64,000 nt of DNA from Candidatus Woesebacteria bacterium RIFCSPLOWO2_01_FULL_39_23 (GTDB taxonomy: Bacteria > Patescibacteriota > Microgenomatia > UBA8517), in NCBI GenBank assembly GCA_001793095.1, contig MGHG01000008.1, positions 269 to 64,268 of the forward strand. Direction: 5' to 3'. The notes below the pieces were generated by a model that did not search any database, had not been told where the DNA came from, and saw nothing but the letters and a program-made list of their open reading frames with translations. Positions 1 through 64,000 of this stretch are shown one piece after another (within the stretch, counting starts at the first letter, position 1; each line of letters starts with the position of its first letter). The translations under genes and the position numbers were made by a program.

Positions 1-1
1 C

Positions 2-3000
2 TGGGACGGTTTCCTTGATGAAATAGTTATCTATCCATATGCCCGTTCCGCTGACCAAGTCAAAGCCGATATTCTCGGTTCCCAGCTAGCTACCAGCTAC
101 GGTCTACTTGCTGCTGACCCTCTTACAGAGGGTCTTGTTGGTTATTGGAAAATGGATGACGCCGGAATTGATGCGGAAGGTGAAACATCTACCGATTACT
201 CTGGAAATGGAAAATCGGGAACACTCTACGGAGATAATGGAGTTGGCGATAACGGCACCGGAATGGACTGCGTTTCGGCAGGTAAATTCGGAACGGCCTG
301 TAATTTTGATGGAACTGACGATTACGTTGAAGCCACCACTGTTTCTGCTAATACCGGTAGTGAACTAACAATGTCCGCCTGGGTAAAACCGAGTAACTTT
401 TCGGCTATTCAAACTTTTTTTGGCTATGGATTGGTCAACGACTGGATAAACCTCAGGGTTTACACAAACTCAAAAATTCAAGTCTGGGACGATATAAATG
501 ATAATAATATCGCCATTAATACCACTACCACCCTTACCTCGGGTGTTTGGTATTACGTAACACTAGTACTCCAATCTGACGGTACAAAACAAGTTTTTAT
601 AAATGGGTCGCTCGAAACTACCGCCACCGGAACGACTACCGTAGCATCAGATATTGCTACCGGAACCGTCGGCATCGGCAGGAGAAGTTTTACCACCACG
701 CCGGAATCATTTACCGGAATGGTTGACGAAGCGCGTATCTACAACCGTGCTTTAACCCCGAGTGAAGTCGAGGGGCTTTACCGTTGGGCACCGGGACCGG
801 TAGCGTACTACAAATTTGACGAAGGAACAGGCACTTCCAACGTCTACGACTCCTCCGGCAATGGCTTGACCGGTACCATGAACGGTTCAATGACCGAATC
901 TGATTGGGTCCCGGGAAAGTTCGGCAAAGCTTTGGATTTTGATGGCAGCGATGACTATATTGAGATCGGTAGCAGCTCAAAGGTTGATAACTCCTCTGCG
1001 GGAACTTTAGAAGCATGGATAAAACTTGATGTTATTTCCACAGAACAGTCCATTTTTAACTTCGGAGGGGCCGCAGTGGCAAATGCTGGGCGTTTTAATT
1101 TTTACATTGGCTCCAATAATCGTTTGTACATAGTGCAACAAACCGATGGAGGCACTCTTTATGGAGTATTGTCGGGAACTGGAACGGATTTTGCTGCCAA
1201 CACTTGGTACTACGTATCTGCAGTATCGGATGGTAGCACTTATACTTTATACATAAATGGGGTAAGTGTTTCGCTTGTCGCAACAGGAGGAGGTAACAAT
1301 GGAAACTGGTTCTCAGATACAAGTGTAACAGAAACAGATAGATCAGTTATCGGTCGCCGATACTATAATGGATCATGGTCCATTCCGTTCAATGGAAATG
1401 TCGACGATGTCAAAATCTATAACTACGCCCGGACGCCTGCTCAAATTATCGAAGACATGAATGCTTCTCATCCTGCACCAGGATCACCAGTAGGCTCGGC
1501 GGTTGGACATTGGCGATTCGATGAAGGTTACGGCGACACCGCAAATAACGCAGGTTCCGGCGACACTTCATTAAATGGCAACCTCGGGGGTGCTACTTCC
1601 TGTCCCCAATCCGGTGATTCAGCATGTCCATCTTGGACAAACAGCGGAAAATTTAGTAAAGCACTCAATTTTGATACTAGCGGCACAACCGACGATTACG
1701 TAACTATTCCTGAAGTATCAACTTTTCCCAGTGGCGGAACAATTAGTGTCTGGATTAAACCCGCTACTGGGTACGGACAACGAATCGTAACTATAGATGG
1801 CGTACTAGTGGGAACATTTGACTCAGATGAGATGTGGATGTGTGCAGACGGCAATGGATGTAATTTTGTCGTAGGAGCAGACAATATGCCACCTATTGGC
1901 TCCTGGAGCAACATTATTATGACGTGGGATAACAGCAATTTATATTACTATCTAAACGGAAGATTTGTAATTAGCCGCCCCGATTCCGGATTTGCAGAAG
2001 CTGGCAGAGGCTCATATATTGGAACGGGTGACACTGGAAGTGGTCCGATTAACCACTTTAACGGAATCATTGACGAAGTTAAAATCTACAACCTTGCTCT
2101 AACCGCCGATCAAGTCAAAACTGAGTTTAATCAAGGTGCCGCGACAGTATTTGGCTCTCTTGGTACCACCTCTTCTAATTCTCCTAGCTTCTCCTCCAGT
2201 GATTCCTATTGTCCACCGGGACAAGGCTCAACCTGTACTCCCCCCGTTGCTGAATGGAGGTTTGATGAAAAAACGGGAACAACCGCCTACGACACCTCAA
2301 CCAATGGGAACAACGCTATTCTTGGTGAAGACGGTGCTGGCAGTGACGTACCCGTCTGGCGACATAGTGGAGTCTGTAAACATGGAGCGTGTCTAGAATT
2401 CGATGGCGGTGACGATGACACTTCGGTAACATCCGGTTCAGCAATAGAAAATCTTTTTGATACTGGCGGTACCGTAAGCGTTTGGATATATCCGACGTCC
2501 ACTCTCGTAGATCTCGACAGATTACTTTTCAAGGGTGTTATCTGGGAATTACGTTTCCCAAGTCCTTCTGGCAGTACCGCCAATATTACATTCATTAAAG
2601 AATTTGATGGTAATGATGGAACTTGGAGTACAACTAGTCAACCAATAACGTTAAATTCATGGAATCACATCTCGATAACTTACAATAACGATTCTTCTTC
2701 CAACGATCCTTCTTTCTATGTTAACGGCAATCTCGCAGCAAGTAGTGAAGGTTCTACCCCTACAGGATATAGAACTAGCGATGTTGGATCACCACTGTAT
2801 GTTGGCAATAATAATAATGGAATTAGAGGTTTCCCCGGGTATATCGACGAATTAAGATTTTACAACTACGCCCGCACCCCCGCCCAAATTGCCTGGGATT
2901 ATAATCGAGGTGATCCTGTTGCCCATTGGCGCTTTGACGAATGCTCAGGGAGCGATGCTAAAGATTCTTCGGGCAATTCGTATGACGGAATCATTTATCC

Positions 3001-3643
3001 GGGCGACTCATCGGGAGACAATGATACAGTTGGAACCTGCGGCTCCGGTACAACTACCGAAATGTGGAACGATGGTACGTCCGGCAAGCGTAATGCTTCT
3101 CTCGGCTTCGACGGGACAAATGATTACACACGAGTTACTGATAATGATGTCTTTGACAGCTTAAGTCAGCTCACGATTTCTTCTTGGATAAAACCTACTA
3201 GTATTGGCCAACAAGATAGAATTATAGGAAAAAGCGACAACGGTGCCAACAAACGCCAATATCATTTAGAACTTGAGTCCGATGGGAACATTACAGGAAG
3301 AGTCTGTGGTGCCGGAACCGGCGACTGTGTTGACTTGACTTCAACAACTACACCCATAACGTCTGGAAGCTGGTCCCATATAGTTTTTACCTTTAATAGA
3401 TCTACAGGATCAAAACTATACTTTAATGGAATAGAAATAGCCAGTACTGCTTCAGTTCCCTCGGCCACTACAACGGCTAGTAATGATGTGGACTTCAGAA
3501 TCGGCGCTGCGATTGATAACGGTACTACGCTATTTAACTTCTTTGACGGCCAAATCGACGAAGTTCAGATTTACAATTACGCTTTAAATGCAACCCAGAT
3601 AAAAACTTTGTACAACGATGGAGTAGTTAAGTTTGGCAATTAA
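2..3643 (+). CDS. Large extracellular protein with at least 6 tandem LamG_3/ConA-like lectin repeats; 5'-partial, frame is open from base 2
   Basis: ~200-aa repeats with recurring motifs WRFDEG, GKFG.AL.FDG.DDYV, AWIKP, DE(V/A)RIYN.ALT; no stop in frame upstream of the M at 152. Confidence 0.7.
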   Translation, partial: WDGFLDEIVIYPYARSADQVKADILGSQLATSYGLLAADPLTEGLVGYWKMDDAGIDAEGETSTDYSGNGKSGTLYGDNGVGDNGTGMDCVSAGKFGTACNFDGTDDYVEATTVSANTGSELTMSAWVKPSNFSAIQTFFGYGLVNDWINLRVYTNSKIQVWDDINDNNIAINTTTTLTSGVWYYVTLVLQSDGTKQVFINGSLETTATGTTTVASDIATGTVGIGRRSFTTTPESFTGMVDEARIYNRALTPSEVEGLYRWAPGPVAYYKFDEGTGTSNVYDSSGNGLTGTMNGSMTESDWVPGKFGKALDFDGSDDYIEIGSSSKVDNSSAGTLEAWIKLDVISTEQSIFNFGGAAVANAGRFNFYIGSNNRLYIVQQTDGGTLYGVLSGTGTDFAANTWYYVSAVSDGSTYTLYINGVSVSLVATGGGNNGNWFSDTSVTETDRSVIGRRYYNGSWSIPFNGNVDDVKIYNYARTPAQIIEDMNASHPAPGSPVGSAVGHWRFDEGYGDTANNAGSGDTSLNGNLGGATSCPQSGDSACPSWTNSGKFSKALNFDTSGTTDDYVTIPEVSTFPSGGTISVWIKPATGYGQRIVTIDGVLVGTFDSDEMWMCADGNGCNFVVGADNMPPIGSWSNIIMTWDNSNLYYYLNGRFVISRPDSGFAEAGRGSYIGTGDTGSGPINHFNGIIDEVKIYNLALTADQVKTEFNQGAATVFGSLGTTSSNSPSFSSSDSYCPPGQGSTCTPPVAEWRFDEKTGTTAYDTSTNGNNAILGEDGAGSDVPVWRHSGVCKHGACLEFDGGDDDTSVTSGSAIENLFDTGGTVSVWIYPTSTLVDLDRLLFKGVIWELRFPSPSGSTANITFIKEFDGNDGTWSTTSQPITLNSWNHISITYNNDSSSNDPSFYVNGNLAASSEGSTPTGYRTSDVGSPLYVGNNNNGIRGFPGYIDELRFYNYARTPAQIAWDYNRGDPVAHWRFDECSGSDAKDSSGNSYDGIIYPGDSSGDNDTVGTCGSGTTTEMWNDGTSGKRNASLGFDGTNDYTRVTDNDVFDSLSQLTISSWIKPTSIGQQDRIIGKSDNGANKRQYHLELESDGNITGRVCGAGTGDCVDLTSTTTPITSGSWSHIVFTFNRSTGSKLYFNGIEIASTASVPSATTTASNDVDFRIGAAIDNGTTLFNFFDGQIDEVQIYNYALNATQIKTLYNDGVVKFGN

Positions 3644-3679
3644 AAACGTAAAGTAGCGAAGCTACTAATGTTTTAAACT

Positions 3680-3958
3680 ATGTGGTGGTACAACTACTTA
3701 TTAAAAAGCAAAAAAGATAGTAGTTGGTATATTGGTTGTACAAACAATTTAAAGAATAGAGAAAAAATGCACAATTTAGGAAAGGTGAAATCTACAAGAA
3801 ACAGTAAACCATGGGAACTAATATACTACGAGGCCTGTAAAAACAAGATTAATGCCTTTCGAAGAGAAAGATATTTAAAAAGCGGATATGGGAGAAGATT
3901 TTTGAAAAAAAGACTGATGGAATATAACTCGGAACGTAAAGTAATTGAAAATTACTAA
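3680..3958 (+). CDS. GIY-YIG nuclease family protein, small free-standing (URI domain)
   Basis: N-terminal YNYLLKS..SWYIGCTNNLKNR..H matches the GIY-YIG motif; paralogous to the ORFs at 10410 and 41573. Confidence 0.75.
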   Translation: MWWYNYLLKSKKDSSWYIGCTNNLKNREKMHNLGKVKSTRNSKPWELIYYEACKNKINAFRRERYLKSGYGRRFLKKRLMEYNSERKVIENY

Positions 3959-4029
3959 CGTTCTGAAGGTACTGTCCACTTTGGCCCGTAAGTTACTTAA
4001 GATTCCTAAGTATCTTATAATATAACTAT

Positions 4030-4602
4030 ATGCAACCATATAAAAAACTTTTTACTTACTGGTTCGCGGTTATTATTTACGATCTGACTGTCGATTTTAC
4101 AAAAAGTTACATAAAGAGCTTCAAACTAAAAGAACAAATGGACGGGGCAGCCCGTTCCGGAAAACAAAATATAGTGGAAGGTTCCGAAGGAATGCAAACA
4201 TCTCTTAAAAGCGCAATTAAATTAACGGGGGTTGCCAAAGCGTCGTTTGAAGAGTTAATCGGCGATTTGGAAGATTACTTAAGACAAAACAATCTCAAAC
4301 AGTTCCCCAAAAATAATCCTAAAATTGAAATTTTCCGACAAAAGGCGGCCGTCCTCATTAAGAAATTAAGTGATTTTTATAAAAATGAGTCTCTCGTAAG
4401 AAACCTAAGTAACTTAAGTTACTTAGAAAAATACTTTAACACCTCCTCAGTTGAGGAAAAGGTGAACTTGCTTCTTACACTCTGTCACCAAGAAACTTTC
4501 CTCTTAAATAAACAGGTTCTTTCTCTTGAAGAAAAACACAAAACCGAAGGCGGTTTGACTGAAAAGCTCTACAAAGCAAGAGTTCAACACCGGGGATACT
4601 AA
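4030..4602 (+). CDS. Four-helix-bundle protein (23S rRNA intervening-sequence protein family, TIGR02436-like)
   Basis: QMDGAARSGKQNIVEGSEG and FL.IA.GS..E motif pattern; paralog at 13221. Confidence 0.6.
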   Translation: MQPYKKLFTYWFAVIIYDLTVDFTKSYIKSFKLKEQMDGAARSGKQNIVEGSEGMQTSLKSAIKLTGVAKASFEELIGDLEDYLRQNNLKQFPKNNPKIEIFRQKAAVLIKKLSDFYKNESLVRNLSNLSYLEKYFNTSSVEEKVNLLLTLCHQETFLLNKQVLSLEEKHKTEGGLTEKLYKARVQHRGY

Positions 4603-4755
4603 TTAATCCGCGAAATCCATCGTTCAACCTTGTATTACTAATATGTAGATTGTTATACAAACTCGCTAATTGTTATAGTTGAAAATACTACAAAACTCCT
4701 CTTGACAAGCCATTACCAAGAGTTTAAAAAGAAAGAAGGAGATAATTTGATCTAT

Positions 4756-6852
4756 ATGGAAAGAGTATTCGAAAAAACCGAAAAATACATTCTCTTAATC
4801 ACCATTTTCTTGCTGCCGTTCACGGTTATCACTATTTCTCCTAATCCCTATGTAGTCCCCAAATTGGCTATTGCCGGGTTTGGTATCATACTACTTTTAA
4901 TACTCCTTGCCGTAAGGGTCGTGACGATCGGTAAATTTACGTTCTCACTATCAAATTACGACTTTCCGGTTTTACTTATAGCCGTTACTTATATCTCAAG
5001 TACTGTCATCAAAACTCCCAACAAGATGGAGGCACTCCTTCTTCCCGGTACAACCACCGCTGTTGTTGCCGGAGCGCTGCTTTACTTTCTGGTAAATCAG
5101 GTAAAGAACGGTAGCAAAGAGGCGCTGACAAAAATTCTCTTGATATCCGGAGCTGTCTTTTCTGCTTTCATCATTCTTGCCTTCACCGGCCTTTTTAATT
5201 CAATACCTCAACTCCCTGCTTTTATGAAAGCTAAAACATATTCTCCCGAAGGCGGATACTTGCCCTCAGCAATATATCTTTTAGCTTTGCTCCCACTGGG
5301 TATCGGTACAATCCTCTCGCAAAAGGACATTAATAAACGTGCCGTTAATGCATGTCTTACCCTATTAATATCAGCGGGCTTTCTGATCAGTGCCTGGCAT
5401 CTTCTTCCCAGCAAAGCTTTCTACCCCCGATTTCCAAGTTGGAAAGTGAGCTGGTCAGTCGCCATTGACAGTCTGAAAGAAAGTCCGATATTAGGAATAG
5501 GGCCGGGTAACTATCTGACGGCATTCTCAAGGTACAGACCAATCTCTTATAATGCAACCGATCTTTGGGCTCTTAGGTTTGCAACCGCAAACAACCACCT
5601 TATGACCGTATTCACAGAAGCCGGAATAATCGGCCTTGCTGGTTACATTATATTGGCCGTCGCCTACTATAAAAATGCCAAGCGCGACCTGAAAGAGAAA
5701 AAGCTGGTCAACTGGGGCTTTGCAGGTATTTCCGGTTTGGTCTCCTTCCTAATCCTATTCCTCACGACTCTCCTTTTCCCGGCAACGGCCCTTCTCATTA
5801 TCATGTTCTTTATTCTTCTTGCTCTGGGAGCTAAAACAACCGCAACAGCAATTAATCTGACGACTGCCGGTACAAGAGACAACCAGGAAAAGGATGTCAC
5901 CTCAAGACTTCCTGCAATCCTTGTTAGCCTGCCTGTTTTTGCTCTTGTTGTCTGGGGAGCTTACAAAGGCGGCCGGATACTTCTGGCTGAATACTATTTC
6001 CAAAGATCCTTGACAGCTCTTGCAAATAACGAAGCCAAAAATACCTACGACAACATGAGAAGGGCAATTATTCTTAATCCCCGTGTTGACAGATATCGTG
6101 CTTCTTTTTCCAGGGTGAATTTGGTCTTGGCTGACTCGGTTGCAAAGAAAGCCATTACACCTCCTCCTCCCTCCGGCCCCGAGGGCTCCAGCTCAGCAGG
6201 CATCCTCTCCGAAAAAGACCAAAACGACATTTCTCAAATGATCCAGGTTGCCATATCTGAGGCTAAAGCGACGGTTGCCTTAAACCCTCTGCGGGCTGCC
6301 AACTGGGAAATATTGGGTCGAACATATCAATCAATAATTCCTCTTGCAAAAGGAGCCGATGTTTTTGCTGCTCAATCATTCAGACAGGCAATTGCCCTGG
6401 ACCCGGTTAATCCAAGTTACAGAATAATACTGGGTGGTTTATATTACGGCGCTAAAGATTACGAGACGGCAACACGCATTTACGAACTGGCAGTTGCAAC
6501 AAAGCCTGACCTGGCCAACTCTCACTTCAACCTTGCTTATTCTTATTCCCAGCAAGGCAAGACTGATTTAGCCATTCAGCAGATGACCTTGACCTTGTCT
6601 CTCTTGGACCCCAAGAGTAAGGATTATGAAACTGCAAAAGCAGCACTTGACACTATGGAAGCAAAGAAGAAAACCGCTACTGAGGCAACCGCTGGAGAAA
6701 ATCTTACTCCTCCTGCACAGCCAACCCCGGCAATCAAGCCCCAAGTTGAATTACCCGCAGGTAGTGAACCACCTGAGGCTCCCATTACACCAACAGCTAC
6801 ACCGATCCCGGAAAATTCGGAGCCGTCCCCCACTCCCACAGTCCAACCCTAA
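4756..6852 (+). CDS. O-antigen ligase (Wzy_C)-like polytopic membrane protein with C-terminal TPR repeats and a Pro-rich tail
   Basis: About 10 TM helices, TPR-like repeats (ALDP.N..Y...G..Y), P/T/E-rich C-terminus. ATG at 4756 is preceded by AAGGAG; the track start at 4702 is a TTG inside a TTGACA box. Confidence 0.6.
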   Translation: MERVFEKTEKYILLITIFLLPFTVITISPNPYVVPKLAIAGFGIILLLILLAVRVVTIGKFTFSLSNYDFPVLLIAVTYISSTVIKTPNKMEALLLPGTTTAVVAGALLYFLVNQVKNGSKEALTKILLISGAVFSAFIILAFTGLFNSIPQLPAFMKAKTYSPEGGYLPSAIYLLALLPLGIGTILSQKDINKRAVNACLTLLISAGFLISAWHLLPSKAFYPRFPSWKVSWSVAIDSLKESPILGIGPGNYLTAFSRYRPISYNATDLWALRFATANNHLMTVFTEAGIIGLAGYIILAVAYYKNAKRDLKEKKLVNWGFAGISGLVSFLILFLTTLLFPATALLIIMFFILLALGAKTTATAINLTTAGTRDNQEKDVTSRLPAILVSLPVFALVVWGAYKGGRILLAEYYFQRSLTALANNEAKNTYDNMRRAIILNPRVDRYRASFSRVNLVLADSVAKKAITPPPPSGPEGSSSAGILSEKDQNDISQMIQVAISEAKATVALNPLRAANWEILGRTYQSIIPLAKGADVFAAQSFRQAIALDPVNPSYRIILGGLYYGAKDYETATRIYELAVATKPDLANSHFNLAYSYSQQGKTDLAIQQMTLTLSLLDPKSKDYETAKAALDTMEAKKKTATEATAGENLTPPAQPTPAIKPQVELPAGSEPPEAPITPTATPIPENSEPSPTPTVQP

Positions 6853-6858
6853 CTCCCC

Positions 6859-6880
6859 TTGACAGGGTCTGACCCTGTCA
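6859..6880. repeat. REP-like palindrome copy 1 (TTGACAGGGTCTGACCCTGTCA)
   Basis: Perfect 10-bp inverted repeat just upstream of the RAYT gene. Confidence 0.8.
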
Positions 6881-6895
6881 TCTACAGTTAATGTA

Positions 6896-7585
6896 ATGAC
6901 ACAGCGATACCGGGTAAAAACATATGTAGAAGATGCGTATTATCACGTTTTCAACAGAGGGGTAGAAAAAAGAACCATTTTCGAGGATGACAATGACTAT
7001 TCTCTGTACCTACACCTCCTTAAATACTACCTCTCACCGGAAAACCAAGGTTTGTTTCACCCATCAGAAAATTATGCAACGTATAACATAATTCGACCAA
7101 GACCTTTAACTAACTTAAGCAACGAGATTGACTTGCTTGCCTATTGCTTAATGCCTAATCATTTTCACCTGCTTATCAAGCAAAAGACAAAAAACGGAAT
7201 GACCAAACTCTTAAGAAGTATCTCTACTACTTATGCTATGTATTTTAATAAAAAGTACGATCGGGTCGGACCACTCTTTCAAGGAAGGTACAAAGCAGCT
7301 CTCGTTGACAATGATAACTATTTAATACACATCAGCCGCTATATTCACCTCAACCCTCTTGACCTAGCCTTGACAGGGACGGACCCTGTCAATTATCCAT
7401 ATTCAAGCTTTGCTTACTATGTTGGTAAGAAACAAGCCGACTGGCTAAAGCCGAATAAAGTATTAGAGCTCTTTAAAAAAGATGGTTTATTTCCCTCTAT
7501 GTTCAAATATCGTTCGTATGATAATTTTTTTGTTAAAGATATTACTGATTCAAAAGAAAAAATCGGCACACTTTCGATAGACTAG
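6896..7585 (+). CDS. REP-associated tyrosine transposase (IS200/IS605 TnpA-like, Y1 HUH)
   Basis: YHVFNRG, CLMPNHFHLL (HUH motif), LFQGRYK and catalytic-Tyr-region motifs. Confidence 0.8.
   Translation: MTQRYRVKTYVEDAYYHVFNRGVEKRTIFEDDNDYSLYLHLLKYYLSPENQGLFHPSENYATYNIIRPRPLTNLSNEIDLLAYCLMPNHFHLLIKQKTKNGMTKLLRSISTTYAMYFNKKYDRVGPLFQGRYKAALVDNDNYLIHISRYIHLNPLDLALTGTDPVNYPYSSFAYYVGKKQADWLKPNKVLELFKKDGLFPSMFKYRSYDNFFVKDITDSKEKIGTLSID
7370..7392. repeat. REP-like palindrome copy 2, inside the RAYT coding sequence
   Basis: TTGACAGGGACGGACCCTGTCAA, in-frame coding for LTGTDPVN. Confidence 0.8.
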
Positions 7586-7598
7586 CCGTTTTTGTACG

Positions 7599-7620
7599 TT
7601 GACAGGGACGGACCCTGTCA
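7599..7620. repeat. REP-like palindrome copy 3
   Basis: TTGACAGGGACGGACCCTGTCA, 14 nt after the RAYT stop. Confidence 0.8.
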
Positions 7621-7664
7621 GAAAGGATAAGAATTTTCGGAAGTAAATATTATATAATTAAACT

Positions 7665-8366
7665 ATGAAAAAGCTTGCAAAAGTGGTTTTTATCTATTCA
7701 ATCGTGGCTATTACCGCCAACCTCATCGCTCTCGGCTTATTCAACCCAAGCCCTCAAAATCTAATCTCAAGCGTTCTGCTTTTTCCGATACTTCTATATC
7801 TTTGGCTATTAATGACACATCCAGAAGCGGTCAGCGCGGGCAGATGGTCACTTAGACTACTACTTGTTATCTTCCTACTAAGTCTCTCCTCCGTCTACGC
7901 CCTTTATTTAGCCAACATAGGCAACATTAGATCTAAAGTAGAAGCAAAAAATACTGATCCGTCAAAAATTACCGCCTTAGAAAGCGAAATTGCTAAACTG
8001 AGAGCCGAAAAAAAAGATAATCAGAAACTTAGCGATGAACTTACAAGTATCAAAGAAAAATTGGCCGAGCTTGACAGCAATGAAAATTCAACCCTCGCCG
8101 TAAGCAGCCAGAGTTCAGACCTTGCTGACCTACTTATGGAAAACGATAAAACTGATGCCCTGCTAGGCAACGTGACAATCAAAAATAATCTGACAAAGTC
8201 GGTTGACGTACTCGAGGTTGCAAATTTCAGTGCAAAACCGGTTGGTAAAATTACTTATGGTAATAATTACCCCTACTACGAGACGGATGGCAATTGGTAC
8301 AAAATCATGATCGATAACTCAGTTTTCGGATGGGTCCACGATAGAGACGTTAAAAAGATTGATTGA
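7665..8366 (+). CDS. Membrane protein with a coiled-coil segment and C-terminal SH3b-like domain
   Basis: N-terminal TM helices; LRAEKKDNQKLSDELTSIKEKL coiled coil; C-terminus GKITYGNNYPYYETDGNWYKI is SH3b-like. Confidence 0.45.
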   Translation: MKKLAKVVFIYSIVAITANLIALGLFNPSPQNLISSVLLFPILLYLWLLMTHPEAVSAGRWSLRLLLVIFLLSLSSVYALYLANIGNIRSKVEAKNTDPSKITALESEIAKLRAEKKDNQKLSDELTSIKEKLAELDSNENSTLAVSSQSSDLADLLMENDKTDALLGNVTIKNNLTKSVDVLEVANFSAKPVGKITYGNNYPYYETDGNWYKIMIDNSVFGWVHDRDVKKID

Positions 8367-8800
8367 CAAAAATGCACATGCCAACTGCCACTCCAAAGAA
8401 GTTGCTCCTTTTCTACTCGACCGCAGCTTCATTATTCTTAATAGTCAGCGCTCTTTTGACTTTAAAAACCAAAGATACTGCCATATTCCAAATTCTTATT
8501 CTTCCGGTTTTTTTATACCTTTTCTTACAAACTTTGAAGGAATTAAAAGGACTATTTAAGAAAAAAGACAATATTCCCGAGATTAAACCTCCAAGAAGTA
8601 AGGGTTTCTTCTACTTCATCTTAGTATTTTATTTTGTACTTTTGGCGTTAGGGGCAAGAAATATTCTGAAAAGTAATATTGAAAAACAAAATAAAATTAA
8701 CGACAAAAAACCGACTCCTACTTCCCAACCTTTGATTTTCAAAAATCAAAAACCGACGGCGACTGATGCAGCGAACATCAACAAATCAATAAAACAATAA
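8363..8800 (+). CDS. Hypothetical small membrane protein
   Basis: ORF with 3 predicted TM segments; 4-nt overlap with the upstream gene. Confidence 0.4.
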   Translation: MTKMHMPTATPKKLLLFYSTAASLFLIVSALLTLKTKDTAIFQILILPVFLYLFLQTLKELKGLFKKKDNIPEIKPPRSKGFFYFILVFYFVLLALGARNILKSNIEKQNKINDKKPTPTSQPLIFKNQKPTATDAANINKSIKQ

Positions 8801-9457
8801 ATGAAAAAGGTAATTATTTATTACGATTTTATAATTGTAAGCCTCATTGTTTTAGCGGGATTTTTCTCGGCTGAAAATATCTATCAGCTCCTTAGTGCCT
8901 CTATTTACTACCCAATCTTAATTTACTTCTTAACATTGATTATTCCGAGAAGGCAAAAGGCAGTTGTCCTCCCCAAGGAAATCGAACCAGTTACTAAAGT
9001 TATAAAACCCGGAGAAAAGGAGGAAAAACTAGAGAAACTTACAAAGATTAAGACTGGTAAAATAGATAAGGACAGACGAGTATTTTTAAAAATCATCGGA
9101 ACGGCAGGAGCAACAGCCTTCATCTTTTCAATTTTTGGAGTTAAGAAAGCCCAGGCCGCATTCTTCGGCAGCGTTCCAGGTCCGGGAATTGTCGGACTCA
9201 AAGATATTGCCGGAAATAGGATCGATCCGGCACAACATCATCCGACCGACGGGTATAAAATCAGCCGCCTGGATGATTCCTCACCCGCCTATTACGGCTT
9301 TACCAATAAAGAAGCTGCATGGTTTATCATGAAAGAAGACAGCTCGGGTAATTATACGTATGCCGTAGGTTCATCCGGTTTTGATACAAACTGGACCAAC
9401 AGAAATGTCGCTCCCCCCACCGGCCCAACCTATGGTGAATTTTACGACATGTTCTAG
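8801..9457 (+). CDS. Hypothetical membrane-anchored protein with an internal twin-arginine-like motif (DRRVFLKIIGTAGATAF...AQA)
   Basis: Two N-terminal TM helices, then an RRxFLK motif, h-region and AQA, then a soluble domain. Confidence 0.4.
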   Translation: MKKVIIYYDFIIVSLIVLAGFFSAENIYQLLSASIYYPILIYFLTLIIPRRQKAVVLPKEIEPVTKVIKPGEKEEKLEKLTKIKTGKIDKDRRVFLKIIGTAGATAFIFSIFGVKKAQAAFFGSVPGPGIVGLKDIAGNRIDPAQHHPTDGYKISRLDDSSPAYYGFTNKEAAWFIMKEDSSGNYTYAVGSSGFDTNWTNRNVAPPTGPTYGEFYDMF

Positions 9458-9513
9458 GTTCGAAGTTCGGACTTGAGCTTGAGGTAAAAAATAACTATAC
9501 TACGCTCAGCAGC

Positions 9514-10002
9514 ATGAAAAAGGAATACGTCCTAATATTTATTATCGGTCTTTTCTTACTCTCTTACGTACTCGATGCTGTCGTGAATCCCCTGCACCTT
9601 AATCTGCCAACCCCCTATCACTATCTTGATCCTAAGGTTTTGAATCTCTACCCGTTTACAACCGCGTCAATAGTTATAAAAGGTATTGCGCTATTTCTTA
9701 CACCTCTTCTTCTCCTCTCACTGGTCGAGGGGTATTACCCTGCTAAAGCAGGAGCGCTTTTAATTCTAATTGCTCTGATGCAGCTCTACGCTCTTCAGGA
9801 TATCGCCACCAAAGCTCAGGTAGTTCCGCTTGAATGGGCTCTTTCAATATCGCTCGCCGGGGTTACACTAATACTGCCTGCCATCTGGTATTTTATAATG
9901 GGTGGAATATCATGGCTGCATAAAAGTCTGGGAGGAAAAGAAGAAAACACAACAGAAACCCAAGAAAGTGAAGACATTAATAAAGAACCGTCTTCTCAAT
10001 AA
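9514..10002 (+). CDS. Hypothetical polytopic membrane protein
   Basis: ORF with 4 hydrophobic helices. Confidence 0.4.
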   Translation: MKKEYVLIFIIGLFLLSYVLDAVVNPLHLNLPTPYHYLDPKVLNLYPFTTASIVIKGIALFLTPLLLLSLVEGYYPAKAGALLILIALMQLYALQDIATKAQVVPLEWALSISLAGVTLILPAIWYFIMGGISWLHKSLGGKEENTTETQESEDINKEPSSQ

Positions 10003-10400
10003 GCCGAAAGATTACTCTTCCCCCTTTCAACTATCTTCCCCCAAATAAAGTTTTGAGCAAAATTAGCTACTAAGCCGAGTAGTAGTGCCCACCAAAAGGA
10101 GCTTATGCCAAAACCTGCTATATGAGAAAATCTCGAAACGAGCCAAAATGCAGTAAAATTAAACGCCCAAAAGATAAAAAAACGCCCGCTAACTTTGTCG
10201 AGTTTGATATCTCTTACATAGAGATAGTCCCACATTGCCCAAAACACCACCATTGTCCAAAATCCTGCATAAATTGCTGATTCAACCATATTAAATCTAA
10301 AGTTACCCAGAACTACATTGTCCGGAAAAACTAGACCGACAACAAGAAGGAGAAGAATATTGGCTAACCAGTAAAGCAGGTACAAGATATGATTATACAT
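9996..10400 (-). CDS. Hypothetical polytopic membrane protein
   Basis: ORF with 4 hydrophobic helices, W/F-rich. Confidence 0.4.
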   Translation of the reverse strand: MYNHILYLLYWLANILLLLVVGLVFPDNVVLGNFRFNMVESAIYAGFWTMVVFWAMWDYLYVRDIKLDKVSGRFFIFWAFNFTAFWLVSRFSHIAGFGISSFWWALLLGLVANFAQNFIWGKIVERGKSNLSAY

Positions 10401-10409
10401 TAATTAATT

Positions 10410-10799
10410 TCACCTTCTCTCCCGCACCAATTTAGCTAAAGAAAGACTTCCAGATATTCGTTTCTTTAGTTCATTGAGTGCTTGTCCATAATTTTTTAAT
10501 CTATATTCACGGGTCATTGCGTCTTCTTTTGATTTATGACGTCCTCCGCGGACCAAGAGTCCGCGGTTTCCCTCTAAAGGAGGACGACATATCAAGTTCA
10601 ATTCATCTCCGGGCTGATAGCCCGGAGTTTTCTCGAAATTGCTATAACTCTCATTGTATACTAAAATCCAAGGCCCTTTTTTTCTGGTAGAGAAACTCCT
10701 GTTTGTATTATGTTCAACAATCCTTTTTTTAATATTATTTGTATAACCTATGTAAAGCTCTCCGGTAACGAAACTTACCAATATGTAAACATAATACAT
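10410..10799 (-). CDS. GIY-YIG nuclease family protein carrying a ~35-aa in-frame GC-rich palindromic insertion
   Basis: MYYVYILVS..ELYIGYTNNIKKR..H motif. Likely true start is the ATG at 10799; the track's TTG at 10826 reads through the inverted-repeat arm. Insert NFEKTPGYQPGDELNLICRPPLEGNRGLLVRGGRHK is absent from the two paralogs. Confidence 0.7.
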   Translation of the reverse strand: MYYVYILVSFVTGELYIGYTNNIKKRIVEHNTNRSFSTRKKGPWILVYNESYSNFEKTPGYQPGDELNLICRPPLEGNRGLLVRGGRHKSKEDAMTREYRLKNYGQALNELKKRISGSLSLAKLVRERR

Positions 10800-10817
10800 A
10801 GCTAATTTGGTGCGGGA
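10421..10817 (-). mobile_element. Hairpin element with ~18-bp terminal inverted repeats (TCCCGCACCAATTTAGCT / AGCTAATTTGGTGCGGGA) whose loop encodes a GIY-YIG nuclease
   Basis: Arms at 10421-10437 and 10800-10817 are near-perfect reverse complements. Same arm family as the 41553/41844 element and the three 23S rRNA insertions. Confidence 0.6.
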
Positions 10818-10829
10818 CTCTACCAAAAA

Positions 10830-11408
10830 TTATTTTCCTATAACTACCCTAGCCGAGGCGGTTGAATTTTCCAACTCACCTGCAACAGACGCTATCCCAT
10901 ATTTATCTTTAATATCCGTAAGTAACACATCTATGCTATCTTTATATTTAGAATTTACCATAACATAGTTTGTAGCACTCGACTTAGTATTTCCAACCAG
11001 ATTTATGACATAACCAAGCTCTTTTAATTCGTCCGCCACCTTCCCCGCTACGCCCGGTCGACCGGAACCGTTTAATACCTCAAGGTTAATTTCATCCCTG
11101 CCCAGTTGATCTGACACCGCCCCCGAAATTGTTACCTCAGTAGCCGTCTCTTTACTACTTTCAATTACTGTAGCTTTTTCCTCGGTATCGACCGGCATTT
11201 TTATCTTAAGATATAAAAGTGAACCTGTCGCCAGTATGATCACAACAAGAAGCATCAGTCCTACATAATAAATACGCCTGTTACTCGTCTCTAAAGGTAT
11301 CTCTTCTCTCTCCGAGCCGGAGGTCTCTTCCTCCTGGCCAGAAGTCCTTCCGGACTGGTGGCCGAGCCGGTGGCTCTCTTGATCACTATTCTGATTTTTA
11401 GTAGCCAT
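10830..11408 (-). CDS. LytR_C (LytR/CpsA/Psr C-terminal) domain membrane protein
   Basis: Single TM, then VLNGSGRPGVAGKVADELKELGYVI..VGN, typical of the LytR_C domain. Confidence 0.55.
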   Translation of the reverse strand: MATKNQNSDQESHRLGHQSGRTSGQEEETSGSEREEIPLETSNRRIYYVGLMLLVVIILATGSLLYLKIKMPVDTEEKATVIESSKETATEVTISGAVSDQLGRDEINLEVLNGSGRPGVAGKVADELKELGYVINLVGNTKSSATNYVMVNSKYKDSIDVLLTDIKDKYGIASVAGELENSTASARVVIGK

Positions 11409-11464
11409 ATATTTGAATGCCAGTTGTCTTAGTTATTATTACAAATGTATTATTAGATAACAAG

Positions 11465-11530
11465 ACGTTAAAGCAAAGAACACAAGAGCATAAAATCACG
11501 AGAAAAATGTTGTGGTGTTTTAATGTTTTC
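11465..11530 (+). repeat. Intergenic repeat family copy A (GAGCATAAAATCACGA core)
   Basis: Shares ~60 nt with the reverse complement of the 13659-13740 and 14697-14775 copies. Confidence 0.55.
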
Positions 11531-11553
11531 TTGGTTTAATGATTTAATAAAGT

Positions 11554-13194
11554 ATGCTGCAAACTCAGTTCTTACTTACTAATGCTCATTTTACGCTAAA
11601 TCTTCTGACGGCTTTAGTTTGCTTCGCAGTCTCCTGGTTATATTTTGATGCATGGCTAGGACGCCACGATTATAAAGAGAGTACAAAGTCGCTGGGATTT
11701 TTACTTTTATCTCTGTCATTTGCTGTCCATGCTACCCAAATTGAGCAAACAATTCTGAAAAACCCACTTCTTAATTCTGAAGTTACCAATATTTTGACTG
11801 CAGCTTTTATCATTAGCGCTTTTCTAGTACTCATAATCGGCCAATTTGTAGATCCGCTTCAGCCTCTCCCCTCCTACCGGCTGAGTATGGAAAAAAATGT
11901 CCATGGCTTTGGAATTAAGAAGAGTAAAGACAAATCAGCAGCAATACTGCTATTGGGGAAAATCGCTCCGCTTGTATTTGTACCTTTCTTATATCCAGTT
12001 CTTGCCATTTTTACAGGTTTCCTTTATTTAAGAAGAGCCACGTTGGGATTGGAATACCACCTAAGAACAATAGGTTATAGCTTAACGATACTTGCAATAA
12101 GTGAACTACTTTCTCTTTCCGCCTTATTTAGAGGCAGTACAAACATTACACTGGAAAGAATAGTCGGCGCTTTCGGACCGATTTGGATGGTCGAACATGT
12201 CCTCCAACTGATATTTACTATTTATTTAGGTCGATGGGTTTGGGCTTATTTGACCAAACGCTTGGAAACGCAACTTTTTATTATTTTCGATACAGTCATC
12301 CTTATTGTATTTTTACTTACAGCAATCTTTTTCACCTCCGTTTCGTTATCAAATATGCGCCAGGATATTCTCGCCAATCTCGAAACTAATGTGGCACTTC
12401 TTGCTTATACAATTGACGGCAAAAAGGCAGAAACGCTCTCCGACGTTGAAATGCTGTCTCAAAACCCTGAGTTAATTACGGCACTCAAAGACCAGGATAA
12501 GAAAGCGCTGACTGAGCTCACAACTACAACGCTTATCACAAAAAGTAAAGACTTTCTGGTTGTAGTTGATGAAAACGGTGCAATATTAGCCCGTGGAGAT
12601 GATCCCGAAAAAATCGGAGGATCGCTCTCGGACGATCCTCTGATTAAAAAGGCACTCACGGGCAGCAGTATTACCGGCCTCGTCACAAAAGATGGAGTTA
12701 TGGCTCCTGTCGTGTCTGTAAGAGCTGCTGCGCCTGTTAAAGTAGGTGAAGACATAATTGGAGCAGTAACGATCGGCTCAGTTGTAGATAACGCTTTTGT
12801 CGATGGCCTGAAAAATGCAACAGGCCTGGATGCCAGCGTCTACGCCGACAATATCCGTTCAGCTACTACTTTTATTGCACCGGATGCCAAAAGCAGATGG
12901 ATCGGCATAAAAGAAGAAAACAAAGACGTCAGGAAAACAGTGCTCAACGAAGGTAACATATATACCGGATCTCTATCAATTCTGAATATCCCCTACCTCG
13001 TAGCTTTTGCTCCGATAAAAAACATCGACGAAAACCCCATCGGCATGCTCTTTGTCGGTAAACCTGAAGTTACGACAATTCAAACAGCGAGTAAACTTAT
13101 TGAGCAGACCTTTATAGTAACCGTCGGACTCCTGATGTTGTCATTCTTCCCTTCTTATTTCGTTTCCCGCTACATCATTAGTGAGGTAAAATAG
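11554..13194 (+). CDS. Membrane protein with large extracytoplasmic sensor-like (Cache/PDC-like) domain and no output domain
   Basis: About 6 N-terminal TM helices, an extracellular ~250-aa domain, C-terminal TM; no kinase or GGDEF motifs. Confidence 0.4.
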   Translation: MLQTQFLLTNAHFTLNLLTALVCFAVSWLYFDAWLGRHDYKESTKSLGFLLLSLSFAVHATQIEQTILKNPLLNSEVTNILTAAFIISAFLVLIIGQFVDPLQPLPSYRLSMEKNVHGFGIKKSKDKSAAILLLGKIAPLVFVPFLYPVLAIFTGFLYLRRATLGLEYHLRTIGYSLTILAISELLSLSALFRGSTNITLERIVGAFGPIWMVEHVLQLIFTIYLGRWVWAYLTKRLETQLFIIFDTVILIVFLLTAIFFTSVSLSNMRQDILANLETNVALLAYTIDGKKAETLSDVEMLSQNPELITALKDQDKKALTELTTTTLITKSKDFLVVVDENGAILARGDDPEKIGGSLSDDPLIKKALTGSSITGLVTKDGVMAPVVSVRAAAPVKVGEDIIGAVTIGSVVDNAFVDGLKNATGLDASVYADNIRSATTFIAPDAKSRWIGIKEENKDVRKTVLNEGNIYTGSLSILNIPYLVAFAPIKNIDENPIGMLFVGKPEVTTIQTASKLIEQTFIVTVGLLMLSFFPSYFVSRYIISEVK

Positions 13195-13220
13195 ACAGGA
13201 AATCATGAGAGCATTAAATC

Positions 13221-13652
13221 ATGAAAACATTAAAACAAGAAAACATGGAGACCACAAAAAATACAAATAGTAAAATAGAAAAAGGAACCTTTAAAAATAA
13301 ATTGGTAAAAAGGATGGATGATTTTGTTCACTTTATTTATAAAATAACCAAAAATTATCCCAAAGAAGAGCTTTATGGTTCAACAAATCAGTTACGGCGA
13401 GCTTCACTCTCGGTAATCTTAAATTATATAGAAGGTTATGCTCGCAGGAGGCCGGCAACACAACTTACTTTTTTTGAAACCGCTTATGGTTCCTTAAAAG
13501 AATCGAGTTATTTATTAGACTTTTCTAAAGATGAAGGCTGGTTATATATTAACGATTATGACAGCGCAAAGAAGCTTGTAGATGAAATCGGAGCAATGCT
13601 TTGGACAGAAATAAAAAATCTTGATAACTCAATTAAGTTGTCAAAACTTTAA
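13221..13652 (+). CDS. Four-helix-bundle protein (23S rRNA IVS protein family)
   Basis: LRRASLSVILNYIEGYAR ... AYGSLKESSYLL, the classic motif of this family. Confidence 0.7.
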   Translation: MKTLKQENMETTKNTNSKIEKGTFKNKLVKRMDDFVHFIYKITKNYPKEELYGSTNQLRRASLSVILNYIEGYARRRPATQLTFFETAYGSLKESSYLLDFSKDEGWLYINDYDSAKKLVDEIGAMLWTEIKNLDNSIKLSKL

Positions 13653-13658
13653 ATTGAT

Positions 13659-13740
13659 AAATCATCAAAACATCAAGTCAGGACAGCGCTGTATTCGCGA
13701 TTTTATGCTCTAGTGCTCTGGTGTTCTTGTGATTTAACGG
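13659..13740 (-). repeat. Intergenic repeat family copy B, terminator-like hairpin 3' of a response-regulator gene
   Basis: CATAAAATC..GATTTTATG inverted repeat with a T-run on the minus strand; ~80% identical to copy C. Confidence 0.55.
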
Positions 13741-14145
13741 TTATTTGGAGGCGGCGCGGGGAACTTCGTCTCGGGTTGTAGCTGCAAGAATTTCCCTTAT
13801 TTGAGCAACAATCTCTCTCGGCTTATTTTGGGATTTAACGATATATTTAATCGCTCCCAGCTCGAGTGCGTGCTCGGCATCTTTCGCCCCAGAGAGGTTG
13901 GTCAAAACAACAACCGGTATCTTTTTGTAATTGGGATCGGCCTTAATTTCTTCCAACACCTCGATACCGCTCATTTTCGGCATCATGATATCCAGAAGTA
14001 TCATCACAGGAGTATTTTTCTTAAGTTTCTCAAGCCCCTCCTCACCGTTTCTAGCCATATCTACCTCGAAGCCTTCAAACTCAAAGACCGTTTGATACAT
14101 TCTCGATATTAATGGATCATCCTCGCAAATTAATACCCGGGTCAT
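13741..14145 (-). CDS. Single-domain response regulator (REC only, CheY-like)
   Basis: DD..D phospho-acceptor context LLDIMMPKMSGIEVL, K at the conserved position; no output domain. Confidence 0.8.
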   Translation of the reverse strand: MTRVLICEDDPLISRMYQTVFEFEGFEVDMARNGEEGLEKLKKNTPVMILLDIMMPKMSGIEVLEEIKADPNYKKIPVVVLTNLSGAKDAEHALELGAIKYIVKSQNKPREIVAQIREILAATTRDEVPRAASK

Positions 14146-14155
14146 AGTTTTATCT

Positions 14156-14665
14156 TTAAGCCTTATCCCCGACCTTTTCCGGTACTACACCAGCAGTCGA
14201 AGGCATGCCAGTTGCCGTAGATGCAGCTGGATCCGGTGTAGTACTTTGAGATGGAGCCGAAGTGTCCTTGTCTTTAGAAGGAGTTGTACCGGCAGACTTA
14301 GATTGTATAAATTCTTTTGCATAAGCGGCCACTTCTTTCGGACGGTACTCACTTTTCACCATATAAGCAAAGGCACCTTTTGAAATTGCTATTTCGGCGT
14401 CTCGTGTACCGGAGAGGTTGGTCAACATAATGACCGGTATTGCTTGGGTATCAGGATTGGCTTTAAGGCGATCCAAGACCTCAATACCATTCATTTTCGG
14501 CATCATGATGTCACAAAAAATTAAATCAGGCTTTAATGTCTCTGCCTTCTTTAGACCCTCTCGCCCATCAGCTGCCACCTCGATTTCAAAGCCCTCAAAC
14601 GAAAGCACCTTCTGGTACATCCGGACAACCAGGGGGTCGTCTTCGATAAGTAAAACTTTAGCCAT
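14156..14665 (-). CDS. Single-domain response regulator with C-terminal low-complexity S/T/P tail
   Basis: REC domain paralog (IFCDIMMPKMNGIEVL), then a ~45-aa disordered tail. Confidence 0.8.
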   Translation of the reverse strand: MAKVLLIEDDPLVVRMYQKVLSFEGFEIEVAADGREGLKKAETLKPDLIFCDIMMPKMNGIEVLDRLKANPDTQAIPVIMLTNLSGTRDAEIAISKGAFAYMVKSEYRPKEVAAYAKEFIQSKSAGTTPSKDKDTSAPSQSTTPDPAASTATGMPSTAGVVPEKVGDKA

Positions 14666-14696
14666 ATATCAGTAAATCATTAAATCGATAAATAAG

Positions 14697-14775
14697 TAAA
14701 GCATCAAAACATAAAATCAGGACAGCACTGTTTTCGTGATTTTATGCTCTAGTGCTCTTGTGCTTTGATGTTTCC
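14697..14775 (-). repeat. Intergenic repeat family copy C
   Basis: Nearly identical to copy B: ATCAAAACATAAAATCAGGACAGCACTGTTTTCGTGATTTTATGCTCTAGTGCTCTTGTG. Confidence 0.55.
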
Positions 14776-15141
14776 CAATATTTCTCGTATTTTTTGAGCT
14801 ATATCTTTCGGTTTCAAATCCTTTTTAACCCAGTAAGCATAAGCACCCTTTTCCTTTGCAAGCTCAATATCGTGCATACCCGAAAGATTAGTAAGCATGA
14901 CAACAGGGATATCGGCCGTCTCCGGATCTGATTTTATGTGTTCCAACGCCTCAATTCCGTTCATCTCGGGCATCATAATATCCATAAGGATAAAATCCGG
15001 TTTTTCACTCTTTGCATATTCGACTCCCTTTCTTCCGCCATTTGCCGTTACCACTTCAATATCATTGAATGTCAGGGCTGTTTCAAACATCCTCACAACT
15101 AAGGGTTCATCTTCGACAATCAATACTTTAAGACTTTCCAT
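14749..15141 (-). CDS. Single-domain response regulator (REC only)
   Basis: REC paralog: ILMDIMMPEMNGIEAL ... LTNLSG. Confidence 0.8.
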   Translation of the reverse strand: MESLKVLIVEDEPLVVRMFETALTFNDIEVVTANGGRKGVEYAKSEKPDFILMDIMMPEMNGIEALEHIKSDPETADIPVVMLTNLSGMHDIELAKEKGAYAYWVKKDLKPKDIAQKIREILGNIKAQEH

Positions 15142-15206
15142 ACTCTTATATATACACCCTCCGTAGTGGGTTTATCAATATGATTTCCGGGTAACGCGTC
15201 CTGCAG

Positions 15207-15581
15207 TCAAGGACGTAAGATCGCTTGTACTTTTTTTCCTAAACCTTTCACCTTAACATCACATTTAACCCAATAGTCAAGTGCCCCTTTGGCCTTGGCC
15301 AGCTCAGCATCGTGTTTCCCCGACAGATTGGTCAACATGACAACCGGAATGCCCGCTATATCGGGATCGGCCTTAATTTTCTCCAACACCTCAATACCGT
15401 CGGGTTCAGGCATCATAATATCCAAAAGTACAACATCAGGTTTTTCAGATTTAACCTTAGTCAACCCATCCAGCCCACCCAAGGCCACAGTTACGTCAAA
15501 ACCGTCAAACTTCAGAGCTTCCTGATACATCCTGGCAATTATATCCTCGTCTTCAACGATTAAAACTTTAGCCATACTCAT
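15207..15581 (-). CDS. Single-domain response regulator (REC only)
   Basis: REC paralog: VLLDIMMPEPDGIEVL ... LTNLSG. Confidence 0.8.
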   Translation of the reverse strand: MSMAKVLIVEDEDIIARMYQEALKFDGFDVTVALGGLDGLTKVKSEKPDVVLLDIMMPEPDGIEVLEKIKADPDIAGIPVVMLTNLSGKHDAELAKAKGALDYWVKCDVKVKGLGKKVQAILRP

Positions 15582-15654
15582 TAAACTTAAACTTATTTAT
15601 TTTATATTTCAACATCCTCTTTTGGAGTTACGTCCGCACCTTAGGGGAAATCGA

Positions 15655-18261
15655 CTAACCTTTATCCTCTAAAAGAGGAAGCGTAAATGCAAATGTACTC
15701 CCCTTCCCTATACTACTTTTTTCCAGATCCAATTTGCCTCCCATAACCCTCATAAATTCCCTGCTAATATAGAGTCCCAAACCAGTACCACCAGCTTCAC
15801 GCTCAATGGTCCGGTCCATTGCCTGCTGAAATCTCCTGAAAAGAAGCGTATGTTTTGAGATTGGAATACCCATACCCGTATCCTCAACATAAAATTTAAT
15901 ACCATGAGGAACTAATTCATGCCAAACCTTAATACCACCTTTCTCGGTAAACTTAATACTATTCCCAATTAAATTAATGAAGACTTCTTTCAGAAGACCG
16001 GGATCAGCGGATACTATAACATCCCTACTGTCACAGACATAACTCAGGTCTAAGCCTTTTTCTTTGGCAAGCGCTTTAAGTTCATTTATTACCTCTTTAC
16101 CAAGTTTACAGGCATCGACAGGCATCAAATCATATTTTAGTCTTCCTTGATCGAGTCGTGATACATTTAAGAAATCCGTTACCATTTTCATTAACCTGTC
16201 GGCCGCCGTCATTGAGTCTTTTAGGAGAGATGTATCGGCTGAGGTTAAATTACTTTTACCATAGCCAGCCAAAATCGTATCAAGATTTCCGCTGATTACC
16301 GTCAGAGGGGTTCTGAGCTCATGTGATGCAATTGAGAAAAAGTCATCTTTTTGCTGCTGGAGACGCATGTCTTCGGTAATGTCGTGAATTATCCGTACTA
16401 CTCCTATAAATTCCTTGTCGACATACACCGGAGCTGCATTAATAATGACACCGAAATTACCTTCCCGCTTTTTAGCAATCCAAACTTTGGTCTCTTTCTT
16501 TTTAGCAGTAACCGCAGCCGCGTCCGATAGTTGTGCCGGAGATATCAATTTTCCCTTGACATCATATGCTTTTATGACTTCGGAAAAATCGCGACCTGAA
16601 AGTTCGGCTTCACTATAGCCGGTCATATTACTGAAGGATGGGTTTACGTAACTTACAAGGCCACGCGAATTTGTAAGTATCACACCCTCATCAGTGTTTT
16701 CCAATATCGAGAGGCTTTTACCCTGTTCTTCTTTGAGCTCTTTTGTCCGTGATTTAATAGTTTCTTCGATAATAATTTTGGCTTCCTTCTCAACCGTGGC
16801 GTCCCTGAAAACCTTAACAACTCCGACAACTTTTCCGTCGACGAGCATCGGCGTTGTTACCGAAGTGACCGGGAACTTTCTGCCGTTCGGAAGCACGTAA
16901 TAATGATCCGCGTCAAGTGGTGTAATTAAACTTACCCCCATATTTAATACTTTGATTGAGGTTCGCTCACTCTCAGGTATCTCTCTACCGCCAACATAAG
17001 CTTTAACAAACTCTGTCCACTTGTGACCAATTACCTCTTTCTCGTCCACACCAAAAAGGCTTACTGCCTTTGCATTAATTAAATCAATTTTATGGTCGCG
17101 ATCAATCATTAGTACTCCCTCGCCCATCGACCCAACTATCAAACTTAAGGTATTTTTATCTTCCTTCAGTTGGGCAGTAACCTCTTGGACAAGCGCGTCT
17201 GCTCTCATTCCACCCCTTACTATAGTGCGCGTTAAACCAAACAACGCAAAACTCAATAAACAACCGGAAATCAAAACAATCGCCGGTAAATACTCCACGG
17301 CCCCAGTACGCAGAGTTGGTGTGGGAGTAAAAAACTCGACTTCCCATTGCCGGCCTGCGATGTCTAATGTCCTTTTGGCTAAACTAAACACATCATGTTC
17401 TTCATGCTCTTCCTCCTTAAGTGTGTCAAAAACAATTTTACCACCATCATTTACGTGTACCTCGATTTTCTTGGCAATAGCCTCAGAAAATAGATCCGAC
17501 ATAAGCTCTTGATAACCATATGCTGAATTAACAAAACCAACTAAGGCTTGCCTTCTTTCTTGCTGGGTATTAGCTGAAGCGCCATTTTTGTAAATGGCAA
17601 GCGTTACCAAAAATCCAGACATTTCAGGACCTGCCAAAATAACCGGACCAGATGCTACTGCTTCGCCGGTATCCCTGGCATGCTCCATAGCTACCCTTCT
17701 GGTTTCATCTAGACTTTGATCTAATCCATAAGAAACAGGTGTACCAAGTTCAGGCTGTCGGACTATGTAATTTAAAAAATAATGTTCGGGGACGTCGGCG
17801 ACGTGTTCAGGTATGCTGGTTATCGGTAAACCTTCCTTGTTGAGCTCTTGTTTCAAATTCTCAAGAAAGTGACTTGCATCTTTATGTGCAACTCTGCTTG
17901 TATAACCGAAAGAATATATACCGGGGTATTGGCTGGATATATCCAGTGCTGTAAAATAGTCATCAAATTCACTCCGTTCGACATCAACGCTCGCCGAAAA
18001 TAAACCCTTGACAGAATATAGAGCCCCAACATAGCGATCCATATTGGACTTAGCCGCTTGCTCTATTCTACTTACTTCGCCAAGCATCTCTGTCCTATTT
18101 TGTCTTTCAACTAGCGAATCCACTGTTTTCCAAAATCCAAAGGTTATACCCAGTAAAAGTATTAAGACAATAACATCCAGTGAAGATTTAAATTGAGATA
18201 TGAAGTTAGTGGTATTTTTAACCATACATTTAAAGATGACACAAATTGCCAGACTTCGCAA
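15655..18261 (-). CDS. Sensor histidine kinase with extracytoplasmic CHASE-like domain, PAS domains, HisKA and HATPase_c; no REC
   Basis: H-box FSIASHELRTPL; G-boxes DTGMGIP and GTGLGLYIS; two TM helices flanking a ~300-aa extracellular domain; PAS-like repeats. Confidence 0.8.
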   Translation of the reverse strand: MRSLAICVIFKCMVKNTTNFISQFKSSLDVIVLILLLGITFGFWKTVDSLVERQNRTEMLGEVSRIEQAAKSNMDRYVGALYSVKGLFSASVDVERSEFDDYFTALDISSQYPGIYSFGYTSRVAHKDASHFLENLKQELNKEGLPITSIPEHVADVPEHYFLNYIVRQPELGTPVSYGLDQSLDETRRVAMEHARDTGEAVASGPVILAGPEMSGFLVTLAIYKNGASANTQQERRQALVGFVNSAYGYQELMSDLFSEAIAKKIEVHVNDGGKIVFDTLKEEEHEEHDVFSLAKRTLDIAGRQWEVEFFTPTPTLRTGAVEYLPAIVLISGCLLSFALFGLTRTIVRGGMRADALVQEVTAQLKEDKNTLSLIVGSMGEGVLMIDRDHKIDLINAKAVSLFGVDEKEVIGHKWTEFVKAYVGGREIPESERTSIKVLNMGVSLITPLDADHYYVLPNGRKFPVTSVTTPMLVDGKVVGVVKVFRDATVEKEAKIIIEETIKSRTKELKEEQGKSLSILENTDEGVILTNSRGLVSYVNPSFSNMTGYSEAELSGRDFSEVIKAYDVKGKLISPAQLSDAAAVTAKKKETKVWIAKKREGNFGVIINAAPVYVDKEFIGVVRIIHDITEDMRLQQQKDDFFSIASHELRTPLTVISGNLDTILAGYGKSNLTSADTSLLKDSMTAADRLMKMVTDFLNVSRLDQGRLKYDLMPVDACKLGKEVINELKALAKEKGLDLSYVCDSRDVIVSADPGLLKEVFINLIGNSIKFTEKGGIKVWHELVPHGIKFYVEDTGMGIPISKHTLLFRRFQQAMDRTIEREAGGTGLGLYISREFMRVMGGKLDLEKSSIGKGSTFAFTLPLLEDKG

Positions 18262-18316
18262 GAAAGAATAAAAATTTGCTCTACTAATTCTCCCATGGAG
18301 CAGGCTTTTTCAAGAA

Positions 18317-20584
18317 TTAGGTCTCACCACCTTCTTCCAGAAGTTGTTGCATTTCATCTTTATTTAATACTCCCGTCACAATTTCTTTTACTACACCCCG
18401 CCTATCAATTAAAAAGTGCATCGGAAGAGAACTAACGGCATAATCCTCTACCAGCTCTCCATCAGTATCAACAATAAAGTCACTTTCGTATTTACCTTTC
18501 TTTTGAAATATCCTGACTTTGGATTTAGTTTCTTCGCTTACGAGAATTCCCCCTGCAAAGAGGTCGTCCGAAATTAGGTCATCAAGAATGGATATCTGTT
18601 CGGTTGACGGCGGCGACCAGGTATTAACGAAGGATAGGATAAACGATCCGCCTCTTTTGGTATTTAAGGAAAATTTATTATCTTCAATTGTCGGGAGGTT
18701 AAAATTTTTTGCTTCCTTACCAATTAATTTTCCGACACCAGCACTGCTTTTAACACTTTTGAGAACCACATCCGCCTTCTTGGAAAATAGATCCGCAAAT
18801 CCGATTCTCAGACCAAAAAGATTGAGTCCTCCGCCTTTTTGTAATACAAAATCAGAATTCAAGGGAGTACCTGCGTCAAGCTTAAATATCTTACTCGTCA
18901 ACTTGTTATAAAAAGGCGATCTGATTTCGAGATAATATTTCCCGGGTGGTAGGAAATATTGGTAATTACCGTTGTCATCCAGTTTTTGCGGATTCTCCTG
19001 GCCAAAAGTTCGGGCGTCCCACAAAGACCAAGATTCTGTAAGTTGATCCTGAATATATATTGCCACCTCGCCTTTGGTCACCATCTTCTTATTCTCATCC
19101 CTGACATGTCCCTCCTCAACCGCAACAACACGTCCAAGTTCACGATCGGTTATATTGCCGGCTCCGTCGGCGGCATGAGTTGAAAGATCATATGTTCCGG
19201 TATCAGGCAAGTTAATCACGCCATGCCAAAGCCCAGTTTCGGGGCTTTGAGATAATGAAAACATTTTTTCCTCCCGCCCTGAGCCCACCGAATGGGCTAT
19301 TAAATCAATCGACGTCGGCCCGCCGACTGCCGTCAGAGTTATTTTTATTTCCAAGCCTTTCAAGGTAATAATTACCCCGTTTTTATCCGGAAGTAAAGGT
19401 TGCGGGCCTAAGGAAAGTAAATTTCCGCCGACTCTCGGAGGCAGCCTATCGATCACCAAATCGAGTGCTGTCGATATACCGACATTACCCGCCGAATCGA
19501 TCGCACGGACTTTTATCTTATAATTCCCATCATCAAATATAAACGGTACAAAGGAGTATTCTGTACTTTTTGAACCCAAATCTTCCACAACTTCAACAGG
19601 CAACCAATTAACCCCGTCATCAGTTGAATAGTCAATGCTTGCAACGTCTTCGTTGTCACTTGCTGAGCCTTCGATCTTCCCAGCCGCTGTTACACTCCCC
19701 GTAATTTCAGTTGTAATAATTACTCTTGGCGCTACCGTGTCGCGAATTATTACAGGTGTCGGTGTTGGAGTTGCAGTTATCACACTTGTAGTCGATGTTG
19801 ATGAGGGCACTGGTGTCGAAGTCGCAACTACGGTTCCCGCCGCCGCAGTCGTAAAAGAGTTCTCAGAGGAACATCCCTGGTTATTTGCCGCATCAGTCGA
19901 ACAAACCTGATAATAATAAGTTGTCCCAGGAGCAACAGATTGCGTAATGGTCTGTGAATGCGAAGTTACCAATGCAGTATCTACTTTCGAAAATGTATAA
20001 TCTGCAGGATTAGCTGAGACATCATATTCAACCTTGGAGGTTGCGGCCTCGTTTGTTGTCCACCCCACTGTTGCTTGCGAGGTTGTTACACCCGATACTG
20101 AGATCTCCAAAATCTGAGGCGCCGTGGTGTCTGGAGCAGCACCAGTAACATTAAAATTTAAAGTTCCAGCACAATTATATGGACTAGCTCCTCCTGGATC
20201 ATCTGAAACCTGGACGCTCCAGCTTCCCGAAAATCCTGTCAAGCTTGAGGGGATAATTGTCTCAAACCTGGGAGCTGTGTTTGTACCTGGAGTCAATGAA
20301 TTTCCAGTAAAGGTAACAACATTTCCGGAAACACTTCTACTCCAATTAGACATGATAGTTCCGGGGTCTAAACTTGCGTGAGGGGTGGTTATTCTAAACC
20401 AATTGATATTAACCGAATCGGTATTATTAATAGTAATTGTAAATTGAAGATAATCATCAGGATTCACTTCTGTCGGACTAACAGTTGCAGAGCAAGAAGA
20501 TACGGTTGCCCAAGTAGTGGAGATCGAACGTATAAATAACAATACCGGCAGTAGCGTAGCAACAAGAAAAAATATTTTTTTCAT
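18317..20584 (-). CDS. Secreted multidomain protein: signal peptide, FN3-like, Ig-like, carboxypeptidase-regulatory-like, and C-terminal thioredoxin-fold (TlpA/redoxin-like) domain lacking CxxC
   Basis: Signal peptide MKKIFFLVATLLPVLLF. FN3-like segment ...ATVGWTTNEAATSKVEYD...GTTYYYQVCSTDAANNQG. C-terminal redoxin-like fold has WSPP in place of WCxxC. Confidence 0.55.
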   Translation of the reverse strand: MKKIFFLVATLLPVLLFIRSISTTWATVSSCSATVSPTEVNPDDYLQFTITINNTDSVNINWFRITTPHASLDPGTIMSNWSRSVSGNVVTFTGNSLTPGTNTAPRFETIIPSSLTGFSGSWSVQVSDDPGGASPYNCAGTLNFNVTGAAPDTTAPQILEISVSGVTTSQATVGWTTNEAATSKVEYDVSANPADYTFSKVDTALVTSHSQTITQSVAPGTTYYYQVCSTDAANNQGCSSENSFTTAAAGTVVATSTPVPSSTSTTSVITATPTPTPVIIRDTVAPRVIITTEITGSVTAAGKIEGSASDNEDVASIDYSTDDGVNWLPVEVVEDLGSKSTEYSFVPFIFDDGNYKIKVRAIDSAGNVGISTALDLVIDRLPPRVGGNLLSLGPQPLLPDKNGVIITLKGLEIKITLTAVGGPTSIDLIAHSVGSGREEKMFSLSQSPETGLWHGVINLPDTGTYDLSTHAADGAGNITDRELGRVVAVEEGHVRDENKKMVTKGEVAIYIQDQLTESWSLWDARTFGQENPQKLDDNGNYQYFLPPGKYYLEIRSPFYNKLTSKIFKLDAGTPLNSDFVLQKGGGLNLFGLRIGFADLFSKKADVVLKSVKSSAGVGKLIGKEAKNFNLPTIEDNKFSLNTKRGGSFILSFVNTWSPPSTEQISILDDLISDDLFAGGILVSEETKSKVRIFQKKGKYESDFIVDTDGELVEDYAVSSLPMHFLIDRRGVVKEIVTGVLNKDEMQQLLEEGGET

Positions 20585-20680
20585 AATATTGCTATTTCAG
20601 AATAGCAGGAAGTTACTTGATCTATCAAGTTAAGACGATTAATATCATTTTAGTATGGATAATAATGAAGGTGACTAATT

Positions 20681-23170
20681 ATGGCAACAGCGACAATAGC
20701 AACTGGCTTAACACGACTTACTGCTTGTGAGGCTGCCCATGACTCGTACTGGCTGGGTACGGGTGGTGCCGCATCTTCGCAAAACACAGATCTTGTTAAG
20801 GAGGGTTCGGCATCAAGAGCGAGACGTATTGATAATACGACTTATGGATTCTCCTTTAATTACTATGCAGCTAACGGTAACACAACTATCGATCTTTCCA
20901 GTACCCACGTATGGTTATGGTTTCTATGTCTTCAACCCGGTCTAGTTGCTTCTATCACGTCAGGTGGAATAAGAATTAGAATATCTTCAAATACAACTGC
21001 CAACACTTCAACCTATGCAGAATGGTATGTTGGCGGTAACGAAAATTACAAAGGTGGATGGAAAAGGTTTGTTGTTAATACAGCAAAGACCCCAACAGCT
21101 ACCAACGGTTCTCCCAATCTCGCAGCTGCTACAAATGTTGGTATTGTAGCTACCATGGGTGACGTTGGAGGTAATGTCGCAAATGTTGCCATAGATTGCA
21201 TTGACGCAGGAAACGGCATAGTTGTCTATGGGGGTACATCAAGCGATAAGTTAACCTTCCAAAATATTGCAGATGCAGACACTGCCAGTACCTCCACTCC
21301 AAATTATGGCATCTTAGAAAAAACAGGCGATGTTTTTAATATGTTAGGCACCCTACAGCTTGGTGAGTCCACCGGCACAAATGACACATATCTTGACGAT
21401 GAAGACTCTATTTTAATATGGCAGGAAAGACCGTACTATGACAATACTTCCCAAGTGACAGCTACTGCAGATACTTTCAACAAGTTATCTGTAGTAGGTA
21501 GTGGAACTGCCGGACAAGACATCGACTTTCAGTGCGGAAATAAAGTCGGGACTGGAGATACTGCCGTAGGTTCTAATGGTGTCCTTTTCCAAGCAGAAAA
21601 AGGCTCAAACTTAACTAAACTCACGGTGGATCTTGACGACGCAAATGTGGATTACGTCAAATTATATGGTTGTACCATTAGGAGAGCATCCCAAGGAGTC
21701 ACGTTTTGTAACGACTCAACAAATGGCCCTAACCACGAATTAATAGGTACTACAATCGACCAGTCAGGCCAAGTCGATGTAGGTAGAGTTGAAGTTAGAA
21801 ACTGCACTTTTTCAGGAACAACTGCCAGCGATTATAGTGGTAGCGCATTATTATGGAATGCAAATATTGATGTAAAAAACTGCTCATTTCTTGCAAATTT
21901 ACTGACAGGTGGCCCTGGTGAGGACGAAACCTTTACCTCTGCGAACGTAAACACAACCACTAATATAATTACTATCACTGGGCATCCGTTTTCCAACAAC
22001 GATGTTGTCGAGTTTTCGACAACTACTACCATCCCTGCACCTCTAGTTGCTGGTACTAATTACTACGTTGTCGGTGTTAGCGGAAACGACTTCCAGGTAT
22101 CGTCAACACTCGGAGGCAGCGCAGTAGATTTAACAAGTGGCGGTTCAGGAACCCACACCGTAAAAACTGTTGATGCTCATGCAATTAAGCACTCTACCAC
22201 GGGCACATTCACCCATGACAACTTAACACACACAGGCAACGACTACGATATCGAAAATTCGGCTGCAGGGACAAACACTGCAACGTATGGAGCTGATGCT
22301 GGTACCGAAAGAGATGGATCAACAAATATTTATAGTGGAAGTATAGTTGGAGCTGGTCAATCTTTTGCAGGAGATGGTGGAACATTGTCTAATGTCACTT
22401 TCTACCTACAAAAGACAGGTAGTCCTACTGGCAATATTACTGCTAAGGTTTATGCTCATTCAGGGGTATATGGTACCTCTTCTGTTCCTACAGGCGGTGC
22501 TCTTGCTACCTCTGAAACTATCTCCGCCACTACCATAAATAGAGAGTGGTCTTATGCGAATTTTTTCTTTACAGGAGAAAGCGGGTCCCCTGATAATAAT
22601 ATTGTTTTAACTAATGGCACTGATTATGTTGTTACTATTGAATATAGTGGAGGTGATGTAAGTAATTACATTAGTGTAGGCACGGATACCTCTACTCCTG
22701 GCCATGGTGGAAACTTCTCAACCTATAATGGTTCAGTTTGGAGCGCTGTCAGCGGCACGGATGCACTTTTTAGACTTAGGACAGGTGGTATTGTAGTAGT
22801 TAACACAACCAATGGTTCAAACCCCGGCCTAGCTCACAATACTGGATCCCCACCTGGATCTACAACGATTATTAATTCCGTCAATCTTACGGTTCGAGGA
22901 GTTTCCGCCGGAACAAGAGTCGCATTCATCGCTAATGAAACCACTGCTCGGCATACACTGGGCGACATTATCGCAAGTGGAGAAGCAAACAGTAGTGGCA
23001 TTTTTACTTACTCCTATAATTTTACTGTGTCTCAAGGAATTAATATAATTTCGAGATTGGTCGGTTACCTACCTTTCAAATCCACAGATACAATTGATTC
23101 CGGAGGTGTTGATGTTACTGCTGTTTGGCAAATTGACCCAATTTCGGACAAGATTGATACGAGCGGCTAA
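20681..23170 (+). CDS. Giant Ser/Thr/Gly-rich protein with no signal peptide; beta-rich repeats; possible surface or virion-like structural protein
   Basis: 829 aa, about 35% S/T/G, no N-terminal hydrophobic segment. Confidence 0.45.
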   Translation: MATATIATGLTRLTACEAAHDSYWLGTGGAASSQNTDLVKEGSASRARRIDNTTYGFSFNYYAANGNTTIDLSSTHVWLWFLCLQPGLVASITSGGIRIRISSNTTANTSTYAEWYVGGNENYKGGWKRFVVNTAKTPTATNGSPNLAAATNVGIVATMGDVGGNVANVAIDCIDAGNGIVVYGGTSSDKLTFQNIADADTASTSTPNYGILEKTGDVFNMLGTLQLGESTGTNDTYLDDEDSILIWQERPYYDNTSQVTATADTFNKLSVVGSGTAGQDIDFQCGNKVGTGDTAVGSNGVLFQAEKGSNLTKLTVDLDDANVDYVKLYGCTIRRASQGVTFCNDSTNGPNHELIGTTIDQSGQVDVGRVEVRNCTFSGTTASDYSGSALLWNANIDVKNCSFLANLLTGGPGEDETFTSANVNTTTNIITITGHPFSNNDVVEFSTTTTIPAPLVAGTNYYVVGVSGNDFQVSSTLGGSAVDLTSGGSGTHTVKTVDAHAIKHSTTGTFTHDNLTHTGNDYDIENSAAGTNTATYGADAGTERDGSTNIYSGSIVGAGQSFAGDGGTLSNVTFYLQKTGSPTGNITAKVYAHSGVYGTSSVPTGGALATSETISATTINREWSYANFFFTGESGSPDNNIVLTNGTDYVVTIEYSGGDVSNYISVGTDTSTPGHGGNFSTYNGSVWSAVSGTDALFRLRTGGIVVVNTTNGSNPGLAHNTGSPPGSTTIINSVNLTVRGVSAGTRVAFIANETTARHTLGDIIASGEANSSGIFTYSYNFTVSQGINIISRLVGYLPFKSTDTIDSGGVDVTAVWQIDPISDKIDTSG

Positions 23171-23287
23171 GGCTAACAGACGGCACAGACCAACCACTTG
23201 ACACTGAGTCCACTAAGTAAATATACTGACTATGATAACAGCTGTCTGAATTTCGGGCAGTTGTTTTGTGCAAGTTTAATTTAACAA

Positions 23288-23914
23288 ATGTCCTCTAGCA
23301 GTAAAAAGGTTAAACCAAAAGATACGGCTCAGATAGAAATTGCTGTTAAAAATGCTCGGGTCGGAAGCTCTTTTGCAATATTTGTGGATACCCAGGCCAG
23401 AAGATATACCCAAGGACAGGTGAGGGCTAGTAGTTTTAGTATATCAATTCCCTCTGGTTTTGCTAAAAGTGCTAAATTAAACATCTTAGAACCCCGTACC
23501 AGGGAAAGCCGCGGAAGATTGTTAAGTATTGATATCGATCCCCTAGAATCCAAAACGGTAGATGTAAGTCAGTATATCCCTACTCCTTCATCGTTATCAG
23601 AAGAACCAAAGTCAGAAAAAGGCAAAAAGCTAATTCAAAATAAGCTGCAAGAAAAGGTCCAGCAAGCAAAAGAAAATGCTCAAGACGCAATGCATGAGGA
23701 AGAAACCACGGCCACGCAAGAAATAACAGATGTGCCGCAACACAAGAGAAATTTTCTGGAAAACAAACTAAGAGAACAAATTCAAGAAAAAAAGGCCGTT
23801 GACTCAGGAACCCCAGAAGCAAATAATGAAAATGGTGAGAATTCTAACACCGAAGAAGCAAACCAAGATGAGGAAGGGAAACCTAAAAAAAGTTTCTGGG
23901 ATAGACTAAGGTAA
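23288..23914 (+). CDS. Hypothetical protein with K/E-rich acidic disordered C-terminal half
   Basis: N-terminal ~100-aa globular part, then a K/E/Q-rich region. Confidence 0.4.
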   Translation: MSSSSKKVKPKDTAQIEIAVKNARVGSSFAIFVDTQARRYTQGQVRASSFSISIPSGFAKSAKLNILEPRTRESRGRLLSIDIDPLESKTVDVSQYIPTPSSLSEEPKSEKGKKLIQNKLQEKVQQAKENAQDAMHEEETTATQEITDVPQHKRNFLENKLREQIQEKKAVDSGTPEANNENGENSNTEEANQDEEGKPKKSFWDRLR

Positions 23915-23936
23915 GTTTAAAACTTAAAAGTCAAAA

Positions 23937-23951
23937 GTTATTAGTTATTAG
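23937..23951. repeat. Heptamer tandem repeat (GTTATTA)x2, same family as the 58129-58177 array
   Basis: GTTATTAGTTATTAG immediately upstream of the 23966 start. Confidence 0.4.
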
Positions 23952-23965
23952 TCAAATTAAATACC

Positions 23966-26900
23966 ATGGCAATTTCAGCAGATTGGGACGTCGATTTCAT
24001 TAATAAAGTTATAAGCCACGTTGATGGTACTCTAGACTATGATGGCGGCTCGGGCACATTGCCTTCCGTTGGAGCCTACGTCAAAGGTACGACTTCAAGT
24101 GCTGTCGGCAAAGTGCTCTCCATCACAACTACAGATTCCACAAGCGGTAGACTCACCCTTACCAATGTTGTAGGCAGATTTCAGGATAACGAAACTCTGG
24201 ATGCACTTGATTCCCTTGGTTTCAATTCTGTTGCAAACAGCGGTTTTAGGGTTGGCGATACTTTAAGAGATACTGCAACTAGAACCATCGATGTTGCGGC
24301 TTATGAATACAACTACACCGAAGCAACTACCGCGGGAGACGGTACGGTTTGGGGCACTTTTGCAGGAGCTGGCTCTTTTACAAACACAGAACAAATTGAC
24401 ATTTCGGCACCTGCCGCTCGAGCCCAAACAGATGTTGCCAATGTCGACGGAGCTGAAGTTGCCGGCGTATCTTTTTCAGCAGCTGCCGCTGGAGCTCTTA
24501 CCGAACCCACCGGATCTGACTGTATTATCATCAATTTTGATGCGGGTACTCAAGCCGTTCCAAGATTTGCTTTTATACAGGATGACCAAACAAACTCCCC
24601 AGGTCAAACAGCAGTTGTTCAAAAAGTTTACGGAGTTACGGCAACAGGTTCACTTCGTTTAGTCGACACGACCGGTACGTGGGCAAATAACGATAATATT
24701 TATGTTAGAAAATTACCATACGATAATTTACAGAGTACTTCGTTTAAAATCGGGGATAAAGTCGTAGGCGGAACATCCGGATATAGCGGTAAGGTAATCA
24801 ACGTTGAGGCAAGTTCATCCACCGAAGGCAAAATCACACTCCAAAATCAAACAGGTATTTTTACCAACGACGAACAAATCCGAGTACGTACAACCACCGA
24901 TACTTACTATGCTGATGTAGACATCGCAGCAACTGCTGACCAATACGAACTTGCTGCTGTCCAAAATGGAGCTCTAATCTCAAACCAGTTGCAAACTCAA
25001 GGAGGAATTTACAACGCAACAAGCTTAAATATCATTCGCGATTCAAATTCCCTATATACATTTCTCCAGGATACTCTTGATGAACTCGGAGCCTTGGATG
25101 ATGAAATTCCGATGACCGCCCAGGTTGCCTTGCAGCAGTTTACTTTGGTTAATGGCTGGAAAATTCCGGATCTTGCCTACCGATTCCTTGAGTCCGGTTC
25201 TATTCAGGACTCGGCACTTGATAATATCTGGACCAACTTCCAGTCTCTTGGATCCGTAGAAGGCATCGGTAATACTGTTTATGCAGCCACCACTCCCTTG
25301 CCTCAATTCTACATTGAACAAGACGGATCAGTTATTTCATCGTGGTGGTATTACGGGCATATAGATGTACTTGTTAAAGTTAAAACAAATTCCAACCCTG
25401 AATACTCGGCCGTGGCAACAGGTGCCTTAATCAACAGTGGTACGGTGACTATTTTTAACCGCAACTATACCCATACTTTTGACCACTTTACGACGACAAC
25501 TATAGCTGGAGTTGCTCCTATCCCTTTGGCCACTGCAAGCGACTTAAACAATGCTACAGGTACTCATCGGATTGATTATGACAATGAATCAGGCGGTCCT
25601 TTTGTGGTAGGAGAAGAAATAGTCAAAACAACCCCAACTGATGAAACCAAACGTGGCATAATTACAGCTTTGGTTGATAACGGTCTAACCGGTCAAATTA
25701 GCTATGTTCTGACGGGTGCCAATAATTTCGCAAATAACGATCAAATTACCGGTCAAACTTCCAATGCTACAGCGGACGTTAATGAGGCGGTTGAAATAGA
25801 AGAATTGGTGGCTGGCTACGGTGACAGAATCATTATTGCAACAGTAGACGGTTATGTAACTTACACCGGCGGATCGGGCACGTTCAGGAATGGCGAAACA
25901 GTTGTCCAAGTAACTACAAATGCAGCAGGCGTCATGATGTACGACGACACCATCAATAGTCGACTCTGGTTGGGAAATATCAGTGGAACATTCAGCGGCA
26001 ATAACACCATAACAGGTGATGGGAGTAGTGCAACCAAAACTTTCACCGGAGGCTCCACGTTAACCGACCAAGATACTATATCGCGGGATATCGGGGAAGG
26101 CGGTAGCCAACCTTATCACACGGTAATTTATCTTAACCGCGATGCCCAAGGTAACGGCGACACCCTTGCACATATGTACGAGTGGGTTAAGTATAGAACC
26201 AGAAGTTTGGAAACTGCAGGAGAGCCGTCTTATAATCTTTTGGGTGGTTATGGTACAAATACAGGTGTTCAGGGTCGGCTCTATATTACTCTAAACACTT
26301 CCTATGCTTTAGTTAAAGCTTCACCTCTTGGTACCTTCGCCGGAGGTACTTTCTTTGGTGCTCGTGGAGTTTTTGTCCAAAATATGAGCAGTGCAGATAT
26401 CAGAAACTATCAGCTGATCGATGCGAACGGAATTGTGCGTAACCCGCCAAATTTGCAAACTTTAACAGTTTCCGGAGTAGTCAGCGGCGATAGGGTTGCG
26501 GTTTTCCGTACCTCTGGTGGCAATATCCAGGTCGACGAGTATCAAATCGCAACAGAAGCGGGTGCGTATAATGGCGCCACAGACACTCAAATCCAAATTC
26601 AAAACGGAACAAGAAATGCAACAAGCGAGGTTACCGACATCCCGGATTCAGGTGTCATCAGAGTCCTTGATCCCAACGACACCAACTTATATCTTTCGAT
26701 TTCTTATAGCGCAATTACCAGGGCATCGACCGGTGCTATTTTTGCCCTTGATACCGGAGATAACGCCACTATTGCCTCTGTAACCACAATTAGTTTAGTT
26801 CAGGGAGATAATGCGTTTGTACCGCTAATTGAGGCGCAGGCTACAACTACAAGCGTATCAGCAAATATTGTTTACGATTCGGACGTTGGCAATATTCCAA

Positions 26901-27013
26901 TACTTACCCGTGTGCGTATCAAAGGAATTTTGCCTTTCGAGGTTGCCGGTAGCTTTACCTCTAGCGGTGCGACAGTTGCTGCTATCCGCTCACTCGACAG
27001 CATCGTTGATTAA
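23966..27013 (+). CDS. Giant Ser/Thr/Gly-rich protein with internal ~45-aa repeats (G.xV.GxTSG..GkV...) and no signal peptide
   Basis: 1015 aa. Repeated motifs include GAYVKGTTSSAVGKVLSI.., GDKVVGGTSGYSGKVINV.., EEIVKTTPTDETKRGIITAL.. Confidence 0.45.
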   Translation: MAISADWDVDFINKVISHVDGTLDYDGGSGTLPSVGAYVKGTTSSAVGKVLSITTTDSTSGRLTLTNVVGRFQDNETLDALDSLGFNSVANSGFRVGDTLRDTATRTIDVAAYEYNYTEATTAGDGTVWGTFAGAGSFTNTEQIDISAPAARAQTDVANVDGAEVAGVSFSAAAAGALTEPTGSDCIIINFDAGTQAVPRFAFIQDDQTNSPGQTAVVQKVYGVTATGSLRLVDTTGTWANNDNIYVRKLPYDNLQSTSFKIGDKVVGGTSGYSGKVINVEASSSTEGKITLQNQTGIFTNDEQIRVRTTTDTYYADVDIAATADQYELAAVQNGALISNQLQTQGGIYNATSLNIIRDSNSLYTFLQDTLDELGALDDEIPMTAQVALQQFTLVNGWKIPDLAYRFLESGSIQDSALDNIWTNFQSLGSVEGIGNTVYAATTPLPQFYIEQDGSVISSWWYYGHIDVLVKVKTNSNPEYSAVATGALINSGTVTIFNRNYTHTFDHFTTTTIAGVAPIPLATASDLNNATGTHRIDYDNESGGPFVVGEEIVKTTPTDETKRGIITALVDNGLTGQISYVLTGANNFANNDQITGQTSNATADVNEAVEIEELVAGYGDRIIIATVDGYVTYTGGSGTFRNGETVVQVTTNAAGVMMYDDTINSRLWLGNISGTFSGNNTITGDGSSATKTFTGGSTLTDQDTISRDIGEGGSQPYHTVIYLNRDAQGNGDTLAHMYEWVKYRTRSLETAGEPSYNLLGGYGTNTGVQGRLYITLNTSYALVKASPLGTFAGGTFFGARGVFVQNMSSADIRNYQLIDANGIVRNPPNLQTLTVSGVVSGDRVAVFRTSGGNIQVDEYQIATEAGAYNGATDTQIQIQNGTRNATSEVTDIPDSGVIRVLDPNDTNLYLSISYSAITRASTGAIFALDTGDNATIASVTTISLVQGDNAFVPLIEAQATTTSVSANIVYDSDVGNIPILTRVRIKGILPFEVAGSFTSSGATVAAIRSLDSIVD

Positions 27014-27240
27014 GAAGAAAGAGCAGCTATTATCTCTTGTGTTGCTGCAATCAAAGCATCTGCTTGCTCATTAGCAATTTTGTCTCCCCTTTGGGCTTCA
27101 ACAGAGTTTATAGCTTGTAACGAATTAATCGCTGCCTGGTCATTATTTTCATTTACATCATTAAGTGCATTTTGTGCTGCCTCGAGTTTCTGATCTAAGC
27201 TATTTTCAATGCCGTTTTGTAGATTAAAAGATATTACCAA
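27010..27240 (-). CDS. Small coiled-coil hypothetical protein
   Basis: 76-aa ORF, A/Q/N-rich helical sequence; weak support. Confidence 0.25.
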   Translation of the reverse strand: MVISFNLQNGIENSLDQKLEAAQNALNDVNENNDQAAINSLQAINSVEAQRGDKIANEQADALIAATQEIIAALSS

Positions 27241-27319
27241 ATCGACAAGATCCTCTATAGCCTGTGAGGGTGTAAGAATATGGACTGTAATTCTGCTCGG
27301 CGAAATCCCGGATCCACTA

Positions 27320-28465
27320 TCATTGTCGGTTTTGCCACTCGAAAAAATTATTTTTTGTCACTGTCTGCCAAGTAGAATTCGAGTACGCTTCTCTCCATGC
27401 TTTGGGGGGGTGAGTCCTCCCTTTTAACCACTTAACTTCATGCGCTTTGAGTACACCAGAGCTTTCTTCCACAAGATCTATCTCTTGTTTTTCATAAGTC
27501 CTCCAGAAATATAAAAGTTGACGGTTCCCTGTAAAATTATCCCGTTTTTTCTTTTCGGAAATAACAAAATTCTCCCATAACTGTCCTACATCGCTTCGCA
27601 GACTAAGTGGATTATAATTATTAATCAAAGCGTTTCTAACACCCAAATCATAGAAGTAAATTTTTCGAAGTTTCCCCAACTCTTTTCGTAAATTTCTACT
27701 GAAAGGCCTTAACTTAAAAACGATATACGCCTTTTCTAATATGTCAACATAAGTTTCTGCTGTTTGCTTGCTCACCCCAACAAGCCGTCCCAGCTCTACA
27801 TACGAGACCTCATTACCCATCTGAAGTGCAAGTCCTTCAAGAAGTTTTCTTATAACTTCTGAGCCCTTAAGATCTTGGAATTTTAGTAGATCCTTATACA
27901 GGTAATTGTTGCTGATCTTGCCAATTTCGATCTTCTTCTCGTCCAAACCCAACGAAAGAACTACGTTTGGATAACTACCATATATAAGTAAGTTCTCCAA
28001 ATCTCTATTAAATGCTAATCCATCACCTGCTTTGTAAATTTCAGATACTGCCAACGGATATAACCAAAACTCAATACTTCGCCCCGTTAAAGGCTCGCTG
28101 ACGTCATTTGCCAATTCAAACGAAGAAGACCCCGTAGCAAGTATTTGAGTTTCGGGAAAATTATCAATCAGAAGTTTCAACTTGAGTCCAATATTTCTAA
28201 CCCTCTGCGCCTCATCAATTACTACTAACTTGGCTCCCCCAATAATGTGTTTAAGGGCAACTGAAGTGTCAGCTTCCAAAAACAATTTTTGAATATCGGC
28301 CTCGTCGCAGTTAAGATATCTGGAAGGTATTGAGTCGTAATCCTGAAGAATTTTTTTGACCAGAGTAGTTTTACCAACCTGCCTGGCACCATATAAAATT
28401 AAAATGCTTTTCTTAAAAAGGTTAGATTTAATTAAGGGTTCAATTTTGCGCTCAAAATATATCAT
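27320..28465 (-). CDS. AAA-family ATPase with DUF4143 (COG1373-type ATP-binding protein)
   Basis: Walker A GARQVGKTTL; Walker B VVIDEAQ; length and architecture typical of this family. Confidence 0.7.
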   Translation of the reverse strand: MIYFERKIEPLIKSNLFKKSILILYGARQVGKTTLVKKILQDYDSIPSRYLNCDEADIQKLFLEADTSVALKHIIGGAKLVVIDEAQRVRNIGLKLKLLIDNFPETQILATGSSSFELANDVSEPLTGRSIEFWLYPLAVSEIYKAGDGLAFNRDLENLLIYGSYPNVVLSLGLDEKKIEIGKISNNYLYKDLLKFQDLKGSEVIRKLLEGLALQMGNEVSYVELGRLVGVSKQTAETYVDILEKAYIVFKLRPFSRNLRKELGKLRKIYFYDLGVRNALINNYNPLSLRSDVGQLWENFVISEKKKRDNFTGNRQLLYFWRTYEKQEIDLVEESSGVLKAHEVKWLKGRTHPPKAWREAYSNSTWQTVTKNNFFEWQNRQ

Positions 28466-28608
28466 TTAAATTAGGTAAATAGATTTCCCTAATTTATACC
28501 GAATTAGGGAAGGTTTGTCAAGCGATTAACTTGACTTAAAGTCCGAAGCGTACGAACCCCATATTCATCACCAATGTTTTTAATGTGCAGATAATATATA
28601 ATTAAATA

Positions 28609-28803
28609 ATGCCAACTGCATCGGATACAAAAAAACAAAAAGACGAGTTTGAAAAAGACAACCAATATTCGATTAAAACTCTGGAAGAAAATATTGCCAG
28701 AGCTGAGCAAAATATCCAAATATTCTCAGCTGAAGTCCAGAAACAAATAATGCTTAAGGCTGAGCTTGAAGCCCAATTGGCTGCACTCAAGGCAAAGAAA
28801 TGA
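28609..28803 (+). CDS. Small coiled-coil hypothetical protein
   Basis: 64-aa ORF, K/E/Q-rich helix; weak support. Confidence 0.25.
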   Translation: MPTASDTKKQKDEFEKDNQYSIKTLEENIARAEQNIQIFSAEVQKQIMLKAELEAQLAALKAKK

Positions 28804-30595
28804 TCCCCGGCTTTAGGCCTCCAAGATATCTTTCCCACATTATTTCGTACACTTTCTCCAGGTTTTTAACGAATAATTCTGTGTCGAATAAGGGGTAAGT
28901 CAGTCTATTAGATTTAAGTTTCAGTCTAAGTTGAAGAAGTTCTTCGGGATGGTTTGCGAGATGAACAACCAGGTTCTTATATTCTTGAAAACCGTGAGTA
29001 ATCAGCTCGGGCAGTCCTGCGGCCGTTAATATACTTGCCGCAACCCGCGAAGCAAAATGACTACCCATCAGGGTAATATAGGGTAACCCTGCCCACAGAC
29101 AGTCAGAGGAAGTAGTGTGGCCATTGACGATATATGTATCTAATCCAATATCGGCAAGTTTATGCCGTGCTAAATGCTCGGACTTATTTAATCGTGGAGC
29201 AATAATTACCCTCTCGGGATCAACTCCCCTAACTCTTGCTTCCTTTTTTAAATTCCCGGTAGTTTCATCATCGCTCTCTAGTTGCCACAACACACTTCCG
29301 GACACATCCTTTAAAATCTCCATCCATATATCAAACATCCGTGGTTCGATCTTATAAGCCTGGTTGAAAGCTGCAAAGATAACTCCTCTCTCAGGTAATC
29401 CGAAATCGGCTCTTGTATAAATCTTGTCCGAAATTACCTGAGTATTGTCAGTTATCTGATAACAACCCTGCATATAGACAACTTTCTCGCTGTAATATTT
29501 CTGGTGTTTTTTAGGAATTAAGACGCGATCGGCAATAATATAGTCCATGAAAGACGCGCCGGTTGTTCCAGGAAATCCTAACCATGTTACCTGTAAAGGT
29601 GCGGGTTTAAATGCGCAAATTTCAAGCCTGTTTCCCCGTGTATGCCCGGTTAAATCTACTAAAATATCAACCTTGTCATTATAAATCGTTTTAGCGGCTT
29701 CAGCATTGTCCATTCTCCTGACATCTAGAAACTTGTCACAACTTTTACTTATGTATTTTCTGTAATAACTATTATCATCCTCTCCGTAGGAATAGCCGAA
29801 TACCTTGAACGCACTTCTGTTATGCAATTCAAAGAGCCTTACGTCAAGATGAGCTACCGCATGATTCCTGAAATCATTAGACAGGTAGCCTATGTGAAGA
29901 ATTTTCTTTTTCCTTTTCTGAAATGAAAACTTCAAATTGACTAACGAGGCCGGCTTCCCCATATTCTTCCCCCAGATCCTTGCAACCTCAAAATTCTCTC
30001 TAACGTTTTCACTTCTTGTAATATTTATAAAAGGCGTTTCACCTGCTATCAATTCATTCGAATCAACTTTTTTCAGTTTCTTTTCTAGCTTTTTTATAGT
30101 TCTCCACTCGCATCTGTAGCGAAGAAGGTTGATAAGAAAAACATAGGCGAGTCTGTTTTCTGGATCGAGCTCGATTGTTTTTTTATATGCCGCTATCGCT
30201 TCATTTCTTTTTCCCAAATCCTTATATGCCATGCCAAGATTGCAGTATGACTCGACACTTCCCGGATTCAATTTTATTGAAGCAAGATAGCACTTAACTG
30301 CCTCGTCTAGTTTTCCAATTAAAACTAGGAGGTTGCCGAGGTTATTGAAAGTTTCAGGATAACACGGGTTGAACCTGAGTGCATTCTTATAGTCAGCCAA
30401 TGAATTATCATAAAATCCCCTCTCTTGAAAAATTACACCCCGGTTATTATAGGCAACAGCCAAGTTGAGACGGGCATCTTGATATTCAGGATCTAACCTA
30501 TAGGCTTGATTAAATTCCTCAATTGCCCGGTCCAAATTTCCGGTATTGGCTAATGCTATGGCCTTACGATTTCGGTCTTGTGCACTTAAGGTCAT
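28787..30595 (-). CDS. TPR-repeat GT41 glycosyltransferase (O-GlcNAc-transferase / SPINDLY-like), paralog 1
   Basis: N-terminal TPRs, then a C-terminal catalytic region GHTTSSDCLWAGLPYITLMGSHFASRVAASILTAAGLPELIT, close to the OGT C-terminal lobe. ATG at 30595 overlaps the upstream stop (ATGA). Confidence 0.75.
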   Translation of the reverse strand: MTLSAQDRNRKAIALANTGNLDRAIEEFNQAYRLDPEYQDARLNLAVAYNNRGVIFQERGFYDNSLADYKNALRFNPCYPETFNNLGNLLVLIGKLDEAVKCYLASIKLNPGSVESYCNLGMAYKDLGKRNEAIAAYKKTIELDPENRLAYVFLINLLRYRCEWRTIKKLEKKLKKVDSNELIAGETPFINITRSENVRENFEVARIWGKNMGKPASLVNLKFSFQKRKKKILHIGYLSNDFRNHAVAHLDVRLFELHNRSAFKVFGYSYGEDDNSYYRKYISKSCDKFLDVRRMDNAEAAKTIYNDKVDILVDLTGHTRGNRLEICAFKPAPLQVTWLGFPGTTGASFMDYIIADRVLIPKKHQKYYSEKVVYMQGCYQITDNTQVISDKIYTRADFGLPERGVIFAAFNQAYKIEPRMFDIWMEILKDVSGSVLWQLESDDETTGNLKKEARVRGVDPERVIIAPRLNKSEHLARHKLADIGLDTYIVNGHTTSSDCLWAGLPYITLMGSHFASRVAASILTAAGLPELITHGFQEYKNLVVHLANHPEELLQLRLKLKSNRLTYPLFDTELFVKNLEKVYEIMWERYLGGLKPGIISLP

Positions 30596-32391
30596 TTGAC
30601 TATCATTTTGGCAGGTTTTAAGCCTTTTAAATACCTTCTCCAAACGATTTCATATGCCTTCTCTAGGTTCTTGACAAACATGGGAGTATCAAATAAAGGA
30701 TAAGTTAGTCTATTAGATTTAAGTTTAAGTCTAAGTTGAAGAAGTTTTTCAGGGTTGGTGGCAAGTTCGATGGCCAAATCCTTGTATTCTTCAAGGGAAT
30801 AAGTAATCAGCTCAGGTAATCCCACAGCAGTCAATATGCTCGCTGCGACACGGGAGGCAAAGTGCTTGCCCTCCAGAGTGACTAGAGGTAATCCTGCCCA
30901 CAGACAATCAGATGTTGATGTATGACCGTTACAAGTCACAGTATCAAGCGCCAAGTCAGCCAGCTTCAGTCTCGCAAGATGTTCGTCTTTGGGTAACCTG
31001 CCGGCAAAGATTAACCTACCGGCTCTTACACCACATTTTGCAGCTTGCTTTTTAAGATTCTTAATCGAAGTTGCATCGTATGCCATCAACCAGATCACGC
31101 TTTTTGGGACAGTTTTTAAAATTCTCATCCACGCTTCAAAAACGTCGGGCTCGATTTTGTAGGACTGGCCTAGATAACAGTAAACAAACGCATTTTCAGG
31201 CAGGGAGAAATCCGCACGCTTAAATTTTATAGCAGAAATCTTTTGCTTGTTATCGTTAATCTGATAACAATTGGGTAAAAAAATAAGTTTTTCTGTGAAG
31301 TACTTAGCATTCCCTGGTACAACTATGTTATCAGCAATCATATAATCTATAAACTTAGCGGCAGTTGTTCCGGGAAAACCTAAATAAGTGATTTGGATTG
31401 GGGCTGGTCGATAAGTACAAATCCGCAATCTGTTGTTACCCGTATGGCCTTTGAGATCCACCAGAATATCAACCTCATCATCATTAATTTGCCTTGCGCA
31501 GTCATAATCACTCATTTTTTGCAGGTCAACAAATTTGTCGGAATCTGCCTTAATTCTTTCAACATACTTGCTTTTGTCATCATCACTATACGAATAAACG
31601 TTCACGCTAAATTTTTTTTTGTCATGGAGTCTAAATAATCCCAAAATCAGATGTGATGTTGCATGGTCGCGAAAGTCAGCAGATAAGTAGCCAAGCCTTA
31701 TCCGGTGATGTTTTCTATTTTTGTTAGTAACTGAAAAAGTATCTTTTAGTCTGCCATAGCGGTCATTTAAATCTTTAGCCCAGATTTTTGTAATTTCAAA
31801 ATTGCGCTTAGAATCAGCAGTTCTCGTAACACTGATAAAAGGTTCTTCAACCGGCATCCGGTCGATTTTTATTTGCTTATTTTCCAAAGCGTCCAACCTG
31901 CTCGCGATCTGGTAATAGTCACGCCAATCACATAAGTACCTTTTGCAGTGCAGCAAATACGCATAAGCTTTGATATGCTCCGGATCGGCTTGGTAAGCCA
32001 AGCGGAAATAGCGCACCGCCTCTCTTATGCGGTTCATATTTTTATAAATCAAGCCTAGGTTTGTAAGTGCACCTGCATGTCTGGGGTCTATCTTAACGGC
32101 CGTTTTTAACCTCTGAAGGGCTATGTCCGTAAACCCGTGTTCGTGCATAATGTTACCTATTAAAAAATGCGTCTCGGCATTTGGCGGATCCAAGAGCATC
32201 GCCCGCTGGAGATATCCTAAAGCTTCGTATGGACGGCTCAAATTATTAAGTACGATACCTAAGTTGTTTAAAATACTCTGGTGGTTGGGATTTATTGCCA
32301 ATGCCAACTGAAAATACTTTAAGGCATGGATAAAATCACCTTTCTGACTAAGCCCAGCGGCAAAGTTGTTGTACTCCTCGGCTGTTCTCAT
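30592..32391 (-). CDS. TPR-repeat GT41 glycosyltransferase (OGT-like), paralog 2
   Basis: GHTSTSDCLWAGLPLVTLEGKHFASRVAASILTAVGLPELIT; ATGA start/stop overlap with the FkbM gene. Confidence 0.75.
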   Translation of the reverse strand: MRTAEEYNNFAAGLSQKGDFIHALKYFQLALAINPNHQSILNNLGIVLNNLSRPYEALGYLQRAMLLDPPNAETHFLIGNIMHEHGFTDIALQRLKTAVKIDPRHAGALTNLGLIYKNMNRIREAVRYFRLAYQADPEHIKAYAYLLHCKRYLCDWRDYYQIASRLDALENKQIKIDRMPVEEPFISVTRTADSKRNFEITKIWAKDLNDRYGRLKDTFSVTNKNRKHHRIRLGYLSADFRDHATSHLILGLFRLHDKKKFSVNVYSYSDDDKSKYVERIKADSDKFVDLQKMSDYDCARQINDDEVDILVDLKGHTGNNRLRICTYRPAPIQITYLGFPGTTAAKFIDYMIADNIVVPGNAKYFTEKLIFLPNCYQINDNKQKISAIKFKRADFSLPENAFVYCYLGQSYKIEPDVFEAWMRILKTVPKSVIWLMAYDATSIKNLKKQAAKCGVRAGRLIFAGRLPKDEHLARLKLADLALDTVTCNGHTSTSDCLWAGLPLVTLEGKHFASRVAASILTAVGLPELITYSLEEYKDLAIELATNPEKLLQLRLKLKSNRLTYPLFDTPMFVKNLEKAYEIVWRRYLKGLKPAKMIVK

Positions 32392-33233
32392 TTTTGTTTG
32401 GCGGTAATGCGCCCAATAACCTTCTGCCAATTGTCATCTTTCCCCAAAACAGACTCTAAGTCCTCAACTTTTATGTGATTACTACTATGCAAGCAGAGCA
32501 TATTAACCTCGGGTTGAAATTGGGCAAAGACGTTTTTTTTGTTCTTAAAATAATTTTCTTCGTTGAAATAAGGAGCAACATGCCACCAACATTTATAGTG
32601 CATTTGGGTTATAAAACTTATTACTTCTTTCGAATTTTCAAGTCTGTTATTTTCCACAAACAATACCGGGTGCAAACTCTCAATTACTCGTCGTGCACCT
32701 TGCAATACTTGAATTTCCATACCTTCGACGTCAATTTTTATTAAATTGCATCTTTTTAATTTCATATCATCAAGTGCCATCTTACCGACCAAATCTCCTT
32801 GATTATATTTTTCCAGTCTTACAGCCCCGAAATTCTGCTTAGTATTTGGATCCAAAACTGGAACAGCTATTACTCCACTCTCCGATCCGGCCGCAGCGTA
32901 TACCGCTTTGACATTTAATAATCCGTTTAAGGCTATATTACCGCATAACATATTAAATGAAGTTCTCTGGGGTTCTATGGCATAGACGTACCCGCCGTTA
33001 GCTACCTGGTTGGCAAAGAAAATACTGTGTGTACCTATGAATGCTCCCACATCAACTATTACATCACCTTCTTTTATAATCTGACCCAGTAAATCAATTT
33101 CTGCCTCGCACCATTCCCCATATAAATCAAGAGATCGACCAACAAACAAGTCATTTCTGTTGTACATAAAGATTCCGTGTTTTGTTCTTTTTATAGCAAC
33201 ATATCCTGACTGAAATTGTCTTTTGGTTATCAT
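32388..33233 (-). CDS. FkbM-family methyltransferase
   Basis: VDVGAFIGTHSIFFA SAM-binding motif and FkbM-like length; embedded between OGT paralogs with 4-nt overlaps. Confidence 0.65.
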   Translation of the reverse strand: MITKRQFQSGYVAIKRTKHGIFMYNRNDLFVGRSLDLYGEWCEAEIDLLGQIIKEGDVIVDVGAFIGTHSIFFANQVANGGYVYAIEPQRTSFNMLCGNIALNGLLNVKAVYAAAGSESGVIAVPVLDPNTKQNFGAVRLEKYNQGDLVGKMALDDMKLKRCNLIKIDVEGMEIQVLQGARRVIESLHPVLFVENNRLENSKEVISFITQMHYKCWWHVAPYFNEENYFKNKKNVFAQFQPEVNMLCLHSSNHIKVEDLESVLGKDDNWQKVIGRITAKQK

Positions 33234-35410
33234 GTATGTAATATAATATTTCTTGGAAGATTACCAGAAAGGTAAGTCTTCCACATTATTTTGTAGGCCG
33301 TCTCAAGTTTGCTTACAAATCTCGGACTATCATATAAAGGTTTCGTTAGAATGTAACGAGTAAGTTTATTGTGCAATTTCAGTAATTCTTCCCTGTGAGT
33401 GGCATAATAAGTAGCAAGATCTTTATAGTCTTTTAGACTATGGCATATTAAATCCGGTAAGCCAACTGCCGTCAGTAAACTGGCGCTCATGCGGGATAAA
33501 TACGATTCGCCTGCTAAAGTAATTACGGGTACACCCACCCTAAGAGCATTACTGGTCGTTGCTCCGCCATTATAAATTCTGGTATCTAATGCCAAGTCTG
33601 CCAATTTCAATCTTTCTAAATGCTGGGGAAGGTCAATCCTGTCTGCAAATATAAGTCGATGAGGTTCAACTCCTCGTTTTTCTGCCTCATTTTTCAAATT
33701 TGTCTCGGCTTCTCTACTGCTTCTTAACAACCAAAGAACACTCCTCTCAACTGACTTAAGTATTCGCATCCAAACAGTAAACATTATTGGTTCAATTTTT
33801 AAAGTCTTATTAAAGGAACAAAATACAAAAGCGGTCTCGGGCAATCCCCAATCAGTTTTCTTGGTTTTTGTTAAAGAAATTTCCTGCGTATGGTCATTTA
33901 TTTGATAACAATCAGGCATAATCACCAGTTTCTCAGTGTAATACGTCTCTTTTTCCTTGGGTACAATTACCCGATCAACTATATTGTAATCAATAAAGTC
34001 TGCACCTAACGTTCCGGGAAATCCTAAATAAGTTACTTGAATCGGGGCCGGACGAAGAGCATTAATTATTAACCGTTCGTCTTTGGTGTGACCCTTAAGG
34101 TCAATTAATATATCAATCCTATCCTTATTAATAGTTTCAGCAGCCTCAACAAAACTACAGCTTGCGAGGTTTGTAAACTTATCAGCACCTTGGATTACTT
34201 TTTTAATATATTTATTTTCCAAGTCAAAACCATATGAATAGACATAAACTTCGAACTTTTTCCTATCGTGTAGTGAAAACATATTCTTAGTTAAATGAGC
34301 AACGGGATGGTCATTAAAGTCGTTCGTGATGTAACCCAACCTAATAATTCTCCTGTTTTTGGAATGCCTAAGATCAAAAGTGCTAGTCATCATATCCTTC
34401 GCCCTAGACTCGATAATCCTACTTCGCGCAACAGCTATGCGTTTGTGCTTCGAAAGATTATCCGAGCGTGTAATACTCATAAAAGGAAGTTCACCCAACT
34501 CGCGTTTATCCCTTAAGGATTTCAGTGTTAATTTGTCTAATAATTTGGAGTGCTTTGTTACCTCCTTCCAATCACATATATAACGCTCTAGATGAACCAG
34601 TTGAGCCAAGGCGGGTTCAAAGTCCGATTTAATTGCGAGTGCCGCAAGGTAATAGTCCCTAGCCTTAGTGACCATATCTAAATCCTCATATGCTTTTCCC
34701 AAGCTATTCAGTGCCTCGTGATAATCTATCTTAACTTCCAAGGCTTGCTTGTAATAAAAAATTGCATCCTTATATCTGCCCTCTATATGATAAACATTGC
34801 CTAAATTATAGAATGGCTCTGCGAAATTGCTCCCGTACTTAATCGCCTTTTTGAAATATTTTTTTGAGACTTCATATTCACCGTTATTGCATAAAATAGC
34901 TCCCAAATTGTTATTAGCAACCGCATTATCACTATCGATGGCGAGTACTTTTTTAAAATAATATAGAGCCTCATGTATCTTGCCTTTATCCTGCAGGGCA
35001 ACAGCCAGGTTGTTGTAGGCTCTTGCATCATGTAGGTCAAATTCAATATATTTTTTGTAGTATGTGATTGCCTGAGGTAAAAAGCCTAAGGACTGTTGAA
35101 CATATGCAAGGTTGTAATAAGCTTTGGCAAAATTATAATTTTTAGCAATCGCTTTGCGATAATACACCGAAGCGCGGTTAAGTTTATCTTGCATGAAGTA
35201 AACATTACCTAAATTAAAATACGCCGGAGCGAAATTAGGGTTTTGGGAAAGACTTGCATGAAGTAATTTTACAGCCTTGATAATATTTCCTCGATTGACA
35301 TACTCGATTCCCTTATTATTTAAGATTTCTTCTTCGGATAGTTTTTGTCTAACCATGATACTTGGGTTATTATATACACAAATGCTTACGAACATTAATG
35401 CTTCGTTCAT
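33230..35410 (-). CDS. TPR-repeat GT41 glycosyltransferase (OGT-like), paralog 3
   Basis: About 8 TPRs, then NGGATTSNALRVGVPVITLAGESYLSRMSASLLTAVGLPDLIC. Start is uncertain: ATG at 35410, alternative at 35353, track TTG at 35476. Confidence 0.7.
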   Translation of the reverse strand: MNEALMFVSICVYNNPSIMVRQKLSEEEILNNKGIEYVNRGNIIKAVKLLHASLSQNPNFAPAYFNLGNVYFMQDKLNRASVYYRKAIAKNYNFAKAYYNLAYVQQSLGFLPQAITYYKKYIEFDLHDARAYNNLAVALQDKGKIHEALYYFKKVLAIDSDNAVANNNLGAILCNNGEYEVSKKYFKKAIKYGSNFAEPFYNLGNVYHIEGRYKDAIFYYKQALEVKIDYHEALNSLGKAYEDLDMVTKARDYYLAALAIKSDFEPALAQLVHLERYICDWKEVTKHSKLLDKLTLKSLRDKRELGELPFMSITRSDNLSKHKRIAVARSRIIESRAKDMMTSTFDLRHSKNRRIIRLGYITNDFNDHPVAHLTKNMFSLHDRKKFEVYVYSYGFDLENKYIKKVIQGADKFTNLASCSFVEAAETINKDRIDILIDLKGHTKDERLIINALRPAPIQVTYLGFPGTLGADFIDYNIVDRVIVPKEKETYYTEKLVIMPDCYQINDHTQEISLTKTKKTDWGLPETAFVFCSFNKTLKIEPIMFTVWMRILKSVERSVLWLLRSSREAETNLKNEAEKRGVEPHRLIFADRIDLPQHLERLKLADLALDTRIYNGGATTSNALRVGVPVITLAGESYLSRMSASLLTAVGLPDLICHSLKDYKDLATYYATHREELLKLHNKLTRYILTKPLYDSPRFVSKLETAYKIMWKTYLSGNLPRNIILHT

Positions 35411-35501
35411 TTTCCCTGCAACTGAAGCTAGACTGGCAAACAGATTAATTAACACCTTGGGTAATAAATTCACCAATTTTGAAGCTTTTCCGCTCTATGG
35501 C

Positions 35502-36026
35502 ATGAATTCGTTTTTTCAAACTTGGAGAAATGGATTATCAAAAGCCAAAAAAAAATATCTCGTTTTAACCCACCAAGATGTGGAATTTATAAGTATTCCC
35601 GATTTAGATAAAATATTTAGTGAAAACACTGGCATGATTGGCCCTGCTGGAACTAAGATCATCACAAAAAAGGATCCATGGTGGTTCTCCCCAGGGCGAC
35701 TCGAAAATAACCACTTGTCAGGTGAGGTTTTTCATAAAAAAGGAGGCAAACGTATGACAAAGAGTTTCTACGGCAAATACGGTGAAGTTTTAGTATTGGA
35801 TGGCGTCTGTCTTATCACTGAAAAGGAAATACTTGCGAAAGTTGGTGTTCCTAAAATAACATGGGCTCGCTGGGACTTTTACGATCACGTCATCTCGCTA
35901 AAATTTATTAACAAGGGTTATACTCTTAAAACCTCACCTATTAAACTTGTCCACTTTTCCTCAGGAGAAAAAAGAAGACCCGACTACTTTAAGAACCAAG
36001 AAATATTTGTCAAAACATATTTTTAA
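35502..36026 (+). CDS. Hypothetical protein, possibly a glycosyltransferase-like fragment
   Basis: ORF from the ATG at 35502; the track's 5' extension overlaps the convergent OGT gene. No firm motif. Confidence 0.3.
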   Translation: MNSFFQTWRNGLSKAKKKYLVLTHQDVEFISIPDLDKIFSENTGMIGPAGTKIITKKDPWWFSPGRLENNHLSGEVFHKKGGKRMTKSFYGKYGEVLVLDGVCLITEKEILAKVGVPKITWARWDFYDHVISLKFINKGYTLKTSPIKLVHFSSGEKRRPDYFKNQEIFVKTYF

Positions 36027-36679
36027 TCCACAAAGTCCAGTAATCTCCTGAAATTTTTTATAACTACTTTTGCTCCAAGCTTCTCAAAATCGTCAAGCTT
36101 GTAAAACTTGTGATTGCTTTCGGGAAAATAGATAATTGTAGTTATACCCGCACGCTTGCCTCGTATAACATCTCTAGGTGAATTACCTACAAAAAGCGCC
36201 TTTCTTTTCGTACCTCCGAGTAAATCCAATACGTGTACAAGACTTTCTCCATCATTCTTGTTATCATCAACACCTCTTTTAGTGTAAATCTGATCGAAAT
36301 AACTTTTTATTTCTAGGTTGGTTAGAGCTTTTTCAACAAGATTCTTGTTTTCAGGTACCAGAAGAGCAAGCTTTTTTCGCGTCCGTTTCAAAGCAGTCAA
36401 AACAGATTTTACGCCATCAAAAAGCTCGGGTTTTTGAAGTTTACTCTCTAAAGTAGTGTAAAACCTGGAAAAGAAGTCTTGGGGATTAACCACTCCAAAG
36501 GAGGCAAAGCCGTTTAGCCATTTTCCAAAGGCCTTATCAATTATTTCTCTGTCAGTTGTTAAAATCCCTTCTTTTAATAATTCTTCTTTAAGCGTTCCCA
36601 AAACCACATCCATGGTATTAGCCAGACAGCCATCCCAATCCAGAATAATATATTGATAAGAATCCCCAACAACCCGCAT
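36023..36679 (-). CDS. HAD-superfamily hydrolase (phosphatase-like)
   Basis: Motif I ILDWDGCL (DxDG); motif IV-like GNSPRDVIRGKRAG. Confidence 0.65.
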   Translation of the reverse strand: MRVVGDSYQYIILDWDGCLANTMDVVLGTLKEELLKEGILTTDREIIDKAFGKWLNGFASFGVVNPQDFFSRFYTTLESKLQKPELFDGVKSVLTALKRTRKKLALLVPENKNLVEKALTNLEIKSYFDQIYTKRGVDDNKNDGESLVHVLDLLGGTKRKALFVGNSPRDVIRGKRAGITTIIYFPESNHKFYKLDDFEKLGAKVVIKNFRRLLDFVD

Positions 36680-36735
36680 AACTTTTTAAGAATTCTAACA
36701 TAATATATGATTTCACAAGCTACCCCGTCTCAAAC

Positions 36736-37722
36736 TTGCCCGGTACGTATGTTACAATTAACTCTAGAATGTTCTCAGACCCGATAAAGTTTTATTTAGT
36801 TCGAGATAGTAAAATTGGTAGCTTAAAGGACGACTTCAGGAAAATTATCAATGATTTGGCCACTTATGGTGACATCGGCTTTAATCAGGCATCTGAGGGT
36901 GATGTAACCCTGTCATTCACCGAAACACCTATTAAAGCTAACTTAAAAACTTCAATTAACGTTAAAAATCAAGACTATGTAAGCTCACAGCAAATTATTT
37001 TAACTTGCGAAAGAAAAGACAACGTATCTGTAAATATTCTCAAAAATATCACATCACGTATCGGTTACAGAATATTTAATCCTCAAAACAATTATTTTCT
37101 AGTGAATAACCCCGGTATAATTGATTTAACAACCTTTGATGTTGAGGAAAAAGTATTAAAGATTTTCAAAAACTACGAACTTACTCCCCTTTTCCAATTC
37201 CAAAACAGTCTGGTCTATTTTGCCCAAGATAATAAGGGTAACATTCGCTTTATAAATAGGAATTTACTCGAACATCTTTTAGAACAACCCGCCGACCTTC
37301 CCAAACAAAAAGATTTTAGCGTTATTGTAGCGAAAGATGTTGGTCATTTCGTCGCTCTCTTTGACCGGGGGGTTATACCCACCACCTTTTATGAGTATTT
37401 TTTTAATCAGGTTATATTATTGAATTTATCGGGCGTAAATATTCACAAAACCGAAAAAGAAATATATGTCGCCCCTCTTTTCTTCCAATACAGTTCTTCC
37501 AAACAAAACTTTACTTCTCTAAAATCGGAAAAAGACTTCTCAAGGCAGGATAAGTTACATAAAGGTCGATCAGTTCGGGTGTACCTGCAAAAACTACTCA
37601 AAGATTTTAAAATAAAAAACACCATCCTGGCTGTTAAAATTGCCAGAAATATAAGCTATGTCTTTAATCAAAAAGGTGTGTTAACGCCCAGACTCAATGT
37701 TAATGTTTTTCTAGACGAATAA
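36736..37722 (+). CDS. Hypothetical protein
   Basis: 328-aa ORF with no recognizable motifs. Confidence 0.35.
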   Translation: MPGTYVTINSRMFSDPIKFYLVRDSKIGSLKDDFRKIINDLATYGDIGFNQASEGDVTLSFTETPIKANLKTSINVKNQDYVSSQQIILTCERKDNVSVNILKNITSRIGYRIFNPQNNYFLVNNPGIIDLTTFDVEEKVLKIFKNYELTPLFQFQNSLVYFAQDNKGNIRFINRNLLEHLLEQPADLPKQKDFSVIVAKDVGHFVALFDRGVIPTTFYEYFFNQVILLNLSGVNIHKTEKEIYVAPLFFQYSSSKQNFTSLKSEKDFSRQDKLHKGRSVRVYLQKLLKDFKIKNTILAVKIARNISYVFNQKGVLTPRLNVNVFLDE

Positions 37723-37775
37723 ATTTTAAAACGAATTTCACTAACCATCATTCGTTAACCACTAATCACTAGTTT

Positions 37776-39098
37776 ATGGCAACGATATCCTTTCTCAAAT
37801 ACGACCGAGTAATCTTGGTAGAAAATCCTGTTGAGGGGACCGAGGTTACTTGTCAAGAACTGATTAATGCAATTCGAGATTACGAAGACGAACTTTCATT
37901 TATGGATTATGGTCATATTGCAAACGCATATGGCAAACAGCCTCTGGGTGGAGGGTCGTTTGTTGGAATAACACTTGAACTTATCAATAATTGGCGAATA
38001 CAGTTTGAATCCCCGGGTGCACCACCGACGATAACGGTATATGTCCGCGGTGGAAATCTGGTTGCCGTCAATAGTTACAGCAATAATCCCATTAAACCTT
38101 CTGATTATGTAACTGTTATTATCGCCCAATCCTCCTCTCCTACCATAATTACTCCTCCGGAGGATTTGAACATGCTTTACCTTATTGAATCTTTAAGAGG
38201 GAGACATGCAACACTGGGAAGTATATTTTATTGGGATCCAGTGGGGGGAAATGATGCGAACGACGGAACTCAACCGGGAGATGCTGTCCAAACTTTTGCC
38301 ATGGCACAAACCCTGTGCACCGCCGGAAATAACGATATTATATTCGCTCTCGCTACAGATTCCCTGGGAATTACTACTGTTACCAATGAGTCTTTAAATA
38401 TTACTGTACCAACATTAAAACTCCGGGGTCCGGGTTATGCTTTTCAACTTAAACCCGCCACATCGGGCAGCGATGTCATTAATGTAACTGCAAATGCACA
38501 CGGCATTGAAATAAGTGGATTTTATATTGAACCTGCAGCAGGAGGAAGCGACAACGGTATAACAATTAACGATGCGGATAACATATTAATAAAAGATTGC
38601 TGGATTTATGGAGCAACCGCAAACGGGATAGATATATCAAATTCGACTAGAACGAAAATTGAAAAGTGTGCTATCGAAAACTGTTCTGCTGGAAATGGGA
38701 TTGCCTTGGGGGCGGCAACAACAAGAAACAATATTTCAACTTGCATAATTACAGGCTGCGCTAATGGTGTTGACCTCTCCGGAAGTGGATTGTCTGATAA
38801 TATCTTAGAAAATAATATTATTTACAATAACACCGGTGCCGGTATAGATATAAGTACGGATGTTGCGAGAACAGGGATCAGACTCCACCACACCCTTTCA
38901 GGCAATACGCCGAATATAAATAACCTAAGCTCTACGACATTCCAAGACACTTCGGGAACTATAACACAAGGAGATATCGATGCTATCGTTGACGGAGTTT
39001 GGGATGAGGTTATCTCCCCCGCTCATGTTACTGTGGGTACTGCCGGAAGAACTCTTCGCGATGCCAAGACAAAAGCTACTTTGGCTTCGTTGAAATAA
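37776..39098 (+). CDS. Right-handed parallel beta-helix repeat protein (pectate-lyase-fold / tailspike-like)
   Basis: Repeated NGI.IS.S..T.I..C.I.N.. units (NGIDISNSTRTKIEKCAIENCSAGNGIALG...NNIIYNNTGAGIDIS). Confidence 0.55.
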   Translation: MATISFLKYDRVILVENPVEGTEVTCQELINAIRDYEDELSFMDYGHIANAYGKQPLGGGSFVGITLELINNWRIQFESPGAPPTITVYVRGGNLVAVNSYSNNPIKPSDYVTVIIAQSSSPTIITPPEDLNMLYLIESLRGRHATLGSIFYWDPVGGNDANDGTQPGDAVQTFAMAQTLCTAGNNDIIFALATDSLGITTVTNESLNITVPTLKLRGPGYAFQLKPATSGSDVINVTANAHGIEISGFYIEPAAGGSDNGITINDADNILIKDCWIYGATANGIDISNSTRTKIEKCAIENCSAGNGIALGAATTRNNISTCIITGCANGVDLSGSGLSDNILENNIIYNNTGAGIDISTDVARTGIRLHHTLSGNTPNINNLSSTTFQDTSGTITQGDIDAIVDGVWDEVISPAHVTVGTAGRTLRDAKTKATLASLK

Positions 39099-39104
39099 TT
39101 TGGC

Positions 39105-39695
39105 TCACTTAACAACTCTTAGATCCAGTTCTTCGATTACTAAGTCAGCAACATGTCTCAAAACCGCAAATTCAACATCGTCCAGTTCCCGAAGAAGAAA
39201 CTCCCCGTCTGAAGTCTTTTTAAGCAGTCCTGCTCCGCCCACGCCAACTCTAATCTTCCAAAAAGTATTATCTCCTAATGACTCGCTTATTTTAGCTATT
39301 TCTGAGTGGTCAAACGGTTTGTTGTCAATTTTATAGTCATTGATTTTCAAAGTCGAATCATAAACGGCTACATAGAGATTGTCCAACTCCAAGGTGCTTT
39401 CTCCCTCATTAGAAAGATTCTCTTCCTTTTGTTTTTTCAGGTAAAATCTAGCTAGGTTTCTAACTACAGTACCTATCTCAGAAACCCAAGTTCTTGGCTT
39501 TACAAGAACAGTTAACGGATCGTCTTTTATAACCACGAGCATATACTTACCTGTAATTTTCCACTCATAACGAAGCTCCCTTGGAAAAATGTTAGCAAGT
39601 TCCTGGGCAATCTTATCAATAATAATAAATCCGGCATTAAACCTTGTCCTCGCATACTTCACCCCCGGATTACCAACACCAACTATTAATTTCAT
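39105..39695 (-). CDS. Hypothetical protein
   Basis: 196-aa ORF with no motif. Confidence 0.35.
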   Translation of the reverse strand: MKLIVGVGNPGVKYARTRFNAGFIIIDKIAQELANIFPRELRYEWKITGKYMLVVIKDDPLTVLVKPRTWVSEIGTVVRNLARFYLKKQKEENLSNEGESTLELDNLYVAVYDSTLKINDYKIDNKPFDHSEIAKISESLGDNTFWKIRVGVGGAGLLKKTSDGEFLLRELDDVEFAVLRHVADLVIEELDLRVVK

Positions 39696-39778
39696 AGATC
39701 TATTCTATCCTACCCCAAGTCAAGCTTAAATTACCTATTGCAATTCATCAAACGACTAACTATTATAAGGTCAATCAT

Positions 39779-39973
39779 ATGTTTAGTTCACTTCGCAACA
39801 TCGGTCTTCCGGAAATACTTATTATCGCAGCAGTTCTCGTTTTACTCTTCGGAGGCAAAAAGATCAGAGAGCTATCGCGAGGCCTGGGTGAATCGACAAA
39901 AGAGTTGAAAAACATTAAAAAAGAGATTAAGGGTGAAACGGAAGAGGAAAAAGTAGCCCATACGACTGAATAA
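39779..39973 (+). CDS. tatA: Twin-arginine translocase subunit TatA/E, paralog 1
   Basis: GLPEILIIAAVLVLLFGGKKIRELSRGLGESTKELK, the canonical TatA TM helix plus amphipathic helix. Confidence 0.8.
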   Translation: MFSSLRNIGLPEILIIAAVLVLLFGGKKIRELSRGLGESTKELKNIKKEIKGETEEEKVAHTTE

Positions 39974-39979
39974 AATACT

Positions 39980-40120
39980 ATGCGTAATATCGGCACAACT
40001 GAACTCGTAATTATTGCACTTATACTTCTTTTCCTGTTCGGTGGCAAGAAAATTCCCGAATTTATCAAAGGCCTCGGCAAAGCTATTGAGGAATTTCGCC
40101 GCGCTTCAAAGGAAAGCTAA
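39980..40120 (+). CDS. tatA: TatA paralog 2 (46 aa; below the ORF-track length cut-off)
   Basis: Translation MRNIGTTELVIIALILLFLFGGKKIPEFIKGLGKAIEEFRRASKES; ATG 7 nt after the previous stop. Confidence 0.7.
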   Translation: MRNIGTTELVIIALILLFLFGGKKIPEFIKGLGKAIEEFRRASKES

Positions 40121-40130
40121 CTCTCTATTG

Positions 40131-40260
40131 CCCCACACCAATTCCAGCTAAGTTTTCGGACACCTTTACTGTGAAATGCGAAATGCCTCAATCTGGTATT
40201 AAGCCGATTTCGGCTCCCAGAAGTTAAATTTCGGTGACCTCGTGTAGAATTTGTGCGGGG
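40131..40260. repeat. Degenerate copy of the CCCCGCACC hairpin element (CCCCACACCAATTCCAGCTA ... TAGAATTTGTGCGGGG), ORF-less
   Basis: Arms resemble the 23S IVS and GIY-YIG element arms with 3-4 mismatches; lies between tatA2 and tatA3. Confidence 0.45.
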
Positions 40261-40296
40261 CTTGCACTTTAGCTTTGAACAAACTATCATTTTAAT

Positions 40297-40593
40297 ATGC
40301 TAGGTAATCTTGGATCTCCTGAAATTTTAGTCATAGGAATAGTTCTTCTCATGCTTTTCGGCAGTAAAAAACTTAATGAACTTGCACGCGGACTCGGTGA
40401 ATCCTCGAAAGAATACAAAAAGCTTAAAAACGAATATCAAAAAGCACTTAATGACGACCCTGACGTTGAAGAACAATCTACATCCGAAGATAGTGTAACT
40501 TTAAAATCTGAAAGGTCTCCGACCCGGAGGGTCTCTCCCCGAGCTGGAGAGCTCTCTGAGCAGGAAGCTGGCCTGGAAGGAGGTGAAGAGTAA
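40297..40593 (+). CDS. tatA: TatA/TatB-like paralog 3 with acidic C-terminal extension
   Basis: LGSPEILVIGIVLLMLFGSKKLNELARGLGESSKEYKKLK, then a D/E/S-rich tail. Confidence 0.75.
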   Translation: MLGNLGSPEILVIGIVLLMLFGSKKLNELARGLGESSKEYKKLKNEYQKALNDDPDVEEQSTSEDSVTLKSERSPTRRVSPRAGELSEQEAGLEGGEE

Positions 40594-40740
40594 ATGCTAG
40601 GAAGATTCGGCGTAGCTGAACTATTAATTATTGCATTTCTTTTAGTCCTATTCTTTGGCGGAAAGAAAATTCCGGAATTTATACGAGGTTTAGGTGAAGC
40701 AGTTCGTGAATTTAAAAAAGGTGCCAAGGAAGAAAAGTAA
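40594..40740 (+). CDS. tatA: TatA paralog 4 (48 aa; missed by the ORF track)
   Basis: MLGRFGVAELLIIAFLLVLFFGGKKIPEFIRGLGEAVREFKKGAKEEK; ATG directly abuts the previous stop (TAAATG). Confidence 0.7.
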   Translation: MLGRFGVAELLIIAFLLVLFFGGKKIPEFIRGLGEAVREFKKGAKEEK

Positions 40741-40791
40741 AGCACAAGACCAAAATTCGTCGACACATATGCCCTAGCCAGAGACTGCTAT

Positions 40792-41538
40792 ATGGAAGAA
40801 GAAAGTTTCCTACCGGCGACGATACAGGACAGCTTCAATAAATATTTTCCGTATCTGATGGAGATCAGGAAGAGATTGTTTTTTATTGCAGCTATTTTTC
40901 TCGTTTCCGGGATATTTGGGTTTATTTATTATGAAAAAATAATAAGTACAATCCTGCATCTTCTGAACCTGACCGGTGTAAATATTGTCTTTACCTCGCC
41001 CTTCCAGTTTTTTACCTTATCTATAAATAGTGGATTTTTAGTTGGAGTGATTGTGTCCGCCCCGCTCATTTTCGCTCAAATCCTCTCTTTTATAAGGCCT
41101 GCGCTGACCAAAAAGGAATATAAAATTACAATTACTCTTCTCCCCGTCACTATAATTCTTTTCATCCTGGGATTTTTTTACGGTGTATCAATTATGAAAT
41201 ACATCGTGACCATCTTCTACCAAAAATCACAAGAGCTTAATATCGGGAATCTTCTGGACATCAACCTGCTGCTTGGAAAAATAATAACAACGGGCATCCT
41301 TCTCGGAGTTGCCTTTGAATTTCCTATCATTATGACTATTTTAATGCGACTTAATGTCATTAAATACAAAGACTTTATCAAACAGAGATTTTTGGCATAT
41401 TGCGTAGCAATTATATTTGCCGCACTTCTTCCTCCAACCGATATCCTGTCACTGATGCTTTTGACTCTTCCACTTGTAATGCTCTTTGAACTTACGCTAA
41501 TATTGAATAAGCTATTTTTAAAATCGCATTTATTATAA
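40792..41538 (+). CDS. tatC: Twin-arginine translocase subunit TatC
   Basis: Six TM helices with TatC-like spacing (EIRKRLFFIAAIFLVSG ... FAQILSFIRPALTKKE). Confidence 0.75.
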   Translation: MEEESFLPATIQDSFNKYFPYLMEIRKRLFFIAAIFLVSGIFGFIYYEKIISTILHLLNLTGVNIVFTSPFQFFTLSINSGFLVGVIVSAPLIFAQILSFIRPALTKKEYKITITLLPVTIILFILGFFYGVSIMKYIVTIFYQKSQELNIGNLLDINLLLGKIITTGILLGVAFEFPIIMTILMRLNVIKYKDFIKQRFLAYCVAIIFAALLPPTDILSLMLLTLPLVMLFELTLILNKLFLKSHLL

Positions 41539-41552
41539 TAAATTAGCGGGAG

Positions 41553-41844
41553 CCCCGCACCTGATTCTGGCTATGCATTATGTGTATGTTATTCAGAGTA
41601 TAAAATCTTATGAAATATACATCGGCTCTACAAAGAATCTAAAATTAAGACTTGGTAAACATAATGCAAATAAGAATACATCGACAAAAAATAGAGGACC
41701 CTGGATGTTAATTTACACAGAAGTATACAGATCAAAAGACGATGCGACGGAACGGGAATTCCGTCTTAAATACTATGGACGCGCCCTGGCTCAATTAAAA
41801 AGAAGACTCGTTAGGAGTCTTTTGAAGCCAGAATAGGTGCGGGG
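41553..41844 (+). mobile_element. Hairpin element (arms CCCCGCACCTGATTCTGG / CCAGAATAGGTGCGGGG) whose loop is exactly filled by a GIY-YIG ORF
   Basis: ~17-bp inverted repeats at 41553-41570 and 41828-41844. The ATG follows arm 1 by 2 nt and the TAG stop lies within arm 2. Confidence 0.65.
41573..41836 (+). CDS. GIY-YIG nuclease family protein (87 aa)
   Basis: MHYVYVIQS..EIYIGSTKNLKLRLGKHN; inserted between tatC and tatA5. Confidence 0.75.
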   Translation: MHYVYVIQSIKSYEIYIGSTKNLKLRLGKHNANKNTSTKNRGPWMLIYTEVYRSKDDATEREFRLKYYGRALAQLKRRLVRSLLKPE

Positions 41845-41857
41845 GAGGTGATAACTA

Positions 41858-42001
41858 ATGGTAAAAGGTATCGGATCAACTGAATTAATTATTATTGCGA
41901 TTATACTTTTAATTCTTTTCGGCGGAAGGAAATTGCCTGAGCTGGGACGCGGGCTTGGTGAATCAATAAGAGAGCTGAAAAAATCGATGAAAAACAAATA
42001 A
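41858..42001 (+). CDS. tatA: TatA paralog 5 (47 aa; missed by the ORF track)
   Basis: MVKGIGSTELIIIAIILLILFGGRKLPELGRGLGESIRELKKSMKNK; SD GGGGGAGGTG 7 nt upstream. Confidence 0.7.
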   Translation: MVKGIGSTELIIIAIILLILFGGRKLPELGRGLGESIRELKKSMKNK

Positions 42002-42021
42002 AAGTAATTTCGATTCACCCC

Positions 42022-42438
42022 ATGATGCCAGTTATCCTTTTATCGGTCTTATTTCTCCCCTTTGTACTCTGGCCTGTTGAAAAACTTCTCCCCTTCCCTT
42101 TTTTAGTTGAGGAACTAGTCAAAGTCATTTATATACTCTTGATTATTAAGGAGGAAGAAGCGACGAAAGAGCGATTAATATCGGCGACTGTTGTCGGAGT
42201 CCTTTTTGCGCTAAGTGAGAGCTTTTTCTTTCTTTTGAATATCCAGGCTGTAGGCACACCTTCAACTCTTGTGACGCGACTTGTTTTAACACTACCGCTT
42301 CATGTCGTGACAACTGTCTTAATTATGTTACCTACTTTACTTAATAAGAAACTGATTATTCTAGGGTTTATCCTCGCTGCTACGCTGCACTTTCTATTCA
42401 ATATGGGGGTAACTAAGTTAGCGAACGGACCATTTTAA
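42022..42438 (+). CDS. Hypothetical membrane protein
   Basis: ORF with 4 hydrophobic helices. Confidence 0.4.
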   Translation: MMPVILLSVLFLPFVLWPVEKLLPFPFLVEELVKVIYILLIIKEEEATKERLISATVVGVLFALSESFFFLLNIQAVGTPSTLVTRLVLTLPLHVVTTVLIMLPTLLNKKLIILGFILAATLHFLFNMGVTKLANGPF

Positions 42439-42921
42439 AAAAGCACTACTCGTTTCACTATCCGAAAAATCACATAATACCTCTCCGTTCATGCTTTTAT
42501 AAAAATCCAGAGCACCAGAGGTTTTATCCCCGACGTATGCATAAACTTCCTCGATCCTTTTCTCCCGGGCGAAACTAAATGTCTTTCTGAAGAGCTTTAC
42601 CCCGAAACCACCTTTTCGATACTGCGGCTTGACATACATGTACATCAATTCGTAGGTCGCAGGCGACATGGTAAAACCCGACCCTACCCAACCCTCAAGC
42701 CTGAACGTCTTTTGCCAAACCCGCATTTTAGCGGGAGAGTGCCCGATGACACTGAAACCTACCTTCTCCCCTTCCCTATCTTCAACAAATAAAACATAAA
42801 CCTTGGAATTTCTCTCTTCATCGGCGGCCTCAAACTCTTTATTTATTCTGTTGACAAAATGCGCGTAAGTTCGATCACCTCCGACAATTTCTGCAATAAC
42901 TTTGATTTCATCCTTACTCAT
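42418..42921 (-). CDS. GNAT-family N-acetyltransferase
   Basis: Acetyl-CoA binding motif-A-like YRKGGFGVKLFRKTFSFAREKR; length ~165 aa. Confidence 0.6.
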   Translation of the reverse strand: MSKDEIKVIAEIVGGDRTYAHFVNRINKEFEAADEERNSKVYVLFVEDREGEKVGFSVIGHSPAKMRVWQKTFRLEGWVGSGFTMSPATYELMYMYVKPQYRKGGFGVKLFRKTFSFAREKRIEEVYAYVGDKTSGALDFYKSMNGEVLCDFSDSETSSAFLKWSVR

Positions 42922-43053
42922 TGATCCATATTAACATATGTGAGAATCGGAAAACTCAGACGACTCTGACTCCAGACTTCCGGAAACCCAACTTTCAGAC
43001 CATCTGATAATCTGATTTTCTGAGTATTCTGAGGATTCCGATTTTCTGAATAT

Positions 43054-45957
43054 CTATTCCGACACTATTGAAGTATATTCTGAGCTAACCCACCCCGAAG
43101 TTCCATCCTGAAGTTCAATCTCATACCACCCATTATCTTCTCCTAGCAGTCTATATTTTTCCCCGGGTAATACCTTCGTTATTTCTCCACCTGATGGCTT
43201 TTCCCTGACTCTTAACCAACCCGTTGAGGTATTAAGAATCAGTACCACGGAGACAGTCGGTTCTTCCTTGACATCATCTTCTGCCGCATTGGGAGAAGTA
43301 ACAGCTTCTTCAACATAATCACCTGAGACCCAACCCGCAACTGTCCCCTCGCCTACCAAACCTGCATCTCCGCTTGTCTTACCAGATGCTGGCAAGAGAT
43401 GCGCTGCAATTGCTACATTTACCCAATCTCCATCCTCACTGATCTTTACAGCGTCCAAACTATCTATTAATTTTGCAAGTATTTTATCTTCTTTCGACGG
43501 TCCTTCTCTTAAATTGAGCTTAGAACCAAGGGGAACGTTAATTCTAACAATTTCCTGGCCACCAACGGCATTTGTTTTAGTTTTATCCTCCGCAACTGGT
43601 GCTGGAGTTATCGCATCCCCTTGCTTTTTTTCCTCAACATTGTCCTTGTTTTGTGAAGTCTCCATCTCCCGCCTTACCGAATTTGAAACAACTCCGGCGA
43701 CAATAAATCCGGAGGCTAGTGCAACGACGATTCCGAAGACACCGAAAGATATTCCGAATTTAATCCACCTTCCTACATTGACGCTTCTCTCAGACGTCGA
43801 GATACCTGTTGGTCCTTGTTTCTCACCTTTACCTTTTCTAGATTTAGATTTTCCGCTTGACGCTTTCTTCATAAAGACAACCATCAGTACAAAACCCGTT
43901 ATCATAATAATGATGAGTCCCCAAACAGTAAGTGCATTTACACTTCCTATGAAACCGAAAAGCGTACCTGTTGATGCAGCTAGGGTAACCAAATCCTGAA
44001 GCTTTGCCAACTTTGTCTCCACCGCATTTTTTTCTATCAAAGCTTCCCTATATGCGCGGATTCTTTGCTCGGGGGTGATCGCTTTCTTTTGCAGGGACAG
44101 GATCTTATCTAAGGACGCATCAATATCGCTTTTAAGAGTTACTCCTTGGGCAAAATATGACGTTTTCTCTAAAGGTCTTGAGAGATCAATTGCCTGTGAT
44201 CTAAAACTATCAACCTCGTCTTTTCCAATTACAAAAATATCTTCAAGCCGGATAGCGAGAACTCGCGTTTCATTTACCCTTAAAGGAATTTTTCCGTCAA
44301 CGTAATACTGATTTTTTTCCACATCATATTTAACCGACAAGAGATCGTCGTGGGAGAGAACGTCCTCTTCGCGAATTTCGGGTGGTAAATAATACTTCAA
44401 GATAGCCTCCTGACTGATTAACTTGGATGGATTGATAACCAGGGATTTAATTATTACACTACCCTCTTCAAGCCATGAACTCGCAATATAGGAGCTTGCT
44501 CCTTTTGCTAATAATAGTTTATTGGCAACGAGTAACCCCCTCATAGACAACAGAGAGTTTTTCTGACTTTTTTCAGGCGAGTTAGCATCTGCCGTCTTAC
44601 TGTCCAGCACAACCGACCCCTTCGGTACCTGGTTCACAGCGAGAACTTTTCTTTTCAAATCGCTGATTTTAGTCATCAGATCTTTGTCTCCCCGGACTGA
44701 ATCCCAATTAGTCAAAAGCTTCTCGACCTCACTCTGCCTGCCGTCCAGAGCCAGCGCAATACTCTCGGTCTTTTTAATTTTCCCGTATAAAGTACCATCA
44801 GATTGAATATCAGTCGCCGTACCGATCAATTTCTCAAGGCTTACTGAATTGGTAAATAGATTTTGAAGATCTTTCTTAGCACTTTTATCTCCCTTACCGG
44901 AACCGAGTGACGTTTGAATTGAGACTAAACCCTCTTTCAAGTTTGAAGTCTCAGCATTAATCTTCTCCCCCTCGTCCCAGTTCCAGGAATCATTAATCCA
45001 ATTTATCGACCCGTAAAGCGTATTAGTATTTTCAACATCGGACTCTTCACCCGCTAACTCGTTAAGCTCAATTACCTGGTCCAAAACCTGGCTTTCGGCT
45101 GTCTTCTCATAATTTTTTATAAGTGTTCCGATTTTACTGACGATATACTGATTATTTACGTAGAGTTGGTTTGCAACAGCCTTTGTTTCAGTTATTTTGG
45201 AATTCAAATCAGGTACATCATCCTCCAGTGAATATTCAATAATTGGCTTATTGACAAGTTTTTCTAGAAGGAGCCTCGTATCATCGGCCGTATCTTTTAC
45301 ATTGTTAATTTCGGTTGTAAGAGAAGTTATTCCCGATCCGGTAGCATTCGTCAAATCGGTTTTTGTCGCAATTGAACCGCTAGTTAAGCTCGGGTCTGTA
45401 AGAGTTCTTGATGAATTACTCCACATATTAGAAATGAGCGTCCCAAAAGTTGATAGCGACCTGGTCGAATAGCTCCAAATGTCACCAGCTAAACTCCCAA
45501 AACTTGAAAGTGTTCTTGAAGAATAACCCCAAACAGCACTGGCTATTGCGTCGGGGTCCGACGAGGTTGCTGCATCCGTTACTTCAAAATCTTTATCAAC
45601 GCATAACAATTCTGAACTGACAGTACAACAAACTTGTGTACGATAATAACCTGTCGTCGCCGGTGCTGTGAATTCATACGAGTACCACCCGTCAGACTCA
45701 GCTGCCGGAGGCATATTTTGATTGTCTAAATAAGACGTACCGTCTGGGTAACGGCTGGTGATGCTACAAATATCCGGAGTTGTTATCGGAGTGTACTCGT
45801 CATCGTACAAAAACTCACCGATGCCACACTCACTACCTACTGTACATGTTTGCGGGCTGCCTGCCGAAGCCCTGGCTAAATTTACATTACCAGCCAGGGC
45901 AAGGGCAGAGGCTGCCAAAAACGCCGAAATAGTTATAGCCTTCTTGGCAGTAGTCAT
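43054..45957 (-). CDS. Large secreted/membrane-anchored surface protein with coiled coils, a TM segment and two C-terminal SH3b domains
   Basis: Signal peptide MTTAKKAITISAFLAASALALA; central TM LIIIMITGFVLMVVF; SH3b-like GWLRVREKPSGGEITKVLPGEKYRLLGEDNGWYEIEL. Confidence 0.55.
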   Translation of the reverse strand: MTTAKKAITISAFLAASALALAGNVNLARASAGSPQTCTVGSECGIGEFLYDDEYTPITTPDICSITSRYPDGTSYLDNQNMPPAAESDGWYSYEFTAPATTGYYRTQVCCTVSSELLCVDKDFEVTDAATSSDPDAIASAVWGYSSRTLSSFGSLAGDIWSYSTRSLSTFGTLISNMWSNSSRTLTDPSLTSGSIATKTDLTNATGSGITSLTTEINNVKDTADDTRLLLEKLVNKPIIEYSLEDDVPDLNSKITETKAVANQLYVNNQYIVSKIGTLIKNYEKTAESQVLDQVIELNELAGEESDVENTNTLYGSINWINDSWNWDEGEKINAETSNLKEGLVSIQTSLGSGKGDKSAKKDLQNLFTNSVSLEKLIGTATDIQSDGTLYGKIKKTESIALALDGRQSEVEKLLTNWDSVRGDKDLMTKISDLKRKVLAVNQVPKGSVVLDSKTADANSPEKSQKNSLLSMRGLLVANKLLLAKGASSYIASSWLEEGSVIIKSLVINPSKLISQEAILKYYLPPEIREEDVLSHDDLLSVKYDVEKNQYYVDGKIPLRVNETRVLAIRLEDIFVIGKDEVDSFRSQAIDLSRPLEKTSYFAQGVTLKSDIDASLDKILSLQKKAITPEQRIRAYREALIEKNAVETKLAKLQDLVTLAASTGTLFGFIGSVNALTVWGLIIIMITGFVLMVVFMKKASSGKSKSRKGKGEKQGPTGISTSERSVNVGRWIKFGISFGVFGIVVALASGFIVAGVVSNSVRREMETSQNKDNVEEKKQGDAITPAPVAEDKTKTNAVGGQEIVRINVPLGSKLNLREGPSKEDKILAKLIDSLDAVKISEDGDWVNVAIAAHLLPASGKTSGDAGLVGEGTVAGWVSGDYVEEAVTSPNAAEDDVKEEPTVSVVLILNTSTGWLRVREKPSGGEITKVLPGEKYRLLGEDNGWYEIELQDGTSGWVSSEYTSIVSE

Positions 45958-45962
45958 AGAAT

Positions 45963-46109
45963 TTAGATTTTCTCTTTGGTAGCTTTTCTGAATTCTCTTA
46001 CAGAATCGGCTACTCCCTTTGATAACTCAGGAAGTTTTCTGCCGCCAAATAGAAACAACATAACCAAAGAAATTACTACTAATTCTGGGGTTCCAATGTT
46101 GCTTAACAA
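45963..46109 (-). CDS. tatA: TatA paralog 6 (48 aa; TTG start; missed by the ORF track), 5 nt upstream of the 967-aa surface-protein gene
   Basis: Minus-strand translation (M)LSNIGTPELVVISLVMLFLFGGRKLPELSKGVADSVREFRKATKEKI; SD AAGGAGGTGA 5 nt upstream of the TTG. Confidence 0.65.
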   Translation of the reverse strand: MLSNIGTPELVVISLVMLFLFGGRKLPELSKGVADSVREFRKATKEKI

Positions 46110-46414
46110 GTTAATCACCTCCTTTTTTTGCTAGAGAGGTCGGCGCCCAGTATCTTTGCTAAATTTAAACTAATGGATCCGGAATCAAGATTACGCTTGT
46201 ATCCAGACTGTTTTAGTGTTTGCTAAATGCAATGAATTGTTAAAGGTCCGGGCAGACAACTTATCTTTAACTAGCATATCCAGTATGTAGAGGTTAATTT
46301 GTCTTGTCAATAGCCATTTACAGGCATATCTATTCTTATCATAATCTTATCGCTATTTATATATTTAGCCTTACAAAAGTCGGTGAATTGGCAATTTGAC
46401 ACGATGATATAATT

Positions 46415-47416
46415 ATGATAACCTTTTTTAGAAAAGAGTTGACTCAGTCAAAAGGCTGCAAAACTTTTAAACACATGATTTTAGCATATAATTTATCCCC
46501 CACTATCAAAGATACTCTTGCAAAAATCGATGCCTTAAATAATAAACTTCTTCTTATTCCATTATCTTTGAAGAATGAACAAAGGCTTAAATGGGAAACC
46601 ACCATCGCAAGAATTTACTGGTCACTTATTTTGTCCGCGAACCCACTATCAAAAAACCACATGGCTAAAATTCTCGTCTCACATGACAATAAAAAAAGAG
46701 AAGGCAGACAGGTGATAAATTACCAGAAAGCACTAACCGAAATCAAAGACGAGTGGCTCGTCACAAGAAGAAACGTAACCCTTAATAGCTTACTAAGCCT
46801 CTATAAAACCTGCTGCAAAATTATTTCACCTCAGGATATAAGTCTAAAGAAAAGAAAAGAATTAAATATGCTTTTTGATTTTCTCAATCAAAGTACGGAA
46901 CATCCGGTAATTCAGGCCGGTATTTCTCAGATTGAGATGATAGAAATTGCGCCCTTTGATGACGGCAACGGCAGGATGGCAAGGCTCATGCCTTATTTGT
47001 ATCTTTATAAAAATGGTTACAACTGCCGTGACATGCTTGTTCTTGAGGAGTATTTCAGACGTGACCTGGTTGGCCTGAAACTCGCAATTGAAAATGTCAC
47101 TAAAAGCGGTAATCTGACTTACTGGCTCGAGTACTTTGTCAAAGGCTTTCACTCCCAACTTGAAAAAGCACTCGCAGGAGTAGAAGACATCAGATTTACC
47201 ACAGATATTTCCTCATCTTATTTCAAATTAAACGAACGCCAAAAAGAAATTATTGCACTTCTCGAATCTCCCGGCTCGAGGATTACTAATAAAATGGTTA
47301 AGAAGAGTTTCGGTACATCTCAAATTACTGCATCACGCGACTTGGCAAAACTCCTAAACCTTGAGATTGTCTTCGTTCATGGCAAAGGCAGATCAACTTA
47401 TTACACTAAAGCCTAA
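46415..47416 (+). CDS. Fic/DOC-family protein (AMPylator-like) with C-terminal HTH
   Basis: Fic motif region HPVIQ...APFDDGNGRMARL matches HPFx[DE]GNGR. Confidence 0.7.
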   Translation: MITFFRKELTQSKGCKTFKHMILAYNLSPTIKDTLAKIDALNNKLLLIPLSLKNEQRLKWETTIARIYWSLILSANPLSKNHMAKILVSHDNKKREGRQVINYQKALTEIKDEWLVTRRNVTLNSLLSLYKTCCKIISPQDISLKKRKELNMLFDFLNQSTEHPVIQAGISQIEMIEIAPFDDGNGRMARLMPYLYLYKNGYNCRDMLVLEEYFRRDLVGLKLAIENVTKSGNLTYWLEYFVKGFHSQLEKALAGVEDIRFTTDISSSYFKLNERQKEIIALLESPGSRITNKMVKKSFGTSQITASRDLAKLLNLEIVFVHGKGRSTYYTKA

Positions 47417-47469
47417 TCGGGTGTGATACAATACATAGCCAATCATCCTTTCCTGCTCATATATCTTTA

Positions 47470-48135
47470 ATGGTAGATATTGAACCGAACAAATTATTGA
47501 GTATTGGAGAAGCTGCAGAGTATTTAGGCGTATCAATCGATACCCTTCGACGCTGGGAGGCGCGAGGTAGAATTGTACCTCTACGCTCCCCTGGCGGTCA
47601 TCGGTACTTCAGTAAAAATGACTTAGATAGTTTATTCAATAAAAAATATACCCGCGATGAGACAAGTACCACTGAAACAAAACCAATCGAAACTGAAAAA
47701 TCCACAACCGCGTCCGTACCTGATTCGCCAACTGTACCATTAACACAACCCATCTCCCCCATCCCTCCTGTACCCATCACCCCCGATACTGAAATACCAA
47801 TTGTACCTCCGGTGCATCATGTTGAAGAGATTCGCCCGGTTGAACCAAATCCTCCCATACTCATAAGAGAATCTCCACCCCCATCTCCCATCACACTAGA
47901 CCAGAGGCCACTGAGCATACTTAACCCGATTAGCCAAGTGATGCCCGCCCCAAGTCAGAATGTTTTCCAAAAGGAGAGCAGCGAAACTCCGTCATTACGG
48001 CTTGATACAAATAACGACAAAGCAAAAAAATCCGAGGTTATACTGATTATCTTGATTGTCTTTCTAACATTAGCAGATGTAGTTCTTTTTATTCTTTGGT
48101 ACTCGTCAACCAAAATCACCGCCCCAATTCCTTGA
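47470..48135 (+). CDS. MerR/excisionase-type HTH protein with Pro-rich linker and C-terminal TM anchor
   Basis: LLSIGEAAEYLGVSIDTLRRWEARGRIVPLRSPGGHRYF (HTH_17-like); PxxP-rich region; C-terminal hydrophobic helix. Confidence 0.55.
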   Translation: MVDIEPNKLLSIGEAAEYLGVSIDTLRRWEARGRIVPLRSPGGHRYFSKNDLDSLFNKKYTRDETSTTETKPIETEKSTTASVPDSPTVPLTQPISPIPPVPITPDTEIPIVPPVHHVEEIRPVEPNPPILIRESPPPSPITLDQRPLSILNPISQVMPAPSQNVFQKESSETPSLRLDTNNDKAKKSEVILIILIVFLTLADVVLFILWYSSTKITAPIP

Positions 48136-48162
48136 GAAAATGACTGATATGGAAAGTATCTG

Positions 48163-48585
48163 CTAAACCTTACGAAATGGATTAATAATTTTAATCTCTT
48201 CAAAAACGGAAAAATATTTTTCGTTGTCAGTTGCAATTATCGAAACGTCATTGGTAAGCATTGTTGAAGCCAAATAAGTATCAAAAATATTATCTGAGAT
48301 AATTTCGTATTTTTTTAATAGCTCAAGCGCTACAAATTTAGTTTCAAAAGTTGGAGTAATGTTTACTAAGTGATCTGTTATAGCACTGATGGCTTCGATT
48401 GCGCTTTTTGACGTCATTGGATTGGGGAATTTAGGATGAGTCAATACTCTAAGAGTTTCAAAAATATTTTGATGTGCTACACATAAATTTTCTTTGTTTT
48501 CATTTATAAACTTTTGTGCTTCTTGGATTTTGGGAGAGTCAGCGTTAATCGCGTAGATTAGGACGTTAGAATCAAGGAGAATCAT
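48163..48585 (-). CDS. vapC: PIN-domain toxin (VapC-like)
   Basis: MILLDSNVLIYA.. N-terminal PIN signature; acidic residues spaced as in VapC; 4-nt overlap with the upstream small gene. Confidence 0.7.
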   Translation of the reverse strand: MILLDSNVLIYAINADSPKIQEAQKFINENKENLCVAHQNIFETLRVLTHPKFPNPMTSKSAIEAISAITDHLVNITPTFETKFVALELLKKYEIISDNIFDTYLASTMLTNDVSIIATDNEKYFSVFEEIKIINPFRKV

Positions 48586-48818
48586 TTTATATTAGGTTCA
48601 GAGTAATAGTCACTTCTTGTCAGATTATCCAGAGGTCGTCCCAAACTATGAACTTTAAAGATAATTTCCTTAGCTTTTTTTCTCGCGACTTCTTGCAAAT
48701 AGGCATCAAGTGCTTCATTGAATATGGCCTGCAAAGTAGTATTATTCTCAACTGCACTCTGTTCGGCCTTTTTCTTTAAAATCTTTCTTAAACGAATAGT
48801 TGTTCTAACTAAGTCCAT
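48582..48818 (-). CDS. vapB: Antitoxin (VapB-like, RHH/AbrB-type)
   Basis: 78-aa ORF overlapping the PIN gene by 4 nt; TIRLRKILKKKAEQ is typical of DNA-binding antitoxins. Confidence 0.55.
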   Translation of the reverse strand: MDLVRTTIRLRKILKKKAEQSAVENNTTLQAIFNEALDAYLQEVARKKAKEIIFKVHSLGRPLDNLTRSDYYSEPNIK

Positions 48819-49143
48819 TTGGAATTACTTTAGCATCAATATGACAATATGTCAAGGAATGAGGAGCAACTTTATAACATTTTACAGGCTCGAGTATGTG
48901 CCTACTCATCCCCACTGAGCGGGGTTTTCTTGAATACTTTATAATATATAATACAAACAGATCGTTATATGCCACTTCCCGAAACCAAACGATTCCATAA
49001 CGGAGATCAGGTATTGGGGAAATATATACTCGGTTATAAGCCTCGTACAAGCATCGTTAACAAAGAGTACTCCAGTGAGCCCGATCCCCATCCAATTCTT
49101 CTTTATAATATTTGGCGTATTACTGAAAATTTATTAACTCTCG

Positions 49144-49214
49144 TGGACTCACCGAGAATCGAACTCGGATCTTACCCATGCGAAGGGTATGTTCTACCGT
49201 TTAACTATGAGCCC
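49144..49214 (-). tRNA. tRNA-Ala (anticodon CGC), no encoded CCA, short non-canonical D-arm
   Basis: Hand-folded: acceptor GGGCUCA/UGAGUCC with G3:U70; anticodon stem UACCC/GGGUA with loop UUCGCAU; T-arm CCGAG-UUCGAUU-CUCGG; discriminator A73. Confidence 0.6.
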
Positions 49215-49354
49215 GCGAATGGTAATGCTTATTATACTTCAATCATCTATTTCTTTGTAATATATCGTTCTGCGTTTTTCTATAGTACGTTAATTCGTAT
49301 CGCATTCCCCATAATTCATGATTCGTGCTTCGTTAGTTTGTTATGAGTTATGTG

Positions 49355-50518
49355 TTATTTCAACACTGTTAGCGGGTTGATGTGAACTCCCGAGCGGATG
49401 ACTTCAAAGTGCAAATGAGGCCCGGTTGACCTACCGGTACTTCCCATTTTAGCTATAGCATTTCCCCTTGCAACTGTCTGTCCCGGTACAACATAAAACT
49501 TTGATAAATGGCCATATAACGTCTTATAGCCATTACCATGATCGATAATTATTCTGTTACCATATCCATAATTATCCGGCCAGCCGGCAACAATTACAGT
49601 TCCTGAATCAGCGGCCAAGACATCAGGCATGCCTCTGTTTGCAATATCAAGTCCCGGGTGGTACCAAACAAAGCGTTGAGTAATTGTTCCGCTTGCCGGC
49701 CAGACGAATATGCCTGAAGCAACAACCGTTCCGGCATCGGGAGTTGTTTGTTTTATTCTCGCGACAGGAGGCCCGTAAACCTCCTCTGTCTTTACACCCT
49801 CAGGAACGATAACTGTTTGGCCAATTGCCAATTCAAACTTCTCATCATTTGAATAAGTATTAAAAGGATAGTTAACTATTACCTGCGGATCTATATCATA
49901 CTGTTTCGCAATAGAATAAACGGTATCACCTTTCTTCACCTTATGCGACACACCTGTAACCGGTAATATTTCTAAGCTTTGGCCTTCTTTAATCGCATCT
50001 TTACTCTTCAGATTATTCTGCCAACGAATAGTATCAGAGGATATCCCGTATTTATCAGCAATCGAGCTGACTGCATCCCCTTTTTGAACTGTGTATTCGA
50101 TTATTTCTCCCCTTACCTTGTCCGAAAAGTTTGTCGATATCTCTGTGCTTTGCGTAGCACTGGATAAGACAACAGAAGATGACGGGATACTCCAGGGATC
50201 AACATTTCTTCCCGGAAACTCCTGTGCAACAACGGGGGCGAGAACTACTGCCAATCCGGCTAATCCGGCCATTCCCGAATGGATGAGCCTCTTTGCGTAT
50301 TTCCCCCTTTGCCTGTAAAGCGATGTTACCAATACACCCTTACCTATCTCGAAATGGGAATATGATATATGCAACCTTTTCAAAACGAATCTGCCGAGTT
50401 CACTTGCAAATTGAATCAGGTCTTTTAAAATAAATGCTAAATCCTGCCTCAATTTTTTCGTAAAGTAGAAGTTAATCTTGAAAAGTATTTTTTCCGGTCT
50501 CTGAGGAATAACTCTCAT
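49355..50518 (-). CDS. M23-family metallopeptidase with two LysM domains
   Basis: LysM: YTVQKGDAVSSIADKYGIS and HKVKKGDTVYSIAKQYDI. M23: HPGLDIA ... GSTGRSTGPHLHFEV. Confidence 0.75.
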   Translation of the reverse strand: MRVIPQRPEKILFKINFYFTKKLRQDLAFILKDLIQFASELGRFVLKRLHISYSHFEIGKGVLVTSLYRQRGKYAKRLIHSGMAGLAGLAVVLAPVVAQEFPGRNVDPWSIPSSSVVLSSATQSTEISTNFSDKVRGEIIEYTVQKGDAVSSIADKYGISSDTIRWQNNLKSKDAIKEGQSLEILPVTGVSHKVKKGDTVYSIAKQYDIDPQVIVNYPFNTYSNDEKFELAIGQTVIVPEGVKTEEVYGPPVARIKQTTPDAGTVVASGIFVWPASGTITQRFVWYHPGLDIANRGMPDVLAADSGTVIVAGWPDNYGYGNRIIIDHGNGYKTLYGHLSKFYVVPGQTVARGNAIAKMGSTGRSTGPHLHFEVIRSGVHINPLTVLK

Positions 50519-50576
50519 AGATTACGCTGACAAGGAAAAAGATAGCACGAAGAAGCAACAATTACAAGCTTTCTCA

Positions 50577-51905
50577 TTAACCTACTTTTAAACTCTCGAG
50601 AAAGTCCTTGTTGGTTTTGGTTTTTTTGAGTCTCTCGAGAAGTGTTTCAGTTCGTTCATCATCGGAGACCATGTCAAGCATGCGCCTAAGAGTTACAACC
50701 TGCGGTATTACGTCTTTGCCGTACAAAAGCTCTTCCTGCCGTGTACCGGAACGGGTTACGTTAATAGCCGGAAAAATTCTCCTGTCAGCTAATTTTCTGT
50801 CAAGATGCAGCTCCATATTACCGGTACCCTTAAATTCTTCATAAATCAGGTCGTCCATCCTCGATCCTGTATCAACAAGACATGTACCGATAATTGTCAA
50901 TGATCCACCATTCTCAATTTTTCGAGCTGCTCCAAAGAATTTTTTAGCAGGATAGAGGGCTACGGGATCGAATCCGCCGGTCAAGGTACGTCCCGATGTC
51001 GGAAGTGCTAAATTATATGCGCGTGCCATACGGGTTATCGAATCCAGGAGTATTACAACATCGGCTCCCTTTTCTACCATTCTTCTTGCTCTATCGAGAG
51101 CTAACTCACCTACTCTTGTCTGAGCATCAGGAGCCTCGTCAAAATTAGACGAAGCTACCTCGCCCATGCCATCGGTTATATCTGTCATATGTCTTTTAAT
51201 ATCAGTTACCTCCTCCGGCCTTTCGCCGATTAGTACCGCCATAAGATGAACGCGTTTTGAGTTTTGTCGCTGACCCGACCCGGTGGGAGTTTTGAGTTTT
51301 GAGTTTTTTTCTGGGTAGTTCTTGGCAATGCCCGAAATGATGTCTTTCAAAAGCCAAGTTTTACCCGCTTTGGGCGGTGAGACCACCAAACCTCTTTGGC
51401 CAAAACCGATTGGCGCAATCAAATCAATTACACGCGTTGTCAGAGGCCCATCTTCTATCGAAAGCATTATTTGTGTATCGGGATATAGCGCAGTTAAATC
51501 ATCAAAATGTACACGAGTTCCTATAGTCTCAATATCTTCACCATTGACCTTTTCTACCTTCAAAAGTCCCCAATATCGTTCATTTTCCTTAGGACTTCTG
51601 GCTTGCCCACCGACCAAGTCCCCCACCCGTAAATTAAATCGCCTTATTTGGGAAGCAGAAATATAAACGTCTCTGTCACTCGGAGCAAAATTAGGCCTAA
51701 GTAGCCCCGAACCCTCATTGGCAATATCCAGAATACCCTCGACGTACTGGGTTGGTAAATTTGAATCAGGAATAATTCTCTGATCAATTACCAAGCCCGC
51801 CATTGAACTATCTGACCCATTCATTTCAGGCTGCATATCCATCGAGCTTTCTTGAACATCTCGCGGTTCAGGAGAAGTTTCTGTAATTTTACTTTTGTAA
51901 ACCAT
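50577..51905 (-). CDS. rho: Transcription termination factor Rho, with a 19-aa insertion after the P-loop region
   Basis: RNA-binding and ATPase motifs: GQRGLVVSPPKAGKTWLL, LIGERPEEVTD, DSITRMARAYN. Confidence 0.85.
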   Translation of the reverse strand: MVYKSKITETSPEPRDVQESSMDMQPEMNGSDSSMAGLVIDQRIIPDSNLPTQYVEGILDIANEGSGLLRPNFAPSDRDVYISASQIRRFNLRVGDLVGGQARSPKENERYWGLLKVEKVNGEDIETIGTRVHFDDLTALYPDTQIMLSIEDGPLTTRVIDLIAPIGFGQRGLVVSPPKAGKTWLLKDIISGIAKNYPEKNSKLKTPTGSGQRQNSKRVHLMAVLIGERPEEVTDIKRHMTDITDGMGEVASSNFDEAPDAQTRVGELALDRARRMVEKGADVVILLDSITRMARAYNLALPTSGRTLTGGFDPVALYPAKKFFGAARKIENGGSLTIIGTCLVDTGSRMDDLIYEEFKGTGNMELHLDRKLADRRIFPAINVTRSGTRQEELLYGKDVIPQVVTLRRMLDMVSDDERTETLLERLKKTKTNKDFLESLKVG

Positions 51906-52004
51906 ACAGGTCAGACAAATAACATACTTGTCAAAAAACGGAAGGTAGATTCATCTTAAAGAGGCAAACAAATCTCAACCACCCATATTCTATTTTAGAT
52001 TAAG

Positions 52005-52886
52005 TCACTTGTCAACAGGCTTCGCAATAATAATCAAGCGTTTCCAGGTTGTTCCCGGCGGATTGCAGGTTTGTAGTATCAGAGTTTCTTTATTATAATT
52101 ATTAGTCAAATAAGACGTGTCTGAAGCGGGGGTGATATACCTTTCTGTGACTTCATAGATATATTTATTATCAGAAAAATACAGAATGATCCGATCATTC
52201 GCTTCAAGCTTATCCAAGAGATAAAAAACAGCATTATACCTCGCCACACTCAAAGGAGAATTAGTAGAATGCGAAAACAAGTAAATCCCCTTTCCCTGAC
52301 CCGGAAAGTATGTTCCTCTTGCGTGCGCGACCCCTTTGGATAAGGCACTTATATACTCGTCAGAATTTGCCGGATCGATGTTGGGAAGAATATTAGAATA
52401 AGCCTGAATCTTTGGGATACCAATCGAAAAGCTTGAGGAAATACCATAGCTTTCCGCTTCTTCTTTTATCTTTTCACGCTCTTGGGCATATATCGGATCG
52501 GGAACAACGCTTTGGGTTTCAATATTATTCCCGCTTTTAGCATAATAATTAATCTCGTCAGTTAAAACCGGCTGATAAATGAAAAACATATATAAGAACA
52601 CGAATCCTAAAAGTGAAGCTCCCAAATATCTTAAAAAGCCATACGCAAATCTCTCTATAGGAGATAAATCTCCCTCGAGCTTACGCTCGGGGTATCTTCT
52701 CCCCTCGCTTTGTCGGGAATGAAATCCCTCCGAAGCGAAATGCTCTTCGCTTCCACCCTCAATCTCACGATTGTGGTTTTTCGCGAAGGGGGATAAGATT
52801 ACTACTTTGTGCTCCCCTCGCATTTTTGATAACCGGGAATTGTATATTTCTATCTCAAGCGTCATATAAATATGTGAATTCACCAC
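52005..52886 (-). CDS. Sortase-family transpeptidase
   Basis: Catalytic His in GIYLFSHST, TLxTC motif (TLILQTC), downstream Arg; N-terminal TM. True start may be internal. Confidence 0.65.
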   Translation of the reverse strand: MVNSHIYMTLEIEIYNSRLSKMRGEHKVVILSPFAKNHNREIEGGSEEHFASEGFHSRQSEGRRYPERKLEGDLSPIERFAYGFLRYLGASLLGFVFLYMFFIYQPVLTDEINYYAKSGNNIETQSVVPDPIYAQEREKIKEEAESYGISSSFSIGIPKIQAYSNILPNIDPANSDEYISALSKGVAHARGTYFPGQGKGIYLFSHSTNSPLSVARYNAVFYLLDKLEANDRIILYFSDNKYIYEVTERYITPASDTSYLTNNYNKETLILQTCNPPGTTWKRLIIIAKPVDK

Positions 52887-52988
52887 AGGCTAAAGCCCGT
52901 GGCATCTTCATGCTCTGCGATTTATTTCATAAATCGCAAAATTTCACTACATCCCCGCATAAACGCCGGGGATTTAAGTGATATCGCA

Positions 52989-53978
52989 TTAAACAGTTCT
53001 AAAACGCCTCATTAGGTATATTCCCAATAAACCCGTTCCAAGAAGCGAAACAAAGGCTAAAAGCGGATTATCATACAGGCCTGTTTCCGGCAGTGAACTA
53101 ACTGTAGCCATCGGAGCGGGATCCAAATCGCCCCCTCCACCAATTCCGGTATTTCCTTTAACGGCAAGCGTAATTTTACAATCATCCGATGTCTTCCAAA
53201 CGCCTTTGCTGTCTTGCACTTGAAGAGTGGGATTAAAACCTCCGCCCTTATTATAGACATAGGTAGCAAAATAATCTTCGGTTTCCTTGATACTGTCCTC
53301 CCCACCGTCACCGAAATTAAATCTGTATTTAGCAATAAGTCCATAAGGATCATATCCCGCGCCTGTAAATTCGACTGTTAAAGGAGTCGAACCCTCTATT
53401 GGAGTAGCGATAAGTTCAACACAACTGCTGTCGTATAGCCCTGCCAAATTAGAAGGAACACCCGTCGGATAATTTGTTCCCGGTTGAGGTGTAACCGCTG
53501 TTACACTGGGGGTAACTTTTTCCCAAAATGCTCTTACTGCCGCGTACATGCCACTCTCAAAATACTCAACAACAATTGTGTGAGTCCCGGCAGAGACCTC
53601 TTTTCTAACTTTATAAGATCGATACTGCTGTACTGTCCAAGCATCGATAATCTTTTCACCATCAAGATACATACGAGCTCCATCATCTGAGACGACCGTA
53701 AATTCATATAAAGAATTGTCGAAGTTAAATTTACCCTGCCAGCGGATTGAAAAATTATCTCTACCTATTTTGGAATCAGGAGAACGGATAAACCAGTTAA
53801 ACTCTATCTTGTCATCATAGCGGGACATAACGAGCGTATCAAAATTCTTGCCATTGTAATAATCCCCTAAATATTTACCCGTTGGTATCTCCTGTGCAGC
53901 CACAGAAGATACGCCATTAAAGGCAGTTGCAATAATAAATACTAAACTAACTATTAATGATTTTATTCTCATATACAC
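52989..53978 (-). CDS. Secreted PA14-domain protein with C-terminal LPETG cell-wall sorting signal
   Basis: Signal peptide; PA14-like GDYYNGKNF...RWQGKFNF; LPETG + hydrophobic segment + RRFRTV. Confidence 0.7.
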   Translation of the reverse strand: MYMRIKSLIVSLVFIIATAFNGVSSVAAQEIPTGKYLGDYYNGKNFDTLVMSRYDDKIEFNWFIRSPDSKIGRDNFSIRWQGKFNFDNSLYEFTVVSDDGARMYLDGEKIIDAWTVQQYRSYKVRKEVSAGTHTIVVEYFESGMYAAVRAFWEKVTPSVTAVTPQPGTNYPTGVPSNLAGLYDSSCVELIATPIEGSTPLTVEFTGAGYDPYGLIAKYRFNFGDGGEDSIKETEDYFATYVYNKGGGFNPTLQVQDSKGVWKTSDDCKITLAVKGNTGIGGGGDLDPAPMATVSSLPETGLYDNPLLAFVSLLGTGLLGIYLMRRFRTV

Positions 53979-54061
53979 ATTAATATCAATATTATAGGAC
54001 TATTTGTGCTAATTTTCAAGCTTAATGGGGTCTTTTAACAAAAAAACCGCACCATTCTAGT

Positions 54062-54420
54062 CTCAAGGAACGGGGTAAGTCAGACTTACCAAGTAGAGCG
54101 GCACACGTCAATAAATCGCAGCCGTGATACCCTGAAGGAACGGGGGACGTCAGACGTCCCGGGTAGAGCGACCCGTAAGAAACTTTTCCACCCTCGAGGA
54201 ACGGGTAGAGCGCCTGCCCAACACTCCACCCGCCCCGCGAAGGAAGAAATCAACAAAGTTCTTACGGGTCAAGCCTGCTTGGGACGTTAATTGCCGAAGG
54301 CTAATTAACCGTCCCCCAACACTCCACCCGCCCCCTCAAGATATCAATCGTCTTCCGCTGCAATTTAAACGTACCTGGCACGTTCGACGTGCCGCCTGAC
54401 CAATTTATCCCGTTTAAGCA
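54062..54420. repeat. GC-rich structured non-coding region with imperfect tandem repeats and nested hairpins
   Basis: GAAGGAACGGGG-[palindrome]-GGTAGAGCG x3; CCAACACTCCACCCGCCCC x2; hairpins GGGACGTTAATTGCCGAAGGCTAATTAACCGTCCC and GGCACGTTCGACGTGCC. Confidence 0.4.
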
Positions 54421-55138
54421 CCCCCTCAAACTAGAACCCAATGTGCGGCTCTTTATTCTCCAAGTTACTCTATAGAGAAACGAAAAGCTGTTAACTTTTC
54501 TACTAAGTCTTCGCAAGACTGAGTAAACTCGGTCTTGACAAATTATTAAAAAAATCTATTACTTATTATTAGCTTATCTTGCTTTGCCTGTCCGCGAGAT
54601 AACCAGATTTGTCCCGATCAAATCGGGATAAATGCTAATTAAAAGAGCATTTCTATTCGTGTCCTCTTTATTTAAGGTTAGGACCATCGATAGTGATGCT
54701 CTTTTTTGTTTGAATTCTTTGCAATTCTCTCTTCAAAGGAATTCAAACAACCCGCAAGTGATCGCTCCTTGAGCCGTAGTAGAAATTTACTAAGGCGAAA
54801 GGTAAGACACGGCGAGTAGTTATTCCCTTTGTAAAGAGCTGGTTAACTGTCCATATTTTACATCTTCCTTTATTATTGTCAAATCCCATAGTTACGTTTA
54901 TTCCTAATTCCTCTTTCCCTATAATACGGGTGTGTGTTAAATTAGCTACAGATCTACGGCAAATTTACGGTCGTTAAAATAATTGTGGATAAGTTGTGCA
55001 AATCGTTAGTTCGTTAATTGCTATTTGGTTACTTCGCAAACCAACTAATAAATTCTTACTGTTTTTTTCTAAGTAACGAAGTTACTAAATAACAAAATAA
55101 TGAAGTTCTGCCAAAGGCGGATCAGCCGATGGCTGAAA

Positions 55139-56485
55139 CTATTTAATGTACTTCTTAATCGCTTCCTGAAGATAGTTTACTTCTCTATTTGAAATTACTT
55201 TTGTATAACCCAATCTTCTTGCTTCTTTAATTCTTCGCTCTTCGGCGACAACACCACGAACATCTCCCAAAAGTCCTATCTCACCAGTTGCAACAACATT
55301 TCTAGGAAGTGGTTTATCAAAAAAACTAGAGGCTAGTGATAAACATACTGCCAAATCGGCCGAAGGGTCATTTTTTATCGTAATCCCACCGGCAATATTA
55401 ACAAAAACGTCAAATTCATACAGTGGGAGGCCGCAACGCCTGGTTAATACAGCTAATAAAAGCTCAAGTCGTTTCGCATCCATGCCCTGCGCAACCCTTC
55501 GCGGAATCGGTAATTTTGTACTAACAACTAATGACTGTATTTCGATAAGAAGAGGTCTGGTTCCCTGGAGTACCGAGGTGATTACATTTCCGGATGAGTT
55601 TTTATTACCAGCAGATAAAAATAATTTTTCAGGGTTATCAACGGGTTCAAGGCCCCTATCTTGCATTTCAAATACCCCTACCTCATCAGTCGGACCGAAA
55701 CGGTTTTTGACTGCCCGGAGTATTCTTGTCGCAGTCGTTCTATCTCCTTCAAACCACAATACCGTATCGACAATGTGCATTAGGACCGATGGACCGGCAA
55801 CTGTTCCCTCTTTTGTAACGTGACCTACGATAAATATCGGTATATTTCGAGATTTAGCAAGTTTTACAAGTCTGTATGCAGATTCTCTAACTTGTCCCAC
55901 AGAACCGGCCATACCTGATAGATCGGATGTCTGCATTGTCTGTATTGAGTCAACAATGAGAAAAGTACCATTTGAGTTGGCTTTTGATACGTTTGATACC
56001 TTTCCTGCACTTGATACTTCTTGAATAACAGTATCAATATCCGTCTCTTCTAATATTTGGATCTTCTTATTTTTTATACCCAGTCTATCAGCTCTGACTT
56101 TTATCTGGCTGACCGACTCTTCTCCCGAAACATATAAAGCATTCCCTAATTTATCGGCAAGCTGTAAAAGGATTGTTGATTTACCGATACCGGGTTCACC
56201 CGCAATCAAAATCACCTGTCCTTTTACCAGTCCTCCGCCCAATACCCTGTCTAACTCGGTAATCTTGGTTGACATCCTCGCAGTTGCACTGATTGAAACT
56301 GAAGCCAAGGAAACTAGTTTTGCTTCACTTTTCTTATACTCTCCTGCTCTTCTACTCTCACGCCCTGTCGCAACAGCCGTTTCGACAGCACTGTTCCAAG
56401 CTCCGCACTCAGGACACTTCCCAAACCATCCCACTTGGGAAAATCCACACTGCTGACAGACATATTGTGATCTGTTTTTTACCAT
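55139..56485 (-). CDS. radA: DNA repair protein RadA/Sms
   Basis: N-terminal C4 zinc finger CQQCG...CPECG; RecA-like Walker A GEPGIGKST; KNRFG motif; Lon-protease-like C-terminal domain. Confidence 0.85.
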   Translation of the reverse strand: MVKNRSQYVCQQCGFSQVGWFGKCPECGAWNSAVETAVATGRESRRAGEYKKSEAKLVSLASVSISATARMSTKITELDRVLGGGLVKGQVILIAGEPGIGKSTILLQLADKLGNALYVSGEESVSQIKVRADRLGIKNKKIQILEETDIDTVIQEVSSAGKVSNVSKANSNGTFLIVDSIQTMQTSDLSGMAGSVGQVRESAYRLVKLAKSRNIPIFIVGHVTKEGTVAGPSVLMHIVDTVLWFEGDRTTATRILRAVKNRFGPTDEVGVFEMQDRGLEPVDNPEKLFLSAGNKNSSGNVITSVLQGTRPLLIEIQSLVVSTKLPIPRRVAQGMDAKRLELLLAVLTRRCGLPLYEFDVFVNIAGGITIKNDPSADLAVCLSLASSFFDKPLPRNVVATGEIGLLGDVRGVVAEERRIKEARRLGYTKVISNREVNYLQEAIKKYIK

Positions 56486-56646
56486 AGGTAATTATTATAT
56501 ACAGGATGGTGCAGTCCCACATAAACGCTCTTGCGACGCGAGGCTGTAAACCTCGGGAGCAAGTAAGTTCTGTGCGGGACAAACCAGCGGGGAGATTCAT
56601 ACCCACACTGTTGACACACGAAAGAAGTACTAGATTTTGACATTTT
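56479..56646 (-). pseudogene. Diverged duplicate of the radA 5' end (zinc-finger region), probable gene remnant
   Basis: MSKSSTSFVCQQCGYESPRWF aligns to RadA MVKNRSQYVCQQCGFSQVGWF, then diverges; immediately upstream of radA. Confidence 0.35.
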
Positions 56647-56827
56647 TTCTCCTTTCGTGTGGAAATCCTTCTGAAGTGCAGCATGAGCCGTAAACTGCGT
56701 TTGGATGTCGCGGGTGGGATACTTCCAAAAAGGCAAATGCTAAGCTTGCGTAGGATTGACACACGTATTTAGAGGAAAACTTAGCCATTAAGTGGATTAT
56801 ATCAGATGTCAAAATATCCCCCAGTTA

Positions 56828-58081
56828 TTATCTGGCCTTGCAGCTATCCCTTGCCGCGAGAAGTGTAGAGAAATCTACCGCAGTATTCCCCCATGTCCAG
56901 TATCCTACCATCAAAACCCTACTTTTATCTAAATTGTCGCACATATATTTTAAATCACTGGCCAAGTTGAGATCCTGAGTAGCGTTGACAGTGAAATATA
57001 ATTTCATGCCTGTTGTGGTTGCGTCCGCTTGCTGACTGGTTACAAAACTCTGAACCGTCCCTTTTTTAGGTGTATATTGTGCATTCGCAAAGTTAATCGT
57101 TCCGTCGTTCGCAACAGTTAAAAAATAACTGGGATGAACTCCATACCCAAATGGAAAATTAGAAGCCAAACCGTTTGGAACAAACTCCGCCCGTACAGCC
57201 TTAGCCACGTTGTACAAAGTAGATGCCGGAATCTTAACACATCTAGTAGGATCGTGCGGTTCGTTTAAAACCATAATGCCAATGACTGTATCTTTGTACT
57301 TTACAATTGAAGGCAGTATCCTTTTGATATCAGTCACAAACTGCGATTGATTGAATGTAGCTCCATCCCAGTAATAACACGGGTCCGAGACAGATGGGCT
57401 TGCAATTACCTTACTGCCCTCGGCTTTTGCCGCGGCAAACAAAGATTCAACGGTTGTTATGGCACTATTGGAGCCTATACTCATAAATGCCCCGGTGAAA
57501 AGATCTCCCGCTCTAACACCGTTACGCATAACATTGTAATCACCCGCCGATTCTCCAAAGTGGAAAGGTGCGAAAGGCACACCGTCTGTAACGGGCTCGG
57601 GAGTTGGTGATAGCGTAAGAGCCGGAGTTGAGGTCGGTTTGGGAGTGGGCGTAGGAGTTAGAGTTGGTAGTATAGAAATTGACGAACAAAGAGCCTCAAG
57701 GGATCGACTATCGCTAGCCCAGTTTAAAGTAAACGTTCCGTTGTCGCATATTAAGTATCCCGACTCTTCCTGAGTAAGAATATATATATTTCTCCCACCT
57801 TTGGGTCGGGTAGTGAGATCGGTTCTCCCGCTACATCTGACAAACAAACGCGAGTCGCCTTCATCAAGATTGGCCTCAAGTGTCTGCCCAAGGCAGTAAA
57901 CCCCTGCCGATTCGCCCACTCGCAAATGCTCAGTTTGAATCCCTTTCGCTTGATTTCTTATATCGAAAGTGTTATTAAGCACAAGATAAGTAACAATAGC
58001 AATACTAATAAGGGCAATTACAATTATAAAAAAATGTATGAAGCCTTTTTCTAACTTGGGCAGTTTGGTTTGGGTAAGCAC
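56828..58081 (-). CDS. Secreted/membrane-anchored protein with Pro/Thr linker and C-terminal glycoside-hydrolase-like (GH5/GH26-type NEP motif) domain
   Basis: N-terminal TM; TLTPTPTPKPTSTPALTLSPTPEP linker; VIGIMVLNEPHD resembles the clan GH-A acid/base motif. Confidence 0.4.
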   Translation of the reverse strand: MLTQTKLPKLEKGFIHFFIIVIALISIAIVTYLVLNNTFDIRNQAKGIQTEHLRVGESAGVYCLGQTLEANLDEGDSRLFVRCSGRTDLTTRPKGGRNIYILTQEESGYLICDNGTFTLNWASDSRSLEALCSSISILPTLTPTPTPKPTSTPALTLSPTPEPVTDGVPFAPFHFGESAGDYNVMRNGVRAGDLFTGAFMSIGSNSAITTVESLFAAAKAEGSKVIASPSVSDPCYYWDGATFNQSQFVTDIKRILPSIVKYKDTVIGIMVLNEPHDPTRCVKIPASTLYNVAKAVRAEFVPNGLASNFPFGYGVHPSYFLTVANDGTINFANAQYTPKKGTVQSFVTSQQADATTTGMKLYFTVNATQDLNLASDLKYMCDNLDKSRVLMVGYWTWGNTAVDFSTLLAARDSCKAR

Positions 58082-58128
58082 AAATTTATAGTAAGGAGAT
58101 ATTTAACAGACTTCAAGTAGGAAATGGG

Positions 58129-58177
58129 GTTATTAGTTATTAGTTATTAGTTATGAGTTATGAGTTATAAGTTATTA
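58129..58177. repeat. Tandem heptamer array (GTTATTA/GTTATGA)x7 abutting the rpsA stop codon
   Basis: GTTATTAGTTATTAGTTATTAGTTATGAGTTATGAGTTATAAGTTATTA; related short arrays at 23937 and 49336. Confidence 0.6.
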
Positions 58178-59332
58178 CTTATATCCAACGGGTTTTGTAG
58201 TTAAAACTACACCTAGGGATAATTTTCTTGTATCCGGATCAATATCCTCTATATAAACATCAATAGACTTACCGACTTCCAGTTTTTGTCCCGGTGGAAT
58301 TTTTGTTATATGAATAAGTCCCTCAACTCCCTCCTCCAATTCAACGAACGCACCGAAGTCAGAAAGTCTTACAACAGATCCCTTTACTTTGTCGTCCTTT
58401 TTATATTTCTTAGCCGCGTTCTTCCAGGGATCGCCTTTGGCTTGTTTAATAGACAGGGCAAGCCGGGAAGCACCACCCTTTTGTAAGGGTTCATTTTTTG
58501 AAATTACCTTGACCTTAACTTTTTCGCCCTCAGTGACATTATCAGCAACTGACGTGATTTTACTCCAGGAAATCTCAGAAATATGTACAAGGCCTTCAAC
58601 TTTAGCAATCTTTTTCTTATCGATAGCGACCTCAATTTCGATAAAACAGCCAAAGTTCGATACTGTGGTGACCTTTCCCTCGTAAATTTCACCTTCTTTA
58701 ATTTTTTCATAAGCAAAGCGGACTTCCTTTAAATCTTCCGCCTCAGATACCTCTTTTTCGGAAAGTATTATTTTATTTTCGCTTCTGTTAAGATCAATTA
58801 CCAATACTTTGAAATGTTTACCAACGAGACTTTGAGGATTTTTTGAAGCTTCTTTACCCAATTGGGTGGTAGGAACAAAGCCATAAAGACCTTCTACCTC
58901 AACCGTTAAACCCGAGGTTGAATGGGAGTTACCAAGAACTGCTACCGGCTTTTTTGCCTCCCTAGCTTCTTCAAGTTTCTTCCACGCAGAATCCGCCATT
59001 GCATTTCTGAGAGAAAGAATTGTATATCCGTCGGGCGTTTCTCCAACAATTACGGAGGCAGTTACTTCATCTCCGACTTTCAATTCCTTAATATAATCTT
59101 TCGATTCCTGATACGCTTTTTCAGCTACGATGCCCTCACCTTTTGCTCCGATATCCAAAACCAGGCGTTTGGATTCTTTAGCAATAATTTTTCCTTTAAC
59201 CTTGTCTCCCCTTTTCAAAGAAGATCCACCACTACCATACAAAGCTAGGAGTTCTTCCATTGTCTGAGCTTCGCCACTTTTTTGTTTTGGCGATTTATTT
59301 TTAGATACCGAAGAGGACTTTTGCAGAGTCAC
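58175..59332 (-). CDS. rpsA: 30S ribosomal protein S1 (four S1 domains)
   Basis: Repeated S1/OB motifs: GDKVKGKII..., GDEVTASVI..., GKVTTVSNFGCFIEI...GLVHISE, GSVVRLSDFGAFVEL...GLIHITK. Confidence 0.8.
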   Translation of the reverse strand: MTLQKSSSVSKNKSPKQKSGEAQTMEELLALYGSGGSSLKRGDKVKGKIIAKESKRLVLDIGAKGEGIVAEKAYQESKDYIKELKVGDEVTASVIVGETPDGYTILSLRNAMADSAWKKLEEAREAKKPVAVLGNSHSTSGLTVEVEGLYGFVPTTQLGKEASKNPQSLVGKHFKVLVIDLNRSENKIILSEKEVSEAEDLKEVRFAYEKIKEGEIYEGKVTTVSNFGCFIEIEVAIDKKKIAKVEGLVHISEISWSKITSVADNVTEGEKVKVKVISKNEPLQKGGASRLALSIKQAKGDPWKNAAKKYKKDDKVKGSVVRLSDFGAFVELEEGVEGLIHITKIPPGQKLEVGKSIDVYIEDIDPDTRKLSLGVVLTTKPVGYK

Positions 59333-59536
59333 ACATCATAACCACCTTTCTAGTTTAGATCCTGATTTTATAACAAATTGCTACCTATAACAAGGGATAA
59401 TTTCTCGGGTGGAGCCTAAATCCAGAACACTGTCCTGGCCACGGTACAAATCTTACTTGCTCCCGAAAACTACATGTTCGCATCGCAAGAGCAATTATAC
59501 GTGGCAGGCGGATTTTTTATAATTTCAGAATACTGT

Positions 59537-59652
59537 CCTGGCGATGAGCTATTTTCGCGGTGAGTTGCCCCACAACTATCGTCGCCGCTGATCCGTTTCA
59601 CTTCTGAGTTCGGAATGGATTCAGGTGGTACCAGACCGCTCCGATCACCAGG
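59537..59652 (-). rRNA. rrf: 5S ribosomal RNA
   Basis: Reverse complement reads CCTGGTGATCGGAGCGGTCTGGTACCACCTGAATCCATTCCGAACTCAGAAGTGAAAC...ATCGCCAGG, with terminal helix 1 pairing. Confidence 0.85.
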
Positions 59653-59995
59653 ACACTATCCTGAAACAGTAAATTTATTAAAGTCCTCCGAAACTAACCT
59701 TAAGGCTTTTCAGTACTATTCATACACGCCTTAAGGAGCGTTTACAGGAGGATTTCGGTACAAACTAATTTGTACCTCAAAAATTGAGGAGAAAGAAAAA
59801 AGTCTTACTGCAAAAATGCAGAAGATCTTTAGTATAAAGTCTTATCGACTTATTCGGATCAGGTTAGCTTAAGACATTACTGTCCTTCCACACCCTGCCG
59901 AACAACCCGTCTCGCTCTTGCGAGCCAGACGAGGTTCGCCTTGCGGCGACCTGGTATTCTTCCAGGAGTCTAAAATGAACCCTAATCTTAGGAGG

Positions 59996-60028
<33 letters not shown>

Positions 60029-60154
60029 CTTGGGAATATAGCTACCCGGCTTTGCGGCTGACGCCACAACCGGCACACCAGAGATTCCCCCATGCTGGTC
60101 CTCTCGTACTGAGCACAGCTTCCTTCAAGGTTCTACGATTCCACCGGATAGAGT

Positions 60155-60187
<33 letters not shown>

Positions 60188-60753
60188 ACGTACCACTTTA
60201 ATGGGCGAACAGACCAACCCTTGGCACCTTCTCCAGCGCCAGGATGTGGTGAGCCGACATCGAGGTAGCGATCCGCGCCGTCGCTATGGACGCTCGGGCG
60301 CGACTACTCTGTTATCCCCGGGGTAGCTTTTATCCGTTAAGCTCCAACCCTTCCATGCAGGATTGGAGGATCACTAAGACCTACTTTCGTACCTGCTTGA
60401 GCCGTCACTCTCGCAGTCAAGCTGGCTTTTGCCTTTATACATTACGCACGATGTCCATCCGTGCTAAGCCAACCTTTGTACCCTTGCGTTACTCTTTGGC
60501 AAGGTACCGCCCCAGTAAAACTGCCCACCTAACACTTTCCCTTCCCGAGTATTCATCGGGATTAGGTAAGACTTGCCACGCTCTAAAGGGAGGTGTTTCA
60601 GTGTCGCTCGCGCATAGCTCGCAAATGTCAAATTACAAAAAAGCAAATGATAAATTAGTTTCATTTAGCATTCATCTTTTTAGCATTTAGCATTTCCGTG
60701 CTACACACGGGCTCCCTCCTACTCTAAACAATTAGATCGCACAAACCAATGTT

Positions 60754-60790
<37 letters not shown>

Positions 60791-60858
60791 GTGGAATTAG
60801 GCCGCGTCTTCACAGCCAACGCAATTTCGCCGAGTAGAGGCTTGAGACAGTTGCTAAC

Positions 60859-60895
<37 letters not shown>

Positions 60896-60922
60896 GAGGG
60901 ACTTCGCTACCGTAGAACAGTT

Positions 60923-61357
60923 CAATATGTTATCCCGATCGAATCCGGGACTACGATTTTACGTAGACTGCATATTGCTATGCAGATCGGACTATATCAT
61001 CCACGTTCATGTAAACTGAACGTAGCCTAGCGTGTAGTCTCTGAGGATTCCTTCAAAAATTACTAATTGACTTAATTGCTCTAATTTCTAACAAATTATT
61101 TAATGACCAATTTCAAATGACTAAAACAAAACTTAGTTGGGTCATTCTTAAATTGGGGTTTGATTAGGTTAATTAGAAATTAGTAATTAGAAATTACTTG
61201 GAGGCCTTTCCTGCTGATTGTCCGCACTGATCGCATTGTTACCATTTTAAATGGTAGCGTCAGATACTTCAACTGTTCGTTATTTCCATTCTACTTGAAA
61301 ATCACTACAGTACGGATATTCCAGCATATAGCTAGGTTTTAGAACTACGACTATTTC
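60923..61357 (-). mobile_element. ORF-less group I intron in 23S rRNA at the L1917-1923-type site (between GUAACUAU and AACUGUUCUACGGUAGCG)
   Basis: 5' exon ends in U and pairs with the internal guide GUAGUU (U.G at the splice site); intron ends in G. Core elements present: Q-like AATCAGCAGG, R TCAGAGACTACACG, S GATATAGTCCG. Confidence 0.7.
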
Positions 61358-61606
61358 ATAGTTACTGCTGCCGTTTACCGGAGCTTGACATTGCTGCGCT
61401 TCGCGCAAAAAAGCCAAATTATAAAAAACAAAATGATAAATTAAATTCATTTAGCATTTGCCTTTTGGTCATTTAACATTCTTTGTGCGAAGCACAACGC
61501 CGCTTAACTTACCGGCACTGGGCAGGCGTCAGCCCGTATACTTTGCCTTTCAGCTTTGCACGGACCTGTGTTTTTGATAAACAGTCGGTTAGCAAACATT
61601 TGCTGC

Positions 61607-61743
61607 GCCCCGCACCAATTTAGCAGCTGATTCTCCAAAATATGAATCCTACTTATATAAAACTTAAGTAATATTATTCAAGTTAAATATAAAATAAGAC
61701 TCAAATTCGAATCAGTAATATTTTCTGCTAAATTGGTGCGGGG
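61607..61743 (-). repeat. 23S rRNA intervening sequence 1 (helix-63 region): 19-bp perfect stem GCCCCGCACCAATTTAGCAG / CTGCTAAATTGGTGCGGGG with ~98-nt AT-rich loop
   Basis: Inserted at the tip of a native helix; arms share the TIR family of the GIY-YIG elements. Confidence 0.7.
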
Positions 61744-62120
61744 AGGATATCTTCCGAAGTTACATCCAGCTTTTTTGCCGAGTTCCTTAAACCTCTTTCT
61801 CTCGCTCGCCTTACTATTCTCTAGCTGCCCACCTGTGTTGGTTTGCGGTACGACTTGATTTAGATCTCGCTGCGAACCTTTTCTTGTAGACAGAATGGGA
61901 TAAAATTGCCCCAATCTCTTAGGGCTCTGCATTGCTGCTTGATTAATCGTTTCAGCGGATTTTCCAACTGACCCTATCTAACAGCTTACACCCCGATATC
62001 ACATCGGGACTTTAATCATCCTATCCAGTCAATCCCCAGCTCCACGTTCAGTACTTGCGCATGAACGTGGTGGGCGATCTAAAACAAATAGTGGAATTTT
62101 AACCACTCATCCATCGACTA

Positions 62121-62258
62121 CCCCCGCACCAAAATGGCATCTTATTTTCCAAAATATGAATCTTACTCTTAATAATCACTAAACTATATTCTTCAAATAA
62201 ATTATTAAGGTTAATCTGATCCAATTAAGGTAATATTTTATGCCACTTAGGTGCGGGG
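62121..62258 (-). repeat. 23S rRNA intervening sequence 2 (helix-45 site): stem CCCCCGCACCAAAATGGCAT / ATGCCACTTAGGTGCGGGG
   Basis: Replaces the E. coli GAGGCC-GAAA-GGC tetraloop hairpin; ~100-nt AT-rich loop shares TCCAAAATATGAATC with IVS 1. Confidence 0.7.
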
Positions 62259-62636
62259 CTCATCTTAGGTATCGACTAACCCGTCGTGGACGAACCTAGC
62301 GACGGAAACCTTGGGCTTACGGCGTCCCAGATTCTCACTGGGATTGTACGCTACTCATACCGGCATTCTCACTTCCGTACCTTCCACTCCGCCTCACGGC
62401 GAAGCTTCACTGGATACGGAACGCTCCCCTACCACACCCGCTCGCAGAGCGGGAATGACCAATTTCCAATGGCAAATAACCAATGTATTATTAGAAGCCA
62501 TATTTAAACTTACTGCTTCTTTTACATTTAGCATTTATCATTTAGCATTTATCATTCCTGTTCTACGAACAGGTATCTCTAGCTTCGGCACGCAACTTAT
62601 CCTCGATAAATTTTAGGCGCCTGCTTCCATCGACCA

Positions 62637-62693
<57 letters not shown>

Positions 62694-63204
62694 TTACGGA
62701 AACCGACTTCCTTTCAAACTTAGCTGCGATTTAGAGGCCTTAGCCGAGAGTCTGGGTTGTTTCCCTTTGGACGCATCAGCTTAGCCCGATGCGACTGTCT
62801 AGTACGTTGTTATATATTGTTATTCGGAGTTTGGTTGAATGAAATTGCTTGCGCTCTCTCATCCATCCAGTATCTCTACCATCAATATACTTTTCGTACC
62901 ACGGTCCCTATAGACCTTTCGGGGAGAACCAGCTATCTCCAGGCTCGGTTGGCATATTACCACTATCCACAAGTCATCCCACGTTATTGCAACAACGACG
63001 GGTTCGGGCCTCCTTCCAATCTTCATCGGAATTCACCCTGCTCATGGCTAGATCGCCTGGTTTCGGGTCGGCCATCAGATACTCGTTACCAAAAGGTAAC
63101 ACGCGCTATTCGCACTCGGTTTCCCTTCACCTCCACCCGTTTAAGGGTTTAGATAGTTATCTAACGGCCACTCGCCGGCTCATTCTTCAATAGGCACGAT
63201 ATCA

Positions 63205-63341
63205 CCCCGCACCAAGTTGGCAGAAAATATTTCATTGATTTGAATGTTAACATTAACTAAACTTTAAGTTTATTGAAAGTTTAAACAATAAATAAACTCA
63301 TGTCTCATATTTTGAAAATCAGCTGCCAATTTGGTGCGGGG
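63205..63341 (-). repeat. 23S rRNA intervening sequence 3 (helix-25 site): stem CCCCGCACCAAGTTGGCAG / CTGCCAATTTGGTGCGGGG
   Basis: Classic IVS position (helix 25); one G.U in an otherwise perfect 19-bp stem. Confidence 0.7.
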
Positions 63342-63406
63342 CTCTATCGGTTTGTCCGCAAACAGTTTCAGGTTCTATTTCACTGGGCGTCTCGCCCTTC
63401 TTTTCG

Positions 63407-63438
<32 letters not shown>

Positions 63439-63661
63439 ATCTACCTATATTTAGCCTTGGAGGATGGTTCCCCCAGCTTCCCACGGTGTAGATGCACCGT
63501 GGTACTTGGGATATTCCTAAGATTCTTTATAAATTTTGTATACAAGACTTTCACTTTCTATGGTGTACCATTCCAGATACTTCTACTATTCATAAAGAAC
63601 CCATATTGGAATCCCGCAACCCTGCGCCCATATTCTTGCGAATATGGGGCAGTTTAGGCTA

Positions 63662-63693
<32 letters not shown>

Positions 63694-64000
63694 TCTCGTT
63701 TGATTTATTTTCCTCACCCTACTTAGATGTTTCAGTTCGGGCGGTCTCCCCCGCTACGGTTATACCCCGACAAGTCGGGATTTTTACCATAGGGTAACCA
63801 AATATAATTATGGTTGGGTTTCCCCATTCGGACACCGTCGGATCAATGGATCGTGGCTCCTCCCCGGCGATTATCGCAACCATGTGCGTCCTTCTTCGGT
63901 AGGTAAATCCTAGGCATTCACTGTCTGCGTTAGTAAAGACTTCAATTACGTTCCTGTACGACCCCGCAATAAAGCGAGATATTACAGGAAACGGCCTTTC

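Follow-up and report, generated by a model that had tools for sequence, protein, structure and literature searches.

In a metagenome-assembled Woesebacteria genome, a gene for a small GIY-YIG nuclease is located between tatC and tatA5, where it fills the loop between two inverted-repeat arms. This raises the question of whether the hairpin belongs to the tat operon, for which it could provide expression signals, or whether it has been inserted there, and by which means. The analysis covered 64 kb of the source genome (the whole stretch of DNA analysed, called the window in the following) and 3-kb flanks at the other loci (L numbers). We think that positions 41553-41844 (292 nt) are probably a copy of an IS-like mobile family, whose sole gene encodes a structure-specific GIY-YIG nuclease.

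Anatomy of the hairpin between tatC and tatA5

The neighbours are as the initial annotation had named them, a TatC upstream (40792-41538, plus strand; Pfam TatC E 4.8e-40) and a TatA family protein downstream (tatA5, 41858-42001, plus strand; Pfam TatA_B_E E 2.5e-15), both in agreement with synteny. The arms that it described are present as CCCCGCACCTGATTCTGG at 41553-41570 and CCAGAATAGGTGCGGGG at 41828-41844, and their pairing is 2 bp longer than had been noted. The left terminal inverted repeat (arm 1, CCCCGCACCTGATTCTGGCT, 41553-41572, plus strand) pairs with the right one (arm 2, AGCCAGAATAGGTGCGGGG, 41826-41844, plus strand) in 19 matches with one bulged G (a 19/20-nt inverted repeat). 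Its local score of 33 compares with a mean of 13.3 (sd 2.2, maximum 24) in 2000 shuffles, corresponding to a z of 9.2, and an 18-mer of the arm occurs a single time in the window and in none of 100 shuffles. The outer part of arm 1, CCCCGCAC, is the terminal box that is conserved throughout the family. A chance inverted repeat is ruled out by the z of 9.2 together with the recurrence of the design in about 72 of 81 loci.

An 87-aa GIY-YIG ORF (41573-41836, plus strand; Pfam PF01541 E 1.1e-17) fills the interior of the hairpin. Its ATG was correctly placed just after arm 1, but the gap of 2 nt given between them shrinks to 0 nt because the pairing extends through CT, so that the ATG directly abuts the arm. 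The TAG stop (41834-41836) lies within arm 2, which thus contains the last codons of the ORF. The Shine-Dalgarno sequence (SD) of tatA5, GGAGGTGA (41844-41851, plus strand), begins at the last paired G and in this way overlaps arm 2, ending 6 nt before the tatA5 ATG (41858). The GIY-YIG ORF itself has no SD upstream of it, and a search of the element for a promoter or terminator of its own gave nothing above shuffle expectation. In a predicted RNA fold of 41540-41860, the long-range stem is retained in both the MFE and the centroid structure (z -4.3).

Insertion into a pre-existing tat cluster

The initial annotation had proposed that the element was either inserted into the operon or now supplies its expression signals. 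Syntenic tat loci of related Woesebacteria, obtained by protein search and subsequent contig look-ups, agree with the first proposal because loci without the element exist. Their tatC-tatA5 spacers comprise 24 nt (L088/L089), 31 nt (L090), and 121 nt (L087), and if the element and one GGAG are removed from the window, the remainder and the 24-nt spacer of L088/L089 form a gapless alignment. By these alignments, 41553-41844 is shown to have been inserted into the tatC-tatA5 spacer of this Woesebacteria lineage, at the 5' border of an SD that was already there. As read directly, a 4-bp target-site duplication may be present, with the GGAG at 41549-41552 (plus strand) as the candidate on the left side. 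Its counterpart on the right, at 41844-41847, would share the last G of arm 2, which makes the call ambiguous for the tat copy; the repeat is seen only if the boundary of the G-run is slid by 1 nt. A metagenome scan with TatC resulted in only two loci, neither of which gave a usable junction.

The second proposal has to be given up. In the element-free relatives, tatA5 already has an SD, AGGTGA, 6 nt ahead of its ATG, and the element is therefore not the source of the tatA5 expression signals; according to the gapless alignment with L088/L089, the SD is host sequence older than the insertion. Relatives carrying the gene at this position without flanking repeats, or a loss of the arm similarity on careful alignment, had been named as observations that would speak against the element, and we found neither. 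The arms are kept with compensatory changes, as in L001 and L002, which share 71-75% protein identity and are located in other genomic contexts.

A common design in CPR genomes

The same layout is found in about 72 of 81 homologous loci, mostly from the ultra-small CPR bacteria and covering many CPR phyla, with flanking inverted repeats at z 7-18. In these loci the ATG is located 0-25 nt from arm 1 and the stop codon inside arm 2. The termini share the pattern CCCC[C/G]CAC...GTG[C/G]GGGG, in which the outer 8-11 bp are conserved (CCCC[C/G]CAC(ACC)), and the inner approximately 10 bp of the roughly 20-bp repeats are variable yet complementary. In 54 distinct arm pairs, the stem positions +3 to +13 are paired in cis in 91-100% of the cases compared to 41-60% with shuffled partners, and each position shows three to six pair types. 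The stem mismatches comprise 13 sense G.T, 10 antisense G.T, and 13 others. Separating RNA from DNA pairing by a bias of G.T over C.A mismatches was thus uninformative (13 vs 10), and because the mismatches show no strand bias, pairing at the RNA level is without specific support. Relative to neighbouring protein genes, members of the family show no preferred orientation, and their distance to the downstream start is not constant.

These observations bear on the idea that the stem serves primarily as a device for regulating or processing the tat operon at the RNA level, either as an RNase III site or as a hairpin sequestering the SD of tatA5, with an ORF that is incidental. Indeed, CACCT in arm 1 and AGGTG in arm 2 resemble an anti-SD/SD pair, the stem terminates at the tatA5 SD, and it is retained in the RNA fold. 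However, related tat operons work without the element, and unrelated contexts show the same design, which faces either way with respect to protein genes. Within the family AGGTG is not a conserved feature, many arms reading TTGGTG or TTAGTG, and sense-strand G.U pairs are not in excess. We therefore regard such a device as very improbable. The tat copy is most likely a neutral passenger that would be co-transcribed with tatC and tatA5.

At E <= 1e-10 the family comprises 3852 clusters (50% identity). In many members, the N-terminus of a type IV prepilin is joined in frame to the nuclease. In viral contigs the family is essentially absent, with two partial 30-aa matches. As a further candidate, a mimicry of the tRNA 3' end by CCCCGCACCA was considered and rejected, because the polarity of the stem (C-rich 5' strand) is opposite to that of a tRNA minihelix and because numerous arms have CCT or CTA instead of CCA. 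As far as we found, a small mobile element with only a GIY-YIG gene inside a 20-bp inverted repeat has not been described in the literature before.

Flanking direct repeats and target sites

Exact direct repeats of at least 4 nt flank 31 of 63 elements, compared to 2.4 expected, and 28 of them are exactly 4 nt long. Among 28 elements with matching 4-nt flanks, 13 have a GG directly on the 5' side of the repeat, compared to about 1.4 expected from the base composition, and only three have the mirror-image CC on the opposite side. The G-run is located directly upstream of the repeat on the side of the ORF start, and the target therefore resembles the element's own right end. In at least four independent tRNA genes (L008, L046, L055/L063, and L073), the original 5' end of the tRNA is still present in the left flank and is rebuilt by the G-run of the element. 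Judging from its flank sequences, the tRNA 5' end at L007 appears to read likewise. A duplication of 5-8 nt including the G-run has been superseded by a cleaner model, in which the duplication has 4 bp and follows a G-run of the target; this emerged once the C-run and the G-run had been taken as the strict limits of the element. The three 23S rRNA copies of the window are not flanked by direct repeats.

The family thus has terminal inverted repeats (TIRs), a target-site duplication (TSD) of fixed length, empty orthologous sites, and copies in unrelated contexts, as expected for an IS. None of the known transposase classes (DDE, HUH, Ser, Tyr, or Cas1) is represented, the sole ORF being a GIY-YIG domain.

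Further copies in the window and in stable RNA genes

The tat copy had been listed as the second of its kind, and a first one of the same design indeed exists at 10421-10816 on the minus strand (arms TCCCGCACCAAATTAGCT / AGCTAAATTGGTGCGGGA). Its ORF contains a GC-rich in-frame insert of 36 aa, and its terminus matches that of the 23S hairpin at 61608-61743 in 15 of 16 positions. Because the two ORF copies of the window are only 36% identical, there has been no recent movement within it. A third GIY-YIG gene is located at 3680-3958 and has a different flank design.

Three ORF-less hairpins with the same termini are located in the 23S rRNA gene. The first is found at 61608-61743 (CCCCGCACCAATTTAGCAG...; RNA fold z -11.3), corresponding to E. 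coli positions ~1699-1749, which we take to be the H63 region, the second at 62122-62258 (E. coli ~1367; fold z -7.4), and the third at 63205-63341 (E. coli ~540-550, helix 25, a classical site of intervening sequences (IVS); fold z -7.6). They are homologous to each other beyond the termini, and the third is inverted relative to the other two. A derivation of the 23S copies from ORF copies by deletion was rejected, because their loops have no similarity (z < 2.5) and only the termini are shared. A possible decayed ORF-less copy lies in the tatA2-tatA3 spacer (40130-40263; GCCCCACACCAATTC / GAATTTGTGCGGGGC, 13/15), for which the signal is weak and the fold not significant (z -1.5). This spacer has 176 nt in the window compared to 104 nt in L087 and 50 nt in L090, and no match to the terminal box is present in the corresponding L087 and L090 spacers.

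Outside the window, ORF-less MITE-like copies of 27-173 nt were found in the other loci. Copies with ORF are present in stem-loops of stable RNA genes, namely at H45 (L027/32/33) and H25 (L078) of 23S rRNA and in P3 of an RNase P RNA (L016), and others border the 5' ends of tRNAs. The nine RNA-gene hosts that are independent of each other all have the ORF in sense orientation (9/9). The RNase P RNA of L016 was recognised at a permissive threshold (E 1.4e-20) and by P1/P2 as read upstream; being split by the insert, the gene does not reach the gathering score of Rfam.

The nuclease

The 87-aa protein matches Pfam PF01541 with 64.5 bits (cut-off 22.6 bits). The residues Y5, Y16, G18, R26, H30, and E62 are invariant in a family alignment of 24 sequences, and the AlphaFold model (pLDDT 90.4) has the beta-beta-alpha-beta-alpha-alpha order of the GIY-YIG type, so that both conserved catalytic residues and the predicted fold place the protein in this superfamily. 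The closest PDB neighbours found with Foldseek are UPF0213 BH0048, SLX1, At-HIGLE, and I-TevI, and the best PDB sequence match is again BH0048 (1.8e-11). In profile comparisons with hhalign, a Ssn-type protein from Azospirillum, whose gene is flanked by the SRM repeat of the Ssn systems, was matched with E 2.8e-14 and B. subtilis YazA about as well (E 6.7e-12), so that the protein may belong to the Ssn clade (cd10448) or to UPF0213 (cd10456).

The catalytic fold and residues are shared with I-TevI, Seg, SLX1, At-HIGLE, and UPF0213 (YazA/YhbQ, BH0048), and homing endonucleases also reside in RNA-neutral inserts of rRNA genes. However, the design of homing endonucleases, in which a DNA-binding domain is joined to the catalytic one, is not found here: all 87 aa comprise the catalytic domain, so that, unlike I-TevI and Seg, the CPR protein has no DNA-binding domain. 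At the Rfam gathering threshold, no intron ribozyme was detected in the window or in 20 loci, and the match to the NCBIfam model grpIintron_endo is far under the cut-off (21 vs 56 bits). In contrast to SLX1-SLX4 there is no partner subunit, and the one UPF0213 gene examined, yazA of B. subtilis, is located between trmNF and rsmI, apparently without such arms.

Comparison with Ssn systems

One of the two closest precedents is the Ssn/NTS/SRM system with SsnA of Neisseria meningitidis (CDD cd10448; Chenal et al. 2025, PMC11893778). Ssn proteins are site-specific, hairpin-directed ssDNA nucleases, whose genes are flanked by hairpin repeats in a layout that the authors themselves likened to an IS (PMC11893778). 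Both systems have a single-domain GIY-YIG protein of about 85-95 aa (about 90 aa in Ssn, 87 aa here) and a gene bracketed by hairpin-forming repeats that are also present elsewhere in the genome. Moreover, the SRM-flanked Azospirillum gene is also located within an operon, between sufB and sufC; SRM-flanked plasmid genes served here as stand-ins for the SsnA sequence. The differences concern the architecture. Ssn repeats are separate, local hairpins of 20-50 nt, whereas the flanks of the CPR element pair with each other so that the gene is the loop. The SRM motif (HGTCWYN0-2YYVSBRHN0-5WNVSBRGN0-2RNCYNB) has no match in the 64-kb window and one in 231 kb of CPR-type loci, whereas L091 and L092, which served as positive controls, have four matches each. 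The proteins also differ in their C-terminal third, which reads ..LKLRSRALAQLKRRL.. in the CPR family and ..LKKWNRDWKIRLIEEHNPDW.. in Ssn. In addition, flanking direct repeats, MITE-like copies, and insertions into RNA genes are unreported for Ssn.

CPR bacteria depend on type IV pili and DNA uptake. It could thus be imagined that the nuclease and its hairpins are a domesticated, Ssn-like system that serves the cell, for example by restricting or shaping incoming ssDNA in natural transformation, and that is no longer selfish. This reliance of CPR on pili and uptake, the many in-frame fusions to type IV prepilin N-termini, the conserved catalytic residues, and the precedent of Neisseria SsnA/NTS (PMC11893778) are in favour of such a role. 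However, the window contains a handful of copies and not hundreds, the Ssn repeat motif is absent, and rRNA, RNase P RNA, and tRNA genes are implausible sites for defence or regulation. The flanking direct repeats and the empty syntenic sites also point to insertion events, and we consider domestication quite unlikely.

Comparison with intervening sequences and transposable elements

Insertions in CPR rRNA genes that encode GIY-YIG proteins have been reported not to be introns, with short ones at RNase III IVS sites (Tsurumaki et al. 2024, PMC11270868). That paper makes no link to a DNA-level mobile element, and the words hairpin and palindrome are absent from it. Like the 23S IVS, members of the family form extended hairpins at 23S helix tips, including the classical H25 and H45 sites, with a stem of about 20 bp and an ORF in some copies. 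The copies at 63205-63341 (H25), L027/32/33 (H45), and L078 (H25) are such helix-tip hairpins, the tat copy is not. Unlike IVS, the family also extends beyond rRNA to operon spacers, to RNase P RNA, and to the 5' ends of tRNAs. Its conserved termini and 4-bp flanking repeats mark it as a mobile element at the DNA level.

The IS200/IS605 and REP/RAYT elements, whose HUH Y1 transposases act on ssDNA hairpins, are similar in being small, in having ends that depend on DNA secondary structure, in their oriented insertion 3' of a short target motif akin to the element end, and in their associated palindromic repeats without ORF. The CPR element does not belong to them, as it has no HUH transposase. 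In addition, its ends pair with each other and do not form subterminal hairpins as in IS200/IS605, and it is flanked by a 4-bp direct repeat, which IS200/IS605 do not generate.

Classical DDE-type IS and MITEs have TIRs of about 20 bp, a fixed 4-bp flanking repeat, one ORF between the ends, and ORF-less derivatives sharing only the termini, all of which is also seen here. The differences are that the CPR ORF is a GIY-YIG domain of about 85 aa belonging to no known transposase class, and that the inner halves of the TIRs covary freely as in a stem. DDE transposases of several IS families produce TIRs and 4-bp flanking repeats, and the hairpins could thus be MITEs that depend for their movement on an unrelated transposase from another locus. 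In this case, the GIY-YIG gene would be a passenger, in one version a homing endonuclease that has colonised ORF-less loops as homing genes colonise intron loops, and would have had no part in the origin of TIRs and TSD. Besides the match to DDE products, this would agree with a hydrolytic GIY-YIG chemistry that is unable to rejoin DNA, and with ORF-less and ORF copies having only the termini in common. It is hard to reconcile with the tight and compact association, in which about 72 of 81 family genes from many CPR phyla are located exactly between such termini. The one-sided G-run target akin to the element end would fit one small nuclease acting on both ends and target. Furthermore, no unit of greater length between such TIRs came to notice in the 64-kb window and the 3-kb flanks. 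We regard movement by a foreign transposase as unlikely.

A model for mobility and tolerance

We infer that the GIY-YIG enzyme has a role in the mobility of the element. As a probable relative of the Ssn ssDNA nucleases, UPF0213, and the structure-specific SLX1, it would recognise the conserved base of the stem once the arms pair, either in an ssDNA hairpin or in a cruciform. It would also make the breaks by which excision and insertion at similar G-run sites are driven, and rejoining would be performed by host repair or replication. GIY-YIG nucleases act hydrolytically and do not form a covalent intermediate, and an 85-aa protein alone cannot account for the rejoining of strands or for a 4-bp staggered cut. 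At the RNA level, the stem of about 20 bp may be a substrate of RNase III, so that the insert would be cut out of host transcripts by analogy with the IVS of rRNA. We propose that insertions in rRNA, RNase P RNA, and operons would therefore be tolerable. The same cutting would release the mRNA of the nuclease.

Taken further, and only tentatively, the family could represent a new class of prokaryotic transposable elements. Its only protein would be a GIY-YIG nuclease of about 85 aa in place of a DDE, HUH, serine, or tyrosine transposase, recognising the conserved stem base CCCC[C/G]CAC / GTG[C/G]GGGG in its paired form. Insertion would be oriented, adjacent to G-runs, and accompanied by a 4-bp duplication, and owing to the 20-bp stem each insert could be excised from RNA by RNase III. 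Such elements would be the source of many IVS of CPR rRNAs, and also of the inserts found in RNase P RNA and beside tRNA 5' ends.

Implications

For annotation, small "hypothetical" GIY-YIG genes in CPR operons, rRNA and RNase P RNA genes, and beside tRNAs should be flagged as insertions, and split RNase P or rRNA models are to be expected around them. With its 3852 clusters, the family also amounts to thousands of small nucleases that each come naturally paired with a defined DNA stem, and these are of interest as tools for ssDNA or structure-specific cutting. If the model is true, the partnership of Ssn nucleases and hairpins would be extended to a different architecture with testable recognition sites, and the bacterial catalogue would gain a type of mobile element with a minimal GIY-YIG nuclease as sole gene. 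The intervening sequences of rRNA, whose source has long been unclear, would then have a concrete origin at the DNA level, which would also account for some of the rRNA insertions that are so unusually abundant in CPR.

Anatomy and insertion of the tat element

In the tat locus (direct reading of 41200-42300), the end of tatC at 41538 (+) is followed on the same strand by arm 1 (CCCCGCACCTGATTCTGGCT, 41553-41572), a GIY-YIG ORF of 87 codons (ATG 41573, TAG 41834-41836; Pfam GIY-YIG, E 1.1e-17), arm 2 (AGCCAGAATAGGTGCGGGG, 41826-41844), and the ATG of the TatA gene at 41858 (+), which is preceded by GAGGTGATAACTA after arm 2. The arms have 19 paired positions and one bulged G, and their local inverted-repeat score is 33 compared to 13.3 +/- 2.2 (maximum 24) in 2000 shuffles (z 9.2). 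Based on the arms and the GIY-YIG domain, the hairpin element that the initial annotation described between tatC and tatA5 is real, and it is more general than was visible there. The arms had been placed correctly but were two pairs too short, and because of these two pairs the ATG directly abuts arm 1 instead of starting 2 nt after it. The stop codon indeed lies inside arm 2. A protein identical to the ORF product is recorded for Candidatus Woesebacteria bacterium RIFCSPLOWO2_01_FULL_39_23. The ORF is flanked by genes for TatC and TatA_B_E family proteins, and a PrsW-like protein and a GNAT acetyltransferase are encoded downstream of the tat genes.

The element at 41553-41844 is an insertion. 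Syntenic loci, obtained by a TatC protein search and subsequent contig look-ups, share the gene order pth, three to four tatA, tatC, tatA5, prsW, GNAT, and SH3 protein. Their tatC-tatA5 spacers comprise 24 nt in L088/L089 (TTCTCAGAAAGAAGGTGAAATGTT; TatC 72% identical to that of the window), 31 nt in L090 (69%), and 121 nt in L087 (74%), and contain neither a GIY-YIG ORF nor arms. Without 41553-41847 (the element and one GGAG), the window can be aligned gap-free to L088/L089, with a 24-nt spacer and AGGTGA located 6 nt 5' of the ATG in both. This Shine-Dalgarno sequence (SD) is therefore older than the element, and the proposal that the element supplies the expression signals of tatA5 was wrong.

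The region 39779-42001 contains one tatC amid five TatA paralogues, and the tatA2-tatA3 spacer (40121-40296) includes a possible decayed hairpin element at 40130-40263. The corresponding spacers of L087 and L090 are shorter and have no match to the terminal box. A short-loop form of the palindrome (CCCCGCAC-TTTTA-GTGCGGGG) is present in L087 at 1133-1160 within the called pth (peptidyl-tRNA hydrolase) gene, whose product has 226 residues compared to 174-196 in the other syntenic relatives.

Other copies in the window

In total, three GIY-YIG ORFs were identified in the window by tblastn. One belongs to a sister element (10421-10816, minus strand; ORF 10443-10799; arms TCCCGCACCAAATTAGCT / AGCTAAATTGGTGCGGGA), so that the tat copy had rightly been called a second element. 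Its design is the same, with the ATG directly after arm 1 and the end of the ORF inside arm 2, and the following gene has its SD and ATG 19 nt further on. The third gene (3680-3958) is bordered on both sides by a local hairpin, unlike the other two. These hairpins are direct copies (DNA fold z -3.2 and -6.6), AACGTAAAGTAGC-GAA-GCTACTAATGTT at about 3646-3673 and a similar hairpin at about 3929-3966, and the layout of 3640-4602 resembles that of the Ssn nucleases and their NTS repeats and not a gene in a loop.

The core CCCCGCACC is also present in three convergent pairs with a spacing of about 127 nt. These pairs mark three ORF-less hairpins in the 23S rRNA gene (59833-63944, minus strand), which alignment places at E. 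coli 23S positions ~1699-1749 (61608-61743) and ~1367 (62122-62258), and, inverted relative to these two, at ~540-550 (63205-63341). The latter corresponds to helix 25 (H25), a classical site of intervening sequences. All three fold into long hairpins (z -7.4 to -11.3) and are homologous to each other past their termini (z 8.8-10), and 15 of 16 positions agree between the terminus of the sister element and that of the hairpin at 61608. The loops of the three copies are not similar to the GIY-YIG ORFs.

The 23S gene has 4112 nt compared to a model of 2925 nt. It includes a further insert of 435 nt at E. coli 1917 (60923-61357), in which no Rfam intron was found at the gathering score, an insert at the H45 site (62434-62576) whose arms differ from those of the three hairpin elements, and several smaller inserts with a common CATTTAGCATTT motif. 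In addition, GC-rich palindromic islands are located in frame in coding sequences of the window (41% GC) at 10530-10645, 6141-6220, 11311-11380, 40511-40580, and 54121-54250. The first adds 36 residues to the GIY-YIG ORF of the sister element (DNA fold z -7.0), and another forms a C-terminal extension of tatA3. Short-word blastn revealed no similarity among the islands, and these palindromic in-frame inserts may constitute a class of their own.

The protein and the family

The AlphaFold model of the 87-residue protein (pLDDT 90.4) has the order beta-beta-alpha-beta-alpha-alpha, and its closest solved structures are UPF0213 BH0048, SLX1, At-HIGLE, and I-TevI. Y5, Y16, G18, R26, H30, and E62 are invariant. 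The family comprises 3852 clusters at 50% identity (E <= 1e-10) and has practically no members on viral contigs. Among the top 150 representatives, about 45 are 210-340 residues long. In the five of these that were examined, all from outside the window (P0165, P0171, P0181, P0196, and P0198), an in-frame fusion joins the GIY-YIG domain (residues 1-80) to a type IV prepilin N-terminus (junction ..GAG|FTLIE.., Pfam N_methyl), so that the nuclease domain replaces the leader peptide which prepilin peptidase would remove.

When one genome was scanned for each species, at least 476 relatives were obtained, of which the best 80 loci are mostly from Patescibacteria/CPR. The nearest homologues (71-75% identity) are located upstream of an unrelated gene and retain arms of 18-20 nt with compensatory changes (TCCAGCACCTTTCAGGCT / AGCCTGAAAGGTGCTGGA). 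The elements have 286-356 nt, and an inverted repeat of 15-30 nt surrounds the ORF in about 72 of 81 loci (z 7-18). The outer box CCCC[C/G]CAC is conserved across the family while the inner stem halves are highly variable. In a comparison of 54 distinct arm pairs anchored at the invariant CAC, stem positions +3 to +13 are paired in 91-100% of the loci, compared to 41-60% with shuffled partners, and each position is occupied by three to six pair types. The stem thus covaries, and because the mismatch classes are similar (13 sense-strand G.T, 10 antisense G.T, 13 other) they discriminate neither the folding strand nor RNA from DNA. Neighbouring protein genes are found on either strand without bias (downstream 33 versus 30), and the distance to the downstream start varies across loci.

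Flanking repeats and stable-RNA hosts

The ends of the elements were strictly fixed at the outermost C of the C-run and the outermost G of the G-run. With these ends, an exact direct repeat of at least 4 nt lies immediately outside in 31 of 63 distinct elements, with or without ORF (permuted flanks: 2.4), and in 28 it is exactly 4 nt long. The repeats are mostly T-T-R-A-like (TTGA six times, TTAT and TTTA four times each, ATAA three times). In a set of 28 elements with matching 4-nt flanks, G is enriched in the four bases that precede the left repeat on its 5' side, with GG at -6/-5 in 13 compared to about 1.4 expected from base composition, while the mirror-image CC on the right is found in only three. 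Given this one-sided G-run, the target looks like the right end of the element, G-run plus 4 nt, and insertion is oriented relative to the ORF. The repeat of the tat copy, GGAG, is only seen when the boundary of the G-run is shifted by 1 nt, and the three 23S copies have no flanking direct repeat. In several loci, ORF copies are accompanied by ORF-less ones (27-173 nt) that share the termini and also have 4-nt repeats, and one of the ORF-less copies is located within a 16S gene. The element accordingly carries the generic marks of insertion elements: terminal inverted repeats, a flanking direct repeat, empty sites, and MITE-like derivatives.

The family prefers stable-RNA genes. At least four independent insertions affect the 5' acceptor strand of tRNAs (L008, L046, L055/63, and L073, the latter at 1480-1840), all within the first 7-9 nt of the gene and with a 4-nt duplication. 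Their left flank consists of the original tRNA 5' end and the repeat (GGG-CGCG in L073), leaving a dead copy of this end upstream, and the terminal G-run of the element restores positions 1-3 of the working tRNA. L007 reads the same by eye from the flanks only (repeat CGTG, right terminus GGAGG, tRNA positions 1-5 replaced). Four of the best 80 loci have an ORF element within 23S, between E. coli positions 1105 and 1186 in L027/32/33 (H45 site) and between 540 and 621 in L078 (H25 site). In L016, L026, and L045 the element constitutes the P3 stem-loop of RNase P RNA, with P1/P2 (CAAGGCAAGCCAGGCAATCG) 5' of arm 1 and AGGAAAGTCCG 3' of arm 2. Rfam does not detect the RNase P RNA gene of L016 (1440-2134) at the gathering score, owing to the insert of 300 nt. 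In all nine independent RNA-gene hosts the ORF is sense-oriented (chance about 1 in 500).

Comparison with known systems and proposed mechanism

The closest described system is Ssn, single-domain GIY-YIG nucleases of about 94 residues that cleave only ssDNA, beside their cognate NTS/SRM hairpin repeat, and whose usually repeat-flanked genes have been compared to IS and REP/RAYT (PMC11893778). As stand-ins we used plasmid-borne relatives from Azospirillum and Shinella, whose genes are each surrounded by four canonical SRM copies. One of these Ssn-type genes (L092; Azospirillum lipoferum plasmid AZO_p3, 255118-256151) lies between sufB and sufC and is thus another such gene lodged within an operon. 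The CPR profile matches the Azospirillum protein with E 2.8e-14, and B. subtilis YazA (UPF0213) nearly as well (6.7e-12). In its working the element may resemble the Ssn/NTS partnership, but cd10448 is only a candidate assignment, and SRM, one defining feature, is absent from the window and the CPR-type loci. In Ssn the repeats flank the gene as hairpins, whereas in the CPR element the gene forms the loop of a single long-range stem. It belongs neither to IS200/IS605, nor to the classical DDE insertion sequences, nor to the homing endonucleases. We found no prior description of such an element in the literature, and hairpins are unmentioned in the study of CPR rRNA insertions by Tsurumaki et al. 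(PMC11270868). The element is best placed with the Ssn nuclease/hairpin systems and the rRNA intervening sequences as a new related variant, and it has a substantial chance of being a new class of transposable element.

We suppose that the nuclease recognises the paired base of the stem and would cut there and at look-alike G-run sites, the joining being completed by host functions. The ATG of the element ORF is not preceded by an SD, which would be explained if the ORF were released as a short-leader mRNA. In RNA, the stem of about 20 bp would be a substrate of RNase III, whose cutting would free the ORF in this form and would render the insertions harmless.

Follow-up and report, generated by a model that had tools for sequence, protein, structure and literature searches.

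The host of the 64,000-nt stretch of DNA analyzed here (hereafter, the window) is a Candidatus Woesebacteria bacterium of the Microgenomates group of CPR, and proteins of adjacent genes bear the name Candidatus Woesebacteria bacterium (RBG_16_40_11 and others) in NCBI and UniRef. The 23S rRNA gene of this host is followed by a 5S rRNA gene and spans 4112 nt, as compared with 2904 nt in E. coli. Alignment by MAFFT (against E. coli rrlH, L001) located one 435-nt insertion directly after E. coli U1917, a position within the helix-69 loop, and the same 435-nt gap separated GUAACUAU and ACUGUUCUACGGUAGCG in the Rfam LSU alignment. The features of the locus are as follows.

59833 to 63944, minus strand: 23S rRNA gene (Rfam RF02541 LSU_rRNA_bacteria, 2210.8 bits, full-length model 1–2925)
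59536 to 59652: 5S rRNA (Rfam), downstream of the 23S gene
60923 to 61357, minus strand: insertion of 435 nt, assigned to the group I introns (5′ end, G at 61357; omega-G at 60923)

On the minus strand, the 5′ junction (slash) was ...GCAGCAGUAACUAU/GAAAUAGUCGUAGUUC..., in which the last base of the 5′ exon is U (61358), and the 3′ junction was ...GGGAUAACAUAUUG/AACUGUUCUACGGUAGCG, in which the last base of the insert is G (60923). The first-pass annotation of this DNA had described a 435-nt insertion splitting a conserved 23S region of a CPR bacterium at the L1917–1923 hotspot, between an exon ending in U and an intron ending in G. Both alignments, the junction bases, and the identity of the host bore out this description, and its sequence-level statements held, with the gene located on the minus strand. 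The site is exactly L1917 according to MAFFT, the Rfam LSU alignment, and an empty site described below. The helix-69 stem of the host is unusual (AGCAG...CUGUU vs GGCCG...CGGUC in E. coli). Because both of the pairs that differ from E. coli are compensatory changes, helix 69 would be intact after removal of the intron.

The Rfam model Intron_gpI (RF00028) matched the insertion over the whole model with 46.2 bits (E 1.5e-10), and the P3, P4, P5, P6, P8, P9, R, and S elements were aligned with high posterior probability; the covariance-model search suggested in the first-pass annotation thus returned a significant match. The score dropped to 38.1 bits with the intron alone as input. Since both scores are under the Rfam gathering score of 50 (the former by 3.8 bits), the intron is unlisted in gathering mode. 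This shortfall is explained by two long peripheral insertions, in P5 and P6, and three compact homologues of the intron scored 66.7, 58.3, and 55.4 bits, all above the gathering score. The minimum-free-energy (MFE) fold recovered P3, P4/P5, P8, and P9 to P9.2 (z = −4.96), and models of group II domains V/VI showed no match in the region at E up to 10. The parts of the predicted ribozyme, in 5′ to 3′ order on the minus strand, are listed below.

61358 to 61363, minus strand: 5′ exon strand of P1, AACUAU, ending in U1917 and pairing with GUAGUU
61350 to 61355, minus strand: intron strand of P10, AAUAGU, forming 6 bp with ACUGUU of the 3′ exon (60916 to 60921)
61343 to 61348, minus strand: internal guide sequence GUAGUU, the 3′ strand of the 6-bp P1
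61331 to 61336, minus strand: 5′ strand of P3, CCUAGC (partner GCUAGG at 61026 to 61031; compensatory changes in 5/6 pairs)
61212 to 61326, minus strand: P4–P5 domain (P4, UGCUGG/UCAGCA; P5, UCCGUA/UGCGGA)
61273 to 61310, minus strand: extra hairpin between P5 and P5a, common to L133, L150, L157, L171, and L203
61227 to 61263, minus strand: P5a/P5b arm with the A-rich bulge ACAAU
61045 to 61211, minus strand: P6, consisting of a proximal (GGA/UCC) and a distal (CCUCCAA/UUGAAGG) helix around an insertion
61057 to 61197, minus strand: AT-rich hairpin of 141 nt (23% GC), filling the P6 loop where relatives carry a LAGLIDADG_1 gene
61033 to 61044, minus strand: R element UCAGAGACUACA, including the 5′ strand of P7, GAGACUA (61035 to 61041)
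61001 to 61025, minus strand: P8 hairpin (compensatory changes in 7/7 counted pairs)
60989 to 60998, minus strand: S element GAUAUAGUCC, including the 3′ strand of P7, UAGUCC (60989 to 60994)
60968 to 60985, minus strand: P9 hairpin with a GCAA (GNRA) tetraloop (compensatory changes in 6/7 pairs; 100% of cells paired)
60951 to 60966, minus strand: P9.1 hairpin (MFE fold; covarying equivalents in relatives by RNAalifold)
60933 to 60950, minus strand: P9.2 hairpin (MFE fold; covarying equivalents in relatives by RNAalifold)
60923 to 60932, minus strand: 3′ tail UAACAUAUUG, ending in omega-G, with a UAACA motif conserved across the family

The pairing of the GUAGUU guide with the 5′ exon, already proposed in the earlier annotation, was found as stated: AACUAU is complementary to the guide, the pair at the junction being U.G, and this U.G pair at the splice site was found in 27/27 homologues. 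The core elements named there were likewise present (TCAGAGACTACA at 61033 to 61044 and GATATAGTCC at 60989 to 60998). P2 is absent; CUAAAA directly follows P1 and is succeeded by P3. Across the family, P4 was invariant, compensatory changes were found in 7/7 pairs of P5a and in 7/7 pairs of distal P6, and P7 was paired in 99.4% of cells with compensatory changes in two pairs. Distal P6 of the window intron contains one C-A mismatch. The extra P5 hairpin is not unique to the window intron and marks a CPR sub-lineage that includes the five members given in the list. The 3′ tail, (G)UAACA-N3-5-G, was conserved across phyla and repeats GUAAC of the 5′ exon. RNAalifold paired AAC of the tail with GUU of the guide; these columns are invariant, so that covariation is silent either way. 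The conserved tail might serve the excised intron as a mimic of the 5′ exon.

Homologues were collected by one genome scan and one metagenome scan with exon-junction patterns. The matches listed for the genome-scan pattern (AAACGGCNGCNGTAACTATB) comprised at least 119 loci and do not represent a census; among these listed matches, about 26 of 119 loci carried real L1917 insertions. Most of the others were rejected as intron-less Planctomycetota and Spirochaetota, in which the 23S sequence reads GACGG after U1917. Among the matches listed, the loci of these two phyla mostly had G, not A, at 23S position 1918, and no intron. The metagenome pattern also matched unrelated protein-coding sequence, which was discarded. 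The two scans combined yielded at least ~90 homologous L1917 introns. All of these introns, among the matches listed, shared the motif order GUAGUU-N-UAAAA-P3-UAUAUGCUGGAA ... CAAUCAGCAGGAAAG ... CCUCAGAGACUAUACG ... GAUGAUAUAGUCCG ... GUAACA-N3-5-G. The hosts of these introns, among the matches listed, included many CPR metagenome contigs, as well as Levyibacteriota, Dormibacteraeota, Solirubrobacterales/Thermoleophilia, Nitrospira, Acidobacteriota, Gemmatimonadota, Planctomycetota, and candidate division TM6. Several of these genes contained extra introns a short way downstream (following GGTAG, GGT, or a similar sequence; L1923–L1931 range), often adjoining the L1917 intron (e.g., L044, L002, L014, L068, and L099).

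The predicted fold was compared with covariation among these homologues. RNAalifold applied to 13 ORF-less members, with no prior structure, returned P3, P4, P5, P5a, P6, P8, P9, P9.1, and P9.2, and compensatory changes were found in 42/63 pairs. We also scored an alignment of 27 ORF-less members, each with 10 nt of both exons, against a P1–P10 structure that includes the P7 pseudoknot. In this alignment, 91.8% of the cells were paired, as compared with 33–43% in controls in which the partners were slid by 1–3 columns; 44/87 pairs had changed on both sides, and 0/500 shuffles reached the observed values. P3, P5a, distal P6, P8, and P9 covaried at nearly all pairs. The window intron retained 71/71 of the positions that are invariant in the 26 other members and 30/32 of the positions conserved at ≥90%; one of the two departures converts the L9 tetraloop from GCGA to GCAA, which is still GNRA.

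Covariation extended to the exon. P10 of the window intron forms 6 bp with its own exon and 3 bp with the standard bacterial exon. The P10 columns at the two variable exon positions covaried among the 27 members (AU:11/CG:10 and AU:14/GC:5), and, among the matches listed, 27/33 introns with a CPR-type exon paired better with their own exon type. The fit of P10 to the unusual exon of the host, together with this covariation in the family, indicated that the intron is adapted to its host gene. The comparative data therefore supported assignment of the insertion as a group I intron at L1917, with both the fold and the exact splice sites backed by comparison of sequences. We consider it very probable that the element is a self-splicing, IC1-like, and gene-less group I intron of the L1917 lineage, located in the single 23S gene of its host.

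The absence of a gene sets this intron apart from many of its relatives. The ORFs that overlap the intron, on either strand, do not exceed 56 aa, and no LAGLIDADG remnant was detected in the P6 loop; the insertion is thus ORF-less, as first annotated. Among the matches listed, family members of 600–825 nt held a frame of 145–243 codons, which was always located between P4′ and P7, i.e., in the P6 loop, and four representative ORFs were identified as LAGLIDADG_1 (Pfam, E 1e-13 to 1e-22). When ~45 endonucleases of the family were searched by tblastn against the 23S region of the window, the sole match was an N-terminal leader overlapping the P5–P6 core, corresponding to the following frame.

61180 to 61272, minus strand: 30-aa open frame MKYLTLPFKMVTMRSVRTISRKGLQVISNY, the counterpart of the N-terminal leader seen in endonuclease ORFs of relatives

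This frame had no Pfam match, shares its sequence in part with the ribozyme core, and does not constitute a gene in the window intron. ORF-less members were common among the matches listed, and hence a missing LAGLIDADG_1 gene does not exclude membership in the L1917 lineage. The ribozymes of one gene-less intron (L133, 275 nt) and one gene-bearing intron (L150, 718 nt) were 86% identical, and the nearest cores to that of the window intron among the matches listed (L157 and L203; 82–85% identity over nt 10–156) both belong to introns carrying the gene.

In place of the gene, the P6 loop contains the 141-nt insert, which is predicted to form a long imperfect hairpin extending P6 (−35.1 kcal/mol, z −3.3). 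The insert showed 72% identity over 144 nt (64.4 bits) to a segment of another CPR organism's 23S gene (L179:4231–4361), whereas the best matches of 300 dinucleotide shuffles of the insert had a mean of 32.1 bits and a maximum of 41.9 bits. The L179 segment represents 140 nt inserted after E. coli position 2133, in the helix 78 region, and lies outside the L1917 intron of that gene. No further copies of the insert were found in the 64-kb window, and its similarity to the helix-45 insertion of the same 23S gene was limited to an 18-nt match. Because the similarity to the L179 IVS was far above that of the shuffled sequences, the P6 loop seems, on sequence grounds, to hold an IVS-type hairpin and not gene debris. 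That the insert is instead what remains of a decayed LAGLIDADG gene, and not an independently acquired IVS-like hairpin, appears unlikely to us: the insert occupies the exact position of the endonuclease gene, and degenerate ORFs with large deletions are reported for CPR rRNA insertions in a CPR survey (PMC11270868), but the palindromic nature of the hairpin, the lack of any tblastn match within it to the ~45 endonucleases, and its resemblance to the CPR helix-78 IVS argue against this origin. The IVS-type hairpin shares with RNase III-processed 23S IVSs its AT richness, its length, and its relationship to a CPR helix-78 IVS; it differs in being located inside an intron loop instead of an rRNA helix, and for this reason would leave together with the intron.

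The 23S gene contains six further AT-rich, IVS-like insertions of roughly 70–140 nt with respect to E. coli. The first-pass annotation had counted three IVSs, a number that is too low, and the six insertions fall into two repeat families, listed below as A and B.

61608 to 61743: family A copy, after E. coli ~1700–1749
62122 to 62258: family A copy, after E. coli ~1367
63205 to 63341: family A copy, inverted, after E. coli ~540–550
60610 to 60694: family B copy, helix 78 region
61396 to 61480: family B copy, helix 68 region
about 62522 to 62573: family B partial copy, helix 45 region
10410 to 10826, minus strand: GIY-YIG ORF outside the rRNA genes (Pfam PF01541, E 1.2e-11)

Family A copies are ~137 nt in length and 71–73% identical, and are bounded by 19-nt terminal inverted repeats of the form CCCCGCACCAA..GCAG (repeat sequence, CCCCGCACCAAnnTnGCAG). 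In family B, two copies share 78% identity over 85 nt, and all five occurrences of the motif TCATTTAGCATTT are within the rRNA gene. The inverted repeat of family A also tightly flanks the GIY-YIG gene outside the rRNA (10420 to 10817; 19 nt, 95% complementary); eight inverted-repeat matches were found as compared with 0.07 expected by chance, and the same inverted repeats were present in another CPR contig (L145 and L163). A search of near-identical strains for an empty site of the GIY-YIG cassette found none, all of them carrying the cassette. Other small GIY-YIG paralogues are encoded on the plus strand at 41573 to 41821 and 3683 to 3844 (36–43% identity to the cassette protein), and no such inverted repeats were found around these two paralogues in the window. 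A GIY-YIG homologue was also observed in an rRNA spacer beside a tRNA-like sequence (L161:5427–5588). Outside the rRNA, a plus-strand gene at ~13221 to 13650 matches 23S_rRNA_IVP (PF05635) and bAvd (PF22296) in Pfam, a family that occurs in rRNA intervening sequences and diversity-generating retroelements.

GIY-YIG genes are reported solely from non-intron rRNA insertions in the CPR survey (Tsurumaki 2024, PMC11270868), and on this basis the family A IVSs may be miniature derivatives of the cassette; a word search of the survey gave no sign that repeat families are covered there. We tentatively propose, as a possibility that we regard as rather doubtful at present, that the P6 hairpin is a copy of a mobile IVS-type element, also present in helix 78 of the L179 gene, and that CPR IVSs are MITE-like DNA elements, perhaps mobilized by a GIY-YIG nuclease. 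The grouping of the six IVS-like insertions into two repeat families and the 19-nt inverted repeats common to family A and the GIY-YIG cassette would be in line with this proposal. If so, MITE-like IVSs would colonize hairpin loops of genes for structured RNAs, including a loop of a ribozyme.

Splicing of the intron is predicted to follow the group I pathway. In the pre-rRNA, GUAGUU and the exon sequence AACUAU would form P1 and set the U.G pair at U1917, after which a free guanosine bound in P7 would attack following U1917. The 3′ exon would be aligned by P10 (AAUAGU with ACUGUU), and the 3′-OH of U1917 would attack after the terminal G (60923). Exon ligation would restore the helix-69 loop GUAACUAUAACUGUUC, with the expected junction GUAACUAU-AACUGUUC (in context, ...GCAGCAGUAACUAU-AACUGUUCUACGG...). 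In relatives, the single-domain LAGLIDADG_1 homing endonuclease encoded in the P6 loop is expected to spread the intron into empty L1917 sites. The window copy appears to have lost this gene completely and, therefore, would not be autonomously mobile; it was probably inherited vertically or mobilized in trans. The 141-nt P6 insertion and the C-A mismatch in distal P6 could slow folding.

A good core is no guarantee of splicing: in Simkania, a group I intron of the rRNA is reported to stay unspliced. Loss of the gene and the foreign hairpin in P6 could signal decay, the Rfam score is under the gathering cut-off, and the six IVS-like insertions of the same gene are probably processed by cleavage; such observations would fit a relic unable to splice, either kept in the mature 23S rRNA or cleaved out without ligation; in both cases, helix 69 would end up fragmented or expanded. 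We regard this outcome as highly improbable, because all 71 family-invariant nucleotides are retained, P1, P10, P7, and omega-G are intact, and P10 is adapted to the host exon. Moreover, the intersubunit bridge formed by the helix-69 loop is essential, and a single rRNA operon is usual in CPR genomes according to the survey (PMC11270868), so that an insert left in place would be strongly selected against. The intron is thus almost certainly competent for splicing, although we infer both catalysis and splicing in vivo from sequence features. An ordinary RNase III-type IVS or expansion segment, a reading suggested by the abundance of such insertions in this 23S gene, was rejected as having hardly any probability, since it is contradicted by the covariance-model and covariation results, which reveal a significant, covarying group I core, by the location in a universally conserved loop and not at a variable helix tip, and by the homology to introns carrying LAGLIDADG genes.

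The site is polymorphic in related populations. One contig (L243; ENA ERZ27254791 k141_943805) contained the uninterrupted junction GTAACTAT/AACTGTTC (in context, ...CAGCAGTAACTAT-AACTGTTCTACGG...; intron-less site, CAGCAGTAACTATAACTGTTCTACGG). It is 99.9% identical to the window over 5.4 kb downstream, and its first 356 nt are only ~92% identical to the window exons. Because of this lower identity, the empty site may belong to another strain or to a chimera: L243 is either the allele of a related strain or a recombinant, or a chimeric assembly. Whichever its origin, its empty site has the boundaries predicted by group I rules. Positions 1–420 of this contig, compared with 60480 to 61520 of the window, lack the helix-78 insertion in addition to the L1917 intron. 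The intron itself was 100% identical in an NCBI MAG contig (GCA_001792375.1, MGGL01000014.1), an ENA assembly, and a JGI metagenome contig. These identical loci, together with the fit of P10 to the host exon variant, leave a negligible chance that the intron was joined to this gene from another organism by an assembly artefact or chimera, although chimeras arise readily in the assembly of rRNA regions and L243 may be one example. The position, boundaries, fold, homology, lack of an ORF, and site polymorphism of the intron are established by our analysis.

With a score just under the Rfam gathering cut-off, the intron is missed by standard pipelines, in whose output the 23S gene would be too long or split; from the present coordinates, the mature rRNA can be reconstructed. 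The locus adds a well-resolved case of the gain-and-loss cycle of homing endonucleases in CPR rRNA introns, with gene-bearing sisters, gene-less sisters, and an empty site all from related populations, and suggests that a vacated P6 loop can take up an IVS-like hairpin. The current picture of CPR rRNA genes is unchanged by the window intron, and the IVS repeat families tied to the GIY-YIG cassette are the sole lead with a wider reach.

Finally, we compared the window intron with known systems. It resembles the IC1 intron of the Tetrahymena LSU rRNA in several respects: P1 contains a U.G pair, the guanosine site in P7 has a bulged A, the R and S elements are near-identical, the P5abc-like arm bears an A-rich bulge, and splicing is predicted here to proceed by two-step transesterification initiated by guanosine. 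The window intron differs in its site (L1925 in Tetrahymena), in its lack of P2 and P2.1, and in its bacterial host. Coxiella burnetii reportedly carries a self-splicing group I intron at the same position, Cbu.L1917, in a 23S gene that also contains an IVS (described by Raghavan et al. in 2007), and one of the two Coxiella introns is said to be without the canonical omega-G, which is present in the window intron. The L1917 introns known from Synechococcus sp. C9 and Thermotoga subterranea are described as IC1-like introns in which P5 is complex, P2 is missing, and a LAGLIDADG ORF starts in P6 (Haugen 2007, PMC1995217), and by this description they agree with the window intron in site and architecture. 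They are 743–774 nt in length with a full-length endonuclease gene (PMC1995217), whereas the window intron spans 435 nt, has no such gene, and carries the P6 hairpin as well as a further hairpin in P5.

The closest parallels are found in CPR bacteria. In the survey of 348 CPR 23S genes, 82% of the genes contained insertions, group I introns accounted for 45% of the insertions, and position 1917 was a recurrent site (23IS6) associated with LAGLIDADG_1; 222 ORF-less group I introns were counted, and loss of the ORF from otherwise near-identical insertions was noted (Tsurumaki 2024, PMC11270868). Documentation of CPR introns at position 1917 in this survey agrees with the initial expectation that the insertion fits the intron-rich rRNA of CPR bacteria. 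The window intron shares with the 23IS6 introns (PMC11270868) its host clade, site, and intron class, as well as relatives with a single-domain LAGLIDADG_1 protein, and differs in that its P6 contains an AT-rich, IVS-like hairpin instead of an endonuclease gene. Introns at position 1917 of CPR 23S genes, ORF-less forms among them, are therefore already known (Tsurumaki 2024; Haugen 2007), and nothing about the window intron is unusual for this clade apart from the IVS-like hairpin in P6.
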